From a virus (Duplodnaviria > Caudoviricetes), in the IMG/VR virus record IMGVR_UViG_3300031994_000062, positions 21,124 through 85,123 of that record: DNA of 64,000 nucleotides. One strand, 5' to 3'. Within the stretch, counting starts at the first letter, position 1. The number at the start of each line of letters is the position of its first letter. Positions 1 through 64,000 of this stretch are shown here, piece by piece. The position numbers and the translations under genes were made by a program. Under the pieces are notes generated by a model. It was not told the DNA's origin and did no database searches. It saw only the letters and a list, made by a program, of their open reading frames with translations.

Positions 1-3000
1 AAGGCAGATTCAATATTCTTACGCATTAAATCAGTAGGATCCTTTGTATCGGAAAGCGCGTTGCTAGTTTGTTGAATGGCAGATTCAATCTGATGATATG
101 CGTCGGCAGCTTTATCGTCAGATAAATCAAGGGTGTCTTTATATTTAGCCATTTCTGTACTTCCTTTGGTCAACGCATCGGTAATATCATCCACCCGTTT
201 TTTGGCATTGTCGTAACGCTTTTGAACTTCAGGTCGAATTTTTCCTTTCTTTTCATCTTCGTCATAAGCCTTTTGTGCTTCATCTAATTCTTCCTGAGCT
301 TCTTTTAAGGCTTTTAAATTGTTTAATTGACCTTCTACTAATTTACTCTTACCGTAGACCTTTTTAGTGGGATCATAAACACCTGCTGGAAGTCCTGATT
401 TGGTGTAGTCAACAGTTCCTTTGTCGGAATTTAAAGCTTTCAATGCAGAATCGCTGGCACGTTTTTTCTCGGAATCCACAAGTTCTTGTTGGATATTTCT
501 CATGTCCTCAAGTTCACGCTTTTGTGCTTCAAGATTTGCGAGTTCTGCTTTGTCTGTAAATGTTAATTTATCTTTAGAATTAATTTCATCAATTCTAGAA
601 TTGATATCTTGGATTTTCTTATCTGTTTTGTCGAGTTCTGTAAGATCCTTGCTGTATTTTTCATTGTCTTCGTCAAACTTTTCAGATTTACGATCATAAT
701 CCTTTTCATACCATTTTGCTACACTTATAGCCGCTAATAATGCAGCAATTCCGCCAATTGCAAATTTCCACTTAAACAAGAAACTTCCTATTTTTTTTAC
801 AGTTTCTAATAAACGACTGAAACCAGTATTTGCTGCTGCGGTTCCTGCCGCGACTCCTCCGGCGGCGGCTTCAATACCTTCCATCTGTAAAGCTGCAGCT
901 CCAGTAGTTCCGGCAAATTCCTCCAAATCATCTGCGGCGTCAGCCAATTTTACAACTCCAGAATTAGCATTGCTACCAGTAATAGATCCTAAAAGTACTC
1001 CATTGTTTGCGGCAGTAAAAGCGCTTTGCTTGGCATTTAATTCAGAAGTGAAACTTGCCTCGGCTGCAGCTCCTGCGGCGTCGGCATATCCGGCAGCTAA
1101 TCTTTCTGCATTTGTAGCTGCCACTCCCGTGGCGGTCGCCACTTCTTCAGCTTCTAAAGCAGCAGCTGCTGTAGAACCAGCTAACAATTCTGTTTCAGAA
1201 CTTAGCGCTTCGGCTGCTGTTGCCGCCGTAGCTTCGGCTCCAGATAATACTTCAGCTTCTCCGGCCGCTGTGCCTGTCGCTGCCGCAGTCTCGGTTTGTG
1301 CCCCGGCCGCTAATGTTGCTTCTGATGCTACCGTTCCTTCAGTACCAGCCAGCATTGCCGCCTCTGCCGTTGTTCCGGCCATAGCTTCTTGAACCGCTTG
1401 TCCAGACATAGCTGTTTCATTCATAGCTGTTCCACTTAAAGTTGCAGCTGTAGCCATTCTTTCCGTACTTGCTGCTGCTTCTGCCGTTCGTGCAGATAAT
1501 TCTTTCCAACCAGTTTCATTAATTAGATTTTCAACATTTTTCTGATTGAGGTTATGATCAAGAGCAAAAGTATTTACTTCATCTAAAGTATCGAATTTAT
1601 TATTCTGTAGTTTACTTCTTAAAGTCTGTATTGCGAAATCGTTTGCTCCTGCATTAGCTATATACGGAATAGCGCTTGTAAGACCTACTAATCCACCAGC
1701 GCCAGCTAAAGTAGGAAATAATCCGATAGTATCAATGATATTGTTTAATAGCTCAAGAAACTCTGTTGCTCCTTCTATTAATCCTTTAAACATATCAGAC
1801 GTAAACACACTAGTTTGTAATTCCGATATACGTGTTTGCAATTGCGATATTTTACCATCAATAGAATCTAAATACTTTTCGTTTTCTTCCATAGCCGATC
1901 CTTCGGCGTTTTGAACCTGTTCGTATGCAGATCTAAGTATTTCAGGATTCTGAAGAATACTACCGGCAATATTAGCCCTTGTTTTTCCGGCAATTAATTC
2001 AAGCAATCCGTTGGCTTTATTTGTACCGAACTTTTTATCACTTTCTATAATTTCATCATAAATATCGGCAATTTCTTGCAATACCTGATATGTTGATTTA
2101 TACGTACCATCGTCAGACAACATACTTACGCCTTTATAATCATTTGACCCAACGGCAGTAAACTGTCTAAGTTGCTCGTCAATTTTACTCTTTGTTTGTA
2201 CGACAAAATCCGTAGTGTCTTCTCCGATATCTTCGAGTTCTTTTTTAGCCGCTTCTGTACCTGCCATTCTTAATGAAATAGTTCTTAATCCAGCACCGGT
2301 TTTAGATGCATTTTGGGTAATAGCATTGCCAGCTGTAATTAACGCAATCGATTCATTGATATCATTTCCGGCTGTCGATAATGCAGCAGCAGAGTCTTTT
2401 AAGCCAGTTGCCAATTGATCGGTTGAGATACTGAAGTTATTACCAATAAGATTTAATTTATCGACAATATCAATCTTCTCTAAATCATCATAAGCGGCAC
2501 TCATAGATATAAGGCTTTCTGTGGCCTCATCTATTGAAGAAAATTCAGATACATTCATCAATATATTCGCAGACTCTGCAGATTTTTGTGCTTCATCAAA
2601 GCTTTCACCAAGTCTCAAGAAATCAGCTGTACTCTGTTGAAGCTGTAAAGCTGTAGTACCAATATTAGATGCTAAATCAAAACTAACTTCTTGGAAATTA
2701 CGAAGACTTTGTACAGACTCATCCGATACTTTTCTCATCTCTGTAAGAGCTGTGTCGAATTGTCTTACTTCATTAGCCGTATCTTTTATTACACCTATGA
2801 TTCTATAAAATGATGCGAACGACGCTAAATATGCACCTAAGCTTCCCATACGCTGTTTCCAGGTATCAAAGAAACTCATCCCAGTTTTACCCGCAGCCGT
2901 TAAATTACCACGCAAAACATTTAATTGATTCGATAATTCATTAACATCTTTTACAGAATTTTTAGTATTTAAATCACCGATTTGAGCGCCTAGATTATTA

Positions 3001-6000
3001 AATTGATCTTTGAACGCACCTGATCTTGCTGCTTTAGAATTAAATTCTTTAATAGTAGCGAATCTTGTTTGTAAAGCAGATATTGATTTCTCACTTGCAG
3101 GAGTGAACTCTCCAGATTTAACTCTATTTTCAAGTTCTGTATACATATTAAGCAATTCTTGAATATCTGCTTTTTGCTTTTCATCATTAGGATCAAATGT
3201 GGTATTATTAAGATTATTAATAGCTTCGCGAATCTTTTCAACTTCAGCATAATAGGTATCAAACATACCTTTTTTGGCATTAAGATTATTAAGCTGATCA
3301 ACTTGTGTTTTCATAAAATCTTGATATGCCAATTGAGGCATAGATTCAATTTGTGCTTTAAATTGTCTGTCGGCCGCAGTAGCTTGATCACCGGCTTCTA
3401 CAATTCTTTGATACGCCTGTACAATATTATCAAGAGCGCTAGTTTGAACCGGAGTCATTTCTTTACCAGATAACTGAGCAGCGTAACCAGCTCTCGCATT
3501 CTTTAAATCCTCGTTCTGTTGCTTGGTTAACTGTACATCTTTAGTAACAGGATTAAGAGTTTGAGCATATTCTGCAAAATTTCCGCGTTCAACAGATTGA
3601 ATAGCCGCATCAAGATCCTTGACTTTTACAGTAGTCTGTGTAACCTTTCCATCGAGTTCATTAAAAAATGATAATACAGCCGTATTACCATCAAATTTAA
3701 CACCTTCAAAGGTGCCTAGTCCTTCTATAATTTTGTTTTTAGAGAAATAATCACGAATAGAACTTTGGTTAAATAACTTTTCGTATTCAGCTTGCTGATC
3801 GGCTCTTTGTTTCTCCGCGTCGCGTGCCGCCTTCGCCTGTTCCTGTTCTTGCTGTCTGAGTAATTTCGCATCGGCTTGTTTTTGCGCATTCTCAGAAATA
3901 TTAGACGCTTTTTGCATATCAGATAATTCTGATTTTGTTAATTTAATCAACTCTAATAATTTCTGAAGATCTGCAATTTGTTTTTCGTCACTCCAATCAA
4001 TTGTCATTCCTTGTAATTGATCAACATAACCTTTGAGATCTTTAAGTTTATCTGCAAATCCCGCGATTTTTGAAGAATCTACGTCCGTAAACTTCTGGAG
4101 ATCAGTACGCTCTTTTCCCACAGTGCTTCTAAGAGCAGCATTAGAAACTCGTTCAACAGAATTTACCAATTCTCTGTCGCCAGTGTTCTCTGGATTTAAA
4201 TACGACCTGGTTTGTTTTGCAGTTCCGTAAGCTTCGCGAATTTGTTTCATTACGTCTGTCTGAACACCAGATACTTCCTGTCCTTTAAGTATCGCATCAA
4301 GGCCAGCTTTGTAATCAGCCATAGTTTCTTTAAAGTTTGCTTTTGATAACTCAGAAGCCGTTTTATTAATAGCTGCTTCAGACTTTAATTGCTGTTGTTC
4401 TTGATCTTTACGTTGCTGTTCTTTAAGTTTGTCTTCTTCCTTAATTCTTTGCCCAGCTCTTTGAATCTGATATTTTTGCATTTCCTGATCTTCTTTAATC
4501 AAACGTTGTCTTTCAGCTTCTTTCGCAGCGGCTTCTTCTCTAACGATTCTTTGAGCTTCCTTTGCTTCTGCATCGTTTTGACGTTCTTTATCTTTGATAG
4601 CTTGTTCTTGTAAGCGTTTATTTTCCTTTTGCTGTCTTTCTTGTGCTTTTTGCTGTCTTTCTTGTGCTTTTTCGCGTTCGCGCTCTTGTCTTTCAGCTTC
4701 TTTGACTGCATCTTTATCGATTTGAGTATATGAATTTTTAAAATCATCTTTATTAAATGTACCTTTTTTTAATTTATCTGATACTTCAACAAGATCTTCA
4801 AACCTTACTATAGTCTCAGCCAAACCTTCATTGAAGGCTACAACAGCGTCGCCATCTTCGCCGAAGGAAATTAATTTTTTAAAATCTCCAAGACCTACAT
4901 CGTTAAATAAATCGTTGTATTGACTAAGATCGTAATTCTCAAGAAATACATCTTTTGTCATTCCACGATATTTATTACCACGGCCTTCACCTTCTCCGCG
5001 ACCTTTTTTATTCGGGTCCTCAGGCTTACCACCGCCAGCGGGTTTATTCTCAGTTTTTTCTGATTCATCATTTACACCTTTGACGGTTAGTTCGACTTCT
5101 TTCCCGGTTAGGGATGACTGAATAGAAGAGATAAAAGCATCCGCGTCGGTTTCAAGAGGTTTAAAACCTATTTGAACTTTCTGTTCTCCGATTTCACTCT
5201 GAATCTTTGAAACAAAATCTGCTCCAGCACCTTCAATAGGTTCAACGTTTAAATGAATTGATTGACCTTCCGCTTCGGATTGTACCTGGGAAATTAGAGA
5301 AGAAGATGATCCTTCGGCTGGTTTAAAGGTTACAGGAATTTCAAAATTTCCCTTACCACTTACAGAATTAGCATTATCGCTTACAGACTTAATACTATTC
5401 TGAGCACGATTATTAAGGATATCGTTAATATCGACTTCTTCAATAGTTCCTTTTTTGTAAGCTTTATAGCCAGATATATTATAATTATCATCATAATTAG
5501 GAAGAATTTCTATATTCCTCATGATGCCCGACTTTAATATATTAAGCGTTTTTAAGTCACTGTCTCTAGGCACCCAATGCGAATCTATAAAATCTTTAGT
5601 ATCTTTAAATCCAAGATTCAATCCGGATTTTTTCATAGCCCTATCCAATGTTTCTTTATCGCCGCTTAACAATAATGCTTGTTGCATATACATTTGAGCT
5701 TCTTGCGTTGAAAATAAATCTGGATAAGATCCGGAAGAGATCTGTTCGTTATGATATGCTCTTATTTTTTCAATACATTCATCAAGAGTTACGTTAAATC
5801 TTTGAGCATTACTTAAATCTTTAGCTGTAAAAATTTGATCTTGTTGTTTAAGACCATTTAATATTTCAGTAATATTTTTTCCTCTTGCAGATCCAAGTTT
5901 CAATTTTTGAATAGAGTCCCAGGCATTATCTATTGCGAATTGATCTTTTAACTCTGACTCTGCTACTCCAAAAGATTTATAAATTCCTTTTAATCTCTGA

Positions 6001-7625
6001 TAAGTTATTGCCAGAGATTCCTTTTGAGATTTATCAATATCTTTCGGATTCCAATATGGAACTTCTGTTGCTCCATACGTTTTTTTTATTAAATCATTAA
6101 TACTTAAATTATATGGTTCAATCTTTTTTTTCAAAGTATCGGAAATACCAGGTTTGATATTTTCAGCAATAACATCTTGAATTTCATTTGAAATTTTCGA
6201 AGGTGTAGCACCGGAAGATCCACTACCCATCTTGATATTATTAGGATCAACCTCGACGCCAATCTTAACATTCTGACCTTCTAAAGCATTCTGAATCTTA
6301 CCAACAAATCCGCCAACATCATCTGCTTTAGGCTCAATAGGAATATCAAGTGGTTTATCAACATGTATGGCTTCAGAAATTTTACTTTGAAGTTCCGTAA
6401 CTTTACCTTGGGCGTCAGAAAGCTTGCTCACTGCTTCTGTTAATGATTCGACGAATTTATTAATTTCTTCAGTGTTGAAACCGCCACTTCCACCAGCGCC
6501 TTCTTTGTCGGCTTCTGCTGCTAATTTTGCAGCTTCTGCTTCAGCTTTTTTTGCAGCCATACGATCTTCGTTGACTTTAGCAGTATCATAATCTCTTTGT
6601 AATCTTTGTCTTTGTTGACGCGCCGCCTCAAGTTTGCCTATTGGAGTATTCTCGTCTCCAAGAGATTTCATCGTTTGAAGATTACCGCTTATAACATCAA
6701 CATTTTTCATTGTTGTTAATTTTCTTACAATATCATAATACTGTTGCAAATTAGATACTAATTTGGTTATCTGTTCAACGTTGCCTTTTGCGTTTTTACT
6801 GTCATATTTAATCTCAATTGGCTTATTGAATTGAATGTCGCTCAATTTTCCGCCAAGCTTGGTATATGTATCCAAATTCTTAAAGAACTTGTCATCAAAC
6901 ATTAAATCTCGATTGGTAGCTGCGGCTTCGGCGGCTTCTGCGGCCTTTTTGCTTGTAAGATATTTATAAGATTTTTCATAATCTTTAGCTACCTTACCAA
7001 GACCACCTTTTTTACTATCTAAGAGTTGCGCATCTAAATTGGTTATTTCCTTCATAATATCTTCTGAAGGAGCCAATTTGATCCCAGATATATCAATTAA
7101 AGTATCTCGAATTTGAGTTAAAGTAGTTTTTAATTCTTCGAAAGATTGCACATCAATCTTGGTGTCGACCATTGCTGCCATAGCTTTAGTAACCGCATCA
7201 ACATTATCGTTAATGTTCCTTAATTCGTCTCCGGTTACTCTTAACCCCATAATATCTTTGCCTTCATCCGTTTTCCCTATTTGTTGCGTAACTTGAAGTA
7301 AATTATTTCTTAAAAATTGAACCCTATCTGCCGCCTTTTGCAGACTTGTTTGCATATCATCGAGTTCTTGAACCTGACCATTTATAACTCCTTTGCCAGA
7401 TCCAAATACTTTCTTAAAGTCGAGTCCTTTAAGATTTTTATTCATACCAATCAAATAATTATCTAATTCATTGAACAACCCTTGTATTTGCTTTTTATCT
7501 ATGCCAATATCAATTGTATACTGTTTGCCTTCGATAGCTTCCTTAGTTTCTCTTTCAGCTTCCTTAGTATCTGCATGGACTTTGGCAGTGACGTCCATTT
7601 CAATACTTTTTTTTAAATCTGCCAT
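1..7625 (-). CDS. Tail tape measure protein, 3'-truncated by window edge (>2540 aa)
   Basis: ATG at 7625 with RBS AAGGTGGTG, starting MADLKKSIEMDVTAK. Absent from the ORF track, consistent with no in-window stop; segments I translated are open. TP901-type TMP core at about 2200-2800 (LQQSTADFLRLGESFDEAQKSAE...ISTDQLATGL...GAGLRTISLRMAG). Downstream of the tail genes. Confidence 0.9.
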   Translation of the reverse strand, partial: MADLKKSIEMDVTAKVHADTKEAERETKEAIEGKQYTIDIGIDKKQIQGLFNELDNYLIGMNKNLKGLDFKKVFGSGKGVINGQVQELDDMQTSLQKAADRVQFLRNNLLQVTQQIGKTDEGKDIMGLRVTGDELRNINDNVDAVTKAMAAMVDTKIDVQSFEELKTTLTQIRDTLIDISGIKLAPSEDIMKEITNLDAQLLDSKKGGLGKVAKDYEKSYKYLTSKKAAEAAEAAATNRDLMFDDKFFKNLDTYTKLGGKLSDIQFNKPIEIKYDSKNAKGNVEQITKLVSNLQQYYDIVRKLTTMKNVDVISGNLQTMKSLGDENTPIGKLEAARQQRQRLQRDYDTAKVNEDRMAAKKAEAEAAKLAAEADKEGAGGSGGFNTEEINKFVESLTEAVSKLSDAQGKVTELQSKISEAIHVDKPLDIPIEPKADDVGGFVGKIQNALEGQNVKIGVEVDPNNIKMGSGSSGATPSKISNEIQDVIAENIKPGISDTLKKKIEPYNLSINDLIKKTYGATEVPYWNPKDIDKSQKESLAITYQRLKGIYKSFGVAESELKDQFAIDNAWDSIQKLKLGSARGKNITEILNGLKQQDQIFTAKDLSNAQRFNVTLDECIEKIRAYHNEQISSGSYPDLFSTQEAQMYMQQALLLSGDKETLDRAMKKSGLNLGFKDTKDFIDSHWVPRDSDLKTLNILKSGIMRNIEILPNYDDNYNISGYKAYKKGTIEEVDINDILNNRAQNSIKSVSDNANSVSGKGNFEIPVTFKPAEGSSSSLISQVQSEAEGQSIHLNVEPIEGAGADFVSKIQSEIGEQKVQIGFKPLETDADAFISSIQSSLTGKEVELTVKGVNDESEKTENKPAGGGKPEDPNKKGRGEGEGRGNKYRGMTKDVFLENYDLSQYNDLFNDVGLGDFKKLISFGEDGDAVVAFNEGLAETIVRFEDLVEVSDKLKKGTFNKDDFKNSYTQIDKDAVKEAERQEREREKAQERQQKAQERQQKENKRLQEQAIKDKERQNDAEAKEAQRIVREEAAAKEAERQRLIKEDQEMQKYQIQRAGQRIKEEDKLKEQQRKDQEQQQLKSEAAINKTASELSKANFKETMADYKAGLDAILKGQEVSGVQTDVMKQIREAYGTAKQTRSYLNPENTGDRELVNSVERVSNAALRSTVGKERTDLQKFTDVDSSKIAGFADKLKDLKGYVDQLQGMTIDWSDEKQIADLQKLLELIKLTKSELSDMQKASNISENAQKQADAKLLRQQEQEQAKAARDAEKQRADQQAEYEKLFNQSSIRDYFSKNKIIEGLGTFEGVKFDGNTAVLSFFNELDGKVTQTTVKVKDLDAAIQSVERGNFAEYAQTLNPVTKDVQLTKQQNEDLKNARAGYAAQLSGKEMTPVQTSALDNIVQAYQRIVEAGDQATAADRQFKAQIESMPQLAYQDFMKTQVDQLNNLNAKKGMFDTYYAEVEKIREAINNLNNTTFDPNDEKQKADIQELLNMYTELENRVKSGEFTPASEKSISALQTRFATIKEFNSKAARSGAFKDQFNNLGAQIGDLNTKNSVKDVNELSNQLNVLRGNLTAAGKTGMSFFDTWKQRMGSLGAYLASFASFYRIIGVIKDTANEVRQFDTALTEMRKVSDESVQSLRNFQEVSFDLASNIGTTALQLQQSTADFLRLGESFDEAQKSAESANILMNVSEFSSIDEATESLISMSAAYDDLEKIDIVDKLNLIGNNFSISTDQLATGLKDSAAALSTAGNDINESIALITAGNAITQNASKTGAGLRTISLRMAGTEAAKKELEDIGEDTTDFVVQTKSKIDEQLRQFTAVGSNDYKGVSMLSDDGTYKSTYQVLQEIADIYDEIIESDKKFGTNKANGLLELIAGKTRANIAGSILQNPEILRSAYEQVQNAEGSAMEENEKYLDSIDGKISQLQTRISELQTSVFTSDMFKGLIEGATEFLELLNNIIDTIGLFPTLAGAGGLVGLTSAIPYIANAGANDFAIQTLRSKLQNNKFDTLDEVNTFALDHNLNQKNVENLINETGWKELSARTAEAAASTERMATAATLSGTAMNETAMSGQAVQEAMAGTTAEAAMLAGTEGTVASEATLAAGAQTETAAATGTAAGEAEVLSGAEATAATAAEALSSETELLAGSTAAAALEAEEVATATGVAATNAERLAAGYADAAGAAAEASFTSELNAKQSAFTAANNGVLLGSITGSNANSGVVKLADAADDLEEFAGTTGAAALQMEGIEAAAGGVAAGTAAANTGFSRLLETVKKIGSFLFKWKFAIGGIAALLAAISVAKWYEKDYDRKSEKFDEDNEKYSKDLTELDKTDKKIQDINSRIDEINSKDKLTFTDKAELANLEAQKRELEDMRNIQQELVDSEKKRASDSALKALNSDKGTVDYTKSGLPAGVYDPTKKVYGKSKLVEGQLNNLKALKEAQEELDEAQKAYDEDEKKGKIRPEVQKRYDNAKKRVDDITDALTKGSTEMAKYKDTLDLSDDKAADAYHQIESAIQQTSNALSDTKDPTDLMRKNIESA

Positions 7626-7646
7626 ACATATTTCACCACCTTCTTA

Positions 7647-8039
7647 TTAAAAATCATATGCTAGGAAAAATTCCTCAATTAATTCCCAGGGGCTTGGTTG
7701 CATTTGTGGAATATGTTTTTTTGGTCTTCCCCATGCTAATGGTCCACCATGATAACCAACACCAAATGATCCTGCAAAAACCGCATCGTCACTTCTATGC
7801 GATTTTCCAAAAAATTCTGGAGAATAGGTAATTCTAACAGTATATCCATTCTCTATTGGCTCTATTTCAGTTTTCCACATATTTTGCATACCAAATGTCC
7901 GGTCATATATCATAGGTTCATAATCACCATAAAAAGCATTAATTGCATTTGAACTTTGGCGATCAAAATCTTCGGCAACTTGAATAGCATATGGCAATAA
8001 CAACTCATGTATTTCAGAATCCGTAAATATATCAGCCAT
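7647..8039 (-). CDS. Hypothetical protein directly upstream of TMP
   Basis: 130 aa ORF overlapping the upstream gene stop. Confidence 0.75.
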   Translation of the reverse strand: MADIFTDSEIHELLLPYAIQVAEDFDRQSSNAINAFYGDYEPMIYDRTFGMQNMWKTEIEPIENGYTVRITYSPEFFGKSHRSDDAVFAGSFGVGYHGGPLAWGRPKKHIPQMQPSPWELIEEFFLAYDF

Positions 8040-8586
8040 TTAAATCAGTCCCAAGATTTTCGAATATAGATACTATTTCGTTCATTTTTCCGGGATCTTT
8101 GAGTATATCTGAAATATCTCCAAGGCTACGTTTGATGTCGATAATTATTCCAGATAAATAAGCCTCAAAGCTACCTTTAGATTTTTCAAAATTCGACACT
8201 AACATAGCATTTACACTAGACAATTCTTTGATTTCATACTCTCCAATAATTTCACAAATAACACCAACTAATCCTGATTCAGTTAAAGCATCATAACACT
8301 CAAAATTCGCGCCGACTTCTTTTCCATCAACATTTTTTTTATCAACCGTTAAATCCGTATAAAGCGCGATCATCGCAAGAGTATAATTTATTTTAGATGT
8401 CATCATATCAATATACTTAATTCCGGTTTCAGATATAGACACAGCGTTGTCTAGCATCATCTGAAGAATAAGCCGTTTTTCTAAAACGGGACAATACTTT
8501 CTTTTAATATGAGACTGGATCATTTGCTCCCTAGCTTTATCTGAATTCATATTTTTATATTTCTTACAAAATTCTAAAATTGTCAT
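8032..8586 (-). CDS. Hypothetical protein (paralog of 8588-8995)
   Basis: 184 aa, RBS AGGAG; shares the Y.P...K...I and LI.LY/AY.D/N pattern with its neighbour. Confidence 0.8.
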   Translation of the reverse strand: MTILEFCKKYKNMNSDKAREQMIQSHIKRKYCPVLEKRLILQMMLDNAVSISETGIKYIDMMTSKINYTLAMIALYTDLTVDKKNVDGKEVGANFECYDALTESGLVGVICEIIGEYEIKELSSVNAMLVSNFEKSKGSFEAYLSGIIIDIKRSLGDISDILKDPGKMNEIVSIFENLGTDLNG

Positions 8587-8587
8587 C

Positions 8588-8995
8588 CTAATTCCTCCTT
8601 GCTAAAGCAGCCTGACTGCGTTCATTTTGATATAAATCGTTTAATTTGCACTGCATAATTTCGTCAAATCGCGCGATTTCCGATTCATCAATATATCCTA
8701 ATAGAAAACTAACAGCATCACGCATTTCTAATTCATCAAATTCTTCTGTTATATTATTATAATCAATATCTACATTCATATAGGCATTGATCAATGTCAT
8801 TCTATAAAGCAAATTTCTATATGCCGAATTAATATTAAAATCGCCATCTTTATCATATGTACTATCATAAATAATAGCTTCGCATATTTCACATTTTTTA
8901 TCGAATGGAATATAATCAACAACTTCCAACTCAATATCGTCAAATCCGGTATCTATATATTTCTCATATTGATCTATAAATTCCTGTGTAGTCAT
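8588..8995 (-). CDS. Hypothetical protein (paralog of 8032-8586)
   Basis: 135 aa, RBS AAGGAGG. Confidence 0.8.
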   Translation of the reverse strand: MTTQEFIDQYEKYIDTGFDDIELEVVDYIPFDKKCEICEAIIYDSTYDKDGDFNINSAYRNLLYRMTLINAYMNVDIDYNNITEEFDELEMRDAVSFLLGYIDESEIARFDEIMQCKLNDLYQNERSQAALARRN

Positions 8996-9102
8996 TTTGG
9001 TTCCTCCTTGTTATCATTTATGTAAATAACCACTTCAGTCCTTGGATGTTCTTTATCAACATCGGTTTTTAACGTTAGTGATTTTAAGTGCTTTCCGTCG
9101 TC
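8992..9102 (-). pseudogene. Orphaned C-terminal fragment of a RusA-like gene
   Basis: Translates DDGKHLKSLTLKTDVDKEHPRTEVVIYINDNKEEPK*, aligning to the RusA end DDYKHYKRMIMSIDYDKENPRTEILI. Its TGA overlaps the next ATG. Confidence 0.75.
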
Positions 9103-10127
9103 AAATCTCTAATGCATACCATTTTCTTTTCTTGATTTGAATATTCCCAATTATCAATAAACGGACTAATCTCATCTCTTAATTCATTGTAAAAATCTTC
9201 ATCTATAAGAATTAATTTTGAAAATTCTTCTGGATATTGATCTTTAAATAGCTGTAATCTTATTTTACTTTTTTCATCCATCCAACCTTTAACTTCAATC
9301 CATTTATCAAATTCTGGCAAATAAAAATCGGGCTGGTAACTAGCCACCCCGTTTACAGATTCGTCAAAATAAAATCTTTTAAATTCGTATTTCCATTCTA
9401 TATAATTATAATTCAATAATCTCGCTATATTTGATTCCCATGAACTCCTAAAAAATTGATTGTTTAAATCTTTTCGCTTCCCACTTTTTGTACGTGAATA
9501 AGAATTTTCAGAAGTAGAAGTTATGATATTATTTTTAATTTTGGTTTCCAAACTTTTTCTCGCTCTAATACTTTTCTCTTCTTTTGACATATTTGCGGCA
9601 AGTTCAATATGTGACTTTGACATCTTTCTTTTAGTTTCATCGGTATGATGTTTACCCAACATACCTCTTGGATGAGTTTCTGAATTGCCCATAGTCTTTT
9701 TTGCAGTTTCTGATAATTTTTTACGTACAACATTTTTAAAATAATCACTATTATAATAATCTGATAATTTTTCTTTATAATTTTTAAGTTTTTCTTCTGT
9801 CATTGGACGAGAATTATTTGAAATACCTATCTTGTTTGCATATCTACAAATAGATGTTTTTTGTCTGTTTATTTTTTTCGATAATACATCAAGATCTATA
9901 GCATCTGGATTTTTCATATAATAATCTTTTATAATTTGTTTTTCTATATCTGTAAATGGCTTAAACTTACCACTCTGTATACCTAATGCGGTTTTCTTCC
10001 CTCGGATACTACCTTCAGATCTATTGAGCAACTCACTTAGTTCTTTTACAGATAATTCTACGTTATCTTTAAGTATTTGCACCTCGTCTTGAGACCAAAA
10101 TCCTGTTTTATAAGCCATATATATCAC
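9084..10127 (-). CDS. Free-standing homing endonuclease-like protein (HTH repeats + NUMOD3 + PD-(D/E)XK nuclease)
   Basis: NUMOD3-like HPRGMLGKHHTDETKRKMS; C-terminal RSSWE...YQPDFYLPEFDKWIEVKG. Likely start ATG 10118. Confidence 0.75.
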   Translation of the reverse strand: MIYMAYKTGFWSQDEVQILKDNVELSVKELSELLNRSEGSIRGKKTALGIQSGKFKPFTDIEKQIIKDYYMKNPDAIDLDVLSKKINRQKTSICRYANKIGISNNSRPMTEEKLKNYKEKLSDYYNSDYFKNVVRKKLSETAKKTMGNSETHPRGMLGKHHTDETKRKMSKSHIELAANMSKEEKSIRARKSLETKIKNNIITSTSENSYSRTKSGKRKDLNNQFFRSSWESNIARLLNYNYIEWKYEFKRFYFDESVNGVASYQPDFYLPEFDKWIEVKGWMDEKSKIRLQLFKDQYPEEFSKLILIDEDFYNELRDEISPFIDNWEYSNQEKKMVCIRDLTTEST

Positions 10128-10564
10128 TGCTCCTTTATTTTTATTAATATTTCTGTTCGCGGATTTTCTTTGTCGTAATCAATAGACATAATCATCCGTT
10201 TGTAGTGCTTGTAATCATCGTCAACAATAAATCCAGATTCTACGAATCCATCATCTATAAACTTTGATATAAAATTTTGTATATCAGCACGCTTCTTTGT
10301 CGGAAAATAAATTGTTTCCTCTATTTCAAAATTATCCAACATCATATTCGCGTACCCTAATTTATCTATCCACCAAATTACGAATTCTTTCCACTTCTGT
10401 TTCAACGCATTCATCTGTGGTCTCGGCATAATCATCCATTCATTAATACTTGGATGCCACGGTTTTTCTATCGGAGCCTTGCGGGCTTTTGGATGTTTTT
10501 TAAAATAATATTTGTTATATTCATCAAGCAAATCTTGATCTAAAACTAGCTTTATTTCTTGCAT
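10124..10564 (-). CDS. rusA: RusA-like Holliday junction resolvase
   Basis: RADIQNFISKFIDDGFVESGFIVDDD matches the RusA D..N..K...D.......DD pattern; C-terminal PRTEI. Confidence 0.7.
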   Translation of the reverse strand: MQEIKLVLDQDLLDEYNKYYFKKHPKARKAPIEKPWHPSINEWMIMPRPQMNALKQKWKEFVIWWIDKLGYANMMLDNFEIEETIYFPTKKRADIQNFISKFIDDGFVESGFIVDDDYKHYKRMIMSIDYDKENPRTEILIKIKEQ

Positions 10565-10947
10565 CGCGATATATCCTCCATATACCCTTGTATATCAACA
10601 GAAGAGGAGATAGTTTCATTGATAAGCTTATATGTAATCTCAAGCGGTATTACAACAAGATCTAATTCTACATCACCGGTATCTCGATGATAATCATTGA
10701 TTATACATTTAGCATCAAATGCCGCCATACATTTAGTTGCTTCAATAATATTCTTAGTAAACATATATTGATGTCTACCCGGTACAACCATAAGATATTG
10801 TCCGTTATCAACAACTGCCATCACATAGCGTTTTACGCGCTTCTCCAGATATTTTTGCGGCATGATCCCGATAGGAGCATCTTCATAGATTGGCAATTCT
10901 GCTCTTAATCCACGTTTTCTTTCTTTTCTGTTATTTCCTTTTGCCAT
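10552..10947 (-). CDS. Hypothetical protein
   Basis: 131 aa, in operon. Confidence 0.7.
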   Translation of the reverse strand: MAKGNNRKERKRGLRAELPIYEDAPIGIMPQKYLEKRVKRYVMAVVDNGQYLMVVPGRHQYMFTKNIIEATKCMAAFDAKCIINDYHRDTGDVELDLVVIPLEITYKLINETISSSVDIQGYMEDISRCKK

Positions 10948-11136
10948 TTATATTTCCTCCACTTCAAATCCGATCCATACTTCATTGGTTCTATTACAAA
11001 CACGAGCAGCTTCAGCGTAATCATCAGTTTTAAATAATTTCATTCCTGGGTTAATACCGCCATATTCACGAACATAAAATCGGTTATATTTCAAGCTCTG
11101 ATAAACTGCTCTATCTCCATTAATCACAATGTACAT
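10948..11136 (-). CDS. Hypothetical protein
   Basis: 62 aa, RBS GGAGAAAAGG. Confidence 0.65.
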   Translation of the reverse strand: MYIVINGDRAVYQSLKYNRFYVREYGGINPGMKLFKTDDYAEAARVCNRTNEVWIGFEVEEI

Positions 11137-11147
11137 TCCTTTTCCTC

Positions 11148-11369
11148 CTAATTTAATTCATGATTTATCCATGCTTTATATAGATCTTGGGTTTCGTCGC
11201 GCAAGAAAATATAAACGATGATATCGTTACCATTCTTATCGCAGCTTGCATAAAGATCTATTGGATATACTTTATTTTTTATATACATCTTTGCCTGAAG
11301 TTGATTTACGATCCGGCAAATTTCTCGTTCATTATAATCTCTAGGTTTTAAATTTGTTTCGATATTCAT
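11148..11369 (-). CDS. Small conserved phage protein (DUF5659-like)
   Basis: 73 aa, RBS AAGGAGG; IVNQLQAKMYIKNKVYPIDLY resembles this family (from memory). Confidence 0.6.
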   Translation of the reverse strand: MNIETNLKPRDYNEREICRIVNQLQAKMYIKNKVYPIDLYASCDKNGNDIIVYIFLRDETQDLYKAWINHELN

Positions 11370-11393
11370 ATATCATCCTTTTCCTCCTTAACC

Positions 11394-11446
11394 AAAAAAG
11401 GGGGAATACAGCCACCGTCGTTAAAGAACAGCAACCATATCCCCCC
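11394..11446 (-). terminator. Long G-U-rich hairpin plus U6 (terminator/attenuator)
   Basis: 19 contiguous bp (7 G-U) on the minus-strand RNA, 9-nt loop, then UUUUUU. Confidence 0.7.
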
Positions 11447-11507
11447 TTAAGGTATATAAAATTTGCAAATCTTATATCATATATTAAAAATCACTGTTCA
11501 ATAAATA

Positions 11508-11870
11508 CTAATTACGTTTTCTCCCGGTTTTTCTTTTAAGTTGTTCTGCGGGTTTTTCTACTTTAGGTTCGTCAACCTTTTCTTCTTTAATTTCAATCTT
11601 TTCTTCTGTCTTCATAATTTCGTCAATTAATTTAATAAAATCAATACGGATTTTTTCTTTATTAGTTAAATCACAAGCATTCAACATTTTTTGCGCGTCT
11701 TCATGTGATATTGTTTTCTGAGCATAGGCCACTACTGTATTGAATATAGTGCGGCAATTTTCTGAACAATAAGTATTCTTCCAAGACGGTTGATGTTGTT
11801 CTTCTCGGCAGTCTGAGCAATACTTATATTCTTTTCCACATAAAATACATTTTCTGTTATATCTACTCAC
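11508..11870 (-). CDS. Zn-finger-like hypothetical protein
   Basis: CILCGKEYKYCSDC...YCSENC; Lys/Glu-rich tail. Confidence 0.75.
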   Translation of the reverse strand: MSRYNRKCILCGKEYKYCSDCREEQHQPSWKNTYCSENCRTIFNTVVAYAQKTISHEDAQKMLNACDLTNKEKIRIDFIKLIDEIMKTEEKIEIKEEKVDEPKVEKPAEQLKRKTGRKRN

Positions 11871-11900
11871 TTTATTTCCTCCTTAAAAATTTTATATCAC

Positions 11901-11930
11901 AAAAAAAAGAGAGGGCGAATAGCCCTCCCT
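11901..11930 (-). terminator. Intrinsic terminator after major tail gene
   Basis: AGGGAGGGC-TATTC-GCCCTCTCT followed by a T run. Confidence 0.8.
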
Positions 11931-11954
11931 AATTTTTAATTTTATTGACAAAGA

Positions 11955-12746
11955 TTACTCTTCGTCGTCATCACACCAATAGATATTATACAGAGACTTA
12001 TTAGTTGAGCAATAGTCAACCTGAAGATCTCCACTATAATCAAGTGTTCCATCTGTTGTCAGACTGATAGTAGTTTCAGGACTCGGCTGGAAGGACGGAA
12101 GTTCAATATAAGCTGCTTTCAGAGTATCTGCAGAACAAGGATCTACAGCTAAAACCTTAAGATACAATTTAATTGTATCGGGGAACTTATCAGCAAGGTT
12201 ATGAATAATAGCACCATTAGAAACAGCTCTATCAAACTTAACAATATACTGCTGTCCTTCTTTAGTAGGAGCAGTAAAGGAAGTTCCATTGATAACAAAA
12301 GTTGTATCTGTAGAATTAGCACCAGCTGTCATAACTTTACCCATAGCACCACTAGTTGTAAGTTCTGCAACATGGATTGTGCTTTCTACAATACCTCCAA
12401 GAGTATAAGTCTTACCAGACTCAACTACCATAATCTTCGGCATAGTCAGAGTACCTGCATTACCATTGATCTGACCATCGGAAACGATATCAGGTGTAAC
12501 ACCAGACATAGAAGCAAGAACAGGCATAGACAGCATAGCGTTAGTAGCTGTAAATGTACCTGTCTTTCCTTGCCAAAATCTCTTAACCAGAGTGCCGTCT
12601 TTATCGACAGCGTCCTTAGATTCTGCGGTTACCTCAATAGATGCTTCAGAAAGCTGTGTTAAAACATGAAGAGGTGTACCATCAAATTTCTCAGCCCAAC
12701 CGTACTGAATACGATCAACGATAATATCGCCTAATGTAAAAGCCAT
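11955..12746 (-). CDS. Major tail (tube) protein
   Basis: Start MAFTLGDIIVDR at ATG 12746 with RBS AAAGGAGAG; beta-rich 263 aa; position in tail module followed by a terminator. Confidence 0.7.
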   Translation of the reverse strand: MAFTLGDIIVDRIQYGWAEKFDGTPLHVLTQLSEASIEVTAESKDAVDKDGTLVKRFWQGKTGTFTATNAMLSMPVLASMSGVTPDIVSDGQINGNAGTLTMPKIMVVESGKTYTLGGIVESTIHVAELTTSGAMGKVMTAGANSTDTTFVINGTSFTAPTKEGQQYIVKFDRAVSNGAIIHNLADKFPDTIKLYLKVLAVDPCSADTLKAAYIELPSFQPSPETTISLTTDGTLDYSGDLQVDYCSTNKSLYNIYWCDDDEE

Positions 12747-12814
12747 ATTTATCTCTCCTTTCAAAAAATTTTTTATATAAAAAACTGGGATTCCATACAC
12801 TTGAAATCCCAGAG

Positions 12815-13699
12815 TTACTTATTATTTAATTTTTCTTTAACTTTGTCGCTTATCCCGGTACGACCTGTCGCGGAAAATTCAGGAATATCAACAGGTTTAT
12901 TTTCGCCAGCGCGAGGATTAAGCGGCTTTCGACCATATTTGATTTCTCTCATCCAATCAAATTGATCTTTCGGTATTTTAGAAGTATCACAAAAGCCAGA
13001 GTACGCACCTTTTAAAAGTGCTGTTGTAGATTCATAAATTTGCAGCCTTTGCACAGAATCCATGAATTCTACAAGTCCAACTTCCTTTAATTCGCTCTTT
13101 TTATATTTAAATCCAGGATGATTTAAACAAGAAGATATCATTGGCAACAGTATAGAACTGCTTTCTTCCTTCTGATTTAATTTCTGCTTGTCTTCCCAGA
13201 TTAAAGCCTTTTTAGTGGCCTTACCTTTAGCCTTTTCAACTTTCGGATAAATATTAAATAAGAAACGAACATATTCACACAAATTCCTGTGAGTTTCTTC
13301 GTCAATCTCGATTTCTTGCTCTTCATTCCACAGTGTAATAACCGGATCCTCATCCTCGGAAAATCGCTTCTGGAACAGTTTAAACTTAGTAAAGTCTAAG
13401 TCACCGAATAGAAGCTGAGTTTTCTCAAGTGGAAGAGTAGGAGCCAGCATTGCAAATAATTCATAATCCGTAATGTCGTTCCAATCTATGTTGTTTTCCC
13501 ATAACTGCAGCCGGTACATAGTCGGATTCGCCGCAAAAGCATTGGCAACAGAATAAACTTCTGATTCACCATGTTCTACGATGTCTCCAATAGTTGGCTG
13601 ATAAACAATAATATCTTTGCCAGTTGGAGTATGAATTGCATAAGGCTCTCCAAAATATAGTTTTAATTTGTCAATCTTATTAGGATCAAAAGACGTCAT
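12815..13699 (-). CDS. Tail-associated protein (assembly chaperone-like)
   Basis: 294 aa; function inferred from synteny only. Confidence 0.55.
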   Translation of the reverse strand: MTSFDPNKIDKLKLYFGEPYAIHTPTGKDIIVYQPTIGDIVEHGESEVYSVANAFAANPTMYRLQLWENNIDWNDITDYELFAMLAPTLPLEKTQLLFGDLDFTKFKLFQKRFSEDEDPVITLWNEEQEIEIDEETHRNLCEYVRFLFNIYPKVEKAKGKATKKALIWEDKQKLNQKEESSSILLPMISSCLNHPGFKYKKSELKEVGLVEFMDSVQRLQIYESTTALLKGAYSGFCDTSKIPKDQFDWMREIKYGRKPLNPRAGENKPVDIPEFSATGRTGISDKVKEKLNNK

Positions 13700-14297
13700 A
13701 TCTGTTGTTCATTCCTCCGTGACCATTTACTATATTTGGAGCCTCGACTGCGAATTTTAGAGTTCTACAATAGAACTTACCGTCAACTATATCTGGATAA
13801 TCGTTTGTAAGTTTTAACTGCATTCCTAAAGAGTTTGTCCAACAAAGAATATCCCTGATTAAATATGAAAGCAAATCTGTACGTGGAATACGATATGGCG
13901 TATCCATATCATCTTCGTGTACACAGCACATCACAACAATCTCTTGGTTTTTAATTACTTTATTGACATAGGAGACAGAAGAATCTCGAATATCAAACAT
14001 GATGAAATTCAAAACCTCTGTTTGCATATTGTTCAGCTTTAACCAAGGGACTATCTGTTTATGAGTAATTTTCTCATTATAATCCTCTATTTGGCGGCGC
14101 TTTTCCAATTCTTCCTCTGTAGGATTATCTGGATCAACATACTTATTAAGAGGTTTTTTCTGCTTCGTGCCTAAAACTTCTATAATATCTGGATCTTCTT
14201 TGAACATTTCTTCGAGTTTATATTTTTTATAAATAATATCGTTATTATGCTTATCTTCTAAGTCTCTTACGATTTTACTAATATCTCGCTGCATCAA
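13686..14297 (-). CDS. Tail completion/terminator-like protein
   Basis: 203 aa; function inferred from synteny only. Confidence 0.55.
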   Translation of the reverse strand: MMQRDISKIVRDLEDKHNNDIIYKKYKLEEMFKEDPDIIEVLGTKQKKPLNKYVDPDNPTEEELEKRRQIEDYNEKITHKQIVPWLKLNNMQTEVLNFIMFDIRDSSVSYVNKVIKNQEIVVMCCVHEDDMDTPYRIPRTDLLSYLIRDILCWTNSLGMQLKLTNDYPDIVDGKFYCRTLKFAVEAPNIVNGHGGMNNRYDVF

Positions 14298-14971
14298 ATC
14301 ACCTCCAGCTCAATAGAAGAGTAGTAGTCGCCATTAATATCTGAAACAGACAAGCGGAATTTCTTTCCGACCAACGACCCAGCTTTCGCAGGTTTTATCG
14401 CCACTACTAAATCGTCGAATTCCGTCACCGAAATTAAACCAACATAATAATTAACGTCATCGTTAGAAAATTCATTATCATTAATAAAAGAAATTTTCCA
14501 CTCTGGATTAATATTTTCAGCAAAGAAATTAACTCCAAAGTATGAAACCTTTCCGCGTTCCAAATGTTTAATATCTGTACCAGGCTCAAGTTCTCCGTTA
14601 TCATTTACAATATAAGAAGAAATAACACTTGAATGTTCTTCGTCTGGATTTTCAGATATAGGTACATCTACCTTAATGTTGCCTTCTTCTGTAAAATAGT
14701 CGCAAATCATCATGTCAATAGAATCACGCTTCTCGTTAAAATCATCTTGTTTGAGAGTTAACTTAATCATTCCACGAGGAGTCGTATCATCAACTTTAGT
14801 TACTTGATAACACTTAGGATCAACAGTATTAAATGTAATCATAAAGCGTTGATCATATGTAATTGTTTGATTGTTATAAAGACCGAGATTAACAAGATTA
14901 TTAATTCCGTAAACATTAACAACATCTGGAATCCAGAAATTTGTTAAGTTATCTAGGCTATACGAAATTTC
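14294..14971 (-). CDS. Neck/head-closure-like protein, exon 2
   Basis: Frame is open upstream of the track ATG: EISYSLDNLTNFWIPDVVNVYG...DQRFMITF. Joined to exon 1 gives 399 aa. Confidence 0.8.
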   Translation of the reverse strand, partial: EISYSLDNLTNFWIPDVVNVYGINNLVNLGLYNNQTITYDQRFMITFNTVDPKCYQVTKVDDTTPRGMIKLTLKQDDFNEKRDSIDMMICDYFTEEGNIKVDVPISENPDEEHSSVISSYIVNDNGELEPGTDIKHLERGKVSYFGVNFFAENINPEWKISFINDNEFSNDDVNYYVGLISVTEFDDLVVAIKPAKAGSLVGKKFRLSVSDINGDYYSSIELEVI

Positions 14972-14995
14972 CTATTGTGTTACTCAAACCACGCG

Positions 14996-15985
14996 TTAAG
15001 CGATTTGAGAATTATTTATAAATGGTTTAACATAGAGATCTTCATATATGTTATACTTTCTAATTAAATACATATCAGCGTCCTTATAAAGATAATCTAA
15101 TAATTTTTTAGCTTGGATTCCTCCTCCAATTGAAACTATCTTATTACTTTTATTCGGATGATAATAGATTGAACAATGAATTTTAAGCTCGTCTTCTATA
15201 AATTCCTTAAGTCCATCCATCATTAGACCAGATCCGATAAAACTGACATGCTTATATTTGGGATTTTTAGTAATATTACCGTCCCCATCTAGATAGCCCC
15301 TAATAAAATGCCGCATTAAACCACGATTTAGCCAAAACGGAAATTTTAAAATATGACTTTTACAAGGAACAACTCCACATTTATTTAATGAATTAGCCAT
15401 ATATTTGTTATGAATTCGCAACACATACGAATTCTGCACATTTCCTTTTTTAGATGAATTATCTACAAGCACCAATGGTTTATCATAATTTAATTCTTTA
15501 TTTATACTTTCGAGGATATGTTTGTCTCGCTCCTGTAAACTTAACGTAATAATATATCCTTTTTTAGATACATTTCCATCAGCATATAATAATCCTAGTA
15601 TATATGCTTTATTAGGAGTATCTATTTTATCAAAATATGTTTCATCTAAATGATATTTCTTATTAAAGTCAGTACGCTGTCGTATCTTAATCCCATTTGA
15701 CTTTAGAATATTCGAAATTACTTCATGTCCTATATGCATCTCTTTACCTATCTCTTTAATGGTTTTATTGTATATAGAATACATATTTATTACTTTGTCA
15801 ACTTCATCTTGAGATATTTCCCTATGCTGAACTTTTATTCCCATTCTAGTTAAAAAATTTCCAACACTTCCTGCATTTAGATTATATTTTTCAGCAATTT
15901 CTCTATTAGTAAATCCATCAAGTCTCATCTGAGCAAATTCATCTCCATGTTGTTTAAAAAACAATGCTGTTTCTGTTTTATTCAT
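14996..15985 (-). CDS. Intron-encoded LAGLIDADG homing endonuclease
   Basis: AYILGLLYADGNV and HFIRGYLDGDGNI motifs; N-terminal HTH repeats; ATG 15985 with RBS AGGAGG. Confidence 0.9.
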   Translation of the reverse strand: MNKTETALFFKQHGDEFAQMRLDGFTNREIAEKYNLNAGSVGNFLTRMGIKVQHREISQDEVDKVINMYSIYNKTIKEIGKEMHIGHEVISNILKSNGIKIRQRTDFNKKYHLDETYFDKIDTPNKAYILGLLYADGNVSKKGYIITLSLQERDKHILESINKELNYDKPLVLVDNSSKKGNVQNSYVLRIHNKYMANSLNKCGVVPCKSHILKFPFWLNRGLMRHFIRGYLDGDGNITKNPKYKHVSFIGSGLMMDGLKEFIEDELKIHCSIYYHPNKSNKIVSIGGGIQAKKLLDYLYKDADMYLIRKYNIYEDLYVKPFINNSQIA

Positions 15986-15993
15986 ACTAATTC

Positions 15994-16080
15994 CTCCTAA
16001 AAATGTATAAAAAAATAAGACCATAATCGTCGCATTTAGGAGCTACGGCGAAACGGGAGCTACCCGCTGTCTGGTCTTAT
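15994..16080 (-). promoter_or_regulatory. Structured RNA leader with anti-SD loop, copy 1
   Basis: Stem AUAAGACCA/UGGUCUUAU; loop CUCCUAAA complementary to the RBS region UUUAGGAG. Confidence 0.7.
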
Positions 16081-16385
16081 TATCAACAGTTAATTTATAA
16101 ATAATTTTCTTATGCTTTCACATAAGTACAGACTATATCATCACCATATCTAAAAAGATTTAGGTGTCCTCCACAGGATCCACTTGGATCGCTTAGTCGT
16201 TGAACCTTTCCCTATTCGGGACTTGGCTGCTGATTGTCCAATCTTTATAATTTTCGACATTCACGTTTGAGCATTTCATCTCTGCGTTGTAGTTTATAAA
16301 GCTCTAAGGAGTTTCCAGCAATTCAAAGGATTCATTTGCATAATTTCTTATTGCAACGGACAATTCTAACTAAATAGTTAGTTTC

Positions 16386-16907
16386 ATCTAACCACCGCCC
16401 TGAGGTGTAGCTATTTGCATTTCGTATACATCCAAAGGATTTCATGATTTGTCCTTTCCATATCCATTTGAGTTCATAATTTGCTTTCAATACATTGTAT
16501 CTGACATAACTACGACTATCATCTCTACCAACTATAATCCACCATTGTGTTCTTTCATCAATTGGTTGAGACCAAGGATTTTCTAATTGTTCTTCAGATA
16601 AATTTATATCAAAATCAACATCATCTGGAATTATAATGTATGAACCCACGGGATAATGGACGCCTGGACGAAACTGAATCATGTAATCAATGGCATCCTT
16701 CAAAATAGAAGGAGTTGTGTGAACTTGATACTTCGCGTCTTCAAATTTCCACCCATCACGGGTCAAAATGTAAACACGCTTATAATTCGGATCTCTTGTA
16801 AAAGTCCGATCTATAATTACATCTGACTGATTTTTCTTAACTTCAGCCAGATTTCGCCCATGTCGTGTAAGATAACTTTTATATGCCGTGATATCCATAG
16901 ACATCAC
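16386..16907 (-). CDS. Neck/head-closure-like protein, exon 1
   Basis: 174 codons ending ...RNANSYTSGRWLD at the intron boundary. Confidence 0.8.
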
Positions 16908-17233
16908 ACCTTTATCTTGTCGACCAACGCATGGGCATCTAAAACAAGCTTTCTATATGCATGATAGTCGAATTGCTCCTTGGAACATTCTAGATGTGCG
17001 GCTTCGAGATTTGACATAATACCGACAATTTCCGGCGGATAGAAGAGAAGAGAAGATAATCCATTTATCCTTCTCATAAGACCTTCAAAATACTTGTCAA
17101 AATCAACATGAGAATATTCATCGGCAGATTCAGGATCCTTATAAATCAATAACCAATGAAGTTCACTGTGGAGCCGCTTTTTAAATAACTCGAATTGTTC
17201 AGGGTCAAAATATCCATATTTCATATCCATCAC
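16904..17233 (-). CDS. Hypothetical virion-module protein
   Basis: 109 aa; probable ATG 17230 overlapping the upstream TGA. Confidence 0.75.
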   Translation of the reverse strand: MMDMKYGYFDPEQFELFKKRLHSELHWLLIYKDPESADEYSHVDFDKYFEGLMRRINGLSSLLFYPPEIVGIMSNLEAAHLECSKEQFDYHAYRKLVLDAHALVDKIKV

Positions 17234-17354
17234 CTGTAATCCTCGATATAGTCGTTATACAGATACCCGCGATCTCGTATCATTTTGCGCTGTTCATTCT
17301 TAGTAGATTCGTATAAAGCGCGAATTTCCTTTAAATGACTTGACTCTGAATAGA
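17230..17354 (-). CDS. Head-tail adaptor-like protein, exon 2
   Basis: Not in the ORF track. (F)YSESSHLKEIRALYESTKNEQRKMIRDRGYLYNDYIEDYR*; joined protein is 154 aa. Confidence 0.8.
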
Positions 17355-17362
17355 CTGTTATA

Positions 17363-18376
17363 TTACTCATCCAGATCGTTATTCTGGGTGAGATTTATAT
17401 GACTTTTTGCATAAGATTTACAAAAATTAATATAATACTGATATTTCCTATCTAATTTCATTTCTGCATCCTCATACATCCATGATAAAAATTGGTAAGA
17501 AGATTTATTTCCAGATGTTTGAATAATAAATGTATTATCACCGCATTGCTTTGGATGCTTTATATTATTTTTACAATCCATACTATTTAATATTTTTGAT
17601 AAATGTTCACACATATCTAATGTTCCAACAGTTTGAGTAGAACATTTATTATATTTTTGATAATAATAGATATTTCCATCGCCATCAAAATAACCACGAC
17701 AAAAATGTCTAATTAATTCTTCTGGTAAAAACTCTGGAAACTTTAACTTTAAACTTTTAGCCTTAATTAATCCTAATTCTTTTAAAACATCAGACATATA
17801 AGGATCATTAATAACTAGAGCATATTGATTTTTATGATTATTATTTTTATTATTTAATGGAATAAATCTAAGAGGTCCTTCATATTCTAACTCATTTTTA
17901 ATTTTATCAAGAATAGCTTTATCTGATTCTTGTAAAGACAATGTAATAATATGAGGTCTAACGCTGTCGTAATGGTTACATCCATCTGCATAAAGAAGGC
18001 CTAATATATACGCCTTATTAGGGGTATCAATAACATCAAAATAATGACTATTTCTCTGATATTTTCTATTAGAAATCGTATATCCTTTTCTTGGAATTCC
18101 TTCTCTGTCTATAATATTATTAACTCCAGTTGCAGAAACAACAGTGTCGTAGCAAATGTCTTTTTGTTTCTTGTTTTCATCTTTATATAATTTAATCACT
18201 CTATTATTTAATTCTTTTGAAAAAGTGTTGTACTTTCTATCTATCTGATTATTTTTTAATACAATCCTTAGATCATGTTCGTTAGAATTAAATTCTTCCA
18301 TCATTTTTTCAATATCCTCAGTTTGTAAATACATATCAATAATATTTTTAATTTCATCTTCGCTAAATGTTTTCAT
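17363..18376 (-). CDS. Intron-encoded LAGLIDADG homing endonuclease
   Basis: AYILGLLYADGCN and HFCRGYFDGDGNI; ATG 18376 with RBS AAGGAGG; stop 8 nt before the terminal G. Confidence 0.9.
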   Translation of the reverse strand: MKTFSEDEIKNIIDMYLQTEDIEKMMEEFNSNEHDLRIVLKNNQIDRKYNTFSKELNNRVIKLYKDENKKQKDICYDTVVSATGVNNIIDREGIPRKGYTISNRKYQRNSHYFDVIDTPNKAYILGLLYADGCNHYDSVRPHIITLSLQESDKAILDKIKNELEYEGPLRFIPLNNKNNNHKNQYALVINDPYMSDVLKELGLIKAKSLKLKFPEFLPEELIRHFCRGYFDGDGNIYYYQKYNKCSTQTVGTLDMCEHLSKILNSMDCKNNIKHPKQCGDNTFIIQTSGNKSSYQFLSWMYEDAEMKLDRKYQYYINFCKSYAKSHINLTQNNDLDE

Positions 18377-18386
18377 ATACATCATC

Positions 18387-18474
18387 CTCCTTAAAAATGT
18401 GTATAAAAATAAAGACAGTAATTTCAGCATTAAGGAGCTACTGAAAAACGGTTTGCAACCCGCTGTCCTGTCTT
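18387..18474 (-). promoter_or_regulatory. Structured RNA leader with anti-SD loop, copy 2
   Basis: Stem AAGACAG/CUGUCUU; loop CUCCUUAA complementary to the RBS region UUAAGGAG. Confidence 0.7.
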
Positions 18475-18791
18475 ATTTACAGTGTCATATAAATTTTCTT
18501 ACGTTTTCACGCAAGCATAGACTATATCATTCACCATATACATTTCTGCACTTAGGAGTCCTTCACTTCGGGAGACTTCTCCCTACGAGTATTTCAACTC
18601 ATAGTCGTTGAGGACGACCCTCTTCAGGTCTTTCCTGCTGATTTCCCAATACATAAACTTTTCAAACCATTGCCGTTTAGATATATCTCAATCTTCCGTT
18701 TTGGTATTATGTCTCTAAGGGAGTTCCAGCATATTCGAAGGAATACACTACGCCGTTTCCGAACGTAGCGAACCGTGAGCATAAGCTCTCA

Positions 18792-19131
18792 ATTTTTCTT
18801 CTTTAGAACCATAAGTCTGGTAGATGTGAGTAAGGCTATTAACCTTTGGTTTCAGCCATTCAATCACCATTCCCAACGCTAAAATTTCGATTACGAAGTC
18901 CGTATCCATATCTTCGTCTACCTGGTAAGCCATCTCAAAGGTAAGCTGACCAGAATCGACATCGCAATCATATGTCGAAAAAAGTCGCCTTACATAAGGT
19001 TTGGAACCAGCAGACTTGATCCATCCACCCATGAATTCCGTAATCTCGTCGTCAGATAATTCCAGAAAATCATAGGCATCAATTTTTTGTAGAAAGCTTG
19101 AATAGATATCGTCAAATTCGAGTGCAATCAT
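18792..19131 (-). CDS. Head-tail adaptor-like protein, exon 1
   Basis: 113 codons + 1 nt; EILALGMVIEWLKPKV; two genes after the major capsid gene. Confidence 0.75.
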
Positions 19132-19142
19132 TTAAGATCACC

Positions 19143-19703
19143 TCATTTAGTTAAAACCTTAAGATTGAGTCCAAACTGTTCGTCAATAACTCTAATCTTT
19201 TCGATACTGTCTAATGTTCCGTTATCGACAGCAGTAGAAGCGATGCTCTTGAAATTCTCTTTAGCTCTAGGCGGCAGAGCATCAATAGCCTTCTTCATTT
19301 CGTCAACCGGAAGTTTGATAATATCCTTAAGGTCACTATCTGTATAGGATTCATCGTAGAACTTCTGGACAATTGGAAATTCGTCGATGAAATCTTGGTC
19401 TTCAATAATGAAGAGCGGCCCGAACACAAAATCAGATCTTGTCCGAACCGCAATCACCAAATCTCTATATTCAACTTCATATTCATGTCCATAAGCATTC
19501 CATTCATATAACATTCCGGTTTTCTTGCCAATCATATAAAGGCCGCCGGGTGTTACGGATCTACATAAAATCCCATCAGTTTCTTTGAATTCCCGCTTTT
19601 TAACAACGGGTTCGGTTTTCCTTGTAGCCGCCGTTTTTGGAGCTTCTGCTTTAATAGCTTCTTCCTTTTTCGCAGCGGTAGTTTTTGTCATGCTTCTAGC
19701 CAT
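19143..19703 (-). CDS. Hypothetical protein following major capsid gene
   Basis: 186 aa, RBS AGGAGG. Confidence 0.8.
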   Translation of the reverse strand: MARSMTKTTAAKKEEAIKAEAPKTAATRKTEPVVKKREFKETDGILCRSVTPGGLYMIGKKTGMLYEWNAYGHEYEVEYRDLVIAVRTRSDFVFGPLFIIEDQDFIDEFPIVQKFYDESYTDSDLKDIIKLPVDEMKKAIDALPPRAKENFKSIASTAVDNGTLDSIEKIRVIDEQFGLNLKVLTK

Positions 19704-19725
19704 TTCCTTTTCCTCCTAATATATC

Positions 19726-20859
19726 TTAGTTAGTGGTTGTCCACTTACCAAAGTACTGACCAATTCTGGTAACAACACCAAAATCTCTCTGAACTTCATA
19801 TTTCATGAGGTCGGAGATATTAGCGTTAGCTTCGCCACGTTCGGTGATTTCGTTGATCAGAGTCTCGCCGCTATCTGCGAATTCTACAAGCTTATTATCC
19901 TTACCCCTTGCGAAGATATAAAGATCTTTATCGCTATAGAAATGCTGACCAACCTGATTACGAACGAATCTCTGCGGAATCTCTACTAACAGAGTTCCTT
20001 CATAGTCGCCAAGTCTACCTGTATGAGCAACAGATTCCTTCTGAGACGGAGCAATCCAATGAACAGCACCATCGTAGAAAGCGTTAAGCTTCTTAAGAGC
20101 GTTCTTTGTACCGAAAATAGCAACTTCAGAGTTGCCATTAGCGATGGATACGTTTGTGATGATTGTATCAAACTGATCCTTTGTAGCTGCGGCAAGATCG
20201 CCACTGTCAACGAAGCCTTCTGTTACAGGAAGCTTCTCAGCTGCGCCTGTAATATGCTCATAGATAGTATCTTGAATCTGATGCTGGAATGCTACTGCGA
20301 TAGCTGCAACAAGAGCAGACCAGTCACAGTCACCAAGAATATAACGGTCAATGTCGCCACCAACAGCAACTACATAACGAGCCAGCGGAATGGTCACATA
20401 CTGACCTCCACCTAATCTCTGCAGAATGTGATCATGGTGTGTTCTACCAGCTTTGGCAACGTTAAGAATAATATCTTCGTCTGTCCAGAACTGAGTCTCA
20501 TCACCAAGTGCAACATTTCTTTCGTTAACGAGTTCCTGGAACCATTCGGAATCCTTAAGTCCAGTGTCAACGATAGCATCAACGGTTTCCTCAATCAGGC
20601 GGAAGAATTCCTTGCCATGATCTTCGTAAGCACGCTGACGATCTCTCTTTGTAGCTCTCTCATCAAGCTCAAACACACTTAATACCAGATCATGAAGTCT
20701 TTTCTCGGCTTCACGCTTAGAAACAACCTTACCGGTTTCATCGTCATAAATCTCATGACCCATACCAAGGTCATACATAAGATTCTTTACTTCTTCGTAT
20801 TCGGTTTCAAACTTATTGAATACGTTCATGATATGCTGTGAAAATACTAATTTATGCAT
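19726..20859 (-). CDS. Major capsid protein
   Basis: 377 aa, strong RBS, codon bias typical of high expression, downstream of the protease/scaffold gene. Confidence 0.8.
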   Translation of the reverse strand: MHKLVFSQHIMNVFNKFETEYEEVKNLMYDLGMGHEIYDDETGKVVSKREAEKRLHDLVLSVFELDERATKRDRQRAYEDHGKEFFRLIEETVDAIVDTGLKDSEWFQELVNERNVALGDETQFWTDEDIILNVAKAGRTHHDHILQRLGGGQYVTIPLARYVVAVGGDIDRYILGDCDWSALVAAIAVAFQHQIQDTIYEHITGAAEKLPVTEGFVDSGDLAAATKDQFDTIITNVSIANGNSEVAIFGTKNALKKLNAFYDGAVHWIAPSQKESVAHTGRLGDYEGTLLVEIPQRFVRNQVGQHFYSDKDLYIFARGKDNKLVEFADSGETLINEITERGEANANISDLMKYEVQRDFGVVTRIGQYFGKWTTTN

Positions 20860-20883
20860 TCTTTATTCCTCCTTTCCTTTAAA

Positions 20884-21360
20884 TTACGCTGTCTTAACCT
20901 TAAGTTTCATGTTTTCAACAGTTACAGTTTTATTTGCAACGGGAGTCCCGGTAAAGCCTTCTTTGGAGATCTCGATGATGTCGCCAATAGTAAGAGCAAT
21001 ACCTTCTACTGTTTCTCCCTTAAGGTTATACCAAAGCTTCTCCTGACGCATATCTCTTTCCTCGCGGGTAAAGATAGGTGTCTCATAAATCATAATAGCT
21101 TCCTTCTGAGGATCAATTTCAAGTACCTCTACATACCAATTGCCGTTAGCGGCCTGTTCACGGATAATTCCTTTAAAAGCCGCTGGAGCCTCTGCTGCCT
21201 TATACTGATCAAAAGATACATAATCTCCTCTGGAAACGATGGCACCGTTGTCAGTATTTGCTACAAGTACAATATTATAAGTATGACCGATACGTGCAGC
21301 AACACACTTAGATGGATATGCAATTGTATGGGTCGCATTCAGATTAAAATCTACTGCCAT
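20884..21360 (-). CDS. Minor capsid/decoration-like protein
   Basis: 158 aa, beta-rich, between scaffold and MCP. Confidence 0.6.
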   Translation of the reverse strand: MAVDFNLNATHTIAYPSKCVAARIGHTYNIVLVANTDNGAIVSRGDYVSFDQYKAAEAPAAFKGIIREQAANGNWYVEVLEIDPQKEAIMIYETPIFTREERDMRQEKLWYNLKGETVEGIALTIGDIIEISKEGFTGTPVANKTVTVENMKLKVKTA

Positions 21361-21386
21361 AATAATTTCTCCTTTCTTTTAATAAT

Positions 21387-23135
21387 TTATTTCTTTTTAA
21401 AAATTCCGCCGTAACGTCCCTTCTTAGTCTTCTTATTAGGTTCGCCGAAGAGCTTTCTAGATGTATTTTTGTTCTCTTTAGGCTGTTCGACAGAAGAGAA
21501 GTTAAGACTTCCTTGTTTAGCATAGTTAAGTAAAATTTCGTCAAGATGAGCGGTAAGTTCTTCAAGAGTGTAATCTTCAATCTTGATATCCTTATACTCA
21601 TTCTTATCAAAGATAGATTTATAAGAATCAGAAACCATGAGTTCTTCTTTAGCAGCTTTTTCTTCTGCTTTATGATATTTATCAAGTTCTTCTGACGCGA
21701 GAGAATAGTTAGACCTTATATTATCAAGTTCAGCTTCTTCGTCTGCGCTTAAATAAACAGGCTTAACACTAATTCTATCGCCACTTAAACTGAATATACC
21801 GGATCTACATTTATATCCTTGTCTATAAGCAGCTCCAGTAAAGTAATCAACCATAACTAGGTCCTTATCGTATACAATTACGCTATACCATGTAGAATCT
21901 TGGTCGGCATACTGCTCATTTACCAAAGTTGTTAATGCAGAAATTTTATCGTTGAAAGAAAGAGCAAACTCTTTTACTGTGCCATCTGTCATAATAACGG
22001 CATAACTTTCAGCGGCATAAGAATCTGCGATTTTCTTAGACTCTGGAGTAGTATCATCGTCTGGAACTTCTGGTTCTTCCGGTTCTGTTTCTGGGTCTGG
22101 GTCTGGGTCTGGGTCTGGATCACCGGGATCGTCTTCACCAGTTACAGATACTTCTGGATTATCGTCGGCAAATGTCTCCGGATCTGTGTTTTCTGGCTCA
22201 TTCGTTTCTGGATCCTTTTCGCCAAATAATTCTTCAAACTTAGCTTCTAATTCTTCATCTGACATTTCAGAATAATCAAAATCTAAATCTTCTTCAGTTA
22301 CATTATACTTTTCCAATAACTCATTTAATTTCATCGATTCACCTCCTGTCATTGCATTTTGAGCATTTGGTTTATCTATATTGAAATTGGACAGCGTTTC
22401 ATTAAGCTTTTCCAATGTTTCAATTAATTTTTCATCACGATTATAGTGAGAAACAACCGAATTGTTTTCCTGACTAAAATCTGTTAATTTTAATTCTGCA
22501 CCGGCCATTCCCGGCTTAACAGGATCTCCTGTATCTGGGTCTACTCCTAAACATGTAGCACCCATAATCTCTACGTCATCTAATACTAATACTTTTTCCT
22601 TTGAATCATAGCTCATTTCGTTGATTAATAATTCAGCAGATACAGCAGTGCCGCCTTTTCTTTCTATAATTTCTGCGGCAGCAGTGTATTCGCGCGGAAT
22701 AGCAACCTGAGCATAAAGATATTTCTTAGAATTATCATCTGGATCTTCTTCTAAGTAAGGCTTATCAGATGTAAAACATCCTATTTGTTTCTCCAGATAT
22801 ACCACATTTCCATCTTCATCAATTTCAAAATCATGCGAAGTAAAATCCAATTCAGAATTCACATCTGTAAAATTTGCAAGCAATGGTTTATAAGCCAATC
22901 TCTTCATAGCCTTTTTGGCGGCTTTTTCAGTAAGAGAAGAACCATTTAAATTACGAGACGTATGAAGAAGCTTAATGTGTCCATAAAGCATAGTAGGATC
23001 TTCATCTTCATCTTTTTTGAATGTAGCGGGAATCTGAACAGACAATTGATATCCAGATTCATTTGAAGAAAATTTGCCGAAATCATTAGATTGGCAAAAA
23101 CTTATTAATTGTGATAATGTCAAAATCTTTTTCAT
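21387..23135 (-). CDS. Prohead protease-scaffold fusion
   Basis: N-terminal protease-like region (KLLHTSRNLNGS...GGTAVSAEL), acidic Pro-rich linker, helical C-terminus. Confidence 0.7.
   Translation of the reverse strand: MKKILTLSQLISFCQSNDFGKFSSNESGYQLSVQIPATFKKDEDEDPTMLYGHIKLLHTSRNLNGSSLTEKAAKKAMKRLAYKPLLANFTDVNSELDFTSHDFEIDEDGNVVYLEKQIGCFTSDKPYLEEDPDDNSKKYLYAQVAIPREYTAAAEIIERKGGTAVSAELLINEMSYDSKEKVLVLDDVEIMGATCLGVDPDTGDPVKPGMAGAELKLTDFSQENNSVVSHYNRDEKLIETLEKLNETLSNFNIDKPNAQNAMTGGESMKLNELLEKYNVTEEDLDFDYSEMSDEELEAKFEELFGEKDPETNEPENTDPETFADDNPEVSVTGEDDPGDPDPDPDPDPETEPEEPEVPDDDTTPESKKIADSYAAESYAVIMTDGTVKEFALSFNDKISALTTLVNEQYADQDSTWYSVIVYDKDLVMVDYFTGAAYRQGYKCRSGIFSLSGDRISVKPVYLSADEEAELDNIRSNYSLASEELDKYHKAEEKAAKEELMVSDSYKSIFDKNEYKDIKIEDYTLEELTAHLDEILLNYAKQGSLNFSSVEQPKENKNTSRKLFGEPNKKTKKGRYGGIFKKK
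22090..22118. repeat. 6-bp tandem repeat (TCTGGG, about 4.8 copies) encoding a DP repeat
   Basis: Seen directly; encodes DPDPDPDPDPE in the scaffold linker. Confidence 0.9.
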
Positions 23136-23166
23136 CTCTACCTCCTTTCTCTTAGTTTCTAAATAT

Positions 23167-23191
23167 AAAAACTCTCCAGAAAGAGGAGAGT
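23167..23191 (-). terminator. Intrinsic terminator
   Basis: ACTCTCC-TCTTTCT-GGAGAGT-TTTT. Confidence 0.75.
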
Positions 23192-23203
23192 AATTAAGCT
23201 TGT

Positions 23204-23366
23204 TTATCCAGTTGTATAATCAACAACTCTAGAATTTATAATTATAAGATGTAACACGATATCCGCAGTCGGAGTTGTCGTGCAGCTAAATATTATAAAC
23301 TCAGTTTCTTACGCTGAAATCGCCACTTCTGAATCAATATAATTCGGTAATTGATTCAAAAGCCAT
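23204..23366 (-). pseudogene. Probable decayed gene remnant
   Basis: RBS + MAFESITELY*; in another frame ...ISA*ETEFIIFSCTTTPTADIVLHLIII...TTG*. Confidence 0.4.
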
Positions 23367-23381
23367 ATAAGCCACTTCCTA

Positions 23382-23990
23382 TCACGTTGCCACTATAGTA
23401 TCAATCTCGGCATTTGTGATAGACGTTACTCCACCATCATTCAGCTTAACATATTGAGTACTACCCCATCTAAATTGAGTGTTTGCGGCGTATTCACCGG
23501 AATCAATTAATAACACATAAAGAACTCCAGATTCTGGTGTTAATGCTGCCCCGTCTACTCCAGTCTCTGAAAACCAACTAGACGAAAGTACCGTGGCACC
23601 AGTTCTTGGGTAAACTTCAATTACATCATCAACATAACTAGGAAGATATGACGAATTGATCTTGCTTGTGCTGTCAAGTGGACACACTCCATTTGCCGCC
23701 CCAATAAGTGATACATCTACCTTAGAACTATCAGATGGATGAACGTGATCCTCTCTAGCATACTTTTCACTAGTACCTATAGCTGCTGTCCCATCCATGA
23801 GCGGTGCAGTATTGGCAGGTAAGTAATCCTTCTGGTCAAATGTGAAAGTTGTGCCATCGGCCCTGGTCACAGTATAGGTGGTGCCGGACCTTGTAATGTT
23901 TTTAACCGCATCAGTCTTGGTTGCAAATAAATTTTTGATTTTTTGCCATAAGTATAGCAAACCATCAGAATCTAAATATTTCTTGGCCAA
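23382..23990 (-). CDS. Fibre/decoration-like structural protein
   Basis: KYLDSDGLLYLWQKIK N-terminus; APLMDGTAAIGTSEKYAREDHVHP and GAANGVCPLD motifs typical of phage fibre proteins. Confidence 0.7.
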   Translation of the reverse strand: MAKKYLDSDGLLYLWQKIKNLFATKTDAVKNITRSGTTYTVTRADGTTFTFDQKDYLPANTAPLMDGTAAIGTSEKYAREDHVHPSDSSKVDVSLIGAANGVCPLDSTSKINSSYLPSYVDDVIEVYPRTGATVLSSSWFSETGVDGAALTPESGVLYVLLIDSGEYAANTQFRWGSTQYVKLNDGGVTSITNAEIDTIVAT

Positions 23991-24004
23991 TTTTACTCAT
24001 CTCC

Positions 24005-24244
24005 TTACTTTAAAAGTTCCTCTAGCTCAGTGTTTGAGATTCTGAGCAGATTTAATTCTTCATAGGTTTTGTCACCAATTAATGTAACTCCTTCAATTTT
24101 CGGAAGATTATCAAGTATTTCGTAGTCTCTATACATGATATGTTTCGGCAAATCAATTTCACCGTCTAGTTGAGCAGTTCCTCCTAAATTTCCAGATAAA
24201 TGACCAATACCAATTATTTCAGCAGTACCAGGAAAGTCACTCAA
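24005..24244 (-). CDS. Hypothetical protein
   Basis: 79 aa; LDNLPKIEGVTLIGDKT motif common in phage fibre regions. Confidence 0.65.
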   Translation of the reverse strand: MSDFPGTAEIIGIGHLSGNLGGTAQLDGEIDLPKHIMYRDYEILDNLPKIEGVTLIGDKTYEELNLLRISNTELEELLK

Positions 24245-24577
24245 TTATAACACCTCCTCGGTAAGCTTAAATTTTCCGGCGATGAATGTATAGACCTCTC
24301 CGATACTAGTCGTGAGTTCGAGATCGTAAACATATGAGCGTGACATAGTTAATTCCTTAGTGTCATCAGGATCAATTGTAAGAATAAGAGTATCAATTGG
24401 CACCTGCTTATTAATCAGAACTTCAGAGTCGGGATCTTTATAAGTTTTTTTCATGGCAAAACGTATTGTATCTCCTTCTTGCGGCACATACGGTTCGCCA
24501 TCTTTAGTAAGATTAATTTGGACGTATAATGTATCGCCACGAGTTAGAGTAATATTATTGCCATCTATGGTATACAT
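24245..24577 (-). CDS. BppU N-terminal-like Ig-fold structural protein
   Basis: NITLTRGDT...YVYDLEL...FIAGKFKL pattern. Confidence 0.6.
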   Translation of the reverse strand: MYTIDGNNITLTRGDTLYVQINLTKDGEPYVPQEGDTIRFAMKKTYKDPDSEVLINKQVPIDTLILTIDPDDTKELTMSRSYVYDLELTTSIGEVYTFIAGKFKLTEEVL

Positions 24578-24594
24578 ATAATCACCGCCTTTCT

Positions 24595-24786
24595 TTAAGT
24601 GTATAAAATGTTTGTAGGAACCACCTTATTTTCTTTCGCGAATTTAAGGTATTCTGTTCCCTTGTTATAAAATATATATGTAGACCCAGATTTGCTGACA
24701 AGCTCATAACCCAATTTGAGTAATTGCTCGGCGGTATCTGGGAATGTTGTTTTTAGAAAATTGTATTTTTTATTCATATTTATCAC
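24595..24786 (-). CDS. Small hypothetical protein
   Basis: 63 aa directly after portal. Confidence 0.6.
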   Translation of the reverse strand: MINMNKKYNFLKTTFPDTAEQLLKLGYELVSKSGSTYIFYNKGTEYLKFAKENKVVPTNILYT

Positions 24787-26306
24787 CCATTAGATTTATC
24801 GCGCTTATCCTTATCTGCGTCAGATGCATCGGTAACTTCGCCTTCTGGACGACCACCTTCCTGAGGATCCGTACCTTCTTCTGGAGCACCAGATTGAGTA
24901 TAAGAACTTTGAAGAGGCTTGAAACGAAGAGACAACTGAAGAACATCTTCTTCAAGATAATTCATAGCAAGAATTTCACGCTCTGAATATCCAGATAATA
25001 CGCCGATCGCCATTTTTGATGGAACTCCATATTGAGCATTCTCAATTAATTCTTTTCTAAAATCAGCCTTGGTATACGGCGTGACTGGAAAGAGCTTTAC
25101 CTCACAAGGTGTACTTACTTGATAACTCAAGAAACGATTAAGCCAACTATTAATTTGACTGAGTAATGTTCCTAATCCATAAGCCGAATCCGACTTCATA
25201 GCGGCCCTAAAAGCTTCAGCTCCTGAAATGCTTGCGGAATTTAATATCTGAGCACCACCAGAAGTATTCAATACAGATTCCGTAGCTTTCTGAACCTTAG
25301 TAGTATCAGATGCGGCGTCAAATGGGAATGATATTTCGCGAATCGGAACCGGAGATATAACCGCAGTTGCATAGTCTGGTAACGCTTCTCTGATCATCCT
25401 ATTGTAGTACTGTTTGACAACTTCAGGATCTACCTTCCAATCATCAACATTATCTGTATTATTTATAGTTTGTAACTCAAGCCACAAAAGTTTATAAATT
25501 GCTTGTTCATCGGCAATGGCTTCAATATCTTCAAGATCTGAAAGATTAATTAAAGCATTGAATATCCCCACCAGCGGTGGAACTACAGTTTCCCAATCTT
25601 CAGAACGGATTTTAAAACATACGCAATATTCATCTGGCATCTGTTGCCATCTTTCATCGTTGTTGCCACCAAAAGCATTATACATAGAAGTGAATGGCTC
25701 ACCAATCATCTCAAGTAAAGCCTGGCGCGATCTGAAGTATGTCATATCCATACAGAATGCAAAATCGCCGGTACCGTATTGCCCATTAATCTTACAGTAG
25801 TCTGGATCTAATTGATATATAAAATGTGTTTCCCCGTCATAATAATTGCACCCGTAGAACACATCCTCTCTCCAACATACAATAGCAGCTTTAAGCATTT
25901 CATATTGTAAATTTAAAGTATCAAGAACCGCTAAACTATCTTGGTAAACTCTCAGCATCTCATCTGGGGAGAGTGGAGCAGTAAGGTCATAAGGAGGAAT
26001 TACTGTTCTGGCTTCCATACATAACATAGTCGCATAATACATAATAATACGGTAATAAACCTGAGACCTATAAACTAAAAATCTTGATAGATTTCTTAGA
26101 TTTTGTTCATTACTGCTAATATTCTGTAAATACGTCCTTAGAGTTTCTTTTGAAAATGTTCTAATAGTTCTGTTGATAGTAGTAGATTGAACATCTCTTA
26201 ATGCTTTAATAGCCTTACTGATGCCATCTTCGGCAAAAGTAGATATTCCATTAAAATCATTTTGATATTTCTCTAGTTGTTCTTTTTTTTCTTTTAAAGT
26301 AGCCAT
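24783..26306 (-). CDS. Portal protein
   Basis: 507 aa directly after TerL; acidic flexible C-terminus. Confidence 0.8.
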   Translation of the reverse strand: MATLKEKKEQLEKYQNDFNGISTFAEDGISKAIKALRDVQSTTINRTIRTFSKETLRTYLQNISSNEQNLRNLSRFLVYRSQVYYRIIMYYATMLCMEARTVIPPYDLTAPLSPDEMLRVYQDSLAVLDTLNLQYEMLKAAIVCWREDVFYGCNYYDGETHFIYQLDPDYCKINGQYGTGDFAFCMDMTYFRSRQALLEMIGEPFTSMYNAFGGNNDERWQQMPDEYCVCFKIRSEDWETVVPPLVGIFNALINLSDLEDIEAIADEQAIYKLLWLELQTINNTDNVDDWKVDPEVVKQYYNRMIREALPDYATAVISPVPIREISFPFDAASDTTKVQKATESVLNTSGGAQILNSASISGAEAFRAAMKSDSAYGLGTLLSQINSWLNRFLSYQVSTPCEVKLFPVTPYTKADFRKELIENAQYGVPSKMAIGVLSGYSEREILAMNYLEEDVLQLSLRFKPLQSSYTQSGAPEEGTDPQEGGRPEGEVTDASDADKDKRDKSNG

Positions 26307-26321
26307 GCCTTCCCTCCTTTC

Positions 26322-28103
26322 TTATATAAATGTAGATCTCTTCCATCCAGCTTTCATCGGGAGAGAAGAGACAAATTCTTCAACACTATCTATAGTTTTT
26401 CTTTTTCCAGTAATATTCTTACGACGTTCTTGTTGAAGTGCGAAACAGTATTGACTCATACAGTATGAACGGTCGTCATTAAGAGAATTACGTTTTTCGG
26501 GCGTTAATTCAAAACTATCTTTTCCCGATTCTCTTTTTATTCGAACCATATTAACCATTTCTTCTTTAAGAGCGTCAATACCGGCAAGAGCAGCTTCTTC
26601 TGCCCAATCTAATTTTTCAGTTCTAGTTTTTACATTTTGTAGATTATTTAATTCTTCAGTCATTTGAATATTATATTCGTCAATTGATAATTTTTTCGCT
26701 TTTAGCTTCTTGGATATTTTTTCCTTTTCTTTTTCCAATTTGTCTTGATCTATGTCGAAAATAGTTAAATACCCTTTACCGTCATATGAGGCAGGAAACG
26801 TAACCTTGTTCTGATTTACCATCTCAATCATAGCCTCGTACATTTCGGATTTATACTTAGTAGGAGACATAAGATGAATCTTATTAACCGCATTTGGAAA
26901 CTTTTTTACATAATCAGAAGAATATTCTTTGTCTATGAGTCCTTTATGCATCTTTCCGTCTTTACCTTTCCAATCTTCCATCAAATAATCAGCTATATTT
27001 ACGCCACCACCGCCAGATCCGGCGTCAATATATATACCTACAATATTAGAATAATTTTCATCGCCACCTTGATTGTAATCAAGAATAACTTCTTTAAGAT
27101 ACTCTACCTGATCTGGAGTTTGCATAGGAGATTTACGTTTCTTTCCTACATCTAAAAGATTTATACAATTCAATAAACGACCTTTATATTCAACATCACC
27201 GTTTATATCTTTATCTTCATATATTTCTCCAACTAAAATTACAGAATTATCTCTGCTTCTAGCTGGGTCATATGTGATAACAATTTTTCTATCACCAGTA
27301 TCATTATATAATACCGGCTTATAAGTCTGTTCATTTCGAATTATCGCAGCACGTTTAATTATCGCATCTTCCGTCCCCTCTGTAGAGAACCGACAGTAGT
27401 ACTCGCGTAGAGCCTTGAATTTATTCTGTCTCATGGCGGCGTCAACAGTATCTTTAGTTAAAAGAGGAGATACTAGCTTACCATGCATTGTCGGCTTAAA
27501 AGCTACATCACAAGTAATTTGTGCAACGAAGAAATTTGGATCACCAAGTAACATTCTCTTGCTAAAATCTCTATATATCGTATAATATTCCATATCGGTA
27601 GAAGAAGCAGAGGAGATGTAGAACAATTGGTTTGGAATTTCTTCCGGGATACTTCTAATTGCATTCATATCCAACACATTTCCGTCTCTATCTTTACCAG
27701 ATTTGAAACTTTTATTAACAATAGCAAAAGCTGCGTATGCAGCCAGCAACGAGGACGGCAAAAAACTTGCCTCGTCAAATACAACATTTCCTCTTAATCC
27801 ACGTCGTTTATCAAAATTACTATTGAGAGTTAACCCCATAGATCCGTTGTTTAAAGTGTACTTAAATCCATCAGGATTGTGACTAAAACCGTCCCCAGAT
27901 GCACTGGGAATTACTAATTCAGCTTTAAACAATTCTCCGGTAGACCCAACCATAGTGTCAATATTATTATTGGCAATTTTTTCAAGAGTTGTAAATGTAT
28001 TTTGTGCTTGACTACCACTTCCCGATGCGATATAACTCCAGTAATTATTAAATAACATACCTTTCGCCATCAACATCAGATCGATAAGTGTACTTTTCCC
28101 AAA
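26322..28103 (-). CDS. terL: Terminase large subunit, exon 2
   Basis: Begins FGKSTLIDL (Walker A completion); Walker B VVFDEA; ISSAS; RNase H-like ITYDPAR, IYIDAGSGGGG and DDRSY. Confidence 0.9.
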   Translation of the reverse strand, partial: FGKSTLIDLMLMAKGMLFNNYWSYIASGSGSQAQNTFTTLEKIANNNIDTMVGSTGELFKAELVIPSASGDGFSHNPDGFKYTLNNGSMGLTLNSNFDKRRGLRGNVVFDEASFLPSSLLAAYAAFAIVNKSFKSGKDRDGNVLDMNAIRSIPEEIPNQLFYISSASSTDMEYYTIYRDFSKRMLLGDPNFFVAQITCDVAFKPTMHGKLVSPLLTKDTVDAAMRQNKFKALREYYCRFSTEGTEDAIIKRAAIIRNEQTYKPVLYNDTGDRKIVITYDPARSRDNSVILVGEIYEDKDINGDVEYKGRLLNCINLLDVGKKRKSPMQTPDQVEYLKEVILDYNQGGDENYSNIVGIYIDAGSGGGGVNIADYLMEDWKGKDGKMHKGLIDKEYSSDYVKKFPNAVNKIHLMSPTKYKSEMYEAMIEMVNQNKVTFPASYDGKGYLTIFDIDQDKLEKEKEKISKKLKAKKLSIDEYNIQMTEELNNLQNVKTRTEKLDWAEEAALAGIDALKEEMVNMVRIKRESGKDSFELTPEKRNSLNDDRSYCMSQYCFALQQERRKNITGKRKTIDSVEEFVSSLPMKAGWKRSTFI

Positions 28104-29485
28104 CGTTGTTATTAACCCAGAGTTTTTTATCTCTGGCTCTGGAGGTTTCCCTCATTTTCATCGACCAGTCAATTCTGGTCCAGTCTAGCATACATTTTCG
28201 CCTTCAACTTAAAGGTAAGGCGGGGCGGACTCTTGGGCAAATTATATTTATTCATTGCCTATGCGTTACGGTGAGCTACAGCCTTTCGCAATCTGTACTT
28301 TACCTCGGTATCGACATATCATTTCGACTTAGTGTTTACCGATTTTCCGCCCTTATTGCCTACGTATTTCTACGCAGCGGAGCCTAATAAATGTTCAATT
28401 TTTTCATATTTTCTTGACAAACAAAATAAGCCATCTTCATAATAAAGACGACTTACTAATTTCTTCACTTCATTTGTATTTATACACATTAAACGATGTT
28501 TTTTCTCATTCTCTGTATACATTCTTGTTTCTATATCGTAATTAAGTAATTTCTTTTGTATATACTCCAAAGGAGCTATAGATGCACTAGTAATATGCAT
28601 ATAAGTCCATTTATCATCAGTATAAAAACATCCATCTCCATCAATATATCCCCTAAGAAAATCAAAGAAAAATTTTTCTTCGACAATAGGATAAACATCT
28701 TTTTGCGACTTATTTGTTTCTATCCCGTTAGCCATTAATGACTCAACTAAATGCTTAGAGTATACACGCAATGAATCAATTGGACCAATATGTATTTTCT
28801 TTCCTAAAATTTCGCCATCATGTGGTTTTTTATGTGCAATGATATTTTGATTTCCTAATTCGTAATTTAATTTTTCTAAAACGTATGAATCACCGGCTTG
28901 TAACTGCATACCAAATTCATAATTATTTCGTTCAGGTTTATAAACAACCCAACCATCAGCATAAATAAAACCAAGAAAATACGCTTTTAACGGAGTGTCT
29001 ATTTTATCAAAATAATCATCATTAATTTGACGATTTTTTCTGAGTCCTATATATCTCGCTCTTGCGTCAACCTGTTTTCTCGTATACCCAAGATCTTTAG
29101 CAATTTCAGTATACGATTTAATAAGATAATTTTTCCTAATATATTCATCGTCTGATTCACTAAATATACCATGACAGGTCCATCCCTTACCTTTTGAAAG
29201 TCCATTGCGCTGTAATAAAAGAGATATTTGCCTCTTACTGCAACCAAATAAATCAGCAAAATACTGATATGGAAATTTCAAATAATTCTCAAATAAATAT
29301 TCTTTTTGATCGTCTGTAAATACAAATTGTTTACTCATAGTTCATTTCTCCTTTGCTTAAATTAAAGTAAAGAACAGGAGAACAGCCTGAATTTATTTAG
29401 GACAAAACCGGAAAACAGCCGGAAGTCCAAGTAAAATTAAAAAAGACCAGATATGCCATCTGGTTTATAAACATTTATTCTATTA
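28104..29485 (-). mobile_element. Group I intron 3 (1382 nt), variant P7, LAGLIDADG ORF 5' of the core
   Basis: Junction AGG GGT|TAATAG...CAACG|TTT GGG AAA AGT restores CTRGFGKST. P3 GGGCGGA/TCCGCCC, P4 ATCGGT/ACCGAG, P7 GCATA/TATGC. Confidence 0.88.
28370..29338 (-). CDS. Intron-encoded LAGLIDADG homing endonuclease
   Basis: AYFLGFIYADGWV and DFLRGYIDGDGCF motifs. Confidence 0.9.
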   Translation of the reverse strand: MSKQFVFTDDQKEYLFENYLKFPYQYFADLFGCSKRQISLLLQRNGLSKGKGWTCHGIFSESDDEYIRKNYLIKSYTEIAKDLGYTRKQVDARARYIGLRKNRQINDDYFDKIDTPLKAYFLGFIYADGWVVYKPERNNYEFGMQLQAGDSYVLEKLNYELGNQNIIAHKKPHDGEILGKKIHIGPIDSLRVYSKHLVESLMANGIETNKSQKDVYPIVEEKFFFDFLRGYIDGDGCFYTDDKWTYMHITSASIAPLEYIQKKLLNYDIETRMYTENEKKHRLMCINTNEVKKLVSRLYYEDGLFCLSRKYEKIEHLLGSAA

Positions 29486-29773
29486 ACCCCTCGTACACAA
29501 TAACAGTACATTAGGACAATTCCATGATTGAGTTAAAATCCATGCTTGTGCATCCAGTAGTTCAATATTAAACCAATCACTTATAAACCTTACAGGATTA
29601 CACTGATAATATTTTTGAATTCTTGCTATATTTATCAACGACTCAATTTTTCTATCAGATAAAGCATAAACACCAGGTTTCACATATACTTTGTAATCTT
29701 GTAAACATTGATTCTTAAAATTAACAAAAGATAGGTCATCTGTCACTTGGTATTGTTCCATCATGTACATCAC
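29486..29773 (-). CDS. terL: Terminase large subunit, exon 1
   Basis: ...IELLDAQAWIL...VLLLCTRG; joined protein about 689 aa. Exact start among 29761-29773 is uncertain. Confidence 0.88.
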
Positions 29774-29802
29774 CTATCTTCTTTAAAAAGTCGTCTATTA
29801 AA

Positions 29803-31167
29803 TCAATTATCGGTCTGCCCATCATTTTCCTCCTCTTGTTCTTGAATCTCCGAAAATGGAGAATACAACTCTTCTAAGTTTACATAATCGGTTTCGATAT
29901 CGATGTTGTTACTTTCAATAACACTTTTTAAATCCAAATTCTCTCGAAGCAATACTCTAGATATTTCTTTATAATCCGCCGCTTCTTGAGAATATTTAGT
30001 CACTAATCTTCTTTGTTCTGCTACCATATCTGCGTATTCCGATTCATCTAATTTAAGCGCTCTTATAAGAGACTCATTACTCATATCCATAACCTGTCTC
30101 ATACCTCTGCAAGTATTAAGGTCGAAGCCATTAACTTCACCTTCTCTTAAATTAAGATCTCTGACCTTTTTAATTTTTCCGGTCCATGTGTTATCAGATT
30201 TTTTCGCCGTCTTATTATTCTTCAAGCTAATACAGCTCTCAGCAGCCAAATCTTTTATCTGACTGGTAATTTTGGATTTACTATCTTGAAGACTCTTGAT
30301 AGTTCCGGCATTTTTCTCAATACCATGATAATCCGCCATAATCTTAGCAATCTCATCGTCAATCTTTGATTGCTGTAGAAATCCGCGCACTATTGAAATA
30401 CAACTAGCAGTTCTCATCATATCATCATTAGCATCCTCAGAAGCATCCAACAATCCCAACAGCTGACTATACAAAAATGGCTGATCATCCAGACTTTCCT
30501 TTTCAAAAGGATCGTAAGACAACAATCTCTTGACGTCCTTCTTGTTCTTCAGAAAATCCCGATATGTATCTTGATCTTCGCGACCTTCGATAACACTCTC
30601 AACGGTTTTCTCATCTTCATAAATTACTTTTTCTTTGAAAAGATCAGAATCACGCCAAGTATAACCGTTATATTGGTGCATAGCTATATTCTTAATATAT
30701 GACGCATAAACATCGTAGTTATCTGGATTTTTAGTAGCGTTATTAGCATTATTACTTTCATCAATACTTGAATCCCATAAATGCTCAAAAAACGGTTTAT
30801 TCAAATAAAAAAGCGCCAACTGCACAGATTCCTTGGTAGGAGAGTGGTCGTCGCCGTTTTTATCTCGTCTTCTTGCTATTCCTTTAGCACAGTCTTTACA
30901 TACCGGAGCAACTCCGCTTTTACATAAAGGATCCGTGCTTTTATAAAATTCTGATTTTGACTTGTGTTTGCCGCAAATATAGCAAAACGCGCCATCTTCC
31001 ATTTTCTTATATTTTCCTTGTAAATCCTCCGTATATTTGACCAATTCAGCTTTCGTCATTGCCTTAAGGTCTTTTTCTTGCAGTTCTGCGAGTTTAGCTT
31101 TTTGCCGCTTTTCTTTCTCGCGCTCTGCCTTTGTTTGCGAAGGCCTACCTACTTTGCTTACTGGCAT
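29803..31167 (-). CDS. Zn-finger protein upstream of TerL (terminase small subunit-like)
   Basis: Start MPVSKVG at ATG 31167 with RBS AAGGAGG; CYIC...CKDC; function inferred from position. Confidence 0.6.
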   Translation of the reverse strand: MPVSKVGRPSQTKAEREKEKRQKAKLAELQEKDLKAMTKAELVKYTEDLQGKYKKMEDGAFCYICGKHKSKSEFYKSTDPLCKSGVAPVCKDCAKGIARRRDKNGDDHSPTKESVQLALFYLNKPFFEHLWDSSIDESNNANNATKNPDNYDVYASYIKNIAMHQYNGYTWRDSDLFKEKVIYEDEKTVESVIEGREDQDTYRDFLKNKKDVKRLLSYDPFEKESLDDQPFLYSQLLGLLDASEDANDDMMRTASCISIVRGFLQQSKIDDEIAKIMADYHGIEKNAGTIKSLQDSKSKITSQIKDLAAESCISLKNNKTAKKSDNTWTGKIKKVRDLNLREGEVNGFDLNTCRGMRQVMDMSNESLIRALKLDESEYADMVAEQRRLVTKYSQEAADYKEISRVLLRENLDLKSVIESNNIDIETDYVNLEELYSPFSEIQEQEEENDGQTDN

Positions 31168-31192
31168 TTTAACGCCTCCTTTTATTTTATTA

Positions 31193-31275
31193 CGCCAATA
31201 CCATGATTCGAACGTGGACAACTCGAAAGTTGGACAGATTAGCAATCTGCTGAGATACCATTACTCCATATTGGC
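31193..31275 (-). tRNA. tRNA-Ser(GCU)
   Basis: GCCAATA/TATTGGC acceptor, GCAGA-TTGCTAA-TCTGT, long variable arm, TTCGAAT T-loop; one C-A mismatch in T stem; no CCA. Confidence 0.85.
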
Positions 31276-31281
31276 ACATAA

Positions 31282-31366
31282 CGACAAGCGAGGGACTTGA
31301 ACCCCCAGTGCCCGAAGGCATCACCGGTTTTCAAGACCGGCTCCTTACCAATTAGGATAGCTTGCC
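31282..31366 (-). tRNA. tRNA-Ser(UGA)
   Basis: GGCAAGC/GCTTGTC acceptor, CCGGT-CTTGAAA-ACCGG, long variable arm, TTCAAGT; no CCA. Confidence 0.9.
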
Positions 31367-31372
31367 TAATAA

Positions 31373-31445
31373 AGCCCCAGGTAAGACTTGAACTTACAAC
31401 CTGCTGATTACAAATCAGCTGCTCTGCCAATTGAGCTACTGAGGC
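31373..31445 (-). tRNA. tRNA-Thr(UGU)
   Basis: GCCTCAG/CTGGGGC acceptor, GCTGA-TTTGTAA-TCAGC, TTCAAGT; no CCA. Confidence 0.92.
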
Positions 31446-31496
31446 TGAACAGCACTATAAAAACATAGCGCCATCACAAAAGATAAATAAACTATT

Positions 31497-31643
31497 TTAT
31501 ACTTCAAGCTGTAATAAAAGTTCCTTTACGGCATCGTGCCATTTTCTAGGAACTTCATAGTCTATTAAAGCCAAGGCTTCCTCTAAAGTTATTTCACCTG
31601 ACTCAATTCTTGATAAATATTTTCTGTAATAGATCTTAGCCAT
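31497..31643 (-). CDS. Small hypothetical protein (48 aa; below track cutoff)
   Basis: MAKIYYRKYLSRIESGEITLEEAL...VPRKWHDAVKELL; ATG overlaps the upstream TAA. Confidence 0.7.
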   Translation of the reverse strand: MAKIYYRKYLSRIESGEITLEEALALIDYEVPRKWHDAVKELLLQLEV

Positions 31644-31900
31644 TATCCCACCACCATTTCTGCAAGCTCGGTAAGTGCTGCGTAAACATCATCTAAAGCA
31701 TCGCTATGATCCATAACTTCTTTGTATGTTTCCCAGTCATCTTTTAAAACTTTAATTTCCATCCATTCCCAGTGTTCTGGATAATCATCAGTTGCTTCAA
31801 TTAACTCAAAGTTCTTACGCACATAATTCCATCTACGGCTAGATGTAGTATCTAGGCTTTCTGGTTTAACAGAGTCCCCGTTCTCGACCTTTTTCCACAT
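31643..31900 (-). CDS. XkdW-like small fibre-associated protein
   Basis: 85 aa; C-terminal DVYAALTELAEMV; follows fibre genes. Confidence 0.55.
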   Translation of the reverse strand: MWKKVENGDSVKPESLDTTSSRRWNYVRKNFELIEATDDYPEHWEWMEIKVLKDDWETYKEVMDHSDALDDVYAALTELAEMVVG

Positions 31901-32002
31901 TTTTCATTCTCCTTCCTTTGGTTATAACCAATTTGTTTTTTAAGTTTCCGTATATCAATATAAGGTTTAATTATATTTCTGAATATATGACCCATAGCCC
32001 AT
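31852..32002 (-). pseudogene. Putative remnant of a DGR reverse transcriptase C-terminus
   Basis: With one frameshift reads MGYGSYIQKY-IKPYIDIRKLKKQIGYNQRKENEKCGKR...KA*, overlapping the next gene. Resembles C-termini of Firmicutes-phage DGR RTs as I recall them. Confidence 0.5.
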
Positions 32003-32047
32003 ATTAAGCTTGTTAGTTATAAACTGTCTTAATTATATCCCCATTAA

Positions 32048-33343
32048 TCACTCTATTGGTTTGCAAGAAGGAGCCGCCGCGACGTCCCAGTACGAAGCCG
32101 AAGACGCGTTGTCCAGGCGGAAATAGCAAGAACCACAGCTGGAACCGTTGACAGCGCGACCACCCCGGATGGCGTAATCGACTTGACCGTTATTAGAATA
32201 AAAATAGTCTGCATAATAAGTGCTGCTACTACCTTCAACGGTCGAAGGAATGAACTGCTTCTCACTAAAGCTAAAGTTTTTAACCCATCCACTTTCCGGA
32301 ATAGCTGTTCCTACTAAGTATCCAGAATAATCAGATGAACTATTGCTAACAACATAGTCAGAAACACCAGACCCATCGAGGGTTGATCTGGTAAGCTTAA
32401 ACTTTCCGATACCATTGTCATTAATTAAACCAGCAAAACGCCGCCATAAATTTCCCCACCAGTTTTCCATACCAAACACCTTAACACCAGATGTTGTAGT
32501 AGAGTATCCGTAGAACATACCCTTGTCATCCATGGTTCCAGTATTTAAGACTCCAGATTGACCTGAAGTAGTATTTCCTTGTCCAAATGCGCTTTGAGAG
32601 TCAGTAGACTTACTTATAAGAATCAACAGGAAATTGATCAGAATAATATCACAATAAACTTCAGTATCCCAAATCGGTAAAGTAGTGTTATTGGCCTGGC
32701 AATAGGTTCTCTCAGTTGCAGCGTTTAAACTTGCAGTCGGTGTTTTACCACTTATAGAGCGCATCCTTGTGCCGTCATAATATCCGTTATAGATTGGTGT
32801 ATAAAAGTGATCTACATAAACACGCTGATTATTCAAAAACGACCAAGCATTAAACCCTTCATCGACCTGATGATCAGCTATATAAATACTGGCACTTTCA
32901 CTTACTGTTGGCGTATCTGGTACTATCTTATACCATATTTTAGAGCCTCCACGACCCCATTCCATCATGGCATTTCCAGCGTAAGTTTCATCAGCTACAT
33001 CAGATGGTGTGCCGTCAATTTTTTTGCTATAGTCATCAGGATCTAAATAATAATCTACTTCGCCATCGTAGTTAAGCATACATGGCCGTGGCATAAAGAA
33101 TGCATCTTTCCAAGAACCATAATTAAATACGCCATTAGTGTAATCCATATAGGCCGGAGTCATACCAACAGCGTCTTTTAAATAAGTAACCCTATCCTCG
33201 GGATCAGATTCATTTGCGTCTATGTAAAATCCGTAAATATATCCTTTGTTTTTGCCGCCAGCCAGGACATTTTTAATGGCTTTTAAGGTCTCATTTATTT
33301 CCTGTCCAGTTATATCTTTTAATATTTTATGATTATCTGTCAT
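32048..33343 (-). CDS. Receptor-binding/fibre protein with DGR-type C-type-lectin-fold C-terminus
   Basis: GMENWWGNLW motif; terminal RGG...NG..CG...L.NA.S...WDVAAAPSCKP variable-region pattern. Confidence 0.75.
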   Translation of the reverse strand: MTDNHKILKDITGQEINETLKAIKNVLAGGKNKGYIYGFYIDANESDPEDRVTYLKDAVGMTPAYMDYTNGVFNYGSWKDAFFMPRPCMLNYDGEVDYYLDPDDYSKKIDGTPSDVADETYAGNAMMEWGRGGSKIWYKIVPDTPTVSESASIYIADHQVDEGFNAWSFLNNQRVYVDHFYTPIYNGYYDGTRMRSISGKTPTASLNAATERTYCQANNTTLPIWDTEVYCDIILINFLLILISKSTDSQSAFGQGNTTSGQSGVLNTGTMDDKGMFYGYSTTTSGVKVFGMENWWGNLWRRFAGLINDNGIGKFKLTRSTLDGSGVSDYVVSNSSSDYSGYLVGTAIPESGWVKNFSFSEKQFIPSTVEGSSSTYYADYFYSNNGQVDYAIRGGRAVNGSSCGSCYFRLDNASSASYWDVAAAPSCKPIE

Positions 33344-33358
33344 ATATTTTTTCTCCTT

Positions 33359-34951
33359 TTATCTCTGACATAGATCTCCGTCTTCATCTATGTAAAATCC
33401 AATGTTTTCTTGCTCCTTTACCGTATCAGTTAGAGTGTCTACTTTATCTGATATAGAACTTATGTATTTTGTTGTATGACCTACAGGTATTTCTACAGAT
33501 ACGTCGTCGTTGTATACGAATTCTTCAGTACCGGCCGGGTCACACTCTTGAAGTTCTTGGTAAGGCTGTGCGGATTCGGTGATTGGTATAGCAAGTTCGT
33601 AAACGAGATATACACCTGACATGGCGGCTTTGAAGGCGGCGGCATCAGTGTAAGACAAATCAACAATCGAAAACAAGTTGTTAGTTACCCACACCGCCAT
33701 TGTCTTATCGTAACTGGTAGTATTGTTATAATGGTTTGCTCCAGATGTCGGTGTGTATTTTGGACATATTACGCCATTACTAATATCAGAAGTTGAGCTA
33801 ACCAGTTTAATCGCCGGGGAGATGTCCGTTGTTGTAAAATACCAATCTGTTCCAGCAACTCTATCAAATTTTGCCCACGTCAGCGTCCCCAAATCCACGA
33901 TCCCATACCGCCTTGTAACCGTCCCGTCGGCTTCGTAGGTATCACCGTCGTAGTAGAGCTTATTTGCGGCATCTAGTTTCGGGACACCTAGTAGAGTAAG
34001 CGATGAGTCAAGAGGGTAGCTACGTTTCTGGTACGGTTCGTATGTGCCGTTCTTCGCCGGGTCGAAGATGTTGATGCAGATGTCGTGGTTGTAGGTAGAA
34101 CCGTATGCGTCCCAAGTGCCGAACGCAAGGAAATAACAGTTCTCAGGAGTTGGGATGGTGAATCCTCCCTGTCCTACAGCTCTTGATGCACTTGATATAA
34201 ACGCACCACTGCCATCATAAGAGCACCACGCTACCCCTGATGTTGTTCCCATCATGAAGTAGTACGTAGTATTTGGTAAGACGGGGATTAAATTCTTGCA
34301 TCTGATACGGGAATTGTAGACCCGTTTCTGTCCGCTTCTATCGTAATCACCAACTTCCCATTCTTCATCCCACTGGTTAAACCCAACCACATCATGGCTC
34401 TGGAGATTCTCAACACTCTTCAGTGTTCCAGCATCATATTCATAATAATCCTTCGGGAAGAGCTTCCTGAAGAAAGCGACACCATCTCCTGCGTGTGCTT
34501 GTTCAAGGGAGTAGATGTAGTCTGCTATGGTTGAGCCGAACATGGCGGTAAGGTCGATGACGATATCCGTTCCACTTGTCAAACCAGTTATAGCCGACCC
34601 ATCGCTTACACCGATTGATGCCGTGCCGCTTTTGATCATGTAATATTTACGATTGTTAGGAACCGTTACGCTAGAGTCATTACATATCTGATTCCACACA
34701 ACCGTCCCACCAACAATTTCCTCAAGCTTTTCGAGGTTGCCAGCTTTAGAATCTCCACCGGTTTGACGGTAAACATACGGAATAGAGTCTGTATCCCCAT
34801 TATCATTTATTTGCCCGTAAGTAGAATCCCATTTATATCTTTCTCCCGTAGTAATCAACGAAATATCTGTTCCATCTTCTTCTGCGTCTTTAGGTTTAAT
34901 TTTATTCATCAAATAATTAAGTCCATTTTTATCTAAATATTCTATAGACAT
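33359..34951 (-). CDS. Fibre-like structural protein (mosaic)
   Basis: EYLDKNGLNYLMNKIK N-terminus paralogous to 23382-23990; GFNQWDEEWE and DTYEADGTVTRRYGIVDLGTLTW motifs. Confidence 0.7.
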   Translation of the reverse strand: MSIEYLDKNGLNYLMNKIKPKDAEEDGTDISLITTGERYKWDSTYGQINDNGDTDSIPYVYRQTGGDSKAGNLEKLEEIVGGTVVWNQICNDSSVTVPNNRKYYMIKSGTASIGVSDGSAITGLTSGTDIVIDLTAMFGSTIADYIYSLEQAHAGDGVAFFRKLFPKDYYEYDAGTLKSVENLQSHDVVGFNQWDEEWEVGDYDRSGQKRVYNSRIRCKNLIPVLPNTTYYFMMGTTSGVAWCSYDGSGAFISSASRAVGQGGFTIPTPENCYFLAFGTWDAYGSTYNHDICINIFDPAKNGTYEPYQKRSYPLDSSLTLLGVPKLDAANKLYYDGDTYEADGTVTRRYGIVDLGTLTWAKFDRVAGTDWYFTTTDISPAIKLVSSTSDISNGVICPKYTPTSGANHYNNTTSYDKTMAVWVTNNLFSIVDLSYTDAAAFKAAMSGVYLVYELAIPITESAQPYQELQECDPAGTEEFVYNDDVSVEIPVGHTTKYISSISDKVDTLTDTVKEQENIGFYIDEDGDLCQR

Positions 34952-35059
34952 AATTTTCTCCTTTTATCTTTAATTAGCACCTTTCTCATTGACGCACCGA
35001 GCTTTCACCGACTTTAACGGAGGGTACAAATTTATTTCATTGCAGCAAAATTAACCTAA

Positions 35060-35473
35060 TCAACTATTTTCAATCTTATTAATCAGACGCATGAAATCCT
35101 GCTTTACACTCTCATCTGCATCTGCCATAAGATCTCTTAGATCATTTGCCATTTCCATTGAGTATCCGCGATCGTATCCTTTACGACTATATCTTCCAGA
35201 CCTGCTATAGCGTCCGTTTCTAGCGTAATTATTCATTCCATAATTCATTCCGCTATTACGATACATAGGATCATCATAACGAGAACTATATCCGCCACCA
35301 TTACGAGAACTATATTCAGGCATCTCTTTCTTTTCAATAATTTTTTCTATATTTTTCATTGCGTGAGCGAGCATGTCAACAATCTCAAGATCGCCAGCAT
35401 CCCAAGTAGGTTTATGGCCGATGTCCTCAAGTTCCTGACAAAGTCGTTCTTCTAAGTTATAAATTCCGTCCAT
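35060..35473 (-). CDS. Cluster gene 6: hypothetical, Y/S/R/G low-complexity middle
   Basis: 137 aa, RBS GGAGG. Confidence 0.8.
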   Translation of the reverse strand: MDGIYNLEERLCQELEDIGHKPTWDAGDLEIVDMLAHAMKNIEKIIEKKEMPEYSSRNGGGYSSRYDDPMYRNSGMNYGMNNYARNGRYSRSGRYSRKGYDRGYSMEMANDLRDLMADADESVKQDFMRLINKIENS

Positions 35474-35483
35474 AAGTACCTCC

Positions 35484-35915
35484 TTATCCTATAACAATGA
35501 ATGCATTACGCATGTTTATTGGTTGCGAACTCGTATTTCTTACAGTAAGAGTTTCACAGCATCCGCGCCATACATCGGCAACGACAGCTTTGGAAACTGC
35601 ATTGTAAGAATTTAATGCGGTAGGAGTAGATGTCATAGTTGAAGCCGGTATTGTGGCGCCGCCAATGGCTATGGCAACCGTAATTTCTTCAACGGTTCCG
35701 CCAGTCGGTACGCTAATATCAGCTCCGAAATCAACTAAGTAATTTACTGTTTGTTTGCAAGGACATCCACAACGTCCAGCTAAATTAAAACTATCAGACC
35801 TTGCGCGAACTAAACCGTTATTACAGGGTACTTCAACTGTAGTGAATACAGCACTTTCGCCGGGATTAATAGTTTGTTCTGAAGCATTAGAGTATGCACA
35901 TAACATTTCTAACAC
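35484..35915 (-). CDS. Cluster gene 5: BclA-C/C1q-like beta protein
   Basis: EQTINPGESAVFT...NYLVDFGADI...TLTVRNTS; fold is an inference. Confidence 0.6.
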   Translation of the reverse strand: MLEMLCAYSNASEQTINPGESAVFTTVEVPCNNGLVRARSDSFNLAGRCGCPCKQTVNYLVDFGADISVPTGGTVEEITVAIAIGGATIPASTMTSTPTALNSYNAVSKAVVADVWRGCCETLTVRNTSSQPINMRNAFIVIG

Positions 35916-35923
35916 CCCCTAAT

Positions 35924-36739
35924 TTACGCATTACATCCGCAAGCGTTTGTATAGCCACAACCACAACTATTATTTACAAAAGGATTAGGAACTGTATAAG
36001 AGGGCACTGGATAGGGAGCAATACGATTTACAACATACTGTGTCTGAGCAGCATTGTCAGCAACCAGTTGAGCAGTCTGCTGTGCCTGAGAATTAGCAAG
36101 ATTCATCATATTAAGCTGAGTTCTAAGGTTTGCAATTTCCTCATTTTTCTGATCAAGCTTATCCTGGCACATCTGATCTTTAATGCCCTGGAACCCAGCA
36201 TTCATAGCATTAAGAATTCCATTAGTATTAGCATTGTTCTGTGCAGTTAAATTCATCAAACCTTCAGAAACTGCCTGTCTATCTGCACAAGCCTCTCTTG
36301 CAACGTCAGCACCAAGGTTAGCCAATCCAAGACGATTTTCGCAGCAACAATCTGAGAACTGACTCTGCATGTTGTTGAATCCTTGAAGTATTGCCATCTG
36401 ATTTGCAAAATTCTGATTCATGTCGGCGATTTGACGAGCGTTATTAGAGGCTTCTGCCTGAGCAAATCCATTAGCTACAGCAGTCTGGATTGAATCAATA
36501 CCAGAATTGATCATCTGGTCTCGGAACCCACCATTAATCTGATCAGACTGATTCATCCACGGATATAAAGTATCAACACTTCCATCACCGTTTCCGCCCC
36601 AGCCATTTCTTCCAAATCCAAAGAGGAAAAGTACAAGGAGCCAAAAGGCACCATCATTTCCACCAAAACCGCCGAAACCACCGTTTCCGGTTACTGCTGC
36701 AACGTCTGCAGCGGAAAGCCCATTATTAGTATTAATCAT
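35924..36739 (-). CDS. Cluster gene 4: Gly-rich N-terminus, hydrophobic segment, coiled coil, Cys-rich tail
   Basis: GLSAADVAAVTG...WLLVLFLFGFG...DCCCENR...CGCGYTNACGCNA. Confidence 0.85.
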   Translation of the reverse strand: MINTNNGLSAADVAAVTGNGGFGGFGGNDGAFWLLVLFLFGFGRNGWGGNGDGSVDTLYPWMNQSDQINGGFRDQMINSGIDSIQTAVANGFAQAEASNNARQIADMNQNFANQMAILQGFNNMQSQFSDCCCENRLGLANLGADVAREACADRQAVSEGLMNLTAQNNANTNGILNAMNAGFQGIKDQMCQDKLDQKNEEIANLRTQLNMMNLANSQAQQTAQLVADNAAQTQYVVNRIAPYPVPSYTVPNPFVNNSCGCGYTNACGCNA

Positions 36740-36784
36740 AAGGCATTCTCCTTTCTAAATATTTTTAAAAAATTAATAAGTTGT

Positions 36785-36806
36785 AGTAATTCGTGCACAA
36801 ATTACT
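36785..36806. promoter_or_regulatory. 22-bp near-perfect palindrome AGTAATTCGTGCACAAATTACT
   Basis: One mismatched pair; 45 nt upstream of the 36739 start. Confidence 0.45.
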
Positions 36807-37036
36807 TTGTATATAATCATCTATAAAGATGCTTATATTTCCATATAACGAAATAAGCGCACCATAATCACACTCCTAGAAAAACACCGATTTACGGCGG
36901 TTCACTCTTGTTTGCGTAGATTTGATGCGCTTGTTAAATAAGTTATTATTCAACTGTTTAATCAGTAATAATATTAAGTTTTTATAGCGTTAGAATGTCT
37001 CTTTATTTATTTCATACATCTATTCCAAAAGAATCA

Positions 37037-37282
37037 TTAACCACCGAACCCACTTCCTCTAATTATGTTAGCCCACTGACTGATTTGATTAAACTGTTGC
37101 TGAGTCATCTGGCCAGAATCAAGTAATCTCTGAACCATTAACTGCGCAGGAACCTGACCGTTATATTGCTGTTTAAAAGTGTTAAACTGATTTACAAAAT
37201 TCTGATATCCACCAAACATTTGAAACGGATTATTCATCTGATTTCGCACCTGTCCGAACGGTTGATTAATCATTAGCGGCAC
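37037..37282 (-). CDS. Cluster gene 3: Q/N/F-rich small protein
   Basis: NPFQMFGG...VQRLLDSGQMTQQQFNQ. Confidence 0.8.
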   Translation of the reverse strand: MPLMINQPFGQVRNQMNNPFQMFGGYQNFVNQFNTFKQQYNGQVPAQLMVQRLLDSGQMTQQQFNQISQWANIIRGSGFGG

Positions 37283-37622
37283 CTCCTAATTCTTTTAATA
37301 ATTTATTTACACTATCTGCCAAATTTGCGACATTACTTGACAGATTGTTAAATTCATCTCTTGATACATTTTCATTGACTTCCTGAGTTATTTCTTCCTC
37401 GAAGTTAAATACTCGAAGTCGCTGTGGAACTCCATTGACGTTAGATTTAATCCAGAATTTTCCTGCATCGAAATCCATTAGTAAGACAGCGTTTCCTGAT
37501 GCTACTGGGTATGCCTGGGCACCAGATTCACCATTCACAAAGACAGTCATCATAGAGTTCGAAGGATCATTGTTGTATATATAACCCGTATTTTGTGATG
37601 AGTAATTGTTTCCGAAGTTCAT
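37266..37622 (-). CDS. Cluster gene 2: hypothetical
   Basis: FVNGESGAQAYPVASGNAVLLMD motif; C-terminal coiled coil. Confidence 0.8.
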   Translation of the reverse strand: MNFGNNYSSQNTGYIYNNDPSNSMMTVFVNGESGAQAYPVASGNAVLLMDFDAGKFWIKSNVNGVPQRLRVFNFEEEITQEVNENVSRDEFNNLSSNVANLADSVNKLLKELGGAAND

Positions 37623-37628
37623 AATTTA

Positions 37629-38009
37629 TTACTCCTCCTTATACCAATAAAATTGCGGAATTTCCCGTGATGAGTCCCATGAATCATAAAGTATTCCATT
37701 TTTTACTGTGGCAACATGGCCATCGCAAAACAACACATAGATTCCCCTTGGATGGTCTATGCAAAAATCCCAAAGTGTATAACAATCTGGGCACCTATTT
37801 GGAATAACTTGTCTCTGGAACCCATACTTTCGCAATACACCAGCTATTACAGAATTAGAATGCGGCATCAGTCCCATATTAAAGCCCATTTCAGTCAAAA
37901 TATCGTATGTCTGATCCCATGACGTATCTAATGCGACTGTCAAGGCTCGTATAGAGCAGTCTTCTGTATGATGTCCTACAGGATTGGGATTATAGTATTT
38001 GTAAGCCAT
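37629..38009 (-). CDS. Cluster gene 1: putative papain-like/C39-type Cys peptidase
   Basis: DCSIRA (Cys), DGHVATV (His), LYDSWD (Asp); activity is an inference. Confidence 0.55.
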   Translation of the reverse strand: MAYKYYNPNPVGHHTEDCSIRALTVALDTSWDQTYDILTEMGFNMGLMPHSNSVIAGVLRKYGFQRQVIPNRCPDCYTLWDFCIDHPRGIYVLFCDGHVATVKNGILYDSWDSSREIPQFYWYKEE

Positions 38010-38026
38010 GTAAAATCACTCCAATC

Positions 38027-38050
38027 AAAAAAGGGGCTATAAAAGCCCCC
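38027..38050 (-). terminator. Intrinsic terminator
   Basis: GGGGCT-TTTAT-AGCCCC followed by T6. Confidence 0.8.
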
Positions 38051-38051
38051 A

Positions 38052-38249
38052 TTAATCCATTGTTTCTTCGTATTCGATGATCTCCTCTTGTTTTGCCGTT
38101 ACAGAAATATCAAACACTTTATCTTTATAAAAATTCTCCAGAATATTCATAAGGTCAACAATTACGCCGTCTTCATCAACAAGCTGACCTTCATTAAATT
38201 CAAGCTTCTTTAGCTTTCCACTCCATGTAGTAGATTTCTTCACATCCAT
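38052..38249 (-). CDS. YonK-like small protein
   Basis: 65 aa; resembles SPbeta YonK as recalled and occupies a similar position. Confidence 0.5.
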   Translation of the reverse strand: MDVKKSTTWSGKLKKLEFNEGQLVDEDGVIVDLMNILENFYKDKVFDISVTAKQEEIIEYEETMD

Positions 38250-38267
38250 GTTCCTTTTCCTCCTTTA

Positions 38268-38882
38268 TTATAAAATGTCGTAGATGGTACATCCATCTTC
38301 GCCAATAATTTTATCTACAATTCCCATCTTAGCTGCTTCGGGACTGAAAAACAGGAATTCGTCTTTTCGTCTCTCCTCGTATTCATCTTCAGTAATATTA
38401 GTTCTCTCTAATACAAGCTGCCTATCAATCTCATCAAGATCATCCATAAAGTCCATCCAGTTTCTCATACGACTTGCGGAATTAGAAAGACTTCGGCTGC
38501 TTTCATGCATTAGAAACGAAGAATGCTTCCAAGCGTATCTCTCATGACAAGCAATATATACAGAAAATGCAGCGGATGCGACAATAGAAAACGCTACGCC
38601 AATAACTTTGGTTTGGCTTGATCTAATTACATCAACTAGATTATTCATTGTTATACATGATCCGCCTTCACTATCAATATAAATTCTAATAGGATGACGT
38701 TTTTCAACCGGAATATCCTTATCCTCGTCGTTCCATTTAATAATATTCAAAATAACCGACTCTAAAAGCCAGTCAGAAATCTCATCATTAATTAACAATA
38801 TTCTATTGTCGTAGAAATCACGAATTACCTCATCCCTAATTTCATCGTTTCCCATATCTGTTAGCGTTGATAAAAAATCCAT
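38268..38882 (-). CDS. clpP: ClpP-like serine protease
   Basis: IRIYIDSEGG, VASAA (Ser), FLMHE (His), EAAKMGIVDKI. Confidence 0.75.
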   Translation of the reverse strand: MDFLSTLTDMGNDEIRDEVIRDFYDNRILLINDEISDWLLESVILNIIKWNDEDKDIPVEKRHPIRIYIDSEGGSCITMNNLVDVIRSSQTKVIGVAFSIVASAAFSVYIACHERYAWKHSSFLMHESSRSLSNSASRMRNWMDFMDDLDEIDRQLVLERTNITEDEYEERRKDEFLFFSPEAAKMGIVDKIIGEDGCTIYDIL

Positions 38883-38903
38883 AATAATTTCTCCTTTTAT
38901 TCC

Positions 38904-39907
38904 TTAATCTTCAAAATATTCTTTTGCAATATCGTATTTTCGTTGCAAAAAAATAGTGGCATCCTTATATAGGAAACCACAAATTTTCTTGATATCATCT
39001 ATCCGTCGATATCGAACTTGATACATTCCTGGAAGATGAGACCTAATATCCACTTTAAAATTATTTTCACCATATGACTCTTTTAAAAGACTGTCAAAGT
39101 CTTGACAAAACTTTTTAGAGTTTTGATATACAGCAATTACTTTATCATGCTTTTTTCTACTGGCTATTGTACCATCGCCATCAACCAAGCCCCTTAAAAA
39201 ATGTTTGATAAGGTGCTTTGGGACTTTTTCTTCAATATTTTTAAACGATTCAGAATTATGAGTTTTATCAGGAACTATATCGAAAACACTTAAATCGTCA
39301 AATATTTGTTTAGAATTACAAGATTCAAACTTAACAAAATCTCCTAATCCTTTATTTGTTTCTATTTGTCGATAGTACAAATCATTTCCACATTTTAATT
39401 CTTCGGCTAATTTTTTAACTATAGCATCGTCTTTTCTTTGCAGTTCAATTGCTAAAAAATAACCACCATTATGAATTCTAACATAACCATCGGTGTAAAT
39501 AAGACCAAAAAATAAGCTTTTGCCTCTGTGTCGATAATGCTAAAATAATCATCAACAAAATTAATATTTTTCTCATCTCTTGGCATTTTGAATGTATTTA
39601 ATGTTAAACCATTTTCTTTAGCTATATTAGATACGGTAGTACAAGTCGAACCTGTTAATCTAGCTATTTCAGAACTATGCACTCCGTCCTTAACCATATT
39701 AATAATTTGTGATATCTTTTCCTCTGAGAGTTTACAATGTTTTACTTTTTTAATTTCGTTGTTGATTAAAAAATTATTTATCGCTGGATACGACATTTCA
39801 AGGTCTCTAGAAATTGCAGATACCGTCATACCGTTTTGAAACATATCAATAATTTTTAATCCTAATTCTTCTGTAAATGGTTTTTTACATCTTATCGGCA
39901 ATTTCAC
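38904..39907 (-). pseudogene. Free-standing LAGLIDADG endonuclease split by a -1 frameshift
   Basis: Two track ORFs join at the T6 run 39507-39512 into AYF(F)GLIYTDGYV; second motif HFLRGLVDGDGTI. No intron core nearby. GTG start overlaps the phoH 3' end. Confidence 0.75.
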
Positions 39908-41126
39908 TAGCTTCACTCCTATAATTATTTTTTAATTTAATACATCCAAATTTCTCATATCCCTTAAATACTTCCATCATCCTACGCATACCCAAATGAT
40001 CAATATTTACATCTGTTTGCTCGATAATGTCGCCTTCATATACCTGTTTACATCCTTCTTTACAACGTTGAATTATCGTCTTGAGCGTATAAACATCAAG
40101 ATTCTGAGCTTCGCTTACTATGACCATAGAGTCTGATTCAAACTCGACGCCTCTAATATTTGCCGTTGGTATAATATCGATCTTTCCGTCCTCAATTAAT
40201 CGTTGAACTTCGATGAGATCGCCGAATTTTGAAGCAAGAATATTTCCGATAGATGCAGAATATAAAAGCTTAGTTGTATGATCACCTTTTTCATAGCCTA
40301 AAGTCCTGGCATGTTTTAAAGGTTCAAAAGAATATACAAAATAACACTTCTTAATTTTACTTTTCTCTAATTTACTCATAAAATAAGAAAGCGGAAGAGT
40401 AGTCTTTCCGGATCCGGCTCTCCCAAACAATAAAGTGATATCATTTTTGTCAATACTATCCATAGCACATTGCTGTATCTGGTCAAGAGGTTTTACTTTG
40501 CCAAAATACCTTGACTGAAATGCAGTATATACAACCTTGGTATACTCACCATCGCCCCACTTATATGTGTCGATAATTTCACCGTTGTTATTTTTCAAGA
40601 TAATATATTCATTTCTGACCATGTTATAAATATTCTTGTCGAGATTAGAATAAAAATAAGCCATTTCATCATCGTTCATAGATATAACTCTATATCCAGT
40701 ATACTCATCAATATCGGCAAAATCTAAGTCCTTTGTACCGATGGTATTTAGACCAAATATCTTTCTGGCAATATGCTTGAGATTTAAATCATTAGATACA
40801 AATAAAATAGAAATCTGATGTAATTCCTGATAATAATAAGCAGAAGCAACTATAATATTGTCCGGTCCTGGCTCTAATAGCTTCTGTTCTTTTATATATG
40901 TAAGAAGGTCAGTATTATATCCTACGACCTCATATTTATCTTCATTCTCATCGAGAAGTCTTGATATCTGACGAGCCTTATATTTCGTGGCTTCGTCTTT
41001 TCTATATGCAGTTTTTATATCTTCAATTTCCTGCAGCGTCATCTGAGAAATTAAAAAATCTTCATCAAACGCGCGACTTTGAAGATCCAATATTGAGTTG
41101 GTATCGTAAAATTTACGACAATCCAT
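39885..41126 (-). CDS. phoH: PhoH-family protein (PIN + ATPase)
   Basis: PIN FYDTNSIL; Walker A GRAGSGKTT; IRGVEF; VSEAQN; EGDIIEQTD. Confidence 0.88.
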   Translation of the reverse strand: MDCRKFYDTNSILDLQSRAFDEDFLISQMTLQEIEDIKTAYRKDEATKYKARQISRLLDENEDKYEVVGYNTDLLTYIKEQKLLEPGPDNIIVASAYYYQELHQISILFVSNDLNLKHIARKIFGLNTIGTKDLDFADIDEYTGYRVISMNDDEMAYFYSNLDKNIYNMVRNEYIILKNNNGEIIDTYKWGDGEYTKVVYTAFQSRYFGKVKPLDQIQQCAMDSIDKNDITLLFGRAGSGKTTLPLSYFMSKLEKSKIKKCYFVYSFEPLKHARTLGYEKGDHTTKLLYSASIGNILASKFGDLIEVQRLIEDGKIDIIPTANIRGVEFESDSMVIVSEAQNLDVYTLKTIIQRCKEGCKQVYEGDIIEQTDVNIDHLGMRRMMEVFKGYEKFGCIKLKNNYRSEASEIADKM

Positions 41127-41130
41127 AAGC

Positions 41131-41310
41131 TTAATCCTCCTTAACTATGATGTCTTCTCTATACTTATAAAGCTTTTTGAGAGCACGAGGATTTTCGGTA
41201 AGATAATACCGCTTGGATTTAGATTTATGTGTTTGTGAACTAACATGAACATATTTTCCCATTTTATTTTCTCGCAAATAGTCAGCTTCTCGTCTTGCAA
41301 TTAAAATCAT
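41131..41310 (-). CDS. Small basic hypothetical protein (59 aa; below track cutoff)
   Basis: MILIARREADYLRE...KRYYLTENPRALKKLYKYRE; RBS present. Confidence 0.65.
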   Translation of the reverse strand: MILIARREADYLRENKMGKYVHVSSQTHKSKSKRYYLTENPRALKKLYKYREDIIVKED

Positions 41311-41344
41311 ACTTTCACTACTTTCTTTAATTTATTTTTTTTAA

Positions 41345-42280
41345 ACAAAAAAGGGGCATATGCCCCTATATAAAAGTTCAAAAAAGATCACCCCTGATCC
41401 TTGAACGAATTTCCCGACACAGAGTCGAACTGTGTTTCTTCCTATATAAATAGGACCACGCAGGAAGTAGGAGAGAAGAGTAGTAATCTACTCCTCGGTA
41501 CTCCTTTTAATCCTTTGCTAACGCTGAGATTATGCGTTTCGCAGAAAAAACTTTACGAGCATTATGAGTTCTCTCGTTATCCACTTACTGCCGTTTCCGC
41601 ACAATAAGTATTCTCTCATGGCTGCCTTTTTTATAGTGTGGCGATTCACTATTTCTACAAAGCTACTCTACCTTCCCTATTCCGTTAACGCTGCCGCGCT
41701 ATAAATTCCCGCTAAGAAAACCGTGCAAGGTCCAATAAACTTATCAGAGTCTTGCGAGACTCCTCAAAGACACCATTACATTGCTGCTGGTGTATTAAGC
41801 CACTTTCACTTTGCATAGGCACAGACTTTCGCTTTAATAATTTGATCATCTGTCTATTGTAAATAAACCCTGTATCCAATGGTTCTTTTTATTTATAATA
41901 TGTTTATATACATCCTTTGATTACGTGCTGCGCCAGTGGCTTCGTAAACTTTTGATCTACAAAATACCACACGCAACCATGCTTTCGGCCCGTTTGCCTA
42001 CTAACGTCTCATAAGCTAATGGGAAATCCCACTCACTTAATCAATGGATACCGCCCTCGCGCAACGTACACTTGGACTGTGTGCATCCTCCTGATTCACC
42101 TTCGCATATTCGTAAGTTTGCATGAGCTATCCAGATTGCGGTCCGGAAACCTTCTCTCAGCACTTGCCGTTGATCCGGCTTATTGCTCCATACTTCATAT
42201 GTTATATCCGCGCGGGATTTATATACCAGCACGAATCGCCGCCTTTTGAGCGACAGGCATGTCAGTTCTGCTTGAATTGA
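41345..42280 (-). ncRNA. Candidate large structured ncRNA (about 930 nt; GOLLD/ROOL size class)
   Basis: No credible ORF; higher GC than flanks; many hairpins with G-U pairs and GNRA loops; bracketed by a promoter-like site and a terminator. Confidence 0.6.
41347..41367 (-). terminator. Intrinsic terminator closing the non-coding region
   Basis: AGGGGCATATGCCCCT palindrome followed by a T run. Confidence 0.75.
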
Positions 42281-42282
42281 CC

Positions 42283-42310
42283 ATTATACCTACAATGGCG
42301 ACAAATACAA
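42283..42310 (-). promoter_or_regulatory. SigA-like promoter
   Basis: TTGTAT-16 nt-TATAAT pointing into the ncRNA candidate. Confidence 0.45.
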
Positions 42311-42397
42311 GATGTAAATATTTGCCTTTACGTAAGTCACCCTACGTTATCTGTGTCAAGCCACATTGCATAGATTTAACGTCCCTATGCAGACGAT

Positions 42398-42468
42398 TGC
42401 TACGCCCAGGTACTGCCCCTGGTTAAGACCGGCTTATGAGGCCAGTTAAGATCTTACCTTCCGCCAGC
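42398..42468 (-). tRNA. Degenerate tRNA-like gene, CAU anticodon (probable pseudo-tRNA)
   Basis: CTGGC-CTCATAA-GCCGG anticodon arm; CCAGG-GGCAGTA-CCTGG T-arm with atypical loop; imperfect acceptor stem. Confidence 0.45.
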
Positions 42469-42603
42469 TATGTTATTTATACTCGCCCCCTCACCAGGTA
42501 GAATAGAGGAGGTAACGGTGCGGCAAGAGAGCGAGTTTCTAAAGGAGTGTGAGTTTTATGATCTCACTTCGAGTTGATTATATGATTAATATAAACGGCT
42601 AAT

Positions 42604-42876
42604 TTATCTTACTAATTCTTTGAAGGAATTAGCAAACTTGCACTTCGGTGCATGTTTAGCCGGGACTGTAATAGCTTCACCAGTCTGAGGATTCCTGGAC
42701 TGACGTTCTGCCATGTACTTTCTACTCAGCTTAACACCATCGATAACCTGAATGTCATCGTCGTTATTCAGTGCTTCAATAACGATTTCACGGATGGCAC
42801 CAACAACAACCTTGGTGTCCTTCTGTGTAAATCCTGTTTTTTCTGCAATTTTCTTAATAAAATCTGCTTTCTTCAT
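42604..42876 (-). CDS. hup: HU family DNA-binding protein
   Basis: MKKADFIKKIAEKTG...RNPQTGEAITVPAK..PKCKFANSFKELV. Confidence 0.92.
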   Translation of the reverse strand: MKKADFIKKIAEKTGFTQKDTKVVVGAIREIVIEALNNDDDIQVIDGVKLSRKYMAERQSRNPQTGEAITVPAKHAPKCKFANSFKELVR

Positions 42877-43008
42877 TTCTATTTCTCCTTTTCTTCAATC
42901 ATTTTTTAAGTTTGAGCAGCTGCGTTTTCACTCACATAAACAAAATTCAATAAATTCGTAAAAGTGAATAAATTATTAGCTTTTGAAAAGGTCGAAGAAA
43001 ATTCAGTA

Positions 43009-43931
43009 TCACATTTTCTCTTTGTTTTCTTTGTTTTTGGAAAAGCACTTCAATAAAGCATCCGGATTTAATTCGTATAAAACTTTTAAAAGAATCGAAC
43101 GATTCTTATATAATTTACCTTTCATTTTGGCTTGATTGTTTCTGGTGTTTGTAGTAACACCAAAACCTCTTTTTAATAGATAAGACATGAACCCAAGATA
43201 ATTTTTTGATATACCAGTTTTACGTAAATCTTCGATAAGATTATCAAAATCATCTCTTAATACCAGCGTCTCTTCATACATGTTATCAATGTCATCAATA
43301 CGGCTTCTGACATCGTTATATAAATCCATAGAATACTTGCTTATTAATTTTTCCATGCGTTTAGATGTGTTCATTTTTCTGGAAGTAGAAAGCTCAAATT
43401 CATTAAAAAATTCTTCAAGTTTCATTCCATTTCTATTATAGTTAGCTCTCTTGAGTTTTAAATTATAAAGATAATTCATGGGACACATAATATCCAAATT
43501 AATTTTCTTCTTATCAAAACCCTTTCTAACACCTAACCAAAATGCTGGATATAAATTTTTGTCAACATCTATAAGCACTTTAAGCCGATTTATTTCTTCC
43601 ATTAAATCCATATCATACGATTTTTTCGCGCTATCTATACTCACCTGAGCAAGTGACGCAAGAATACATACGGCATCATAATACTTTCTATCTGGAAACG
43701 TATAAGTATATGACAAAGCTATCTGGGCTAAATTTGATGACAAACCGATACTCAACTGAGAAGCAGCAAGTTTATTATCAACGATAGCAAAAGAGTTCAT
43801 CGATGAATCGTATTTATTTTTTTCTTGTGGAATATTATTCACAACAGTCGGATGATTTATTTGACAGTATTTTGCGTGTTCTACTATAGGAGTAAAATTT
43901 GTTACGTAAATTGAATCTGAATCTTGATCCG
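43009..43931 (-). CDS. YonO-like single-subunit RNA polymerase, exon 2
   Basis: Starts (S)DQDSDSIYVTN, the DxDxD catalytic motif; LSIGLSSNLAQ and SIDSAKK. Confidence 0.85.
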
Positions 43932-44803
43932 CAATTCATAATTGTATAGGCTCTTTATCCTATACCCTCAAGTCACCTTGAGATTGGACTATATCTTTAC
44001 CATAGCTTTCGCCTTAGGTATCTGGCGCTCGTGTCGGGATTATTGGTATCCATCCTCACCCATTAGTCTCTGAAGTTTCTTGTCTACTTTTGCTGGAATT
44101 CGACAAGCTTACCTGCTGATTGAGTTAATTTAATTGTTTAATCTATATGTTTCCAAGTTTTTCTGTGACAAATATTTGCATATGTAGAATGTAAGTTTTT
44201 GTAATCTTTAGCGTGAATCATTTCTGGATGATCAAGTCTTAAAATATCGGCTATTTTCATACCTTCGTCGTATTTTCTTCTAATTTCTCTGACTTCCTCT
44301 TCTGTAAAATTAGCCCTTCCATTATTTACTCCTCGCGACGATTCACAAACCACTTCATAATTATTGTCTACAGTATATTGAATATTTTCGGCATGAGTGA
44401 TCCATTCTAAATTGTCAGCGTCATAATTCATCCTATTAAAATCTTTATGATTTACTTCGGCACCTTCGAAATATCCCGGTACCCAAGCATGTGCGACGTA
44501 CAAATGTACTGGAACTCCGCCACCAAAACAAGGATATCCGTCAGAATTGATATGTATCGTAGCTGGTTGAACTCTTCTTATTGGATTAAACGCTGAACCA
44601 TCTTTCGCAACATATTTTCCGCGACCTCTAAGTTCTACATATCTATATACCTTAGGCTCATATTTTTTGCCATCTTCATTAATAATAATTTCATCTTCAA
44701 ATTTTCTTTCTTCCATAGTTCGCCTTTCTTTCCTTATAACTTTCCCAGCAATTCACCAGATATTTTTTGAACTGAGTTTCCTCAGAACCGGGCCGGTATA
44801 TTA
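43932..44803 (-). mobile_element. Group I intron 4 (872 nt) with HNH ORF between P and Q
   Basis: P GAATTGCTGGGAA, Q AATCAGCAGG, R TCAGAGACTA, S GATATAGTCC. P1 UGGGU/GCCCG and P10 CGG/CCG support the junction GGG T|TAATA...AATTG|CG GAT. Confidence 0.92.
44138..44716 (-). CDS. Intron-encoded HNH homing endonuclease
   Basis: VHLYVAHAW...EVNHKDFNRMNYDADNLEWITHAEN. Confidence 0.88.
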   Translation of the reverse strand: MEERKFEDEIIINEDGKKYEPKVYRYVELRGRGKYVAKDGSAFNPIRRVQPATIHINSDGYPCFGGGVPVHLYVAHAWVPGYFEGAEVNHKDFNRMNYDADNLEWITHAENIQYTVDNNYEVVCESSRGVNNGRANFTEEEVREIRRKYDEGMKIADILRLDHPEMIHAKDYKNLHSTYANICHRKTWKHID

Positions 44804-46538
44804 ACCCATTGTTTCTCGGTTGAAACGTAGTATGATTCATATTTACGACTATACATAACTCCCCTAAATCAAAATATTTATCAAATAAGTCACTATGAAC
44901 ATTATGTAAATGTCCCAATCCATTCTGCGAATTAAACGGACTTCTAAACTCTGCCAGATATTCGCCATCTTTAAATCTATTTGTCCAACATTGAATGGCA
45001 TCTGGCTCCACAGAAAATGTAGGATCCTGCAGCGGATCTTCTCCAACCGCATGCATCAACATTCCATAAGCGTTACCACATATAACAAGATTGTCCGCAT
45101 CTTGCAAAACTTTCCCAGTTTTAAAATTAGTAATATACGCACGTATTATTGAAGCACGCCGCTCTCTGAAAAAGTCGCATCTAAGAAAATCTCTATCTTG
45201 TTCTACTAATGCCACCAGAACTTCGAAATCATTACTAAAATTCTCATTCTTCCTTAAATAATCCAAAAAAACATCATCGTCGTTCTTAAGCTTATCTATA
45301 TAATCAACAGTGATACCACACACATCACCCATAGTATCCATATTTAATGCATTAACCATCTGATAACTCATCTTCTGAACATCGCCAAGCTTACTCTTAT
45401 GAGCCGTCTTGACTATGCCCCAATAATTATCTGCTTCTCTAATTTTCTCTGCCCAATCATCAAATGTAACACCTTTGAACTTTAACCACTTAATGGCATT
45501 ATCAGTAGTAATAAGCCGTATATCTTTTGCCCGGACATTTCTCCCAAACATATCCGGAATATAAGCATTTTCATAATCGTCACCATAATGATCCTTAAAG
45601 AACTTCTGAATATGTGTACAAAAAGCGGCACACTTGGTAAAATGTTGTCTTAGCAAAATATACCCATTGGCTTCCTTTGGAAATATTGACGAATCAATCA
45701 ACGCCTGACCATCAAACAAAGTATTCGTAACCGGATAATTATCTCTCTCTTTGGCGATACAATGTTTATCCTTGTCTGTCTCAACACTGATAATTTTCTT
45801 GTAAATAAACGAATCTACGTCCTTTAAAACCAATATTTCTTCCGGCGCGATTTTAACTCTACCTCGGTCACCAATGCTGATGTCTATCGTACTAGTTATG
45901 AGAGAAGAGTAAGCACCAATCTCAATGACCGGTGCATTATCTTCTGGAAGTTCAATGCCCATTCTTAAATACTTTAGTGCGTCATCGTATAATTCTTCTC
46001 TGCAGAAATTTGCTTTCCCAACTTTCGCTTTACCTGGAGTTCTATATAAAAACTTATAATGAATTACTTCATCAACTATACGATTCCCATCTTTGTCATG
46101 ATAATAGTATTCAATATCGACACCATTATTATAAAAGTCAATGCGTATATCGTCGGCGGTTTTCTTAATGTATTTATCCATATTCTTATTAGCTTTTTCG
46201 ATAAGATGCTTAAGATGTTCAAGTTGTTGTTCCTTCTTATCATCCGAAATTTTCTTATTCTTCTTAAGATCCTTGATAGTTTTTTTAATATGATCTACGT
46301 CTTGCTTATAAGAACGAGAGCCGTACGCAAAATCGATACATATAATATCTCTGGTGCTTTCTTCATTTCTGATAGTCAATCCGTGGTCCTTCATATAATT
46401 AAGAAACATACTGTTTGTCAGCATAGCCTCTTTGAAATCATATCTGTCTCTGACACCTTGATTGTACCCTTCTATAGATCCGGCTTGATAAGTTCTAATT
46501 CTCAGTCCATACTTGCCCTTCTCTCTTTTCTGCTGCAC
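44804..46538 (-). CDS. YonO-like single-subunit RNA polymerase, exon 1
   Basis: RTPGKAKVG, NTLFDGQALID, LLRQHFTKCAAF, EFRSPFNS, ending FQPRNNG; joined protein 885 aa. Confidence 0.85.
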
Positions 46539-46545
46539 TTCGGCA

Positions 46546-47676
46546 TCACACTCCCCTTAGTAATTTCACATAAAATCTCAATTGCTCCAAAAAATAATCT
46601 ACATCTTCATCTGTCAATTCCGAATTGTAGCAAATTCTTATCGTGCTCTTGGCGTCTTCATCGCTTAATCCTATAGCCTGTAACACATGACTTGGTTCTG
46701 GACTATAATTATGACAAGCAGATCCGGCAGAAATGTAAATACCCTTTTCTCCTAATAGTGATACTAACGCCGACGCTTCAACGCCAGGAAATGTAAGACT
46801 TAAAATCGGAATATGCGGATATCCATTCTGTTTATATTCAATACCATCAAGTCCTTCTCGAATTTTCAGCGCAAAATTCAAAAAACCGTCTTCGAACTTA
46901 AGTCTCTCGATCTGATTGGCTAAAGCATAACACCCCGCCACATTCTCCGTTCCGGCACGCAGTCCCATCTCTTGGCCGCCCCCTTTTATATAAGGAAGAA
47001 ACTGCTTCTGAAAGTCCTTCGACATATATACAAACCCAGTTCCACGCAAAGCTCCGAATTTATGTCCAGATACTGTATAAGCATCACAGTTCAAATTCGC
47101 CCCGTAATGCGGGAAGAGCTGCACCTGATCTGAATGCAACCACACAGAATGATTGCCACAAATCTGATATATCTTTTCCATATTCTGTGCTACGCCAAGC
47201 TCGTTGTTAGCCGCCTGAATAGAAACCAATATGTCGTCAGGCTTTATGCCTTCTTTGATAGCAAGCTCAAGAGTAAAATCAAGAGATATCTCATATAACT
47301 CTCCAAGAGAATCGACAGGTAAATAGTACACAGTAATATCTGTATTATTTTCTAAATACTCCGCAACTCTCAAAACGCTAGGATGCTCAATCTGCGTAGT
47401 GATAAATAATCCTTCTTTCTTGCCTTCAAAAAATCCGCGAATAATCATATTATTGCCTTCTGTGCCGCCAGATGTAAAAATAATCTCTTCCGGCAAACAT
47501 CCCACATGATTTGCTATTTTTCGCCGCGAATCTTCTAACAAATTTCGCGCATCTAACCCGCCCTCATAAACAGAAGACGGGTTATACGGATAATCTATAG
47601 ATGCCATCGTGTAATCTATCAAACACTGCGGATCTGGTCTGGTAGTTGCTGCAGAGTCTAAATAAATATCTCTCAT
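46546..47676 (-). CDS. iscS: Cysteine desulfurase (IscS/NifS family)
   Basis: YLDSAATT, FTSGGTEGNN, HSDQVQ, SGHKFG (PLP Lys), RAGTEN, SAGSAC (catalytic Cys). Confidence 0.92.
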   Translation of the reverse strand: MRDIYLDSAATTRPDPQCLIDYTMASIDYPYNPSSVYEGGLDARNLLEDSRRKIANHVGCLPEEIIFTSGGTEGNNMIIRGFFEGKKEGLFITTQIEHPSVLRVAEYLENNTDITVYYLPVDSLGELYEISLDFTLELAIKEGIKPDDILVSIQAANNELGVAQNMEKIYQICGNHSVWLHSDQVQLFPHYGANLNCDAYTVSGHKFGALRGTGFVYMSKDFQKQFLPYIKGGGQEMGLRAGTENVAGCYALANQIERLKFEDGFLNFALKIREGLDGIEYKQNGYPHIPILSLTFPGVEASALVSLLGEKGIYISAGSACHNYSPEPSHVLQAIGLSDEDAKSTIRICYNSELTDEDVDYFLEQLRFYVKLLRGV

Positions 47677-48116
47677 GAAACCATCCTTTCAACAACATCG
47701 CCAAGCTTATAATCAATATCATCAATCTCAATCTTCTTGATGTTGTAACTGTCGAAATACTTTACATCATCTTCGAAATTCTCAAAAACTCTTACATAAG
47801 CCCGATAATTCTTATCTGACGGTTTACTGGTCAGCCTTTCTCCGGCTTTTTCGACCCATTTATCCTTAAGCTTAATAGAAGGATAGATTAGACCTGTATA
47901 TTTATCCGGCACTGTAGTGATCAGCCTTTCAATCACAGCCGGATGCGTTGAGACAAAAACAGTAAACCCTTGTCTTGACAAACTCTTAGCTACTTCAACA
48001 TAGTATTTATACCAATCCTTAATTCCCCTGAAATGGCTGCTTTCTAAATCAATCACAGAGTTGTTCTTGCTTGCTAAAGTTGTCTTCCCGATTCCTGGAT
48101 ATCCTGCAATAATCAT
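47673..48116 (-). CDS. Small P-loop kinase-like protein
   Basis: IIAGYPGIGKTT. Confidence 0.7.
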   Translation of the reverse strand: MIIAGYPGIGKTTLASKNNSVIDLESSHFRGIKDWYKYYVEVAKSLSRQGFTVFVSTHPAVIERLITTVPDKYTGLIYPSIKLKDKWVEKAGERLTSKPSDKNYRAYVRVFENFEDDVKYFDSYNIKKIEIDDIDYKLGDVVERMVS

Positions 48117-48520
48117 AAATTTTCTCCTTTTGTCTGTGAAAATAGATTGCGTGAATTGATTGCTTTAAGATCTTCTTTAAGTCTCTCTGGTAAATCTGTA
48201 TGTGCTACTTTTACCACGATATCATCATTATATACATCGTAAACCGAACCATCCTCGCAAAATACCATATATTCATATTCATCATAGCATTCACAATATT
48301 CAGCACTTAAAATCAAAGCGAGGTTATCATCATGTATGTCAGATAATATAACAGTATCTCCAACTGTGTAATCTGATGTTTTTATGTTTTCTTCATCTTT
48401 ATATGGTTCCAGTGCTTCTAAATCCATAGCGCAGAAAAATCTGCCGCCTTCTACAGTACTCCATCCGTGTGGGTTTTCAAAACGCTCTCCAGCTCCTGGT
48501 ACTTCAATAATATACTTCAT
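48113..48520 (-). CDS. Hypothetical, KY(V/I)IE(I/V)P paralog family
   Basis: MKYIIEVP...YTVGDTVI. Confidence 0.7.
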   Translation of the reverse strand: MKYIIEVPGAGERFENPHGWSTVEGGRFFCAMDLEALEPYKDEENIKTSDYTVGDTVILSDIHDDNLALILSAEYCECYDEYEYMVFCEDGSVYDVYNDDIVVKVAHTDLPERLKEDLKAINSRNLFSQTKGENL

Positions 48521-48540
48521 AATTTAAACTCCATAATAAT

Positions 48541-49227
48541 TTAATTCATCATTTCGATATTGTTTACAGTTCCTTTTTTAATCTTGCCGGATTTTGTATA
48601 TTCTGGTGCATAACGAATACCGCATATATTTTTATTACCGCTAACCCAATCCTTCCGCCGAACAAGCTGATAAGCAACTTTACGTCCATTATATGTATAG
48701 TCAACTGGAACACTTACATACTCATCCATATATTTCTCATAGCTACAAGTCTTATGGCACGAATCACAATGATGCTTGCATTCCTTGTTAAATTCACAAT
48801 TCCTTAATAGATCATCGTATCTATCCCACGTCCACTTTTCGTACTGCGGCATGGTAGAAGAGAAGTCTTTGCATATTTCCGGTGCCGCCACAAGTCTCTT
48901 CCTACAATAACGCTTATCACCATCTCTCTTATAATGCTGACACATATAACACTTAAGAATCAGTCCGGCATCATCGTAATAACTGCAGCCACGACACATA
49001 CCGTCATAGTAATAATTATCTATAAATTCCTTACATGATAACGGATCAGCGAATACCTGATCAAATTCTCTAAGAGATACATTGTCCGGCGCATCAAAAG
49101 AATTGTAGTTCCTACTCTTGACCTCACAAACATATTTGCCATCCCTTACTTCTTCTATCTGAGTTAACCACGGCTTCCATGTGGTGTCGTATGCATTTGG
49201 CACATATACAAAATCTCCGACTTTCAT
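48541..49227 (-). CDS. Cys-rich hypothetical protein
   Basis: 228 aa with multiple CxxC motifs. Confidence 0.75.
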   Translation of the reverse strand: MKVGDFVYVPNAYDTTWKPWLTQIEEVRDGKYVCEVKSRNYNSFDAPDNVSLREFDQVFADPLSCKEFIDNYYYDGMCRGCSYYDDAGLILKCYMCQHYKRDGDKRYCRKRLVAAPEICKDFSSTMPQYEKWTWDRYDDLLRNCEFNKECKHHCDSCHKTCSYEKYMDEYVSVPVDYTYNGRKVAYQLVRRKDWVSGNKNICGIRYAPEYTKSGKIKKGTVNNIEMMN

Positions 49228-49799
49228 TAGCCCTCCGTTTCTAAAACAACGTAGTCCTTAATATTATATCTATACAACGATTCTTTAGCCTGTAATATAA
49301 TATGTACTTCATATTCCTTGCTGCCATAGTCGGGATAAACAAAATACATATAATCAGCACAAGATTTCGGCGGATCCTCGGTTTCTGGATCATAATTCTT
49401 ATTTAAGCCATAAGTAGCTTCCGCCATTGCCTTTTGAGAATAGACTAGCGGATCCAGTTTGTCATAAAATCTGTCCCAGCAGTCGCCGTCTTCGAGATAT
49501 TCTTCGACATCTGAAATCAAGAAATATCCATGTTTTACAAAATCGCCGCCTGGTAACTCCCTAAAGCTTAACATCTTCACATTAAATGGATAGTCATCAT
49601 CTGTGTGAAATGTATTAATAAGATCGTCGGATCTCTTATTCTCCGGCACTGTATAAAAATAATCATGTAAATCGCTTGCAAAAGATCTGCTTCTTGATAT
49701 CGCCGGACAAATCTTTCCTCTGTCATCGAACGGACCCAAAGGATGAATCAGCCCATGATCATCTTCATAGCCTATATAATATTCATAATAATAACTCAT
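49227..49799 (-). CDS. Hypothetical protein
   Basis: 190 aa, coupled in operon. Confidence 0.75.
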   Translation of the reverse strand: MSYYYEYYIGYEDDHGLIHPLGPFDDRGKICPAISRSRSFASDLHDYFYTVPENKRSDDLINTFHTDDDYPFNVKMLSFRELPGGDFVKHGYFLISDVEEYLEDGDCWDRFYDKLDPLVYSQKAMAEATYGLNKNYDPETEDPPKSCADYMYFVYPDYGSKEYEVHIILQAKESLYRYNIKDYVVLETEG

Positions 49800-49802
49800 A
49801 AT

Positions 49803-49988
49803 TTATTCTCCATATACAATTCCCACAACTGGAAGTAGTAGAACTAAAATTGATAAAACATTTAATACGACCGCAGACCAACTTTTTGAAGCTAAATCTA
49901 ATATGAATAGACCGGTGTTTAGCCCAATCAAAAAAATCAGTAGAAGCATGGCTTTTAATTTATCATCGTCGAATTGCCACATCAACAT
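49803..49988 (-). CDS. Small membrane protein
   Basis: Two hydrophobic segments. Confidence 0.55.
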   Translation of the reverse strand: MLMWQFDDDKLKAMLLLIFLIGLNTGLFILDLASKSWSAVVLNVLSILVLLLPVVGIVYGE

Positions 49989-50221
49989 TCATATTCCCCC
50001 TTATCCATAGATTCCCGCTGTTTAACGTATTCGAGAGCATCACCCCGGTCGAAAAAAACAACTTTGTCAATATCAGAGTAGGAGAGAAGATAAGCATGTT
50101 TATCACGCTTATCAACTCCTACAAAATAATCATCTGTCACAGTACGGATTGTTAATTCGCATATATCGTATGACCAACCAGGTATGATTCGTGCATAATA
50201 CACATGGTCTTTAATCTTCAT
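49982..50221 (-). CDS. Hypothetical protein
   Basis: Probable start MKIKDHVYYARII at 50221; the longer track ORF overlaps the upstream gene. Confidence 0.65.
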   Translation of the reverse strand: MKIKDHVYYARIIPGWSYDICELTIRTVTDDYFVGVDKRDKHAYLLSYSDIDKVVFFDRGDALEYVKQRESMDKGEYEC

Positions 50222-50534
50222 CATCATCATCCAATAAATATTCAAGAGTAAAATATTGTTTATGTTGTTCTTTTTCTTTAATAGCATATAAATCATACTC
50301 GGCATCTCCAGCCTTAAATCCATCAATATCTTTAAGTTTATTAACAGTATCGAAGTCGCCCAGAATCTCAACTTCTCCACGAACCGGTATAGAATAGTGT
50401 TCACCGTTGATCATGAAGTTCAACTTCCTAAAAGGCTGCATTGTCTTAATCTCGCCGTTAACATATCTAGTATTTGTTTCTCTTTCAAATGTAACCTCGT
50501 CTACACCGATATAAATCTTACTCATATATTTCAC
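50211..50534 (-). CDS. Hypothetical protein
   Basis: 107 aa, RBS GGAGTG. Confidence 0.7.
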   Translation of the reverse strand: MKYMSKIYIGVDEVTFERETNTRYVNGEIKTMQPFRKLNFMINGEHYSIPVRGEVEILGDFDTVNKLKDIDGFKAGDAEYDLYAIKEKEQHKQYFTLEYLLDDDDED

Positions 50535-50703
50535 TCCTCACTTTCTCAATCTCTTTACGCTTCCGATTCTCATATTTCGCACGATATCTAGGCTCATACT
50601 TTGTACAATGCTGACAAACTCCCTTGTGTTCTGCTTCCTTGCCTTTTTCACAAGATCCTTTGCAGATATAAAACTTACAAATCGTTTCTCTATACTTTGC
50701 CAT
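50518..50703 (-). CDS. Small Cys-rich protein
   Basis: CKFYICKGSC...CQHC. Confidence 0.7.
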   Translation of the reverse strand: MAKYRETICKFYICKGSCEKGKEAEHKGVCQHCTKYEPRYRAKYENRKRKEIEKVRSEIYE

Positions 50704-50769
50704 CAGTCTGCCTCCCTATCATCAATATGAAGATAACAACCATTGATTTTATATTAACGACCGTCATCT

Positions 50770-51147
50770 TTAATTATAATCATTTTTTATCTCCCTAAAG
50801 CTGCCACCGATTTCTTCTGCACAATCATCGCACCAAGGGCAAATCCATCCCATACTCATCTTTGTGGCATTTCTTCCGCAACCGCAGCAAGTATGCTCTG
50901 AGATATCTTCATATTTCCTGATGATCTTATCAATCTGTTTATTTCCACCATAATCATACCATCTTAAAGCACCATACTTTTCTTTAACCTGCATTACCAC
51001 ATAATCATCAATTCCCGCTTTATCAAGTTCTTCCTGAATCTCTGATGCCATATGATCAGTAATATCAAGCCATCCCCGTGGAATCTCACATACGGTGCCA
51101 GGTGTCAAAAAATCATATTTATCAGCCAATTCATCATATGTAATCAT
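50770..51147 (-). CDS. Conserved phage hypothetical with C-terminal Zn ribbon
   Basis: QVKEKYGALRWY...TCCGCG...CPWCDDC. Confidence 0.75.
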   Translation of the reverse strand: MITYDELADKYDFLTPGTVCEIPRGWLDITDHMASEIQEELDKAGIDDYVVMQVKEKYGALRWYDYGGNKQIDKIIRKYEDISEHTCCGCGRNATKMSMGWICPWCDDCAEEIGGSFREIKNDYN

Positions 51148-51356
51148 AACGCGCCTCCTCTATAAGCTATCGCAACTCCAATTATAACTAAGATTATTGC
51201 TACGAGTATACCAATCCACATTGGAGAAAGTACCCAAATCCATGACCACTTGATAACACCGCACAATTTAAGAACTATAAATATTAGCGTTAAAACGCTG
51301 CAGAAACTCATTCCTCCACTGCTTTTATTATCGTTATTTATTTCAATCCCTCCCAT
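51144..51356 (-). CDS. Small membrane protein
   Basis: LTLIFIVLKLCGVIKWSWIWVLSPMW. Confidence 0.75.
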   Translation of the reverse strand: MGGIEINNDNKSSGGMSFCSVLTLIFIVLKLCGVIKWSWIWVLSPMWIGILVAIILVIIGVAIAYRGGAL

Positions 51357-51882
51357 CTATAGTCCAACGATGAATTGTTGGAACGTTGCTAATTAATCCG
51401 TCTTTTATTAATGCCCCAAGATTTAATGGCTTGAAGCCAATAACATTTGAACACACATTCAATCTGTTAAACCCGCCAGAGTGCCATTTCGAATGATCGT
51501 GTCCATAAATGTTAAATAAATAAGGCATTTGCAAAAGCGGTTCATGTGATATAATAATTTTGTCGCTTATTGTAAGCGGCCCAGTATAAATCTCATTAAA
51601 ATATGATTTAAACTTTGTAGCCGACTGATCATGATTACCCAAGATTAATACTTTGTAGCATTTTAGCTGCTCCATATACTTGGGATCCCCAACATCACCA
51701 AGTAACAGGAGAGTATCATTCTTGTGACAATACTGTTTAAGAGTTGCTATTTGAATTTCGGGTTCAGGCCAGTCAGGATCCATTATTTTGCAGTCTGGAT
51801 CGTCGAAGTGAGGATCCGAATAAAGCCAAACTGACCCTTTGGCCGACCAGTGCTGAAACACTGGATATAATGTTTTTATCAT
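51343..51882 (-). CDS. Calcineurin-like metallophosphoesterase
   Basis: SDPH, LGDVG, LGNHD, SHEP, GHDH motifs. Confidence 0.85.
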   Translation of the reverse strand: MIKTLYPVFQHWSAKGSVWLYSDPHFDDPDCKIMDPDWPEPEIQIATLKQYCHKNDTLLLLGDVGDPKYMEQLKCYKVLILGNHDQSATKFKSYFNEIYTGPLTISDKIIISHEPLLQMPYLFNIYGHDHSKWHSGGFNRLNVCSNVIGFKPLNLGALIKDGLISNVPTIHRWTIDGRD

Positions 51883-51942
51883 CTATCACGTCCTCCTTGA
51901 TTGGAGTATATCACATATTAGTAATTTTGTCAATCATTAATT

Positions 51943-52215
51943 TCAACGTTTATTTATCAATAAAAAATTGGAAATATATGGTCTCACAACAATCTCGTAG
52001 CCACTACCATATCTCTGCGTGAGATAGGAGAGAAGTTCAGCATCAGACATATATAATCTTCTCCCAAGCAATCCTTCGATTTCTTTGACGATTTCTTTCC
52101 AATCTTTGCAATCTCCGTTGTCTAGTATATCTGTAAGATCGCATTCGTTCAGTTTTTCTATTTCTTCGTTGTGTCTATCTCCGAATTTCATAAATACCTC
52201 CATACTTCGCAACAC
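51943..52215 (-). CDS. Hypothetical protein
   Basis: Probable start MKFGD near 52191. Confidence 0.6.
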   Translation of the reverse strand: MLRSMEVFMKFGDRHNEEIEKLNECDLTDILDNGDCKDWKEIVKEIEGLLGRRLYMSDAELLSYLTQRYGSGYEIVVRPYISNFLLINKR

Positions 52216-52505
52216 TCTTTATCTGGATCAATTCCTACCATATGAATTGCCACACGATCCTTAAATGCTTCACCCATACATAGAAATCCTTCGCAATCTT
52301 CGTGATCAACTCCGTTTGCTCCATTATTCTTAAAGGTCCACCGTCGCAGATCCAGACGGTATCTACAATTACTACAGCATTCTCGTTCTTCCCAAGCATC
52401 GCAATGATCCGCTGATTTGACATCCGTACCATAAGCGCCGCTGCGAACAGTCATACATACACCATCTACATTCCATCTACAATTCTCACATTTTTTTTCT
52501 TTCAT
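52188..52505 (-). CDS. Cys-rich hypothetical protein
   Basis: Two C..C.W/Y...C repeats. Confidence 0.65.
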   Translation of the reverse strand: MKEKKCENCRWNVDGVCMTVRSGAYGTDVKSADHCDAWEERECCSNCRYRLDLRRWTFKNNGANGVDHEDCEGFLCMGEAFKDRVAIHMVGIDPDKECCEVWRYL

Positions 52506-52513
52506 AATAGCAC

Positions 52514-52648
52514 CTACTCATCAACCATTAAATCATAGTCGTATACCGCATGCTCATCATGTGTTACACTTATCAACGCATCATCAAAATCGTCAAAATA
52601 TATAACACCTTTATATCCATTATCTAATAATCTTTGTCCAGCATTCAT
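52514..52648 (-). CDS. Small hypothetical (44 aa), possibly truncated
   Basis: MNAGQRLLDNGY...FDDALISVTHDEHAVYDYDLMVDE*; homologs I recall are longer. Confidence 0.45.
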   Translation of the reverse strand: MNAGQRLLDNGYKGVIYFDDFDDALISVTHDEHAVYDYDLMVDE

Positions 52649-52652
52649 TACA

Positions 52653-53108
52653 TCATTCTCCCTTAATCTTGTTTATTAATTCAACAAGTTCAGGAAATGC
52701 CCGACCTGTTTTAGTGAGATCATAATTTTCAACAGTGTGTGTGGTCATATTCTCTAATTCAAGAACTTTGCCATATTTGTCATCTGTCTCCGGTCTTAAA
52801 ACAACACACCTAATATTATCTTTATATATAACTTCATCTCCAATGTGAATATCTTCGTGAGAATCTTCCCATTTCTCATACATTTCTTTAGCTTCGGAAT
52901 ATGTATGACAAGTCACAAGATCGTATAGCCCCAAGCACCCACCAAAAATAGATTGTGTGCGTATATTATCAAATCGGCTATCCTTTAGCTCTGAAGCTAT
53001 CATCCTGATAAATTTCCAAACTTCGTCCTGAACGGTTTTATCATCAACATCAATACGAATAACATCGCCCGGTTTTACGGTTTTTACTTCTCCACTTTCA
53101 AATTTCAT
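52653..53108 (-). CDS. Hypothetical, paralog family member
   Basis: DEVWKF...EAKEMYEKW...IHIGDEV...TGRAFPEL. Confidence 0.75.
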   Translation of the reverse strand: MKFESGEVKTVKPGDVIRIDVDDKTVQDEVWKFIRMIASELKDSRFDNIRTQSIFGGCLGLYDLVTCHTYSEAKEMYEKWEDSHEDIHIGDEVIYKDNIRCVVLRPETDDKYGKVLELENMTTHTVENYDLTKTGRAFPELVELINKIKGE

Positions 53109-53296
53109 TTAAATATCCCCCTATATCCAAAACAATCCCCATATCTGTTGTCATCTAATCTCTGCTGAATTTGCGGGCATTTACCGCTATTATAGAAATC
53201 GCAGCTAGTACACGGAATGTCGCGCGGTCTCCATACAAAAATCAAAACATTGAATGTAATAATAACAAGTGCAACCATGAAAGCCAATATTGCCAT
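53105..53296 (-). CDS. Small membrane-anchored Cys protein
   Basis: N-terminal TM segment; CTSCDFY. Confidence 0.6.
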   Translation of the reverse strand: MAILAFMVALVIITFNVLIFVWRPRDIPCTSCDFYNSGKCPQIQQRLDDNRYGDCFGYRGIFK

Positions 53297-53307
53297 ATTT
53301 TACCTCC

Positions 53308-54153
53308 TTATTCGCATTTTTTAACACAATACTTAATTACATATTCTGCAACAATCTTAGAAAAAATCTCACGGAATTCTTTTTCAGATTCGATGACATC
53401 AAGCTTATTAGTCTTATTAATAGCAGTTATTGTGGCACCATTTAATTGCATACGTCTCTTCATATTTTTAAGACGAACATTCAGCTGCTTATTTGTACGC
53501 TTCCCAAATTCGTTATATAACATTGGCCAAAAATCTTCCCAGCCGATATTCGTAGAATTGGCTATACGATTTACCTGTTTATTAATTCCGCTTCTCCAGT
53601 TTCCATCGTGCTGAATTGCATCTATAACCGTCTGGAGATTTTCACATGCAGTATTAACGGCATTTTTAGCAGCCGATGCCTCCGCAATAGCCTGATCCGC
53701 TTTTTTATCTACGATAGCAACACGCTCCTGAGTATTAATCATCTCTTGGACTAATCCAGCTATTGCTTTTAACTCAGAAGAAACATTGTCGGACATTTTA
53801 AGCGAGTAGGATCCGGTCTTGCGAATGGACGGAAGAACTTCATGTGTCACCCATCTCTTAAAACGTTTTGCCGAAGGAAGCTTACTGGAAATGATCAGAC
53901 TGTAAAGACCGGACTCGTTGATAATATACATATTGCGACTCTGACCTGAGTCGGTAAAACGCCGAGTCAGCTTATCTTCATCATATACATGTTTCTTTAA
54001 GGCATCTGACGTATCTCTATACCCCAAAGCCTCTGCTACATCCTTACCTACAAAATACGGATCACCATTTACTATAAGGCTGCGAACTGAGCCAAATTCC
54101 GGATTCTCAAAAATAGTTACATTGTTTGACATAGTAGTAATTTCATTCATCAT
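53308..54153 (-). CDS. BRO-N domain protein (antirepressor-like)
   Basis: FENPEFGSVR...FVGKDVAEALGY...INESGLYSLI...FKRWVTHEVLPSIRKTGSY. Confidence 0.9.
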   Translation of the reverse strand: MMNEITTMSNNVTIFENPEFGSVRSLIVNGDPYFVGKDVAEALGYRDTSDALKKHVYDEDKLTRRFTDSGQSRNMYIINESGLYSLIISSKLPSAKRFKRWVTHEVLPSIRKTGSYSLKMSDNVSSELKAIAGLVQEMINTQERVAIVDKKADQAIAEASAAKNAVNTACENLQTVIDAIQHDGNWRSGINKQVNRIANSTNIGWEDFWPMLYNEFGKRTNKQLNVRLKNMKRRMQLNGATITAINKTNKLDVIESEKEFREIFSKIVAEYVIKYCVKKCE

Positions 54154-54335
54154 AATTCTAATTCTCCTTTTTCTGTTAAATAATCCATAAACTCCTGCTG
54201 CGGGATCACAAACGTTTCGCTGGGTCGAACTAAGTTTGTAATCACTAACACATCCTTAATTCCAGGTTCTTTTTCGCATAAGATATCTGCCACTTCCTGA
54301 CAACATACAATTAAAGCCGGTTCGTCATCTCTCAT
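54150..54335 (-). CDS. Hypothetical protein
   Basis: 61 aa in operon. Confidence 0.55.
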   Translation of the reverse strand: MRDDEPALIVCCQEVADILCEKEPGIKDVLVITNLVRPSETFVIPQQEFMDYLTEKGELEL

Positions 54336-54561
54336 AATTCATTCTCCCTTCTATAATGTGTATATACTCTTTAATAGCTCCGAAAATTATATTGTAATCA
54401 TTATCGTTACCCCCAGCAAACAGATCCGCAGCATCCAAGAATCTATCGGCAAATTCCTGCATTTCTGAATGAGTGACAGCTGCCCGCTGGTAGTATATTG
54501 CTCTTGCCAGTAACCAATATCTGTCCTTATCCATCATTTTTCCTCCACTATAATCTGACAA
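54325..54561 (-). CDS. Hypothetical protein
   Basis: Probable start near 54538. Confidence 0.55.
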   Translation of the reverse strand: MSDYSGGKMMDKDRYWLLARAIYYQRAAVTHSEMQEFADRFLDAADLFAGGNDNDYNIIFGAIKEYIHIIEGRMNYER

Positions 54562-55076
54562 CTCTTCATTACTTCAAGGGCCGCCTTATGTTTCTCAGGT
54601 GTGGTCCCCGCACAACAATCTGCATGGACAATAATCTCGGAATTCGGGAACTGAGCGCGGAGGATCAGAGCATTGGAGATTACGCAGATGTCAGTGCAGA
54701 GGCCGACGAGTTCAAACTGGAAATCATTGTCATTAAAATCATCTGGATTAATATATTTATACCAACCATCATACCCAAAGGTTCTTTTCCACACCCAGTT
54801 GCTTCTGTAGTTATCTTCGAGGTCTTTCAATTGAGGAATAATTTCCCATCCATTAGTATTTCGAATACAATGTTCAACAGGAAGATATTTTCCCTCAAGT
54901 GTATTCATATAATCTCCATAATGGGTATCTCTTGTAAAGACCACATAATATCTGCTATCCATATACTCTTCAATTTTCTTCTTTACTCTCGGAACTATAG
55001 CCTGGGCTTCCGGCGTTCCCAGGGATCCGGTTACAAAGTCGTTCTGCATATCAACTACAATTAATACTTTCTTCAT
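54534..55076 (-). CDS. pncA: Nicotinamidase/isochorismatase-family hydrolase (PncA-like)
   Basis: VVDMQNDF, TRDTH, HC, KRTFG, GLCTDICV; ATG 55076. Confidence 0.8.
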   Translation of the reverse strand: MKKVLIVVDMQNDFVTGSLGTPEAQAIVPRVKKKIEEYMDSRYYVVFTRDTHYGDYMNTLEGKYLPVEHCIRNTNGWEIIPQLKDLEDNYRSNWVWKRTFGYDGWYKYINPDDFNDNDFQFELVGLCTDICVISNALILRAQFPNSEIIVHADCCAGTTPEKHKAALEVMKSCQIIVEEK

Positions 55077-55363
55077 TTTTCCGCCTCCAATACAGTTTCT
55101 GCACATTCTATAGCAAGATCAGAATAGGAGATATAACCATCACAATATTCATCCCATTCCGTATCATGTTCAAGCGTATCTACATCTATAAGCCTTCCAT
55201 GCGGCGTTTCAATCTCAATTAACGGACAATGTTCTTCAATATCATAATCAAAAGGAACATAGTTCCCAGTTCGTGTGCAGTATAAAGCATCGTGCGAATT
55301 GCCAGAAAAATAACACTTCTCACAAGTATCTGGCATCTTTAGTTTCGGTACATATACACCCAT
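55073..55363 (-). CDS. Hypothetical, CxxC...CPL family
   Basis: MPDTCEKCYF...HCPLIEI...HGRLID. Confidence 0.7.
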   Translation of the reverse strand: MGVYVPKLKMPDTCEKCYFSGNSHDALYCTRTGNYVPFDYDIEEHCPLIEIETPHGRLIDVDTLEHDTEWDEYCDGYISYSDLAIECAETVLEAEK

Positions 55364-55665
55364 TATTTTGCCCTCCGTTTAAAAACTTCGAAAAACAAGT
55401 CGCAAATTAGTGTGATTAATATAATTATTCCAGTTAAAAACCAAAGCAGCACCCAACCTGGGAAGAAAAATATAAACGCCAAAATTTCAAGAATAATAAT
55501 TCCTGCCGTATTTAAAGTTTCCTTATATTTAGACCATATACTTTTAAAAGGATTGGTTATACCCCTATATGTCTGGTCTCCATATGCAGCCATAAAAACC
55601 AGAGAGGAAAAACAAGCATATAAAGTAACAACACAAATGATTACACAAATGGTTATATCGCGCAT
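55363..55665 (-). CDS. Membrane protein
   Basis: Hydrophobic segments. Confidence 0.6.
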   Translation of the reverse strand: MRDITICVIICVVTLYACFSSLVFMAAYGDQTYRGITNPFKSIWSKYKETLNTAGIIILEILAFIFFFPGWVLLWFLTGIIILITLICDLFFEVFKRRAK

Positions 55666-56669
55666 TTCACTACCCCCAAATTCACATCAGCCAAAAATTT
55701 ATTGATTCTGTTATAATCTGGATTTTTCGGGAGAGTAGTATGCTTCTTCCAGTACTGCAGCTTATTATCCAATTCGTCGACAATCTCATAAAACTCTTTT
55801 ACTGGCTGCCGATTTTCATCCAAATACTTGCCGTTACGTATGTCCATTAAAAAGTCATGTTCTTTCTCGCGATATGTAATGATCTCGCCCTTTTCAAGAA
55901 TGTCAAAACACATCAGATAAAGCCGCACCAGATGCATCATATGCTTGCCAAGCTTATCATGTCCAATAGCATGACTATTCCGTTTACCAACCTTACTATA
56001 TGATTTAACAACTTCGTTCATCTCTGCCCACATAGATTTATAGTCACGAAGTGGATAGTGGGAGAGTGACACATCCATAAATATTTCGGTATCCATATTC
56101 TCATTAACGGCTTTATCGATGTATAATCTTATGGAATCTTCTGGGAAACCAAAATATTTTTCTGGGAAAGTGTATCTTGAATTTTCAATAGAATCTAAAA
56201 TGTGCTGCTCCATTTGAGATTGGCTTGCTAACCTAGCAGACTTGTTCTCAAGGCGTCTTAACTGTGCTGTCGCATAACCCCCGAAACTATGAACTGCCCG
56301 CTGCGACAAAAACATATCAGAATTATAGATCAATTCATGACCAACATCAGAAAGATAAATATAATGCTCTGGCTTTAATCCTAGAATCTCAATGGTATTA
56401 GGATTACAGTTTGACAACAGCGAAATCATCTTCTCAAGAGAGTAAATCGTCGTATCAGTTTCATCGTTTTGGACTTGCTCAAATCCTTTTCTAGTAAGTA
56501 TATCCTGCGCCGAATTAGTAGCAATTCCACGAATATCAATATCACTGCCTTCCACGTTTGTTCCATATGCATGAGATCCGCCATATCCAAGAAGAATTAT
56601 ATTATCACCAAGCGGCGCTTTATTAAGAAATGAATATTCTGGTTTGTTTCTCAATTCCTGCAGCGTCAT
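55653..56669 (-). CDS. Pol-beta superfamily nucleotidyltransferase
   Basis: GGSHAYGTNVEGSDIDIRG, NPNTIE, MHLVRL. Confidence 0.85.
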   Translation of the reverse strand: MTLQELRNKPEYSFLNKAPLGDNIILLGYGGSHAYGTNVEGSDIDIRGIATNSAQDILTRKGFEQVQNDETDTTIYSLEKMISLLSNCNPNTIEILGLKPEHYIYLSDVGHELIYNSDMFLSQRAVHSFGGYATAQLRRLENKSARLASQSQMEQHILDSIENSRYTFPEKYFGFPEDSIRLYIDKAVNENMDTEIFMDVSLSHYPLRDYKSMWAEMNEVVKSYSKVGKRNSHAIGHDKLGKHMMHLVRLYLMCFDILEKGEIITYREKEHDFLMDIRNGKYLDENRQPVKEFYEIVDELDNKLQYWKKHTTLPKNPDYNRINKFLADVNLGVVKCAI

Positions 56670-56968
56670 TACTTTACCTCCTCAAATGTATTATCAAAAT
56701 CTTCACGTCCCCAAGCTACAATTTCACCATATTCATTTTTTACAATATAATCATAAGGCCCAACTTCAACAGTCCCATCTATACCGTATTTTGATTTATC
56801 TACAAAAATACGATTTTCTTCATTCCGTGCTATAACACCTTCTTCTGCGGCATCTTCAACCCAGGTCGGTGCATCCAATACACACCCATACTTTTCTATA
56901 TATTTTAACTGTGCCATAGTAAGCTGAAATGCTTCAACTTCCGGCATCCTTCTTCTGTACTTTGCCAT
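56669..56968 (-). CDS. Hypothetical (PGDY-type motif)
   Basis: VEAFQ...VGPYDYIVKNEYGE...FDNTFE. Confidence 0.7.
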   Translation of the reverse strand: MAKYRRRMPEVEAFQLTMAQLKYIEKYGCVLDAPTWVEDAAEEGVIARNEENRIFVDKSKYGIDGTVEVGPYDYIVKNEYGEIVAWGREDFDNTFEEVK

Positions 56969-57218
56969 GTACTTCCTCCATCGTCTCTAATCTATTAACA
57001 ACACGATCCAGCCAATCATAACCTTCATATATGTCAGATAATATCTCTACAGCGTCATAAAGGTTATACAAAATAGACTCATATAAATCGGCCTTATTTT
57101 CTGCAGTAGTTTTATCCTCAGATGGTAAAAAATTCCTTGACAGCGGGAATAAGCAAACCGCCGCATCTTCAAGGCACCTTATAGCTTCATTCTGTTTTCT
57201 TCTTGTTATAATCTTCAT
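56934..57218 (-). CDS. Hypothetical protein
   Basis: 94 aa with RBS. Confidence 0.65.
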   Translation of the reverse strand: MKIITRRKQNEAIRCLEDAAVCLFPLSRNFLPSEDKTTAENKADLYESILYNLYDAVEILSDIYEGYDWLDRVVNRLETMEEVHGKVQKKDAGS

Positions 57219-57233
57219 TATCTATTTCTCCTA

Positions 57234-57698
57234 TTAATCTAAATGCAACTGACCAATCTTACGCTCAACCCAATTTATGTTTTCTTTATTATACTTATCA
57301 ATATCTTTTTGCCACTCACTAATAAGTTTTACCATTACTTTATTACGATTTATTATTTTTTTATTTTTAATTTTTTTATGGCGATATATTTTCAAGCGAA
57401 TAACATCTATAAAGCGTTTCATTACAATCCATTCTTTGTTATAAAATACTACATTATCATATGTGTCAGCAAAGCTCCATTTATCTGGCGACATTGATTG
57501 TAAAGTTTTAAATTGATCAAATGTGATTTTTACATCGTCCCTGCTAGGACAGTAAATATCAAATATTGCCCATAGAAACGCAAGAACAATATAAAATGCA
57601 ATAAAGAGGAAAATAATACATAGCATTATTTCATTAATGTTAACGCTCATAGGCGATTTCTCACTCCTGATCCGCTGTAAATAAAGAACCGTCTTCAT
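57234..57698 (-). CDS. Membrane-anchored hypothetical protein
   Basis: Probable start MSVNINE near 57650; one TM segment. Confidence 0.6.
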   Translation of the reverse strand: MKTVLYLQRIRSEKSPMSVNINEIMLCIIFLFIAFYIVLAFLWAIFDIYCPSRDDVKITFDQFKTLQSMSPDKWSFADTYDNVVFYNKEWIVMKRFIDVIRLKIYRHKKIKNKKIINRNKVMVKLISEWQKDIDKYNKENINWVERKIGQLHLD

Positions 57699-57909
57699 TT
57701 AATCTTGGGGTTATGGCCATACCGCCATACATGTGCCTAGTCTTCACTACTATATATTCAACACCAGTAACTTTATCTATTAAAATGTAACCACTACAGG
57801 GTAGCTGTTCGCCAACTATAAAGTTCCCGTCCTCTGTAGCATTAACTGGAACGCAGCCCGCAGCAAACATCGAGACCACCAATAATAAACCTAATAATAA
57901 TTTACGCAT
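57661..57909 (-). CDS. Putative lipoprotein (DUF6440-like)
   Basis: Lipobox FAAGC; ILIDKVTGVEY...AITPRLNEDG. Confidence 0.7.
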   Translation of the reverse strand: MRKLLLGLLLVVSMFAAGCVPVNATEDGNFIVGEQLPCSGYILIDKVTGVEYIVVKTRHMYGGMAITPRLNEDGSLFTADQE

Positions 57910-57911
57910 CT

Positions 57912-58406
57912 TTAATCCTCCTTTATTTTATACCCAAACGGTACTTTACCGTTTATTATAGACTTCCAATGATTAACAACATCTGGATGGGCATAATTTT
58001 TATTATTTATTAATTTAACCATCGCTTCTGACCGTAGCTTAGTAAATGTATGCTTGTCAATATACTTTTCAAATTTATATTCATATTGCGGATACAACAT
58101 ATCATCATAATCAATAAGTTTTAATCCGCATTCATTGTTTTTATAAGTCCAATTCTGAATGAAGTCCCACATAACGCATCCCGCCTGGAATCCCGTTATA
58201 CCCATCTTATGCGCACCCATCGACGCTGCCGCCAGAGCAATCGCGCCAATTGCACGAACCATAGTCCCATAATCATGATCATATTCATTCATTAGACGGT
58301 TGTAAAAGTCTGTAAATTCTTCTGGCGTTTTAATATGGTTTGCTTCTTTATGCCATAATTCATTAAGTAATTTGAATTCTTGAGAGCCTTCAGTAATATG
58401 TAGCAT
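57912..58406 (-). CDS. Conserved phage hypothetical
   Basis: HDYGTMVRAI...GITGFQAGCVMW...LYPQYE. Confidence 0.75.
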   Translation of the reverse strand: MLHITEGSQEFKLLNELWHKEANHIKTPEEFTDFYNRLMNEYDHDYGTMVRAIGAIALAAASMGAHKMGITGFQAGCVMWDFIQNWTYKNNECGLKLIDYDDMLYPQYEYKFEKYIDKHTFTKLRSEAMVKLINNKNYAHPDVVNHWKSIINGKVPFGYKIKED

Positions 58407-58545
58407 GTTATTTCTCCTTCCACATCATTAATCATCCCATATTTGTCTGTCATGGAAATCAATTTCTTCGTTAGTCAAAATGCAGTTTTTTATAAGGCTA
58501 TCAAGCCTATATTCCATAGACGGAATAACAATTACTGGAATTCCA

Positions 58546-59220
58546 TCACTCCCTAAACCACCATATATGTTCATCAAATACTGATGTCTTTACACATTCA
58601 TCGCAATAATAATCGGGATCTTCTTCCGCAAATTCAGCAGGAACAGTAAACTCATTTATTCCATCTGGTTCAAGAATCACACAAGCTTGTCCATTACCAA
58701 TCCATGATGTAATAACCGCAGGCTCGCTTCTCCACCAAACCTTCTTTCCAATCATTTTCTTGTCATAATCAATTTCATTAAAATTTAATGCGTGTTCATT
58801 TATTTTATTGATTAGATCAAGCGCATGATGAATTCCATGTGTTACATAGAACGGCTTTCCATTTCGAGTTATAGTGATTGCATTGGATGTGAAACACCCT
58901 ATTTCTCCACATTTAGTTCCGATATAATGATGCGGTTTTTGCTCTATACCCCACAACGCACCACCTTCACCATAGAACTCAATAAGATTATCGTATGAAG
59001 GCTCTTCATTGCGTGGATGCATCCAATAATTATTATCACCCCATCTGCCGCCGATTGAATGAACATATCCTTCTATCCTTACCACATAATATGGAATATC
59101 TTTAAACCACACATCCCATGACAAACGTGTAATCTTCAACTTCGCAATATCTGTTTCTTTTGTTATTAATCTAATGTCTGTCATATAACTCCCCCCACAT
59201 ACCAATAACCGGCGTTGCAT
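58546..59220 (-). CDS. Hypothetical protein
   Basis: Probable start MTDIRL near 59184. Confidence 0.75.
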   Translation of the reverse strand: MQRRLLVCGGSYMTDIRLITKETDIAKLKITRLSWDVWFKDIPYYVVRIEGYVHSIGGRWGDNNYWMHPRNEEPSYDNLIEFYGEGGALWGIEQKPHHYIGTKCGEIGCFTSNAITITRNGKPFYVTHGIHHALDLINKINEHALNFNEIDYDKKMIGKKVWWRSEPAVITSWIGNGQACVILEPDGINEFTVPAEFAEEDPDYYCDECVKTSVFDEHIWWFRE

Positions 59221-59255
59221 AAGAGTAATAGTAAATCATCCAGTTAGGATTAACG

Positions 59256-59444
59256 TTAATCTTCATCACCTTTTAACCATTCTGCAAATTTTTCTTCGCA
59301 ATCGCTACACAAGTCAACGTCTTCCCATGCAGGAAACATTAGGCTGTTCAGCTTTGAAATTTTATACATGGGAACTTTCGCATTCTGTGTTGGTGTTGGC
59401 ATATTATACTGTTTTCCACATTTATCACATACACGAATTTTCAT
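59256..59444 (-). CDS. Small Zn-ribbon protein
   Basis: CDKCG...DLCSDC. Confidence 0.7.
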   Translation of the reverse strand: MKIRVCDKCGKQYNMPTPTQNAKVPMYKISKLNSLMFPAWEDVDLCSDCEEKFAEWLKGDED

Positions 59445-59623
59445 ATCTTCTTACACAACTCCTTTCTGCAATCATCACAAAGACAAATCGAAAGTGGGAA
59501 AGAACCGCTATCGAATATCACCCTCACCATACGACTATCTTGTTTGTGGTCTTTATCACAAGCTACACATGACCCGTATTTTTCAGACCCTTCTAAATCT
59601 GCAAGATATTTAATTGTTATCAT
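59441..59623 (-). CDS. Small Zn-ribbon protein
   Basis: CVAC...CLCDDC. Confidence 0.7.
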   Translation of the reverse strand: MITIKYLADLEGSEKYGSCVACDKDHKQDSRMVRVIFDSGSFPLSICLCDDCRKELCKKI

Positions 59624-59957
59624 TGTTTGCCTCCCTATTGTTATTAATCAACTCAAACATTGCTCTCATGCCATCACACATCTGATTGAACAGTCTCTTG
59701 TTTTCATCAGACATATTATTTGCCTTTTCTATGATCTTTGACAATGGACACCAATCAGGTCTTATCTCTAAGTCATCTATCCGATAAGCACTAAAGTTTA
59801 ACATTTCGTGTGCCTTATCAACAGGATAATTGCAAAAGTATGTATTGAATAATTGCGTCTTGACATTACACACGCCGCAATTTTCAGGTGGCCTCAAATT
59901 TATATCCATGTCATTTGCTCCTCCTTCATTGCTAATATCGAACACATTTAATATCAC
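59610..59957 (-). CDS. Hypothetical, CxxC...CPL family
   Basis: PENCGVC...RPDWCPL. Confidence 0.65.
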   Translation of the reverse strand: MILNVFDISNEGGANDMDINLRPPENCGVCNVKTQLFNTYFCNYPVDKAHEMLNFSAYRIDDLEIRPDWCPLSKIIEKANNMSDENKRLFNQMCDGMRAMFELINNNREANNDNN

Positions 59958-60186
59958 TCAATGGCACATCTTTATCAATCCACCATGCCTCACCAAACTT
60001 ATTGTGATGGTCTGGAAGCTTATATGACGGTTCACCTTCCAATTCATATATAACTGTTCTCCCCGTCTTTAATGCCCATGCCATTGCTCCTTGCAGCGTA
60101 TTAAATCCCCTAACCGGCTTAATGATATGCCCGGTTTCTCTATATCTCTTTGCTTTTTTGGGCGTTGTTGCATGATATAATTTCAC
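59932..60186 (-). CDS. Small protein with possible ADP-ribosyltransferase-like fold
   Basis: GTG start after RBS GGAGG; KLYHATT...VRGF...TVIYEL. Confidence 0.4.
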   Translation of the reverse strand: MKLYHATTPKKAKRYRETGHIIKPVRGFNTLQGAMAWALKTGRTVIYELEGEPSYKLPDHHNKFGEAWWIDKDVPLSDIKCVRY

Positions 60187-60435
60187 AATTATTCCTCCCC
60201 CTTTATAATGCCTGTGCAATTAGCCATGTAATGCCAGAAACTATTGCAAGCCATGAACTAAACACAAATACCTTAAACGCAATATCTGCTATCATTATTC
60301 CTCCCTCATCTTCTTGAGCAGTTCTATGAAATCTTCAATGCATACCCATCCCTTGGGAAAAGTCGCAGACCGTCCCATCGCATTGTCATGAATCAATTTC
60401 ATTACGTCATCAACCTTCAAATATTTTTTCATGGC

Positions 60436-60960
60436 TCATTCCTCCATCTTTTTTAGCACATCTCCCAACTCTGGAAACGAACGTCCAGTCTTTCTCCAGT
60501 AACCTTGTTGATTGATTTCGACCATAAAAATACCATCACTATTAACGCAGTGCCACTGACCCCAACAATCTATACGAACAATAACCGCTTTATTGTCTGG
60601 TACTTCAGAAATTATTTCATCATATTCATGTATCTCATATTTCTGCTTTTGCCATTTTTCGTATTTAGATTTTGCTTCGGAGTATGTGTATTTCTTACAG
60701 ATATCATCCAAATCACAGCCGAACAATGTCTCAACTTCACGGTCGGCATTATAAAATTCTCCTGCAAACTCCCACACTTCCTGCTCGACATTCTGCCTGA
60801 TTTCCTGCTCATCTGGCTCGGTGTAGGGTGTCATTTTTAAGTCGGTATTAATCCATGTCTTCGTTCCTTTGTTCATCGTAATGGGAATAAATAAATCACC
60901 ATTAAATCCTTCCCACATTGTTTCTTCACTATCTGGTATCTCAATCACATATTTCGCCAT
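60436..60960 (-). CDS. Hypothetical, paralog family member
   Basis: MAKYVIEIPD...YTEPD...EVWEFA...TGRSFPEL. Confidence 0.8.
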   Translation of the reverse strand: MAKYVIEIPDSEETMWEGFNGDLFIPITMNKGTKTWINTDLKMTPYTEPDEQEIRQNVEQEVWEFAGEFYNADREVETLFGCDLDDICKKYTYSEAKSKYEKWQKQKYEIHEYDEIISEVPDNKAVIVRIDCWGQWHCVNSDGIFMVEINQQGYWRKTGRSFPELGDVLKKMEE

Positions 60961-61188
60961 TTATTCCTCCTCAAATTTATCTGTTATCATCACTTGTCTT
61001 AATCTAAAATTCATAATAGTTTTATATTTTCTCTTTGTTAAATATTGCCAGCAAAAATCTACAACCGCGCCAATCAAACTGTGATGCATATAATAAATTG
61101 ACTGCCCAAACAAAGTAGTCACAACAAGAAATTTAGGATCGTTACATCTGCGTTTAATCTCATATGCTTTAATTTTTACCATTGTCAA
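60961..61188 (-). CDS. Hypothetical protein
   Basis: 75 aa in operon. Confidence 0.5.
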   Translation of the reverse strand: MTMVKIKAYEIKRRCNDPKFLVVTTLFGQSIYYMHHSLIGAVVDFCWQYLTKRKYKTIMNFRLRQVMITDKFEEE

Positions 61189-61367
61189 TCCTCCGATTCA
61201 TCAACCGTAATATACTCCACAGTATCAAGATTATAAAAACCGATCCACTGTTTTTCGTAAATTACAATAAAATATTTACCATCATATTTATAGTCTGTAT
61301 ACTCGTCTGGTTTATAATGGCACATGTTACCATTTCTAAATACTATTGTAATATATTCATGTTTCAC
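61185..61367 (-). CDS. Hypothetical protein
   Basis: 60 aa, GTG start with RBS GGAGG. Confidence 0.7.
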   Translation of the reverse strand: MKHEYITIVFRNGNMCHYKPDEYTDYKYDGKYFIVIYEKQWIGFYNLDTVEYITVDESED

Positions 61368-61369
61368 AA

Positions 61370-61903
61370 TTATTCCTCCTTCATCTTCTTTAGCAGTTCT
61401 ACGATATTAGGAAGCACTCTCCCTGTCGGCTTATACTGATGAACATTACACTCAGAAAATCTATCTCCGTAATCGCACACATCCTCAACGCTGCATAGTG
61501 CAAAACCTCCAAATGAATTGTCATCCATGTCCGTGACGTATATTTTTAATCCAGGCATCTTTTTGTGCTGTACTTCACATCCCACACGAATCTCATCTTT
61601 CCGCTTTCGCCATTCTTCGTACTTGGCTTTGGCTTCTTGGTAAGAATAATTTGTAAAACTATCAAGTGAGAAGCCACCGAAAACATCAACAGAATCAGCA
61701 CCATTCATTTTTGTACAGATTGTGGCAAACTCCCACACCTCATCCTCTATAGCCTTTCGGTCAGGCTCGGTGTAAGGTGTCAAACTTAAGCCAGTATCAT
61801 GATGCCCCTTATGTTCTGCCATTGTATAGGGCATAAGCAAATGTGTGCTACCAACAAAGTCTCCGACTCTTTCATCTGGTATCTCAATCACATATTTCGC
61901 CAT
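61370..61903 (-). CDS. Hypothetical, paralog family member
   Basis: MAKYVIEIPD at ATG 61903; YTEPD, EVWEFA, TGRVLP. Confidence 0.8.
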   Translation of the reverse strand: MAKYVIEIPDERVGDFVGSTHLLMPYTMAEHKGHHDTGLSLTPYTEPDRKAIEDEVWEFATICTKMNGADSVDVFGGFSLDSFTNYSYQEAKAKYEEWRKRKDEIRVGCEVQHKKMPGLKIYVTDMDDNSFGGFALCSVEDVCDYGDRFSECNVHQYKPTGRVLPNIVELLKKMKEE

Positions 61904-61935
61904 AATTAATCCTCCACTATCTCCATTGGTTATTT

Positions 61936-62130
61936 TTACCTCCATAAATTAAAACAAAATTTTTCTATAAAACCATTATTCGCATGTTTTTTGGGTAATA
62001 CATATATTTTTGAACAATTATTTGAGCCTAAATAATTATCACGTTCTTCTATATTAGATAAAATAATCTCTGGATACTCACTACATGCTTTGTGTAATTT
62101 TATGTATTTTTCTGAAACTTTATTTTCCAC
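61936..62130 (-). CDS. Hypothetical protein
   Basis: 64 aa. Confidence 0.5.
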   Translation of the reverse strand: MENKVSEKYIKLHKACSEYPEIILSNIEERDNYLGSNNCSKIYVLPKKHANNGFIEKFCFNLWR

Positions 62131-62181
62131 TTTACTTTTCTATCCTTCTGTTTTATAAATATATTGGTCTTTCTTCATTTT

Positions 62182-62421
62182 CTATTTTTTCAACCCAAAC
62201 ATCGGACAATTATATCCAAACTGTTTCCCATACTTCGGAACAACTTGAGATATCTTACAGATTGCAGATGGATTACAATCTCCAAAATCAAGGATACGCT
62301 TTAGCAGTTTTAACCAATTGGAAAGTTGTTGGTGCTCTCGTTTACACTTTAAATCATCATTAGTTACTGCACGTTTTTTTGCTATTTCTTCGCAGTGAAT
62401 AATTGCTTCATCCAACGTCAT
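62182..62421 (-). CDS. Hypothetical protein
   Basis: MTLDEAIIHCEE...EHQQLSNWLKLL, a common phage motif. Confidence 0.7.
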   Translation of the reverse strand: MTLDEAIIHCEEIAKKRAVTNDDLKCKREHQQLSNWLKLLKRILDFGDCNPSAICKISQVVPKYGKQFGYNCPMFGLKK

Positions 62422-62807
62422 GATTCATCCTCCTCAAAAATAATCTCGCAGTAATCATCATTGCAGGAAAGGGATTTCTTCTCCTTTGGCTGATAGGGGT
62501 CTGGTATCTCATACGGCATCCAAGCAATTATATTGTCATTACTATAAACCCACTTCTCATCCGCATCGTACCAATCACTATCTTTGTGCGATAATTGACA
62601 CACCTCAACATTCCCGTGTTTATCAGTTGTCCATACTAATTCCCATGGTGTAGGATATTCTCTGGTACATGGTATCCAGTTGTTCGGAAATTCCGAATAG
62701 TTGCTAACTTCGCTGTTTAGCCACTTTAGAAAATCTTTCTCTGGCATTGACCATAACTCTGTAGCATATAGACCAAATATGTCTTTAAACTTGTCTGCAT
62801 TTGTCAT
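62418..62807 (-). CDS. DUF551-like protein
   Basis: WIPCTREYP...IIAWMP. Confidence 0.7.
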   Translation of the reverse strand: MTNADKFKDIFGLYATELWSMPEKDFLKWLNSEVSNYSEFPNNWIPCTREYPTPWELVWTTDKHGNVEVCQLSHKDSDWYDADEKWVYSNDNIIAWMPYEIPDPYQPKEKKSLSCNDDYCEIIFEEDES

Positions 62808-63265
62808 TCCTGTTTACCTCTCCATCTTGCTCCCACAGTTCGTACAGAAAATCGGGAACTCATTGCCACCAACAATCACATCACATGGTTATGTTCTGAT
62901 GAGTACCTATAATCCTTAAGCACATCTTCTAAATCTTTTTCAAGTTCGTACTCAATTGCCTGATTCCTCGTACCATCTTCGTTATAAACTCTATATTCTA
63001 ATTGCCAAGTCTTATAAGCAACCTGTGGCACATCAATCTTGATCATCCTGTTCACCTCTCAATTCTGCTATAGCCCTGTTCATTGCATCTTCGATCGCTC
63101 TAATTCTGTCAGGATTATTGCCAAGAAAAATAGCAACCTTTGTATCGTTTACTACTTTTCTTTTGATCTCGCCTTCTGTTTTGCAAGAAGAATAGCTTTC
63201 GTAATATGTCATTTCTGTTCACCTCTCATATCCGTCTGGCATATCATTAACGCCACCATATTTAT

Positions 63266-63598
63266 TCATCGCCATACATAATTGTATCCTTCTCCGTTAT
63301 AACTCCCGCAGTGAGGGCAGAAATTCATTTTTACATCACCATATTCAATCCCTAAATATCTACCACACTCCGAACACTTAAATCCATTTGGCCCAAGAAA
63401 TATCCATTTCCCCTTCTTCCGTTCTAGTTCTACGGACGATAAAGCATCGACAGCATCTATTGAATCAAGCACTCCACCAAGCCACCTGTTTTCTTCCTCC
63501 CATCTTTTAACATATCTTCTCAACTCATCAACTGATTGTAGTGTTGTTTGATTTAAAATTGCATTTATGGCATCATGTTTGCTGATTAAATTACTCAT
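63266..63598 (-). CDS. Hypothetical with C-terminal Zn ribbon
   Basis: NLISKHDAI...KGKW...KCSECG...NFCPHCG. Confidence 0.75.
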   Translation of the reverse strand: MSNLISKHDAINAILNQTTLQSVDELRRYVKRWEEENRWLGGVLDSIDAVDALSSVELERKKGKWIFLGPNGFKCSECGRYLGIEYGDVKMNFCPHCGSYNGEGYNYVWR

Positions 63599-63972
63599 TC
63601 TTCCCGCCTTTCTGTTTCCACCTCATGCCAATCTGGCATCATCTGATTCCTTCTACAATTTTTACATGGCATCATATATGCGTGCCCTAAATGTATGCAA
63701 TTCTTACAAGACTTAAATTGTTCTGGCTGTGCGGATGACATGCTTTCAATATATCTGTAAATATCCTGATAGCATTCTTCGGAATGCTCATTAGCTTCCC
63801 AGAATGATATAATACACATTTCTTTGAGATCATCGAGTAGTCGCTCCTTGTCTATCAGGTTGCCGACATTGGTGCCAGAAACATCGCTTTTTCTTGGCTT
63901 CTCGCCAAGTTCATATCCCAGATCTTTCAGCTGAGATATAACAATATCACGCTCCCATTTATACTGCTCCAT
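63595..63972 (-). CDS. Hypothetical protein
   Basis: NLIDKERLL...SAQPE...CKNC...CKNC. Confidence 0.7.
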   Translation of the reverse strand: MEQYKWERDIVISQLKDLGYELGEKPRKSDVSGTNVGNLIDKERLLDDLKEMCIISFWEANEHSEECYQDIYRYIESMSSAQPEQFKSCKNCIHLGHAYMMPCKNCRRNQMMPDWHEVETERREE

Positions 63973-64000
63973 AAGCCCGTCAGAGTAGTATAACGCTCCG

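Follow-up and report, generated by a model that had tools for sequence, protein, structure and literature searches.

A conserved three-way-junction RNA with a Shine-Dalgarno pseudoknot in the leaders of phage homing-endonuclease genes

Introduction

RBS-sequestering hairpins control I-TevI, I-TevII, I-TevIII, segB and mobE, and at I-TevI the purpose of the masking is to keep ribosomes off the intron structure so that splicing proceeds, td splicing being impaired once the hairpin is unlocked (PMC2988022, PMC3073962). Here we analyse a leader RNA found in a 64,000-nucleotide stretch of phage DNA (hereafter the window), which, like the T4-type hairpins (I-TevI, I-TevII, I-TevIII, segB and Aeh1 mobE), is a cis leader structure that pairs with the Shine-Dalgarno (SD) sequence of intron-encoded or free-standing genes. 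The end of the I-TevI ORF overlaps intron structure, and an overlap between the ORF and a P9.1-like helix is seen here too (PMC2988022, PMC3073962). The T4-type hairpins are simple and lineage-specific, whereas a conserved three-way junction with a pseudoknot is here common to unrelated nuclease families and distant phages; they also harbour a late promoter inside the hairpin, whereas here no conserved internal promoter was found and TATAAATA lies upstream of the motif in free-standing copies. The analogy with RBS occlusion at T4 I-TevI, drawn in the first-pass annotation of this locus, holds as a mode of action.

Other described systems share individual features with this RNA. In the Ll.LtrB group II intron the LtrA protein binds RNA and occludes its own SD, protecting ribozyme folding (PMC3073962). 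SD occlusion limiting an intron-encoded protein is common to both cases, but at LtrA a protein binds the RNA, whereas the occlusion here would be RNA-RNA and the downstream proteins are too diverse for one shared RNA site. In the preQ1-II and SAM-II riboswitches the SD is one strand of an H-type pseudoknot formed with an upstream loop. Their SD pseudoknot is alike, but in the present motif a three-way junction encloses the loop-bearing hairpin, no Rfam family matches, and nucleases lie downstream. The GIR1 lariat-capping ribozyme is a catalytic RNA of about 180 nt found in eukaryotic rDNA twin-ribozyme introns. It is comparable as a structured RNA domain lying in a group I intron directly 5' of an endonuclease ORF and governing its expression; GIR1 is catalytic, however, whereas nothing indicates catalysis here and the motif also occurs outside introns.

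The comparison with Rfam proposed in the first-pass annotation was run with Rfam 15 at the gathering threshold and at E <= 5 and left the motif itself unmatched, the only matches being to group I intron, tRNA and GOLLD families. A literature search of incomplete coverage returned T4 literature and general reviews and no published description of the motif, and the family is apparently undescribed so far. What is known is the kind of regulation; what is new is the three-way-junction and pseudoknot architecture and its spread across nuclease families, genomic contexts and distant phages.

Results

The genes in this part of the window lie on the minus strand, and the motif occurs there twice, each time in a group I intron and 5' of a LAGLIDADG ORF (Table 1). 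The first-pass annotation had described a three-stem RNA upstream of the first of these ORFs; every element that it listed is present on the minus strand, and the fold holds across the family described below. The 8-bp complement that it read between a loop and the RBS region of copy 1 is exact: CUCCUAAA in loop 3 (16042-16035) is perfectly complementary to UUUAGGAG (16001-15994), and over 2000 shuffles of loop 3 an 8-bp match to the 31-nt leader arose in 0.05% of cases for copy 1 and 0.35% for copy 2. The minimum-free-energy fold recovers motif P1 and hairpin 2 of copy 1 (z = -2.1). Hairpin 3 exists as described, but not in the UCGC/GCGA register, the family alignment favouring a 6-bp UCGCCG/CGACGA stem with one C.A mismatch. 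The compensatory changes claimed for copy 2 are found in motif P1, where CCA/UGG becomes CAG/CUG, and in the SD pairing, where CUCCUUAA stands opposite UUAAGGAG, and the hairpin 3 stem differs as well; the claim does not extend to hairpin 2, which keeps CGG/CCG, followed by a G.A mismatch and a different top. Finally, the location given as between P7 and the endonuclease start is right in that the motif is intronic and 5' of the ORF, but can be stated more precisely as after P9 and inside the loop of a P9.1-like helix.

Table 1. Positions of intron, leader and ORF features in the window
Feature	Positions	Strand	Details
Group I intron 1, 1414 nt	14972..16385	-	5' splice site after U16386, terminal G 14972
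P9.1-like long-range helix, 5' strand	16093..16106	-	just after P9 hairpin; pairs with 15023-15010
P9.1-like helix, 3' strand	15010..15023	-	within last codons of nuclease ORF
P9.2-like hairpin	14983..15009	-	ORF stop codon 14998-14996 in loop; 11 nt before 3' splice site
Leader motif copy 1	16015..16080	-	66 nt, three-way junction; covariance model R1 91.7 bits, R2 80.3 bits
Copy 1 motif P1, 9 bp	16080-16072 / 16023-16015	-	
Copy 1 J1/2 GACAG	16071-16067	-	
Copy 1 hairpin 2	16066-16054	-	CGGG-UAGCU-CCCG
Copy 1 J2/3 UU	16053-16052	-	
Copy 1 hairpin 3	16051-16027	-	stem 16051-16046/16032-16027
Copy 1 loop 3, 13 nt	16045-16033	-	
Copy 1 anti-SD CUCCUAAA	16035..16042	-	in loop 3; read directly from sequence
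Copy 1 J3/1 UUA	16026-16024	-	
Copy 1 U-rich linker	16002..16014	-	from motif P1 to SD partner
Copy 1 pseudoknot partner UUUAGGAG	15994..16001	-	overlaps SD; last paired nt 8 nt 5' of ATG
Copy 1 SD AGGAGG	15998-15993	-	7 nt, then ATG 15985
HTH-LAGLIDADG homing endonuclease ORF, 329 aa	14996..15985	-	Pfam LAGLIDADG_3, E = 2e-8
Group I intron 2, 1437 nt	17355..18791	-	codon split between U and UC, terminal G 17355
Leader motif copy 2	18410..18476	-	covariance model R1 89.2 bits, R2 71.8 bits
Copy 2 anti-SD CUCCUUAA	18437-18430	-	
Copy 2 pseudoknot partner UUAAGGAG	18387..18394	-	likely start ATG 18376
Second LAGLIDADG ORF, 337 aa	17363..18376	-	Pfam LAGLIDADG_3, E = 1.4e-8

Relatives of the motif were collected by protein identity, by sequence patterns and with covariance models, R1 having been built from seven copies; E-values of R1 and R2 are rough. 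The first-pass proposal to search with a covariance model for further copies led to a family extending far beyond the window, with about 60 loci and 44 distinct copies, carried by intron 2 of the same phage, by intronic relatives of the nuclease, by IMG/VR contigs and by the cultured Enterocloster phage CB457P1. A protein search with LAGLIDADG ORF 1 returned 1288 relatives, and in all 12 of the intronic ones picked by protein identity alone (68% to 36% identity) the motif is present, its distance to the start codon being the same throughout. Scans with sequence patterns yielded copies from IMG/VR and metagenome contigs: a pattern of junction plus hairpin 2 matched 50 IMG/VR loci, and R1 matched in 46 of 48 newly fetched loci (48 matches, two loci being hit twice; 35 distinct sequences), while a loose DNA pattern gave almost only chance matches. 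Among the pattern-found copies, many are unrelated in the sequence of motif P1 and hairpin 3, and several G+C-rich ones occur. Close-clade loci share the same structural-gene module and adjoin genes of the YomW, YomU or YonB families (SPbeta-like phage); they come from rumen, bovine and sheep-gut samples, and the window stretch itself is present only in sheep-gut DNA runs and in no RNA data set. Two loci, L290 and L309, contain two motif copies each.

In line with the first-pass description of the element as portable, the motif stands in front of LAGLIDADG nucleases, GIY-YIG nucleases with NUMOD domains (L273, L275, L284, L301, L311 and L315), DUF7487, DUF1376 and unnamed proteins, in both intronic and free-standing settings. 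Within introns it precedes LAGLIDADG and GIY-YIG genes, as in Enterocloster phage CB457P1, where it lies in a group I intron 5' of a gene annotated as intron-associated endonuclease 1; outside introns it precedes GIY-YIG, DUF7487, DUF1376 and unnamed genes. Free-standing copies follow ordinary genes, beginning a few nucleotides past their stop codons (L273, L284, L290 and L298), and no RF00028 match was found in these four loci. Conversely, the motif is absent from 118 phage candidate group I intron loci collected by the shared P7-P9 string GATATAGTCT...GAAAATT (R1 was run on 118 and R2 on 94), and phage group I introns therefore do not carry it as a rule. R2 found no motif at the other nuclease genes of the window, nor any match in 151 genomes of the order of a Lachnospiraceae MAG, where only few candidates were scored per genome. 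A near-identity search of 14000-20000 against GenBank phages gave no match, and protein patterns in IMG/VR retrieved only two free-standing relatives of ORF 1, both motif-less, and none of ORF 2.

The fold was examined in an alignment of the 44 distinct copies. In this alignment, which was fitted to the model and so favours the structure, 96.8% of stem cells are paired, two-sided changes occur in 16 of the 17 stem pairs (206 cells), none of 500 shuffles reached the observed pairing and no slid register came near it; a seven-sequence MAFFT alignment made before any model gave the same structural result. G.U pairs in all three stems fit the sense RNA only, and the structure thus belongs to that strand. 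The junction strands GACAG, UU and UUA, together with the first U-A pair of hairpin 3, are retained in 43-44 of the 44 copies, and in AT-rich and GC-rich phages alike; because part of the sample was retrieved by patterns that fix the junction and hairpin 2, invariance in that part is by construction, and the protein-identity subset is the unbiased one. The hairpin 2 loop is mostly UAGCU, a sequence that the second search pattern required, and at least three other loops occur among copies retrieved through protein identity or solely with the model, while loop 3 retains only its anti-SD core across copies. The first-pass annotation had emphasised conserved loop bases; the loops in fact vary, with at least four versions in hairpin 2, and the near-invariant part is the set of junction strands. 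Two further candidate features, a loop-loop pairing between hairpin 2 and loop 3 and the repeated GUAGCUCC as a protein site, were rejected, both being absent from diverged members. Extension of motif P1 by flanking A/U runs is possible everywhere, but these runs are of low complexity and lack informative covariation. At the level of comparative sequence analysis, a three-way junction of motif P1, hairpin 2 and hairpin 3 and its conservation are established.

Pairing between loop 3 and the SD was scored in each copy as the longest contiguous Watson-Crick duplex between the loop and the leader up to the start codon. Homologs maintain this pairing: 43 of the 44 copies have a contiguous duplex (42 at 5-11 bp and one at 4 bp), with 4-12 nt between its end and the start codon. 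It takes in the SD's 5' portion together with the variable bases preceding it, and the variable part changes in step on both strands, giving more than 20 sequence versions. Apart from the CUCCUAAA/UUUAGGAG and CUCCUUAA/UUAAGGAG pairings of the two window copies, these include CCUCCUA/UAGGAGG, CCCUAA/UUAGGG, CUCCUGA/UCAGGAG, CCACCU/AGGUGG, CCGUAU/AUACGG and an 11-bp form; a further version, GUUUCCUC/GAGGAAAC, was read by eye in L300, which stands outside the 44-copy alignment. Cognate duplex lengths sum to 304, against 218 +/- 7 on random re-pairing, and none of 20,000 permutations reached 304; likewise, among nine close-clade classes the duplex energy is -10.7 kcal/mol for cognate and -8.3 for non-cognate combinations (0 of 20,000). 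The loop-SD pseudoknot proposed in the first-pass annotation for the window copies is thus upheld, its cognate pairs beating every permutation, and by the same comparative approach the pairing and its conservation can be regarded as demonstrated. Its geometry is that of an H-type pseudoknot in which stem 1 is hairpin 3 (about 6 bp), the first loop measures 1-3 nt, stem 2 is mostly 6-9 bp (4-11 overall), and the long third loop consists of the motif P1 return strand and the linker. The exception is the clade of L301 and Enterocloster phage CB457P1, in which the paired segment stops 20 nt short of the ATG and lies 5' of the nearest SD; pairing is weak in L299 (4 bp strict, 6 with wobble) and in L293 (5 bp).

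Both window introns join their exons in frame, and intron 1 has an RF00028 core (16381-16109, 87.9 bits), is preceded by a U at its 5' splice site and ends in G. The junctions were placed with tblastn against uninterrupted homologues: that of intron 1 falls between LD and EIS (L004:3589-4803), and that of intron 2 reads KEEK-F-YSESSH (homologue in L257). At the 5' splice site of intron 1 (16386-16360, minus strand) no canonical U.G pair with an internal guide sequence was identified, and the hairpin that Rfam aligns as the intron's P1 lies wholly within the intron. For intron 2 the relaxed threshold of E <= 5 still gave no Rfam core, yet visual comparison shows conserved core segments similar to those of intron 1, and RF00028 may under-report relatives of this type. 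Intron 2 (17355-18791, minus strand) has a P7.1/P7.2-type insertion, its exon junction and core strings marking it as group I.

The 3' ends of these introns bring the ORF and the intron structure together. In intron 1, 16106-16093 is a perfect 14-bp complement of 15023-15010, and all 14 related introns have a P9.1-like helix of this kind, with differing, covarying sequences (AUUUAUAUGAC/GUCAUAUAAAU, GUCAUCUAAU/AUUAGAUGAC and AUUAAAUUAUGCA/UGCAUAAUUUAAU among them). In all 14 its 3' strand overlaps the ORF end or stop codon. In the two window introns the stop codon is 8-24 nt away from the 3' splice site, within the following hairpin or shortly after it, and motif and ORF thus occupy the loop of the helix together. 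Because the final codons of the ORF contribute to this long-range helix, translation and splicing would be at odds: a ribosome reaching the end of the ORF would be expected to unwind structure beside the 3' splice site.

Variants of these introns were also encountered. At the insertion site of intron 1, L006 (9600-10150, minus strand) contains the same intron with a deletion in the nuclease ORF that runs from the SD to the last 13 codons, and keeps the leader motif and the P9.1/P9.2 parts, which looks like a snapshot of homing-endonuclease loss. In L271 a related intron, inserted at a third site that is flanked by YomW- and YomU-family genes, bears a near-consensus sigma-70 promoter (TTGACA, 17 nt, TGnTATAAT) in its upstream part (1000-1080). 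The window holds in addition a short, ORF-less group I intron without the leader motif (43966-44187, minus strand; RF00028, 50.9 bits), which splits another gene (ORFs 44138-44716 and 43009-43842).

Discussion

The motif most likely acts as a cis-acting translational repressor in the leaders of homing-endonuclease genes. In the mechanism that we propose, a 7-bp closing stem and two hairpins would form a three-way junction with the near-invariant GACAG, UU and UUA core, so that the loop of hairpin 3 presents the anti-SD; the RBS, transcribed about 35 nt later, would then pair with loop 3 (mostly over 6-8 bp, in the range of 4-11) to give the H-type pseudoknot, which would exclude the 30S subunit and restrict synthesis of the nuclease to a low or conditional level. 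In intronic copies, ribosomes would thereby be kept out, allowing the intron to fold and splice and the interrupted structural gene to be expressed. Repression, its effect on splicing and its relief are inferred, whereas fold, pairing and their conservation are shown. The rationale of splicing protection cannot apply to free-standing copies, where the likely benefit is a low nuclease dose.

A simple hairpin would suffice to mask an SD, and the near-invariant junction thus implies a function beyond what repression explains. The first-pass annotation had suggested autoregulation by the endonuclease, which is unlikely since unrelated protein families follow the same RNA junction. A conditional switch, possible but on balance rather improbable, would extend the repressor reading without replacing it: the junction would bind a common trans-acting factor, be it a host or phage protein, the ribosome or S1, an RNase or a small molecule, whose binding stabilises or opens the pseudoknot and so gates nuclease synthesis. 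GACAG, UU and UUA are kept in nearly every copy whereas both loops and 16 of the 17 stem pairs change, and a near-invariant unpaired core beside an SD pseudoknot, a necessary though not sufficient feature of a riboswitch, is what the alignment contains. This conservation could, however, simply reflect a fold that aims loop 3 at the 3' tail; moreover, no Rfam family matches even at relaxed threshold, no covarying mutually exclusive structure was seen, and with nucleases rather than metabolic genes downstream no ligand suggests itself. More specifically, and with considerable doubt, the junction core might be the binding site of a common signal (a metabolite or ion, a ribosomal or host protein, or a phage factor), or a new catalytic core, the motif serving as a sensor that times translation of selfish nuclease genes from many unrelated families; if this were true, it would be a class akin to riboswitches and devoted to the control of mobile elements in phages.

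Relief of the proposed repression might alternatively come from transcription, as it does for I-TevI, I-TevII, I-TevIII, segB and mobE, where promoter bypass is documented (PMC2988022). A promoter between the anti-SD and the SD, read as a TATNAT box after motif P1, would yield transcripts that lack the anti-SD and are translated, read-through transcripts being silent. Such a -10-like hexamer (TATAAT, TATTAT or TATATT) is indeed found 2-3 nt after motif P1 in 12 of 18 close-clade members, 10-13 nt before the GGAG of the SD (or GGG where there is no GGAG), and L264 has CTGACA as well, at 17 nt. The box is missing, however, from both window copies, where a promoter scan flags nothing, from their nearest relatives and from GC-rich members, no -35 is conserved in the close clade, and such hexamers are frequent in AT-rich sequence. 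In free-standing copies, furthermore, a promoter-like box precedes the complete motif: a perfect TATAAATA, the T4 late-promoter consensus, stands 5-10 nt upstream of motif P1 in six of them (in L290, L293, L275, L286 and L315) and is rare within their own loci, and a 7/8 match is found in two more, at distances of 6 and 10 nt. A bypass of the T4 I-TevI kind seems unlikely, though it may operate in part of the close clade. If TATAAATA is a T4-type late promoter, the transcript begins at motif P1 and carries the complete mask, which would need another unlocking route; taken with the invariant junction, the upstream box keeps the idea of a trans-acting trigger alive.

That the motif is instead a P9.1/P9.2-type domain aiding ribozyme folding, with incidental SD complementarity, is highly improbable: it does lie within the 3' peripheral region of the intron and is retained in the L006 intron with its deleted ORF, but that deletion looks recent, the ORF end still being present, the loop-SD pairing covaries, and free-standing copies without a nearby group I intron (L273, L284, L290 and L298) contradict such a role. 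We likewise see hardly any chance for a catalytic RNA processing the nuclease mRNA, or for an intrinsic terminator or pause site formed by motif P1 and a U-run, since the ten invariant junction nucleotides resemble what small ribozyme cores show but match no Rfam model (hammerhead, twister, twister-sister, pistol and hatchet gave nothing at E <= 5 in 14000-20000), and the UUUUAU that follows motif P1 in the AT-rich clade is absent in GC-rich members, motif P1 closes a branched structure, a terminator scan was silent, and termination within the intron would cut the host gene short of its second exon, 1 kb further on. As to a similarity between the motif and the homing site, of the kind seen in the I-TevI operator, none was found by eye.

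The T4 intron endonucleases are the textbook case of RBS masking by ad hoc hairpins; here, LAGLIDADG, GIY-YIG and other genes, whether intronic or in free-standing cassettes, have one conserved and covarying RNA architecture in common, which occurs in AT-rich gut and rumen phages as well as GC-rich ones. This spread points to a shared regulatory module moving between mobile nuclease genes, extends the known phage cis-regulatory RNAs by a well-supported family, and aids the annotation of true start sites and intron anatomy in metagenomic phages. The cultured pair of Enterocloster bolteae and phage CB457P1, whose genome (OP172753.1) carries the motif at about 8650-8720, offers a tractable system, which could address how nuclease expression is set against splicing of essential structural genes and what the junction recognises.

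Other structured RNAs of the window include a full-length GOLLD RNA at 41521-41979 (minus strand; RF02032, 205 bits, model positions 1-416) and, about 10 kb from it, three tRNA genes at 31193-31445 (minus strand).

Follow-up and report, generated by a model that had tools for sequence, protein, structure and literature searches.

A divergent, intact GOLLD RNA flanked by two non-decoding tRNA-shaped elements in a large uncultured phage

The window analysed here, a stretch of 64,000 nucleotides of phage DNA, belongs to an 85-kb IMG/VR virus contig with a completeness estimate of 49%. It contains an ORF-poor gap of 1293 nt (41311-42603), bounded by an HU gene and a 59-aa ORF, with minus-strand genes on both sides. 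An earlier interpretation of the same DNA, made by inspection and referred to here as the sequence-only reading, had described about 1 kb without any credible ORF at this location. That description was correct, and the gap is larger than had been claimed. The longest ORFs within it encode 76, 68 and 63 aa, several fall in the range of 52-76 aa, and no internal ORF of the gap matched a Pfam or PHROG family. The gap also has the raised GC content that had been reported, with values of 0.40-0.45 as compared with 0.28-0.36 in the flanks. On its downstream side, the 59-aa ORF is followed by a gene for a PhoH2-type protein whose best phage matches, which are ~34% identical, occur in large Bacillus, Geobacillus and Enterococcus phages, a likeness that hints at a Firmicutes host.

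Two group I intron matches (RF00028) were seen elsewhere in the window, both on the minus strand: 16109-16381, with 87.9 bits against a cut-off of 50, and 43966-44187, with 50.9 bits against the same cut-off. The second overlaps the end of a 192-aa ORF (44138-44716, minus strand) that carries an HNH_3 endonuclease domain (Pfam E 1.2e-06), and from this arrangement the pair looks like a mobile intron with its homing endonuclease. The features in and around the gap, in minus-strand order, are as follows.

42604-42876, minus strand: gene for an HU-type DNA-binding protein, the upstream neighbour (Pfam Bac_DNA_binding, E 8.8e-23)
42476-42481, minus strand: TATAAA box, a putative promoter element with the 5′ tRNA-like element 7 nt downstream, with no good -35 and absent from the sigma-70 scan
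42399-42468, minus strand: tRNA-Met-like cloverleaf with a bulged acceptor stem (minimum-energy fold, four arms)
41980-42366, minus strand: GOLLD 5′ domain, 387 nt, variable and outside the Rfam model, aligning with relatives from 42366 on
42283-42310, minus strand: TTGTAT-16-TATAAT motif (TTGTAT at 42305-42310, TATAAT at 42283-42288), inside the 5′ domain
41521-41979, minus strand: conserved GOLLD 3′ domain (matches Rfam RF02032 over its full length, positions 1-416 of 416, without truncation)
41836-41916, minus strand: AU-rich variable linker in the 3′ domain, ~81 nt with approximate limits (an unpaired, low-confidence stretch of the cmscan alignment)
41475-41496, minus strand: 9-bp hairpin with an AUUA loop, separating the 3′ tRNA-like element from the GOLLD end (sequence, and fold of 41400-41520)
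41411-41466, minus strand: anticodon-less tRNA-like element, an acceptor/T-arm minihelix (minimum-energy fold)
41380-41399, minus strand: weak terminator-like hairpin, GAUCA-GGGG-UGAUC and then U6 (read from the sequence; below the GC-pair threshold of the terminator scan)
41343-41367, minus strand: strong intrinsic terminator, AGGGGCAUAUGCCCCU and a U-run (terminator scan: hairpin 41352-41367 with 6 pairs, 5 of them G-C, then a T-run)
41131-41310: 59-aa ORF between the gap and the PhoH2-type gene
39885-41126, minus strand: PhoH2-type gene with PIN nuclease and PhoH ATPase domains, the downstream neighbour (Pfam PhoH E 1.8e-28, PIN_4 E 2.3e-10)

The gap encodes a full-length GOLLD RNA, a divergent, intact member of a known family. 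When the whole window was searched with cmscan against Rfam 15, the GOLLD model RF02032 was matched with 205.4 bits (gathering score 150, E 1.4e-56), and the same match was recovered on the sub-region and on the entire virus record. Under permissive filters, with both strands of 41100-42950 searched, GOLLD was the only family found at E≤1, so that ROOL, OLE and raiA are excluded. The sequence-only reading had proposed a GOLLD/ROOL-class RNA or a new family, and had asked for an Rfam search in which a strong match would make the RNA known rather than novel. The search returned such a match: the GOLLD half of the proposal stands, while ROOL and the new family, neither of which is represented by a match at E≤1, fall away. 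A match that spans the entire model and exceeds its cut-off identifies the RNA as known, and not as a new kind.

The architecture of the 3′ domain is present in the window, with an opening hairpin, a long-range helix that encloses hairpins and a loop of the AUCUCA type, and few of its pairs are non-standard. By hand count on the cmscan alignment, 9 of the 10 pairs in the long-range helix are kept, and the CGCAA hairpin, the GAAA-capped hairpin and the terminal AUCUCA loop all align to the GOLLD consensus. The four minus-strand helices pointed out before this search all lie where they had been placed; those at 41582-41610, 41747-41762 and 41770-41793 coincide with consensus helices of the Rfam model, and the fourth, at 41475-41496, lies 3′ of it. 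Relative to RF02032 the AU-rich linker carries a 26-nt insertion, and ARAGORN detected no embedded tRNA within it (41836-41916).

RF02032 covers only the conserved 3′ domain. The alignment of MT835469, a related phage record, with the window spans 42366 to 41521, and 13 sequences (10 distinct) were available for an alignment of the 5′ domain that takes in, at its 3′ end, the first hairpin of the 3′ domain. The consensus fold obtained with RNAalifold comprises 125 pairs, in which 98.2% of cells are paired. Changes on both sides were found in 47 of the 125 pairs, compared with 12.7±2.8 in column shuffles and 3-12 in slid-partner controls; the first hairpin of the 3′ domain contributes to these counts, and the contrast with the controls is inflated somewhat because the fold was derived from the same alignment, but the margin is still large. 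Covariation among homologues, without which the proposal of a structured RNA was to have been abandoned, is thus seen in the 5′ domain. Indels among the homologues have lengths that are not multiples of three.

In the first helix of this fold, GCUUGA (42356-42361) pairs with UCAAGC (42270-42275), which places the beginning of the structured RNA at ~42366 and gives a core GOLLD of ~846 nt (41521-42366). The 5′ limit of 42280 that had been assigned by inspection is therefore at least 86 nt short, since the conserved, covarying 5′ domain runs to ~42366. A core of ~846 nt agrees with solved GOLLD examples, which measure 700-833 nt (PMC12286853, PMC12990946). On the minus strand, the 846-nt core gives a better fold than shuffled sequences (z -2.9), an advantage that the plus strand does not share (z -0.2). 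The locus holds one two-domain GOLLD and not a set of separate RNAs; in it a lineage-specific 5′ domain of ~390 nt is joined to a universally conserved 3′ domain of ~460 nt.

MT835469, a 176-kb phage from human faeces, was the only related record in the phage collection, and further loci were obtained by pattern scans of viral and metagenome contigs. Together these comprise 33 distinct GOLLD sequences, 32 of the window's subtype plus the locus L167, which are 64-72% identical to the window; every related locus that was run against Rfam passed the GOLLD cut-off, with 172-200 bits. A degenerate pattern for the subtype retrieved 30 metagenome loci, none of them more than ~72% identical to the window. 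A window-specific two-block pattern had no match in metagenome contigs, and a pattern for the T-arm of the 3′ tRNA-like element had none in viral contigs. The anticodon-arm pattern recovered ordinary tRNA-Met genes only, plus L167, which also holds a GOLLD of another subtype, and a family-wide pattern for the 3′ domain gave mostly chance matches and a single new GOLLD, L061.

Two of these loci contain other RNAs of note. In L167, the GOLLD of the different subtype (6432-6889, minus strand, 200.3 bits) lies within a tRNA array of at least 27 genes, and a tRNA match (44.9 bits, 6759-6821) falls within its 3′ domain. This is probably the known arrangement in which a tRNA is embedded in the variable linker. 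In L025, a match to abiF RNA (RF03085, 7222-7258, plus strand; 42.6 bits against a cut-off of 37) was seen ~3 kb downstream of the GOLLD.

The window and MT835469 have entirely different protein genes around GOLLD, those of MT835469 being unrelated to HU, the 59-aa ORF and PhoH2. The collection of syntenic HU-PhoH regions from related phages, which had been suggested as a route to homologues, was unusable for this reason. The tRNAs beside GOLLD behave otherwise. In MT835469 the order is tRNA-Met(CAU), 52 nt, GOLLD, 12 nt, tRNA-Arg. At most of the 33 loci a tRNA-Met(CAU), in some cases in a sub-threshold form accepted by ARAGORN only at 90% thresholds, ends 382-403 nt before the 3′ domain, and a tRNA (Arg, Thr, Ile or degenerate Arg) follows 9-30 nt after the GOLLD end. 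The exceptions are L200, which has a tRNA-Tyr(GUA) in place of tRNA-Met, four loci with no call, and L167 with its other subtype. As the protein neighbours differ between the window and MT835469, the conserved unit is a tRNA-GOLLD-tRNA cassette and not the HU-PhoH neighbourhood.

The tRNAs of the cassette vary in quality among the relatives. At the upstream site the Rfam tRNA score is 60.9 bits in L002 and L024, 37.4 in L025 and below the cut-off in L061, and the window gives no match at E≤10; the CAU loop is retained in nearly all lineages that keep the upstream element. In L211 and L222, whose 3′ domains match well, a deletion that reaches into the first GOLLD helix starts at the T-loop of the upstream tRNA, and because the tRNA-Met has been cut in these loci, an intact upstream tRNA shape may be dispensable. 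On the 3′ side, the L024-type loci (L024 and L032) have a degenerate tRNA with an 8-nt anticodon loop, and in L061 a small hairpin separates the next tRNA from the GOLLD end.

What is unusual about the window is limited to these two neighbouring tRNA positions, both of which hold non-decoding tRNA shapes. A tRNA-like gene had been placed next to the RNA by the sequence-only reading. A cloverleaf with a CAU loop is present at 42399-42468, but it does not qualify as a tRNA gene: it was called neither by ARAGORN, even at 70% thresholds, nor by the Rfam tRNA model at E≤10. It has a 7-nt anticodon loop, CUCAUAA (CAU at 42436-42438), together with an off-consensus T-loop, GGCAGUA, and its four-arm cloverleaf shape was reproduced in 32 of 3000 shuffles (~1%). 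The element occupies the site at which most relatives have a tRNA-Met(CAU) or its sub-threshold version, and it shares little sequence with the tRNA-Met of these relatives.

The element on the 3′ side, 41411-41466, has an acceptor-like stem of 6 bp and a T-arm, also of 6 bp, whose loop, UUCGACU, is a consensus T-loop; where an anticodon arm would be expected there is a closed hairpin of 6 bp with a loop of 4 nt, and the D arm and the anticodon loop are missing. This acceptor/T-arm shape arose in 110 of 3000 shuffles (~4%). The element starts 54 nt past the GOLLD end, compared with 9-30 nt for the downstream tRNAs of relatives. It gave no match to the Rfam tRNA model (RF00005) at E≤10 and no ARAGORN call at default settings, and at 80% thresholds ARAGORN made one doubtful call on the 3′ side, in a different register. 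Matches to alpha_tmRNA (8.9 bits) and to sRNAs in scans of the flanks were at chance level. All tRNA stems still pair in both flanking elements. Across the window, ARAGORN found no tRNAs besides three in an intact cluster at 31192-31446 (minus strand; Ser-GCU, Ser-UGA and Thr-UGU), 10 kb from GOLLD.

At the 3′ end of the gap, the terminator recognised by inspection was confirmed as a hairpin at 41352-41367 with its U-run, and the terminator at 41343-41367 is the likely 3′ end of the primary transcript. The promoter recognised in the same way, TTGTAT-16-TATAAT, did not withstand comparison. The motif exists, but its TATAAT sits in a hairpin of the covarying 5′ domain (alignment columns 136-161) that has one compensatory pair and, in the window only, an insertion of 10 nt. 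Relatives have no such motif and are missing these 10 nt, and the region upstream of the motif contains the 5′ strand of the first helix as well as three hairpins that covary. A simple sigma-70 scan of the minus strand from 41000 to 43000 found no sigma-70-like site. Since the motif is internal to the covarying fold, a start at this point would drop structured elements, and the scan was negative, we rejected it as the GOLLD promoter.

Further upstream, the TATAAA box at 42476-42481 is a weak candidate for the -10 element of the primary transcript, and read-through from HU is equally possible. Relatives have a TATA-like box a few to ~18 nt upstream of tRNA-Met, as in the L061 group, where GATATAAT is conserved. 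The DNA that separates the 5′ tRNA-like element from the stop codon of HU also contains a 16-bp hairpin with G-U pairs (42481-42536, minus strand) and a 24-nt loop containing CCUCCUC. The 134-nt stretch here folds with z -2.6; the hairpin is not followed by a U-run, and relatives have nothing that corresponds to it.

Several other explanations of the locus were weighed against these results. It is improbable that transcription starts at the internal motif, near 42276, and produces an RNA of ~930 nt with a shortened 5′ domain. The -10 hexamer is perfect, the spacing is 16 nt, and no better sigma-70-like promoter was found upstream; against this, only 3 of the 6 positions match in the -35, which did not pass the scan, the motif forms part of a structured hairpin and is not shared by relatives, and the resulting RNA would lose the 5′ strand of the first helix along with three hairpins, elements with 3, 6, 4 and 1 pairs showing compensatory changes. 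We consider it very improbable that the stretch is a non-functional GOLLD remnant or codes for small proteins. The GOLLD score of the window is the highest among all related loci tested and base pairing is maintained throughout, and while ORFs of 52-76 aa do exist, they are without family matches and the region is crossed by non-triplet indels relative to the homologues. That the RNA is ROOL, or an undescribed family merely resembling GOLLD, might be argued from its 5′ half, which is outside the Rfam model and leaves half of the RNA without a catalogue match. A variable 5′ domain, however, is a defining trait of GOLLD (PMC12286853), and with the GOLLD model matched end to end, 55 bits over its cut-off, and no other family at E≤1, the probability of this explanation is negligible.

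For the two flanking elements, the possibility that both are decayed tRNA pseudogenes of an ancestral tRNA array, without a present role, falls a little short of an even chance. It is consistent with the drop in upstream tRNA scores across lineages (60.9, then 37.4, then below the cut-off, then no match in the window), with the degenerate 3′ tRNA and 8-nt loop of L024-type loci, with the deletion through the upstream tRNA in L211 and L222, and with the intact tRNA genes that the phage has elsewhere (31192-31446). A pseudogene that had drifted as far as the 5′ element would nonetheless be expected to lose stems, and the stems of both elements pair, which speaks against plain decay. The rarity of the two shapes in shuffles (~1% for the cloverleaf and ~4% for the 3′ shape) and the CAU loop kept in nearly all element-bearing lineages point in the same direction. 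We also entertain, as a tentative and rather unlikely alternative, that both elements are tRNA-shaped handles under selection, which would recruit tRNA-processing enzymes of the host to excise GOLLD from a longer RNA, or remain joined to it as adapters or cargo of the cage. If so, the occurrence of a tRNA-Met-type element upstream of GOLLD from marine env-38 to gut phages would signify functional coupling beyond shared ancestry.

The explanation of the locus as a whole that we favour, and hold with high confidence, is a single minus-strand GOLLD gene within an array-derived cassette, transcribed as a long RNA with possible trimming by tRNA enzymes. Judging from its position in relatives, the gene would be a cassette descended from a tRNA array, in the order tRNA-Met, GOLLD, tRNA, and in the phage of the window both flanking tRNAs would have turned into non-decoding tRNA-shaped elements. 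The primary transcript would most likely start upstream of the 5′ element, either near 42470 or by read-through from HU, and would end at the tandem terminators at 41343-41399. GOLLD may be freed by the host enzymes RNase P and RNase Z, with cleavage at the tRNA-shaped elements, and by homology it would fold protein-free and self-assemble into a closed multimeric cage. That all stems have been kept despite strong sequence divergence favours trimming at these elements. Bacterial RNase P normally reads the T-loop consensus, which the 5′ element (42399-42468) does not have, and this off-consensus T-loop, together with the deletion in L211 and L222, counts against trimming.

GOLLD RNAs are among the largest non-coding RNAs of bacteria and phages, and RNA-only cages larger than the ribosome have recently been shown. 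The candidate from the window, first taken as a possible new family, turns out to be a catalogued RNA, and it adds a divergent, intact GOLLD from a large uncultured phage in metagenome data (IMG/VR). Two features are defined by the ~33 distinct related sequences, namely a 5′ domain that covaries and a cassette that recurs among them, in which tRNA-Met precedes GOLLD and a second tRNA follows it. The most extreme form of this cassette is that of the window: both flanking tRNAs are non-decoding, and GOLLD itself is the best preserved. This combination makes the locus a convenient natural test of the need for tRNA-like neighbours in GOLLD processing or function.

Among known systems, the solved GOLLD RNAs are the closest. 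The env-38 RNA is 833 nt long and forms a 14-mer cage (PDB 9MEE), and the Streptococcus agalactiae RNA is 700 nt long and forms a 12-mer (PDB 9L0R) (PMC12990946, PMC12286853). GOLLD RNAs have separate 5′ and 3′ domains and form protein-free closed cages with the linker directed inward, and their expression rises in phage lysis (PMC12286853, PMC12990946). The env-38 equivalent of the linker is disordered inside the cage (PMC12286853). The RNA of the window resembles these examples in its full 3′-domain match, its structured, variable 5′ domain of ~390 nt, its AU-rich linker, its core of ~846 nt and its phage origin, being located on an IMG/VR virus contig with tRNA-shaped elements on both flanks. 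All of the defining GOLLD features that can be tested were found; the ROOL model had no match, and neither flanking element was recognised as a tRNA (RF00005). The solved env-38 RNA lies downstream of tRNA-Met (PMC12286853, PMC12990946), and the window's GOLLD is likewise downstream of a tRNA-Met-type element. Compared with other GOLLD RNAs, the window's copy is 64-72% identical to the nearest relatives found and does not lie among intact tRNA genes, the real cluster being 10 kb away.

ROOL, an octameric cage, shares the phage and near-tRNA niche, the large ornate fold and the capacity to form cages; it differs in its secondary structure, and it has no match in the window at E≤1. In the eukaryotic MALAT1-mascRNA system, a long non-coding RNA has a tRNA-shaped element after it, which could recruit RNase P to generate the 3′ end of that RNA. 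The tRNA-shaped element 3′ of the window's GOLLD is alike in position, an analogy that serves the trimming hypothesis only. GOLLD genes are found in tRNA arrays, some with embedded tRNAs or pseudo-tRNAs (PMC6582537, PMC12990946), and co-transcription of GOLLD with tRNAs has been proposed (PMC5737381). In GOLLD RNAs with an embedded tRNA (PMC12990946) the tRNA is in the linker, whereas the tRNA-like elements of the window flank the RNA instead. The GOLLD RNAs of Mycobacterium tRNA arrays (PMC6582537) are, like the one described here, tied to tRNA genes and degenerate tRNA copies.
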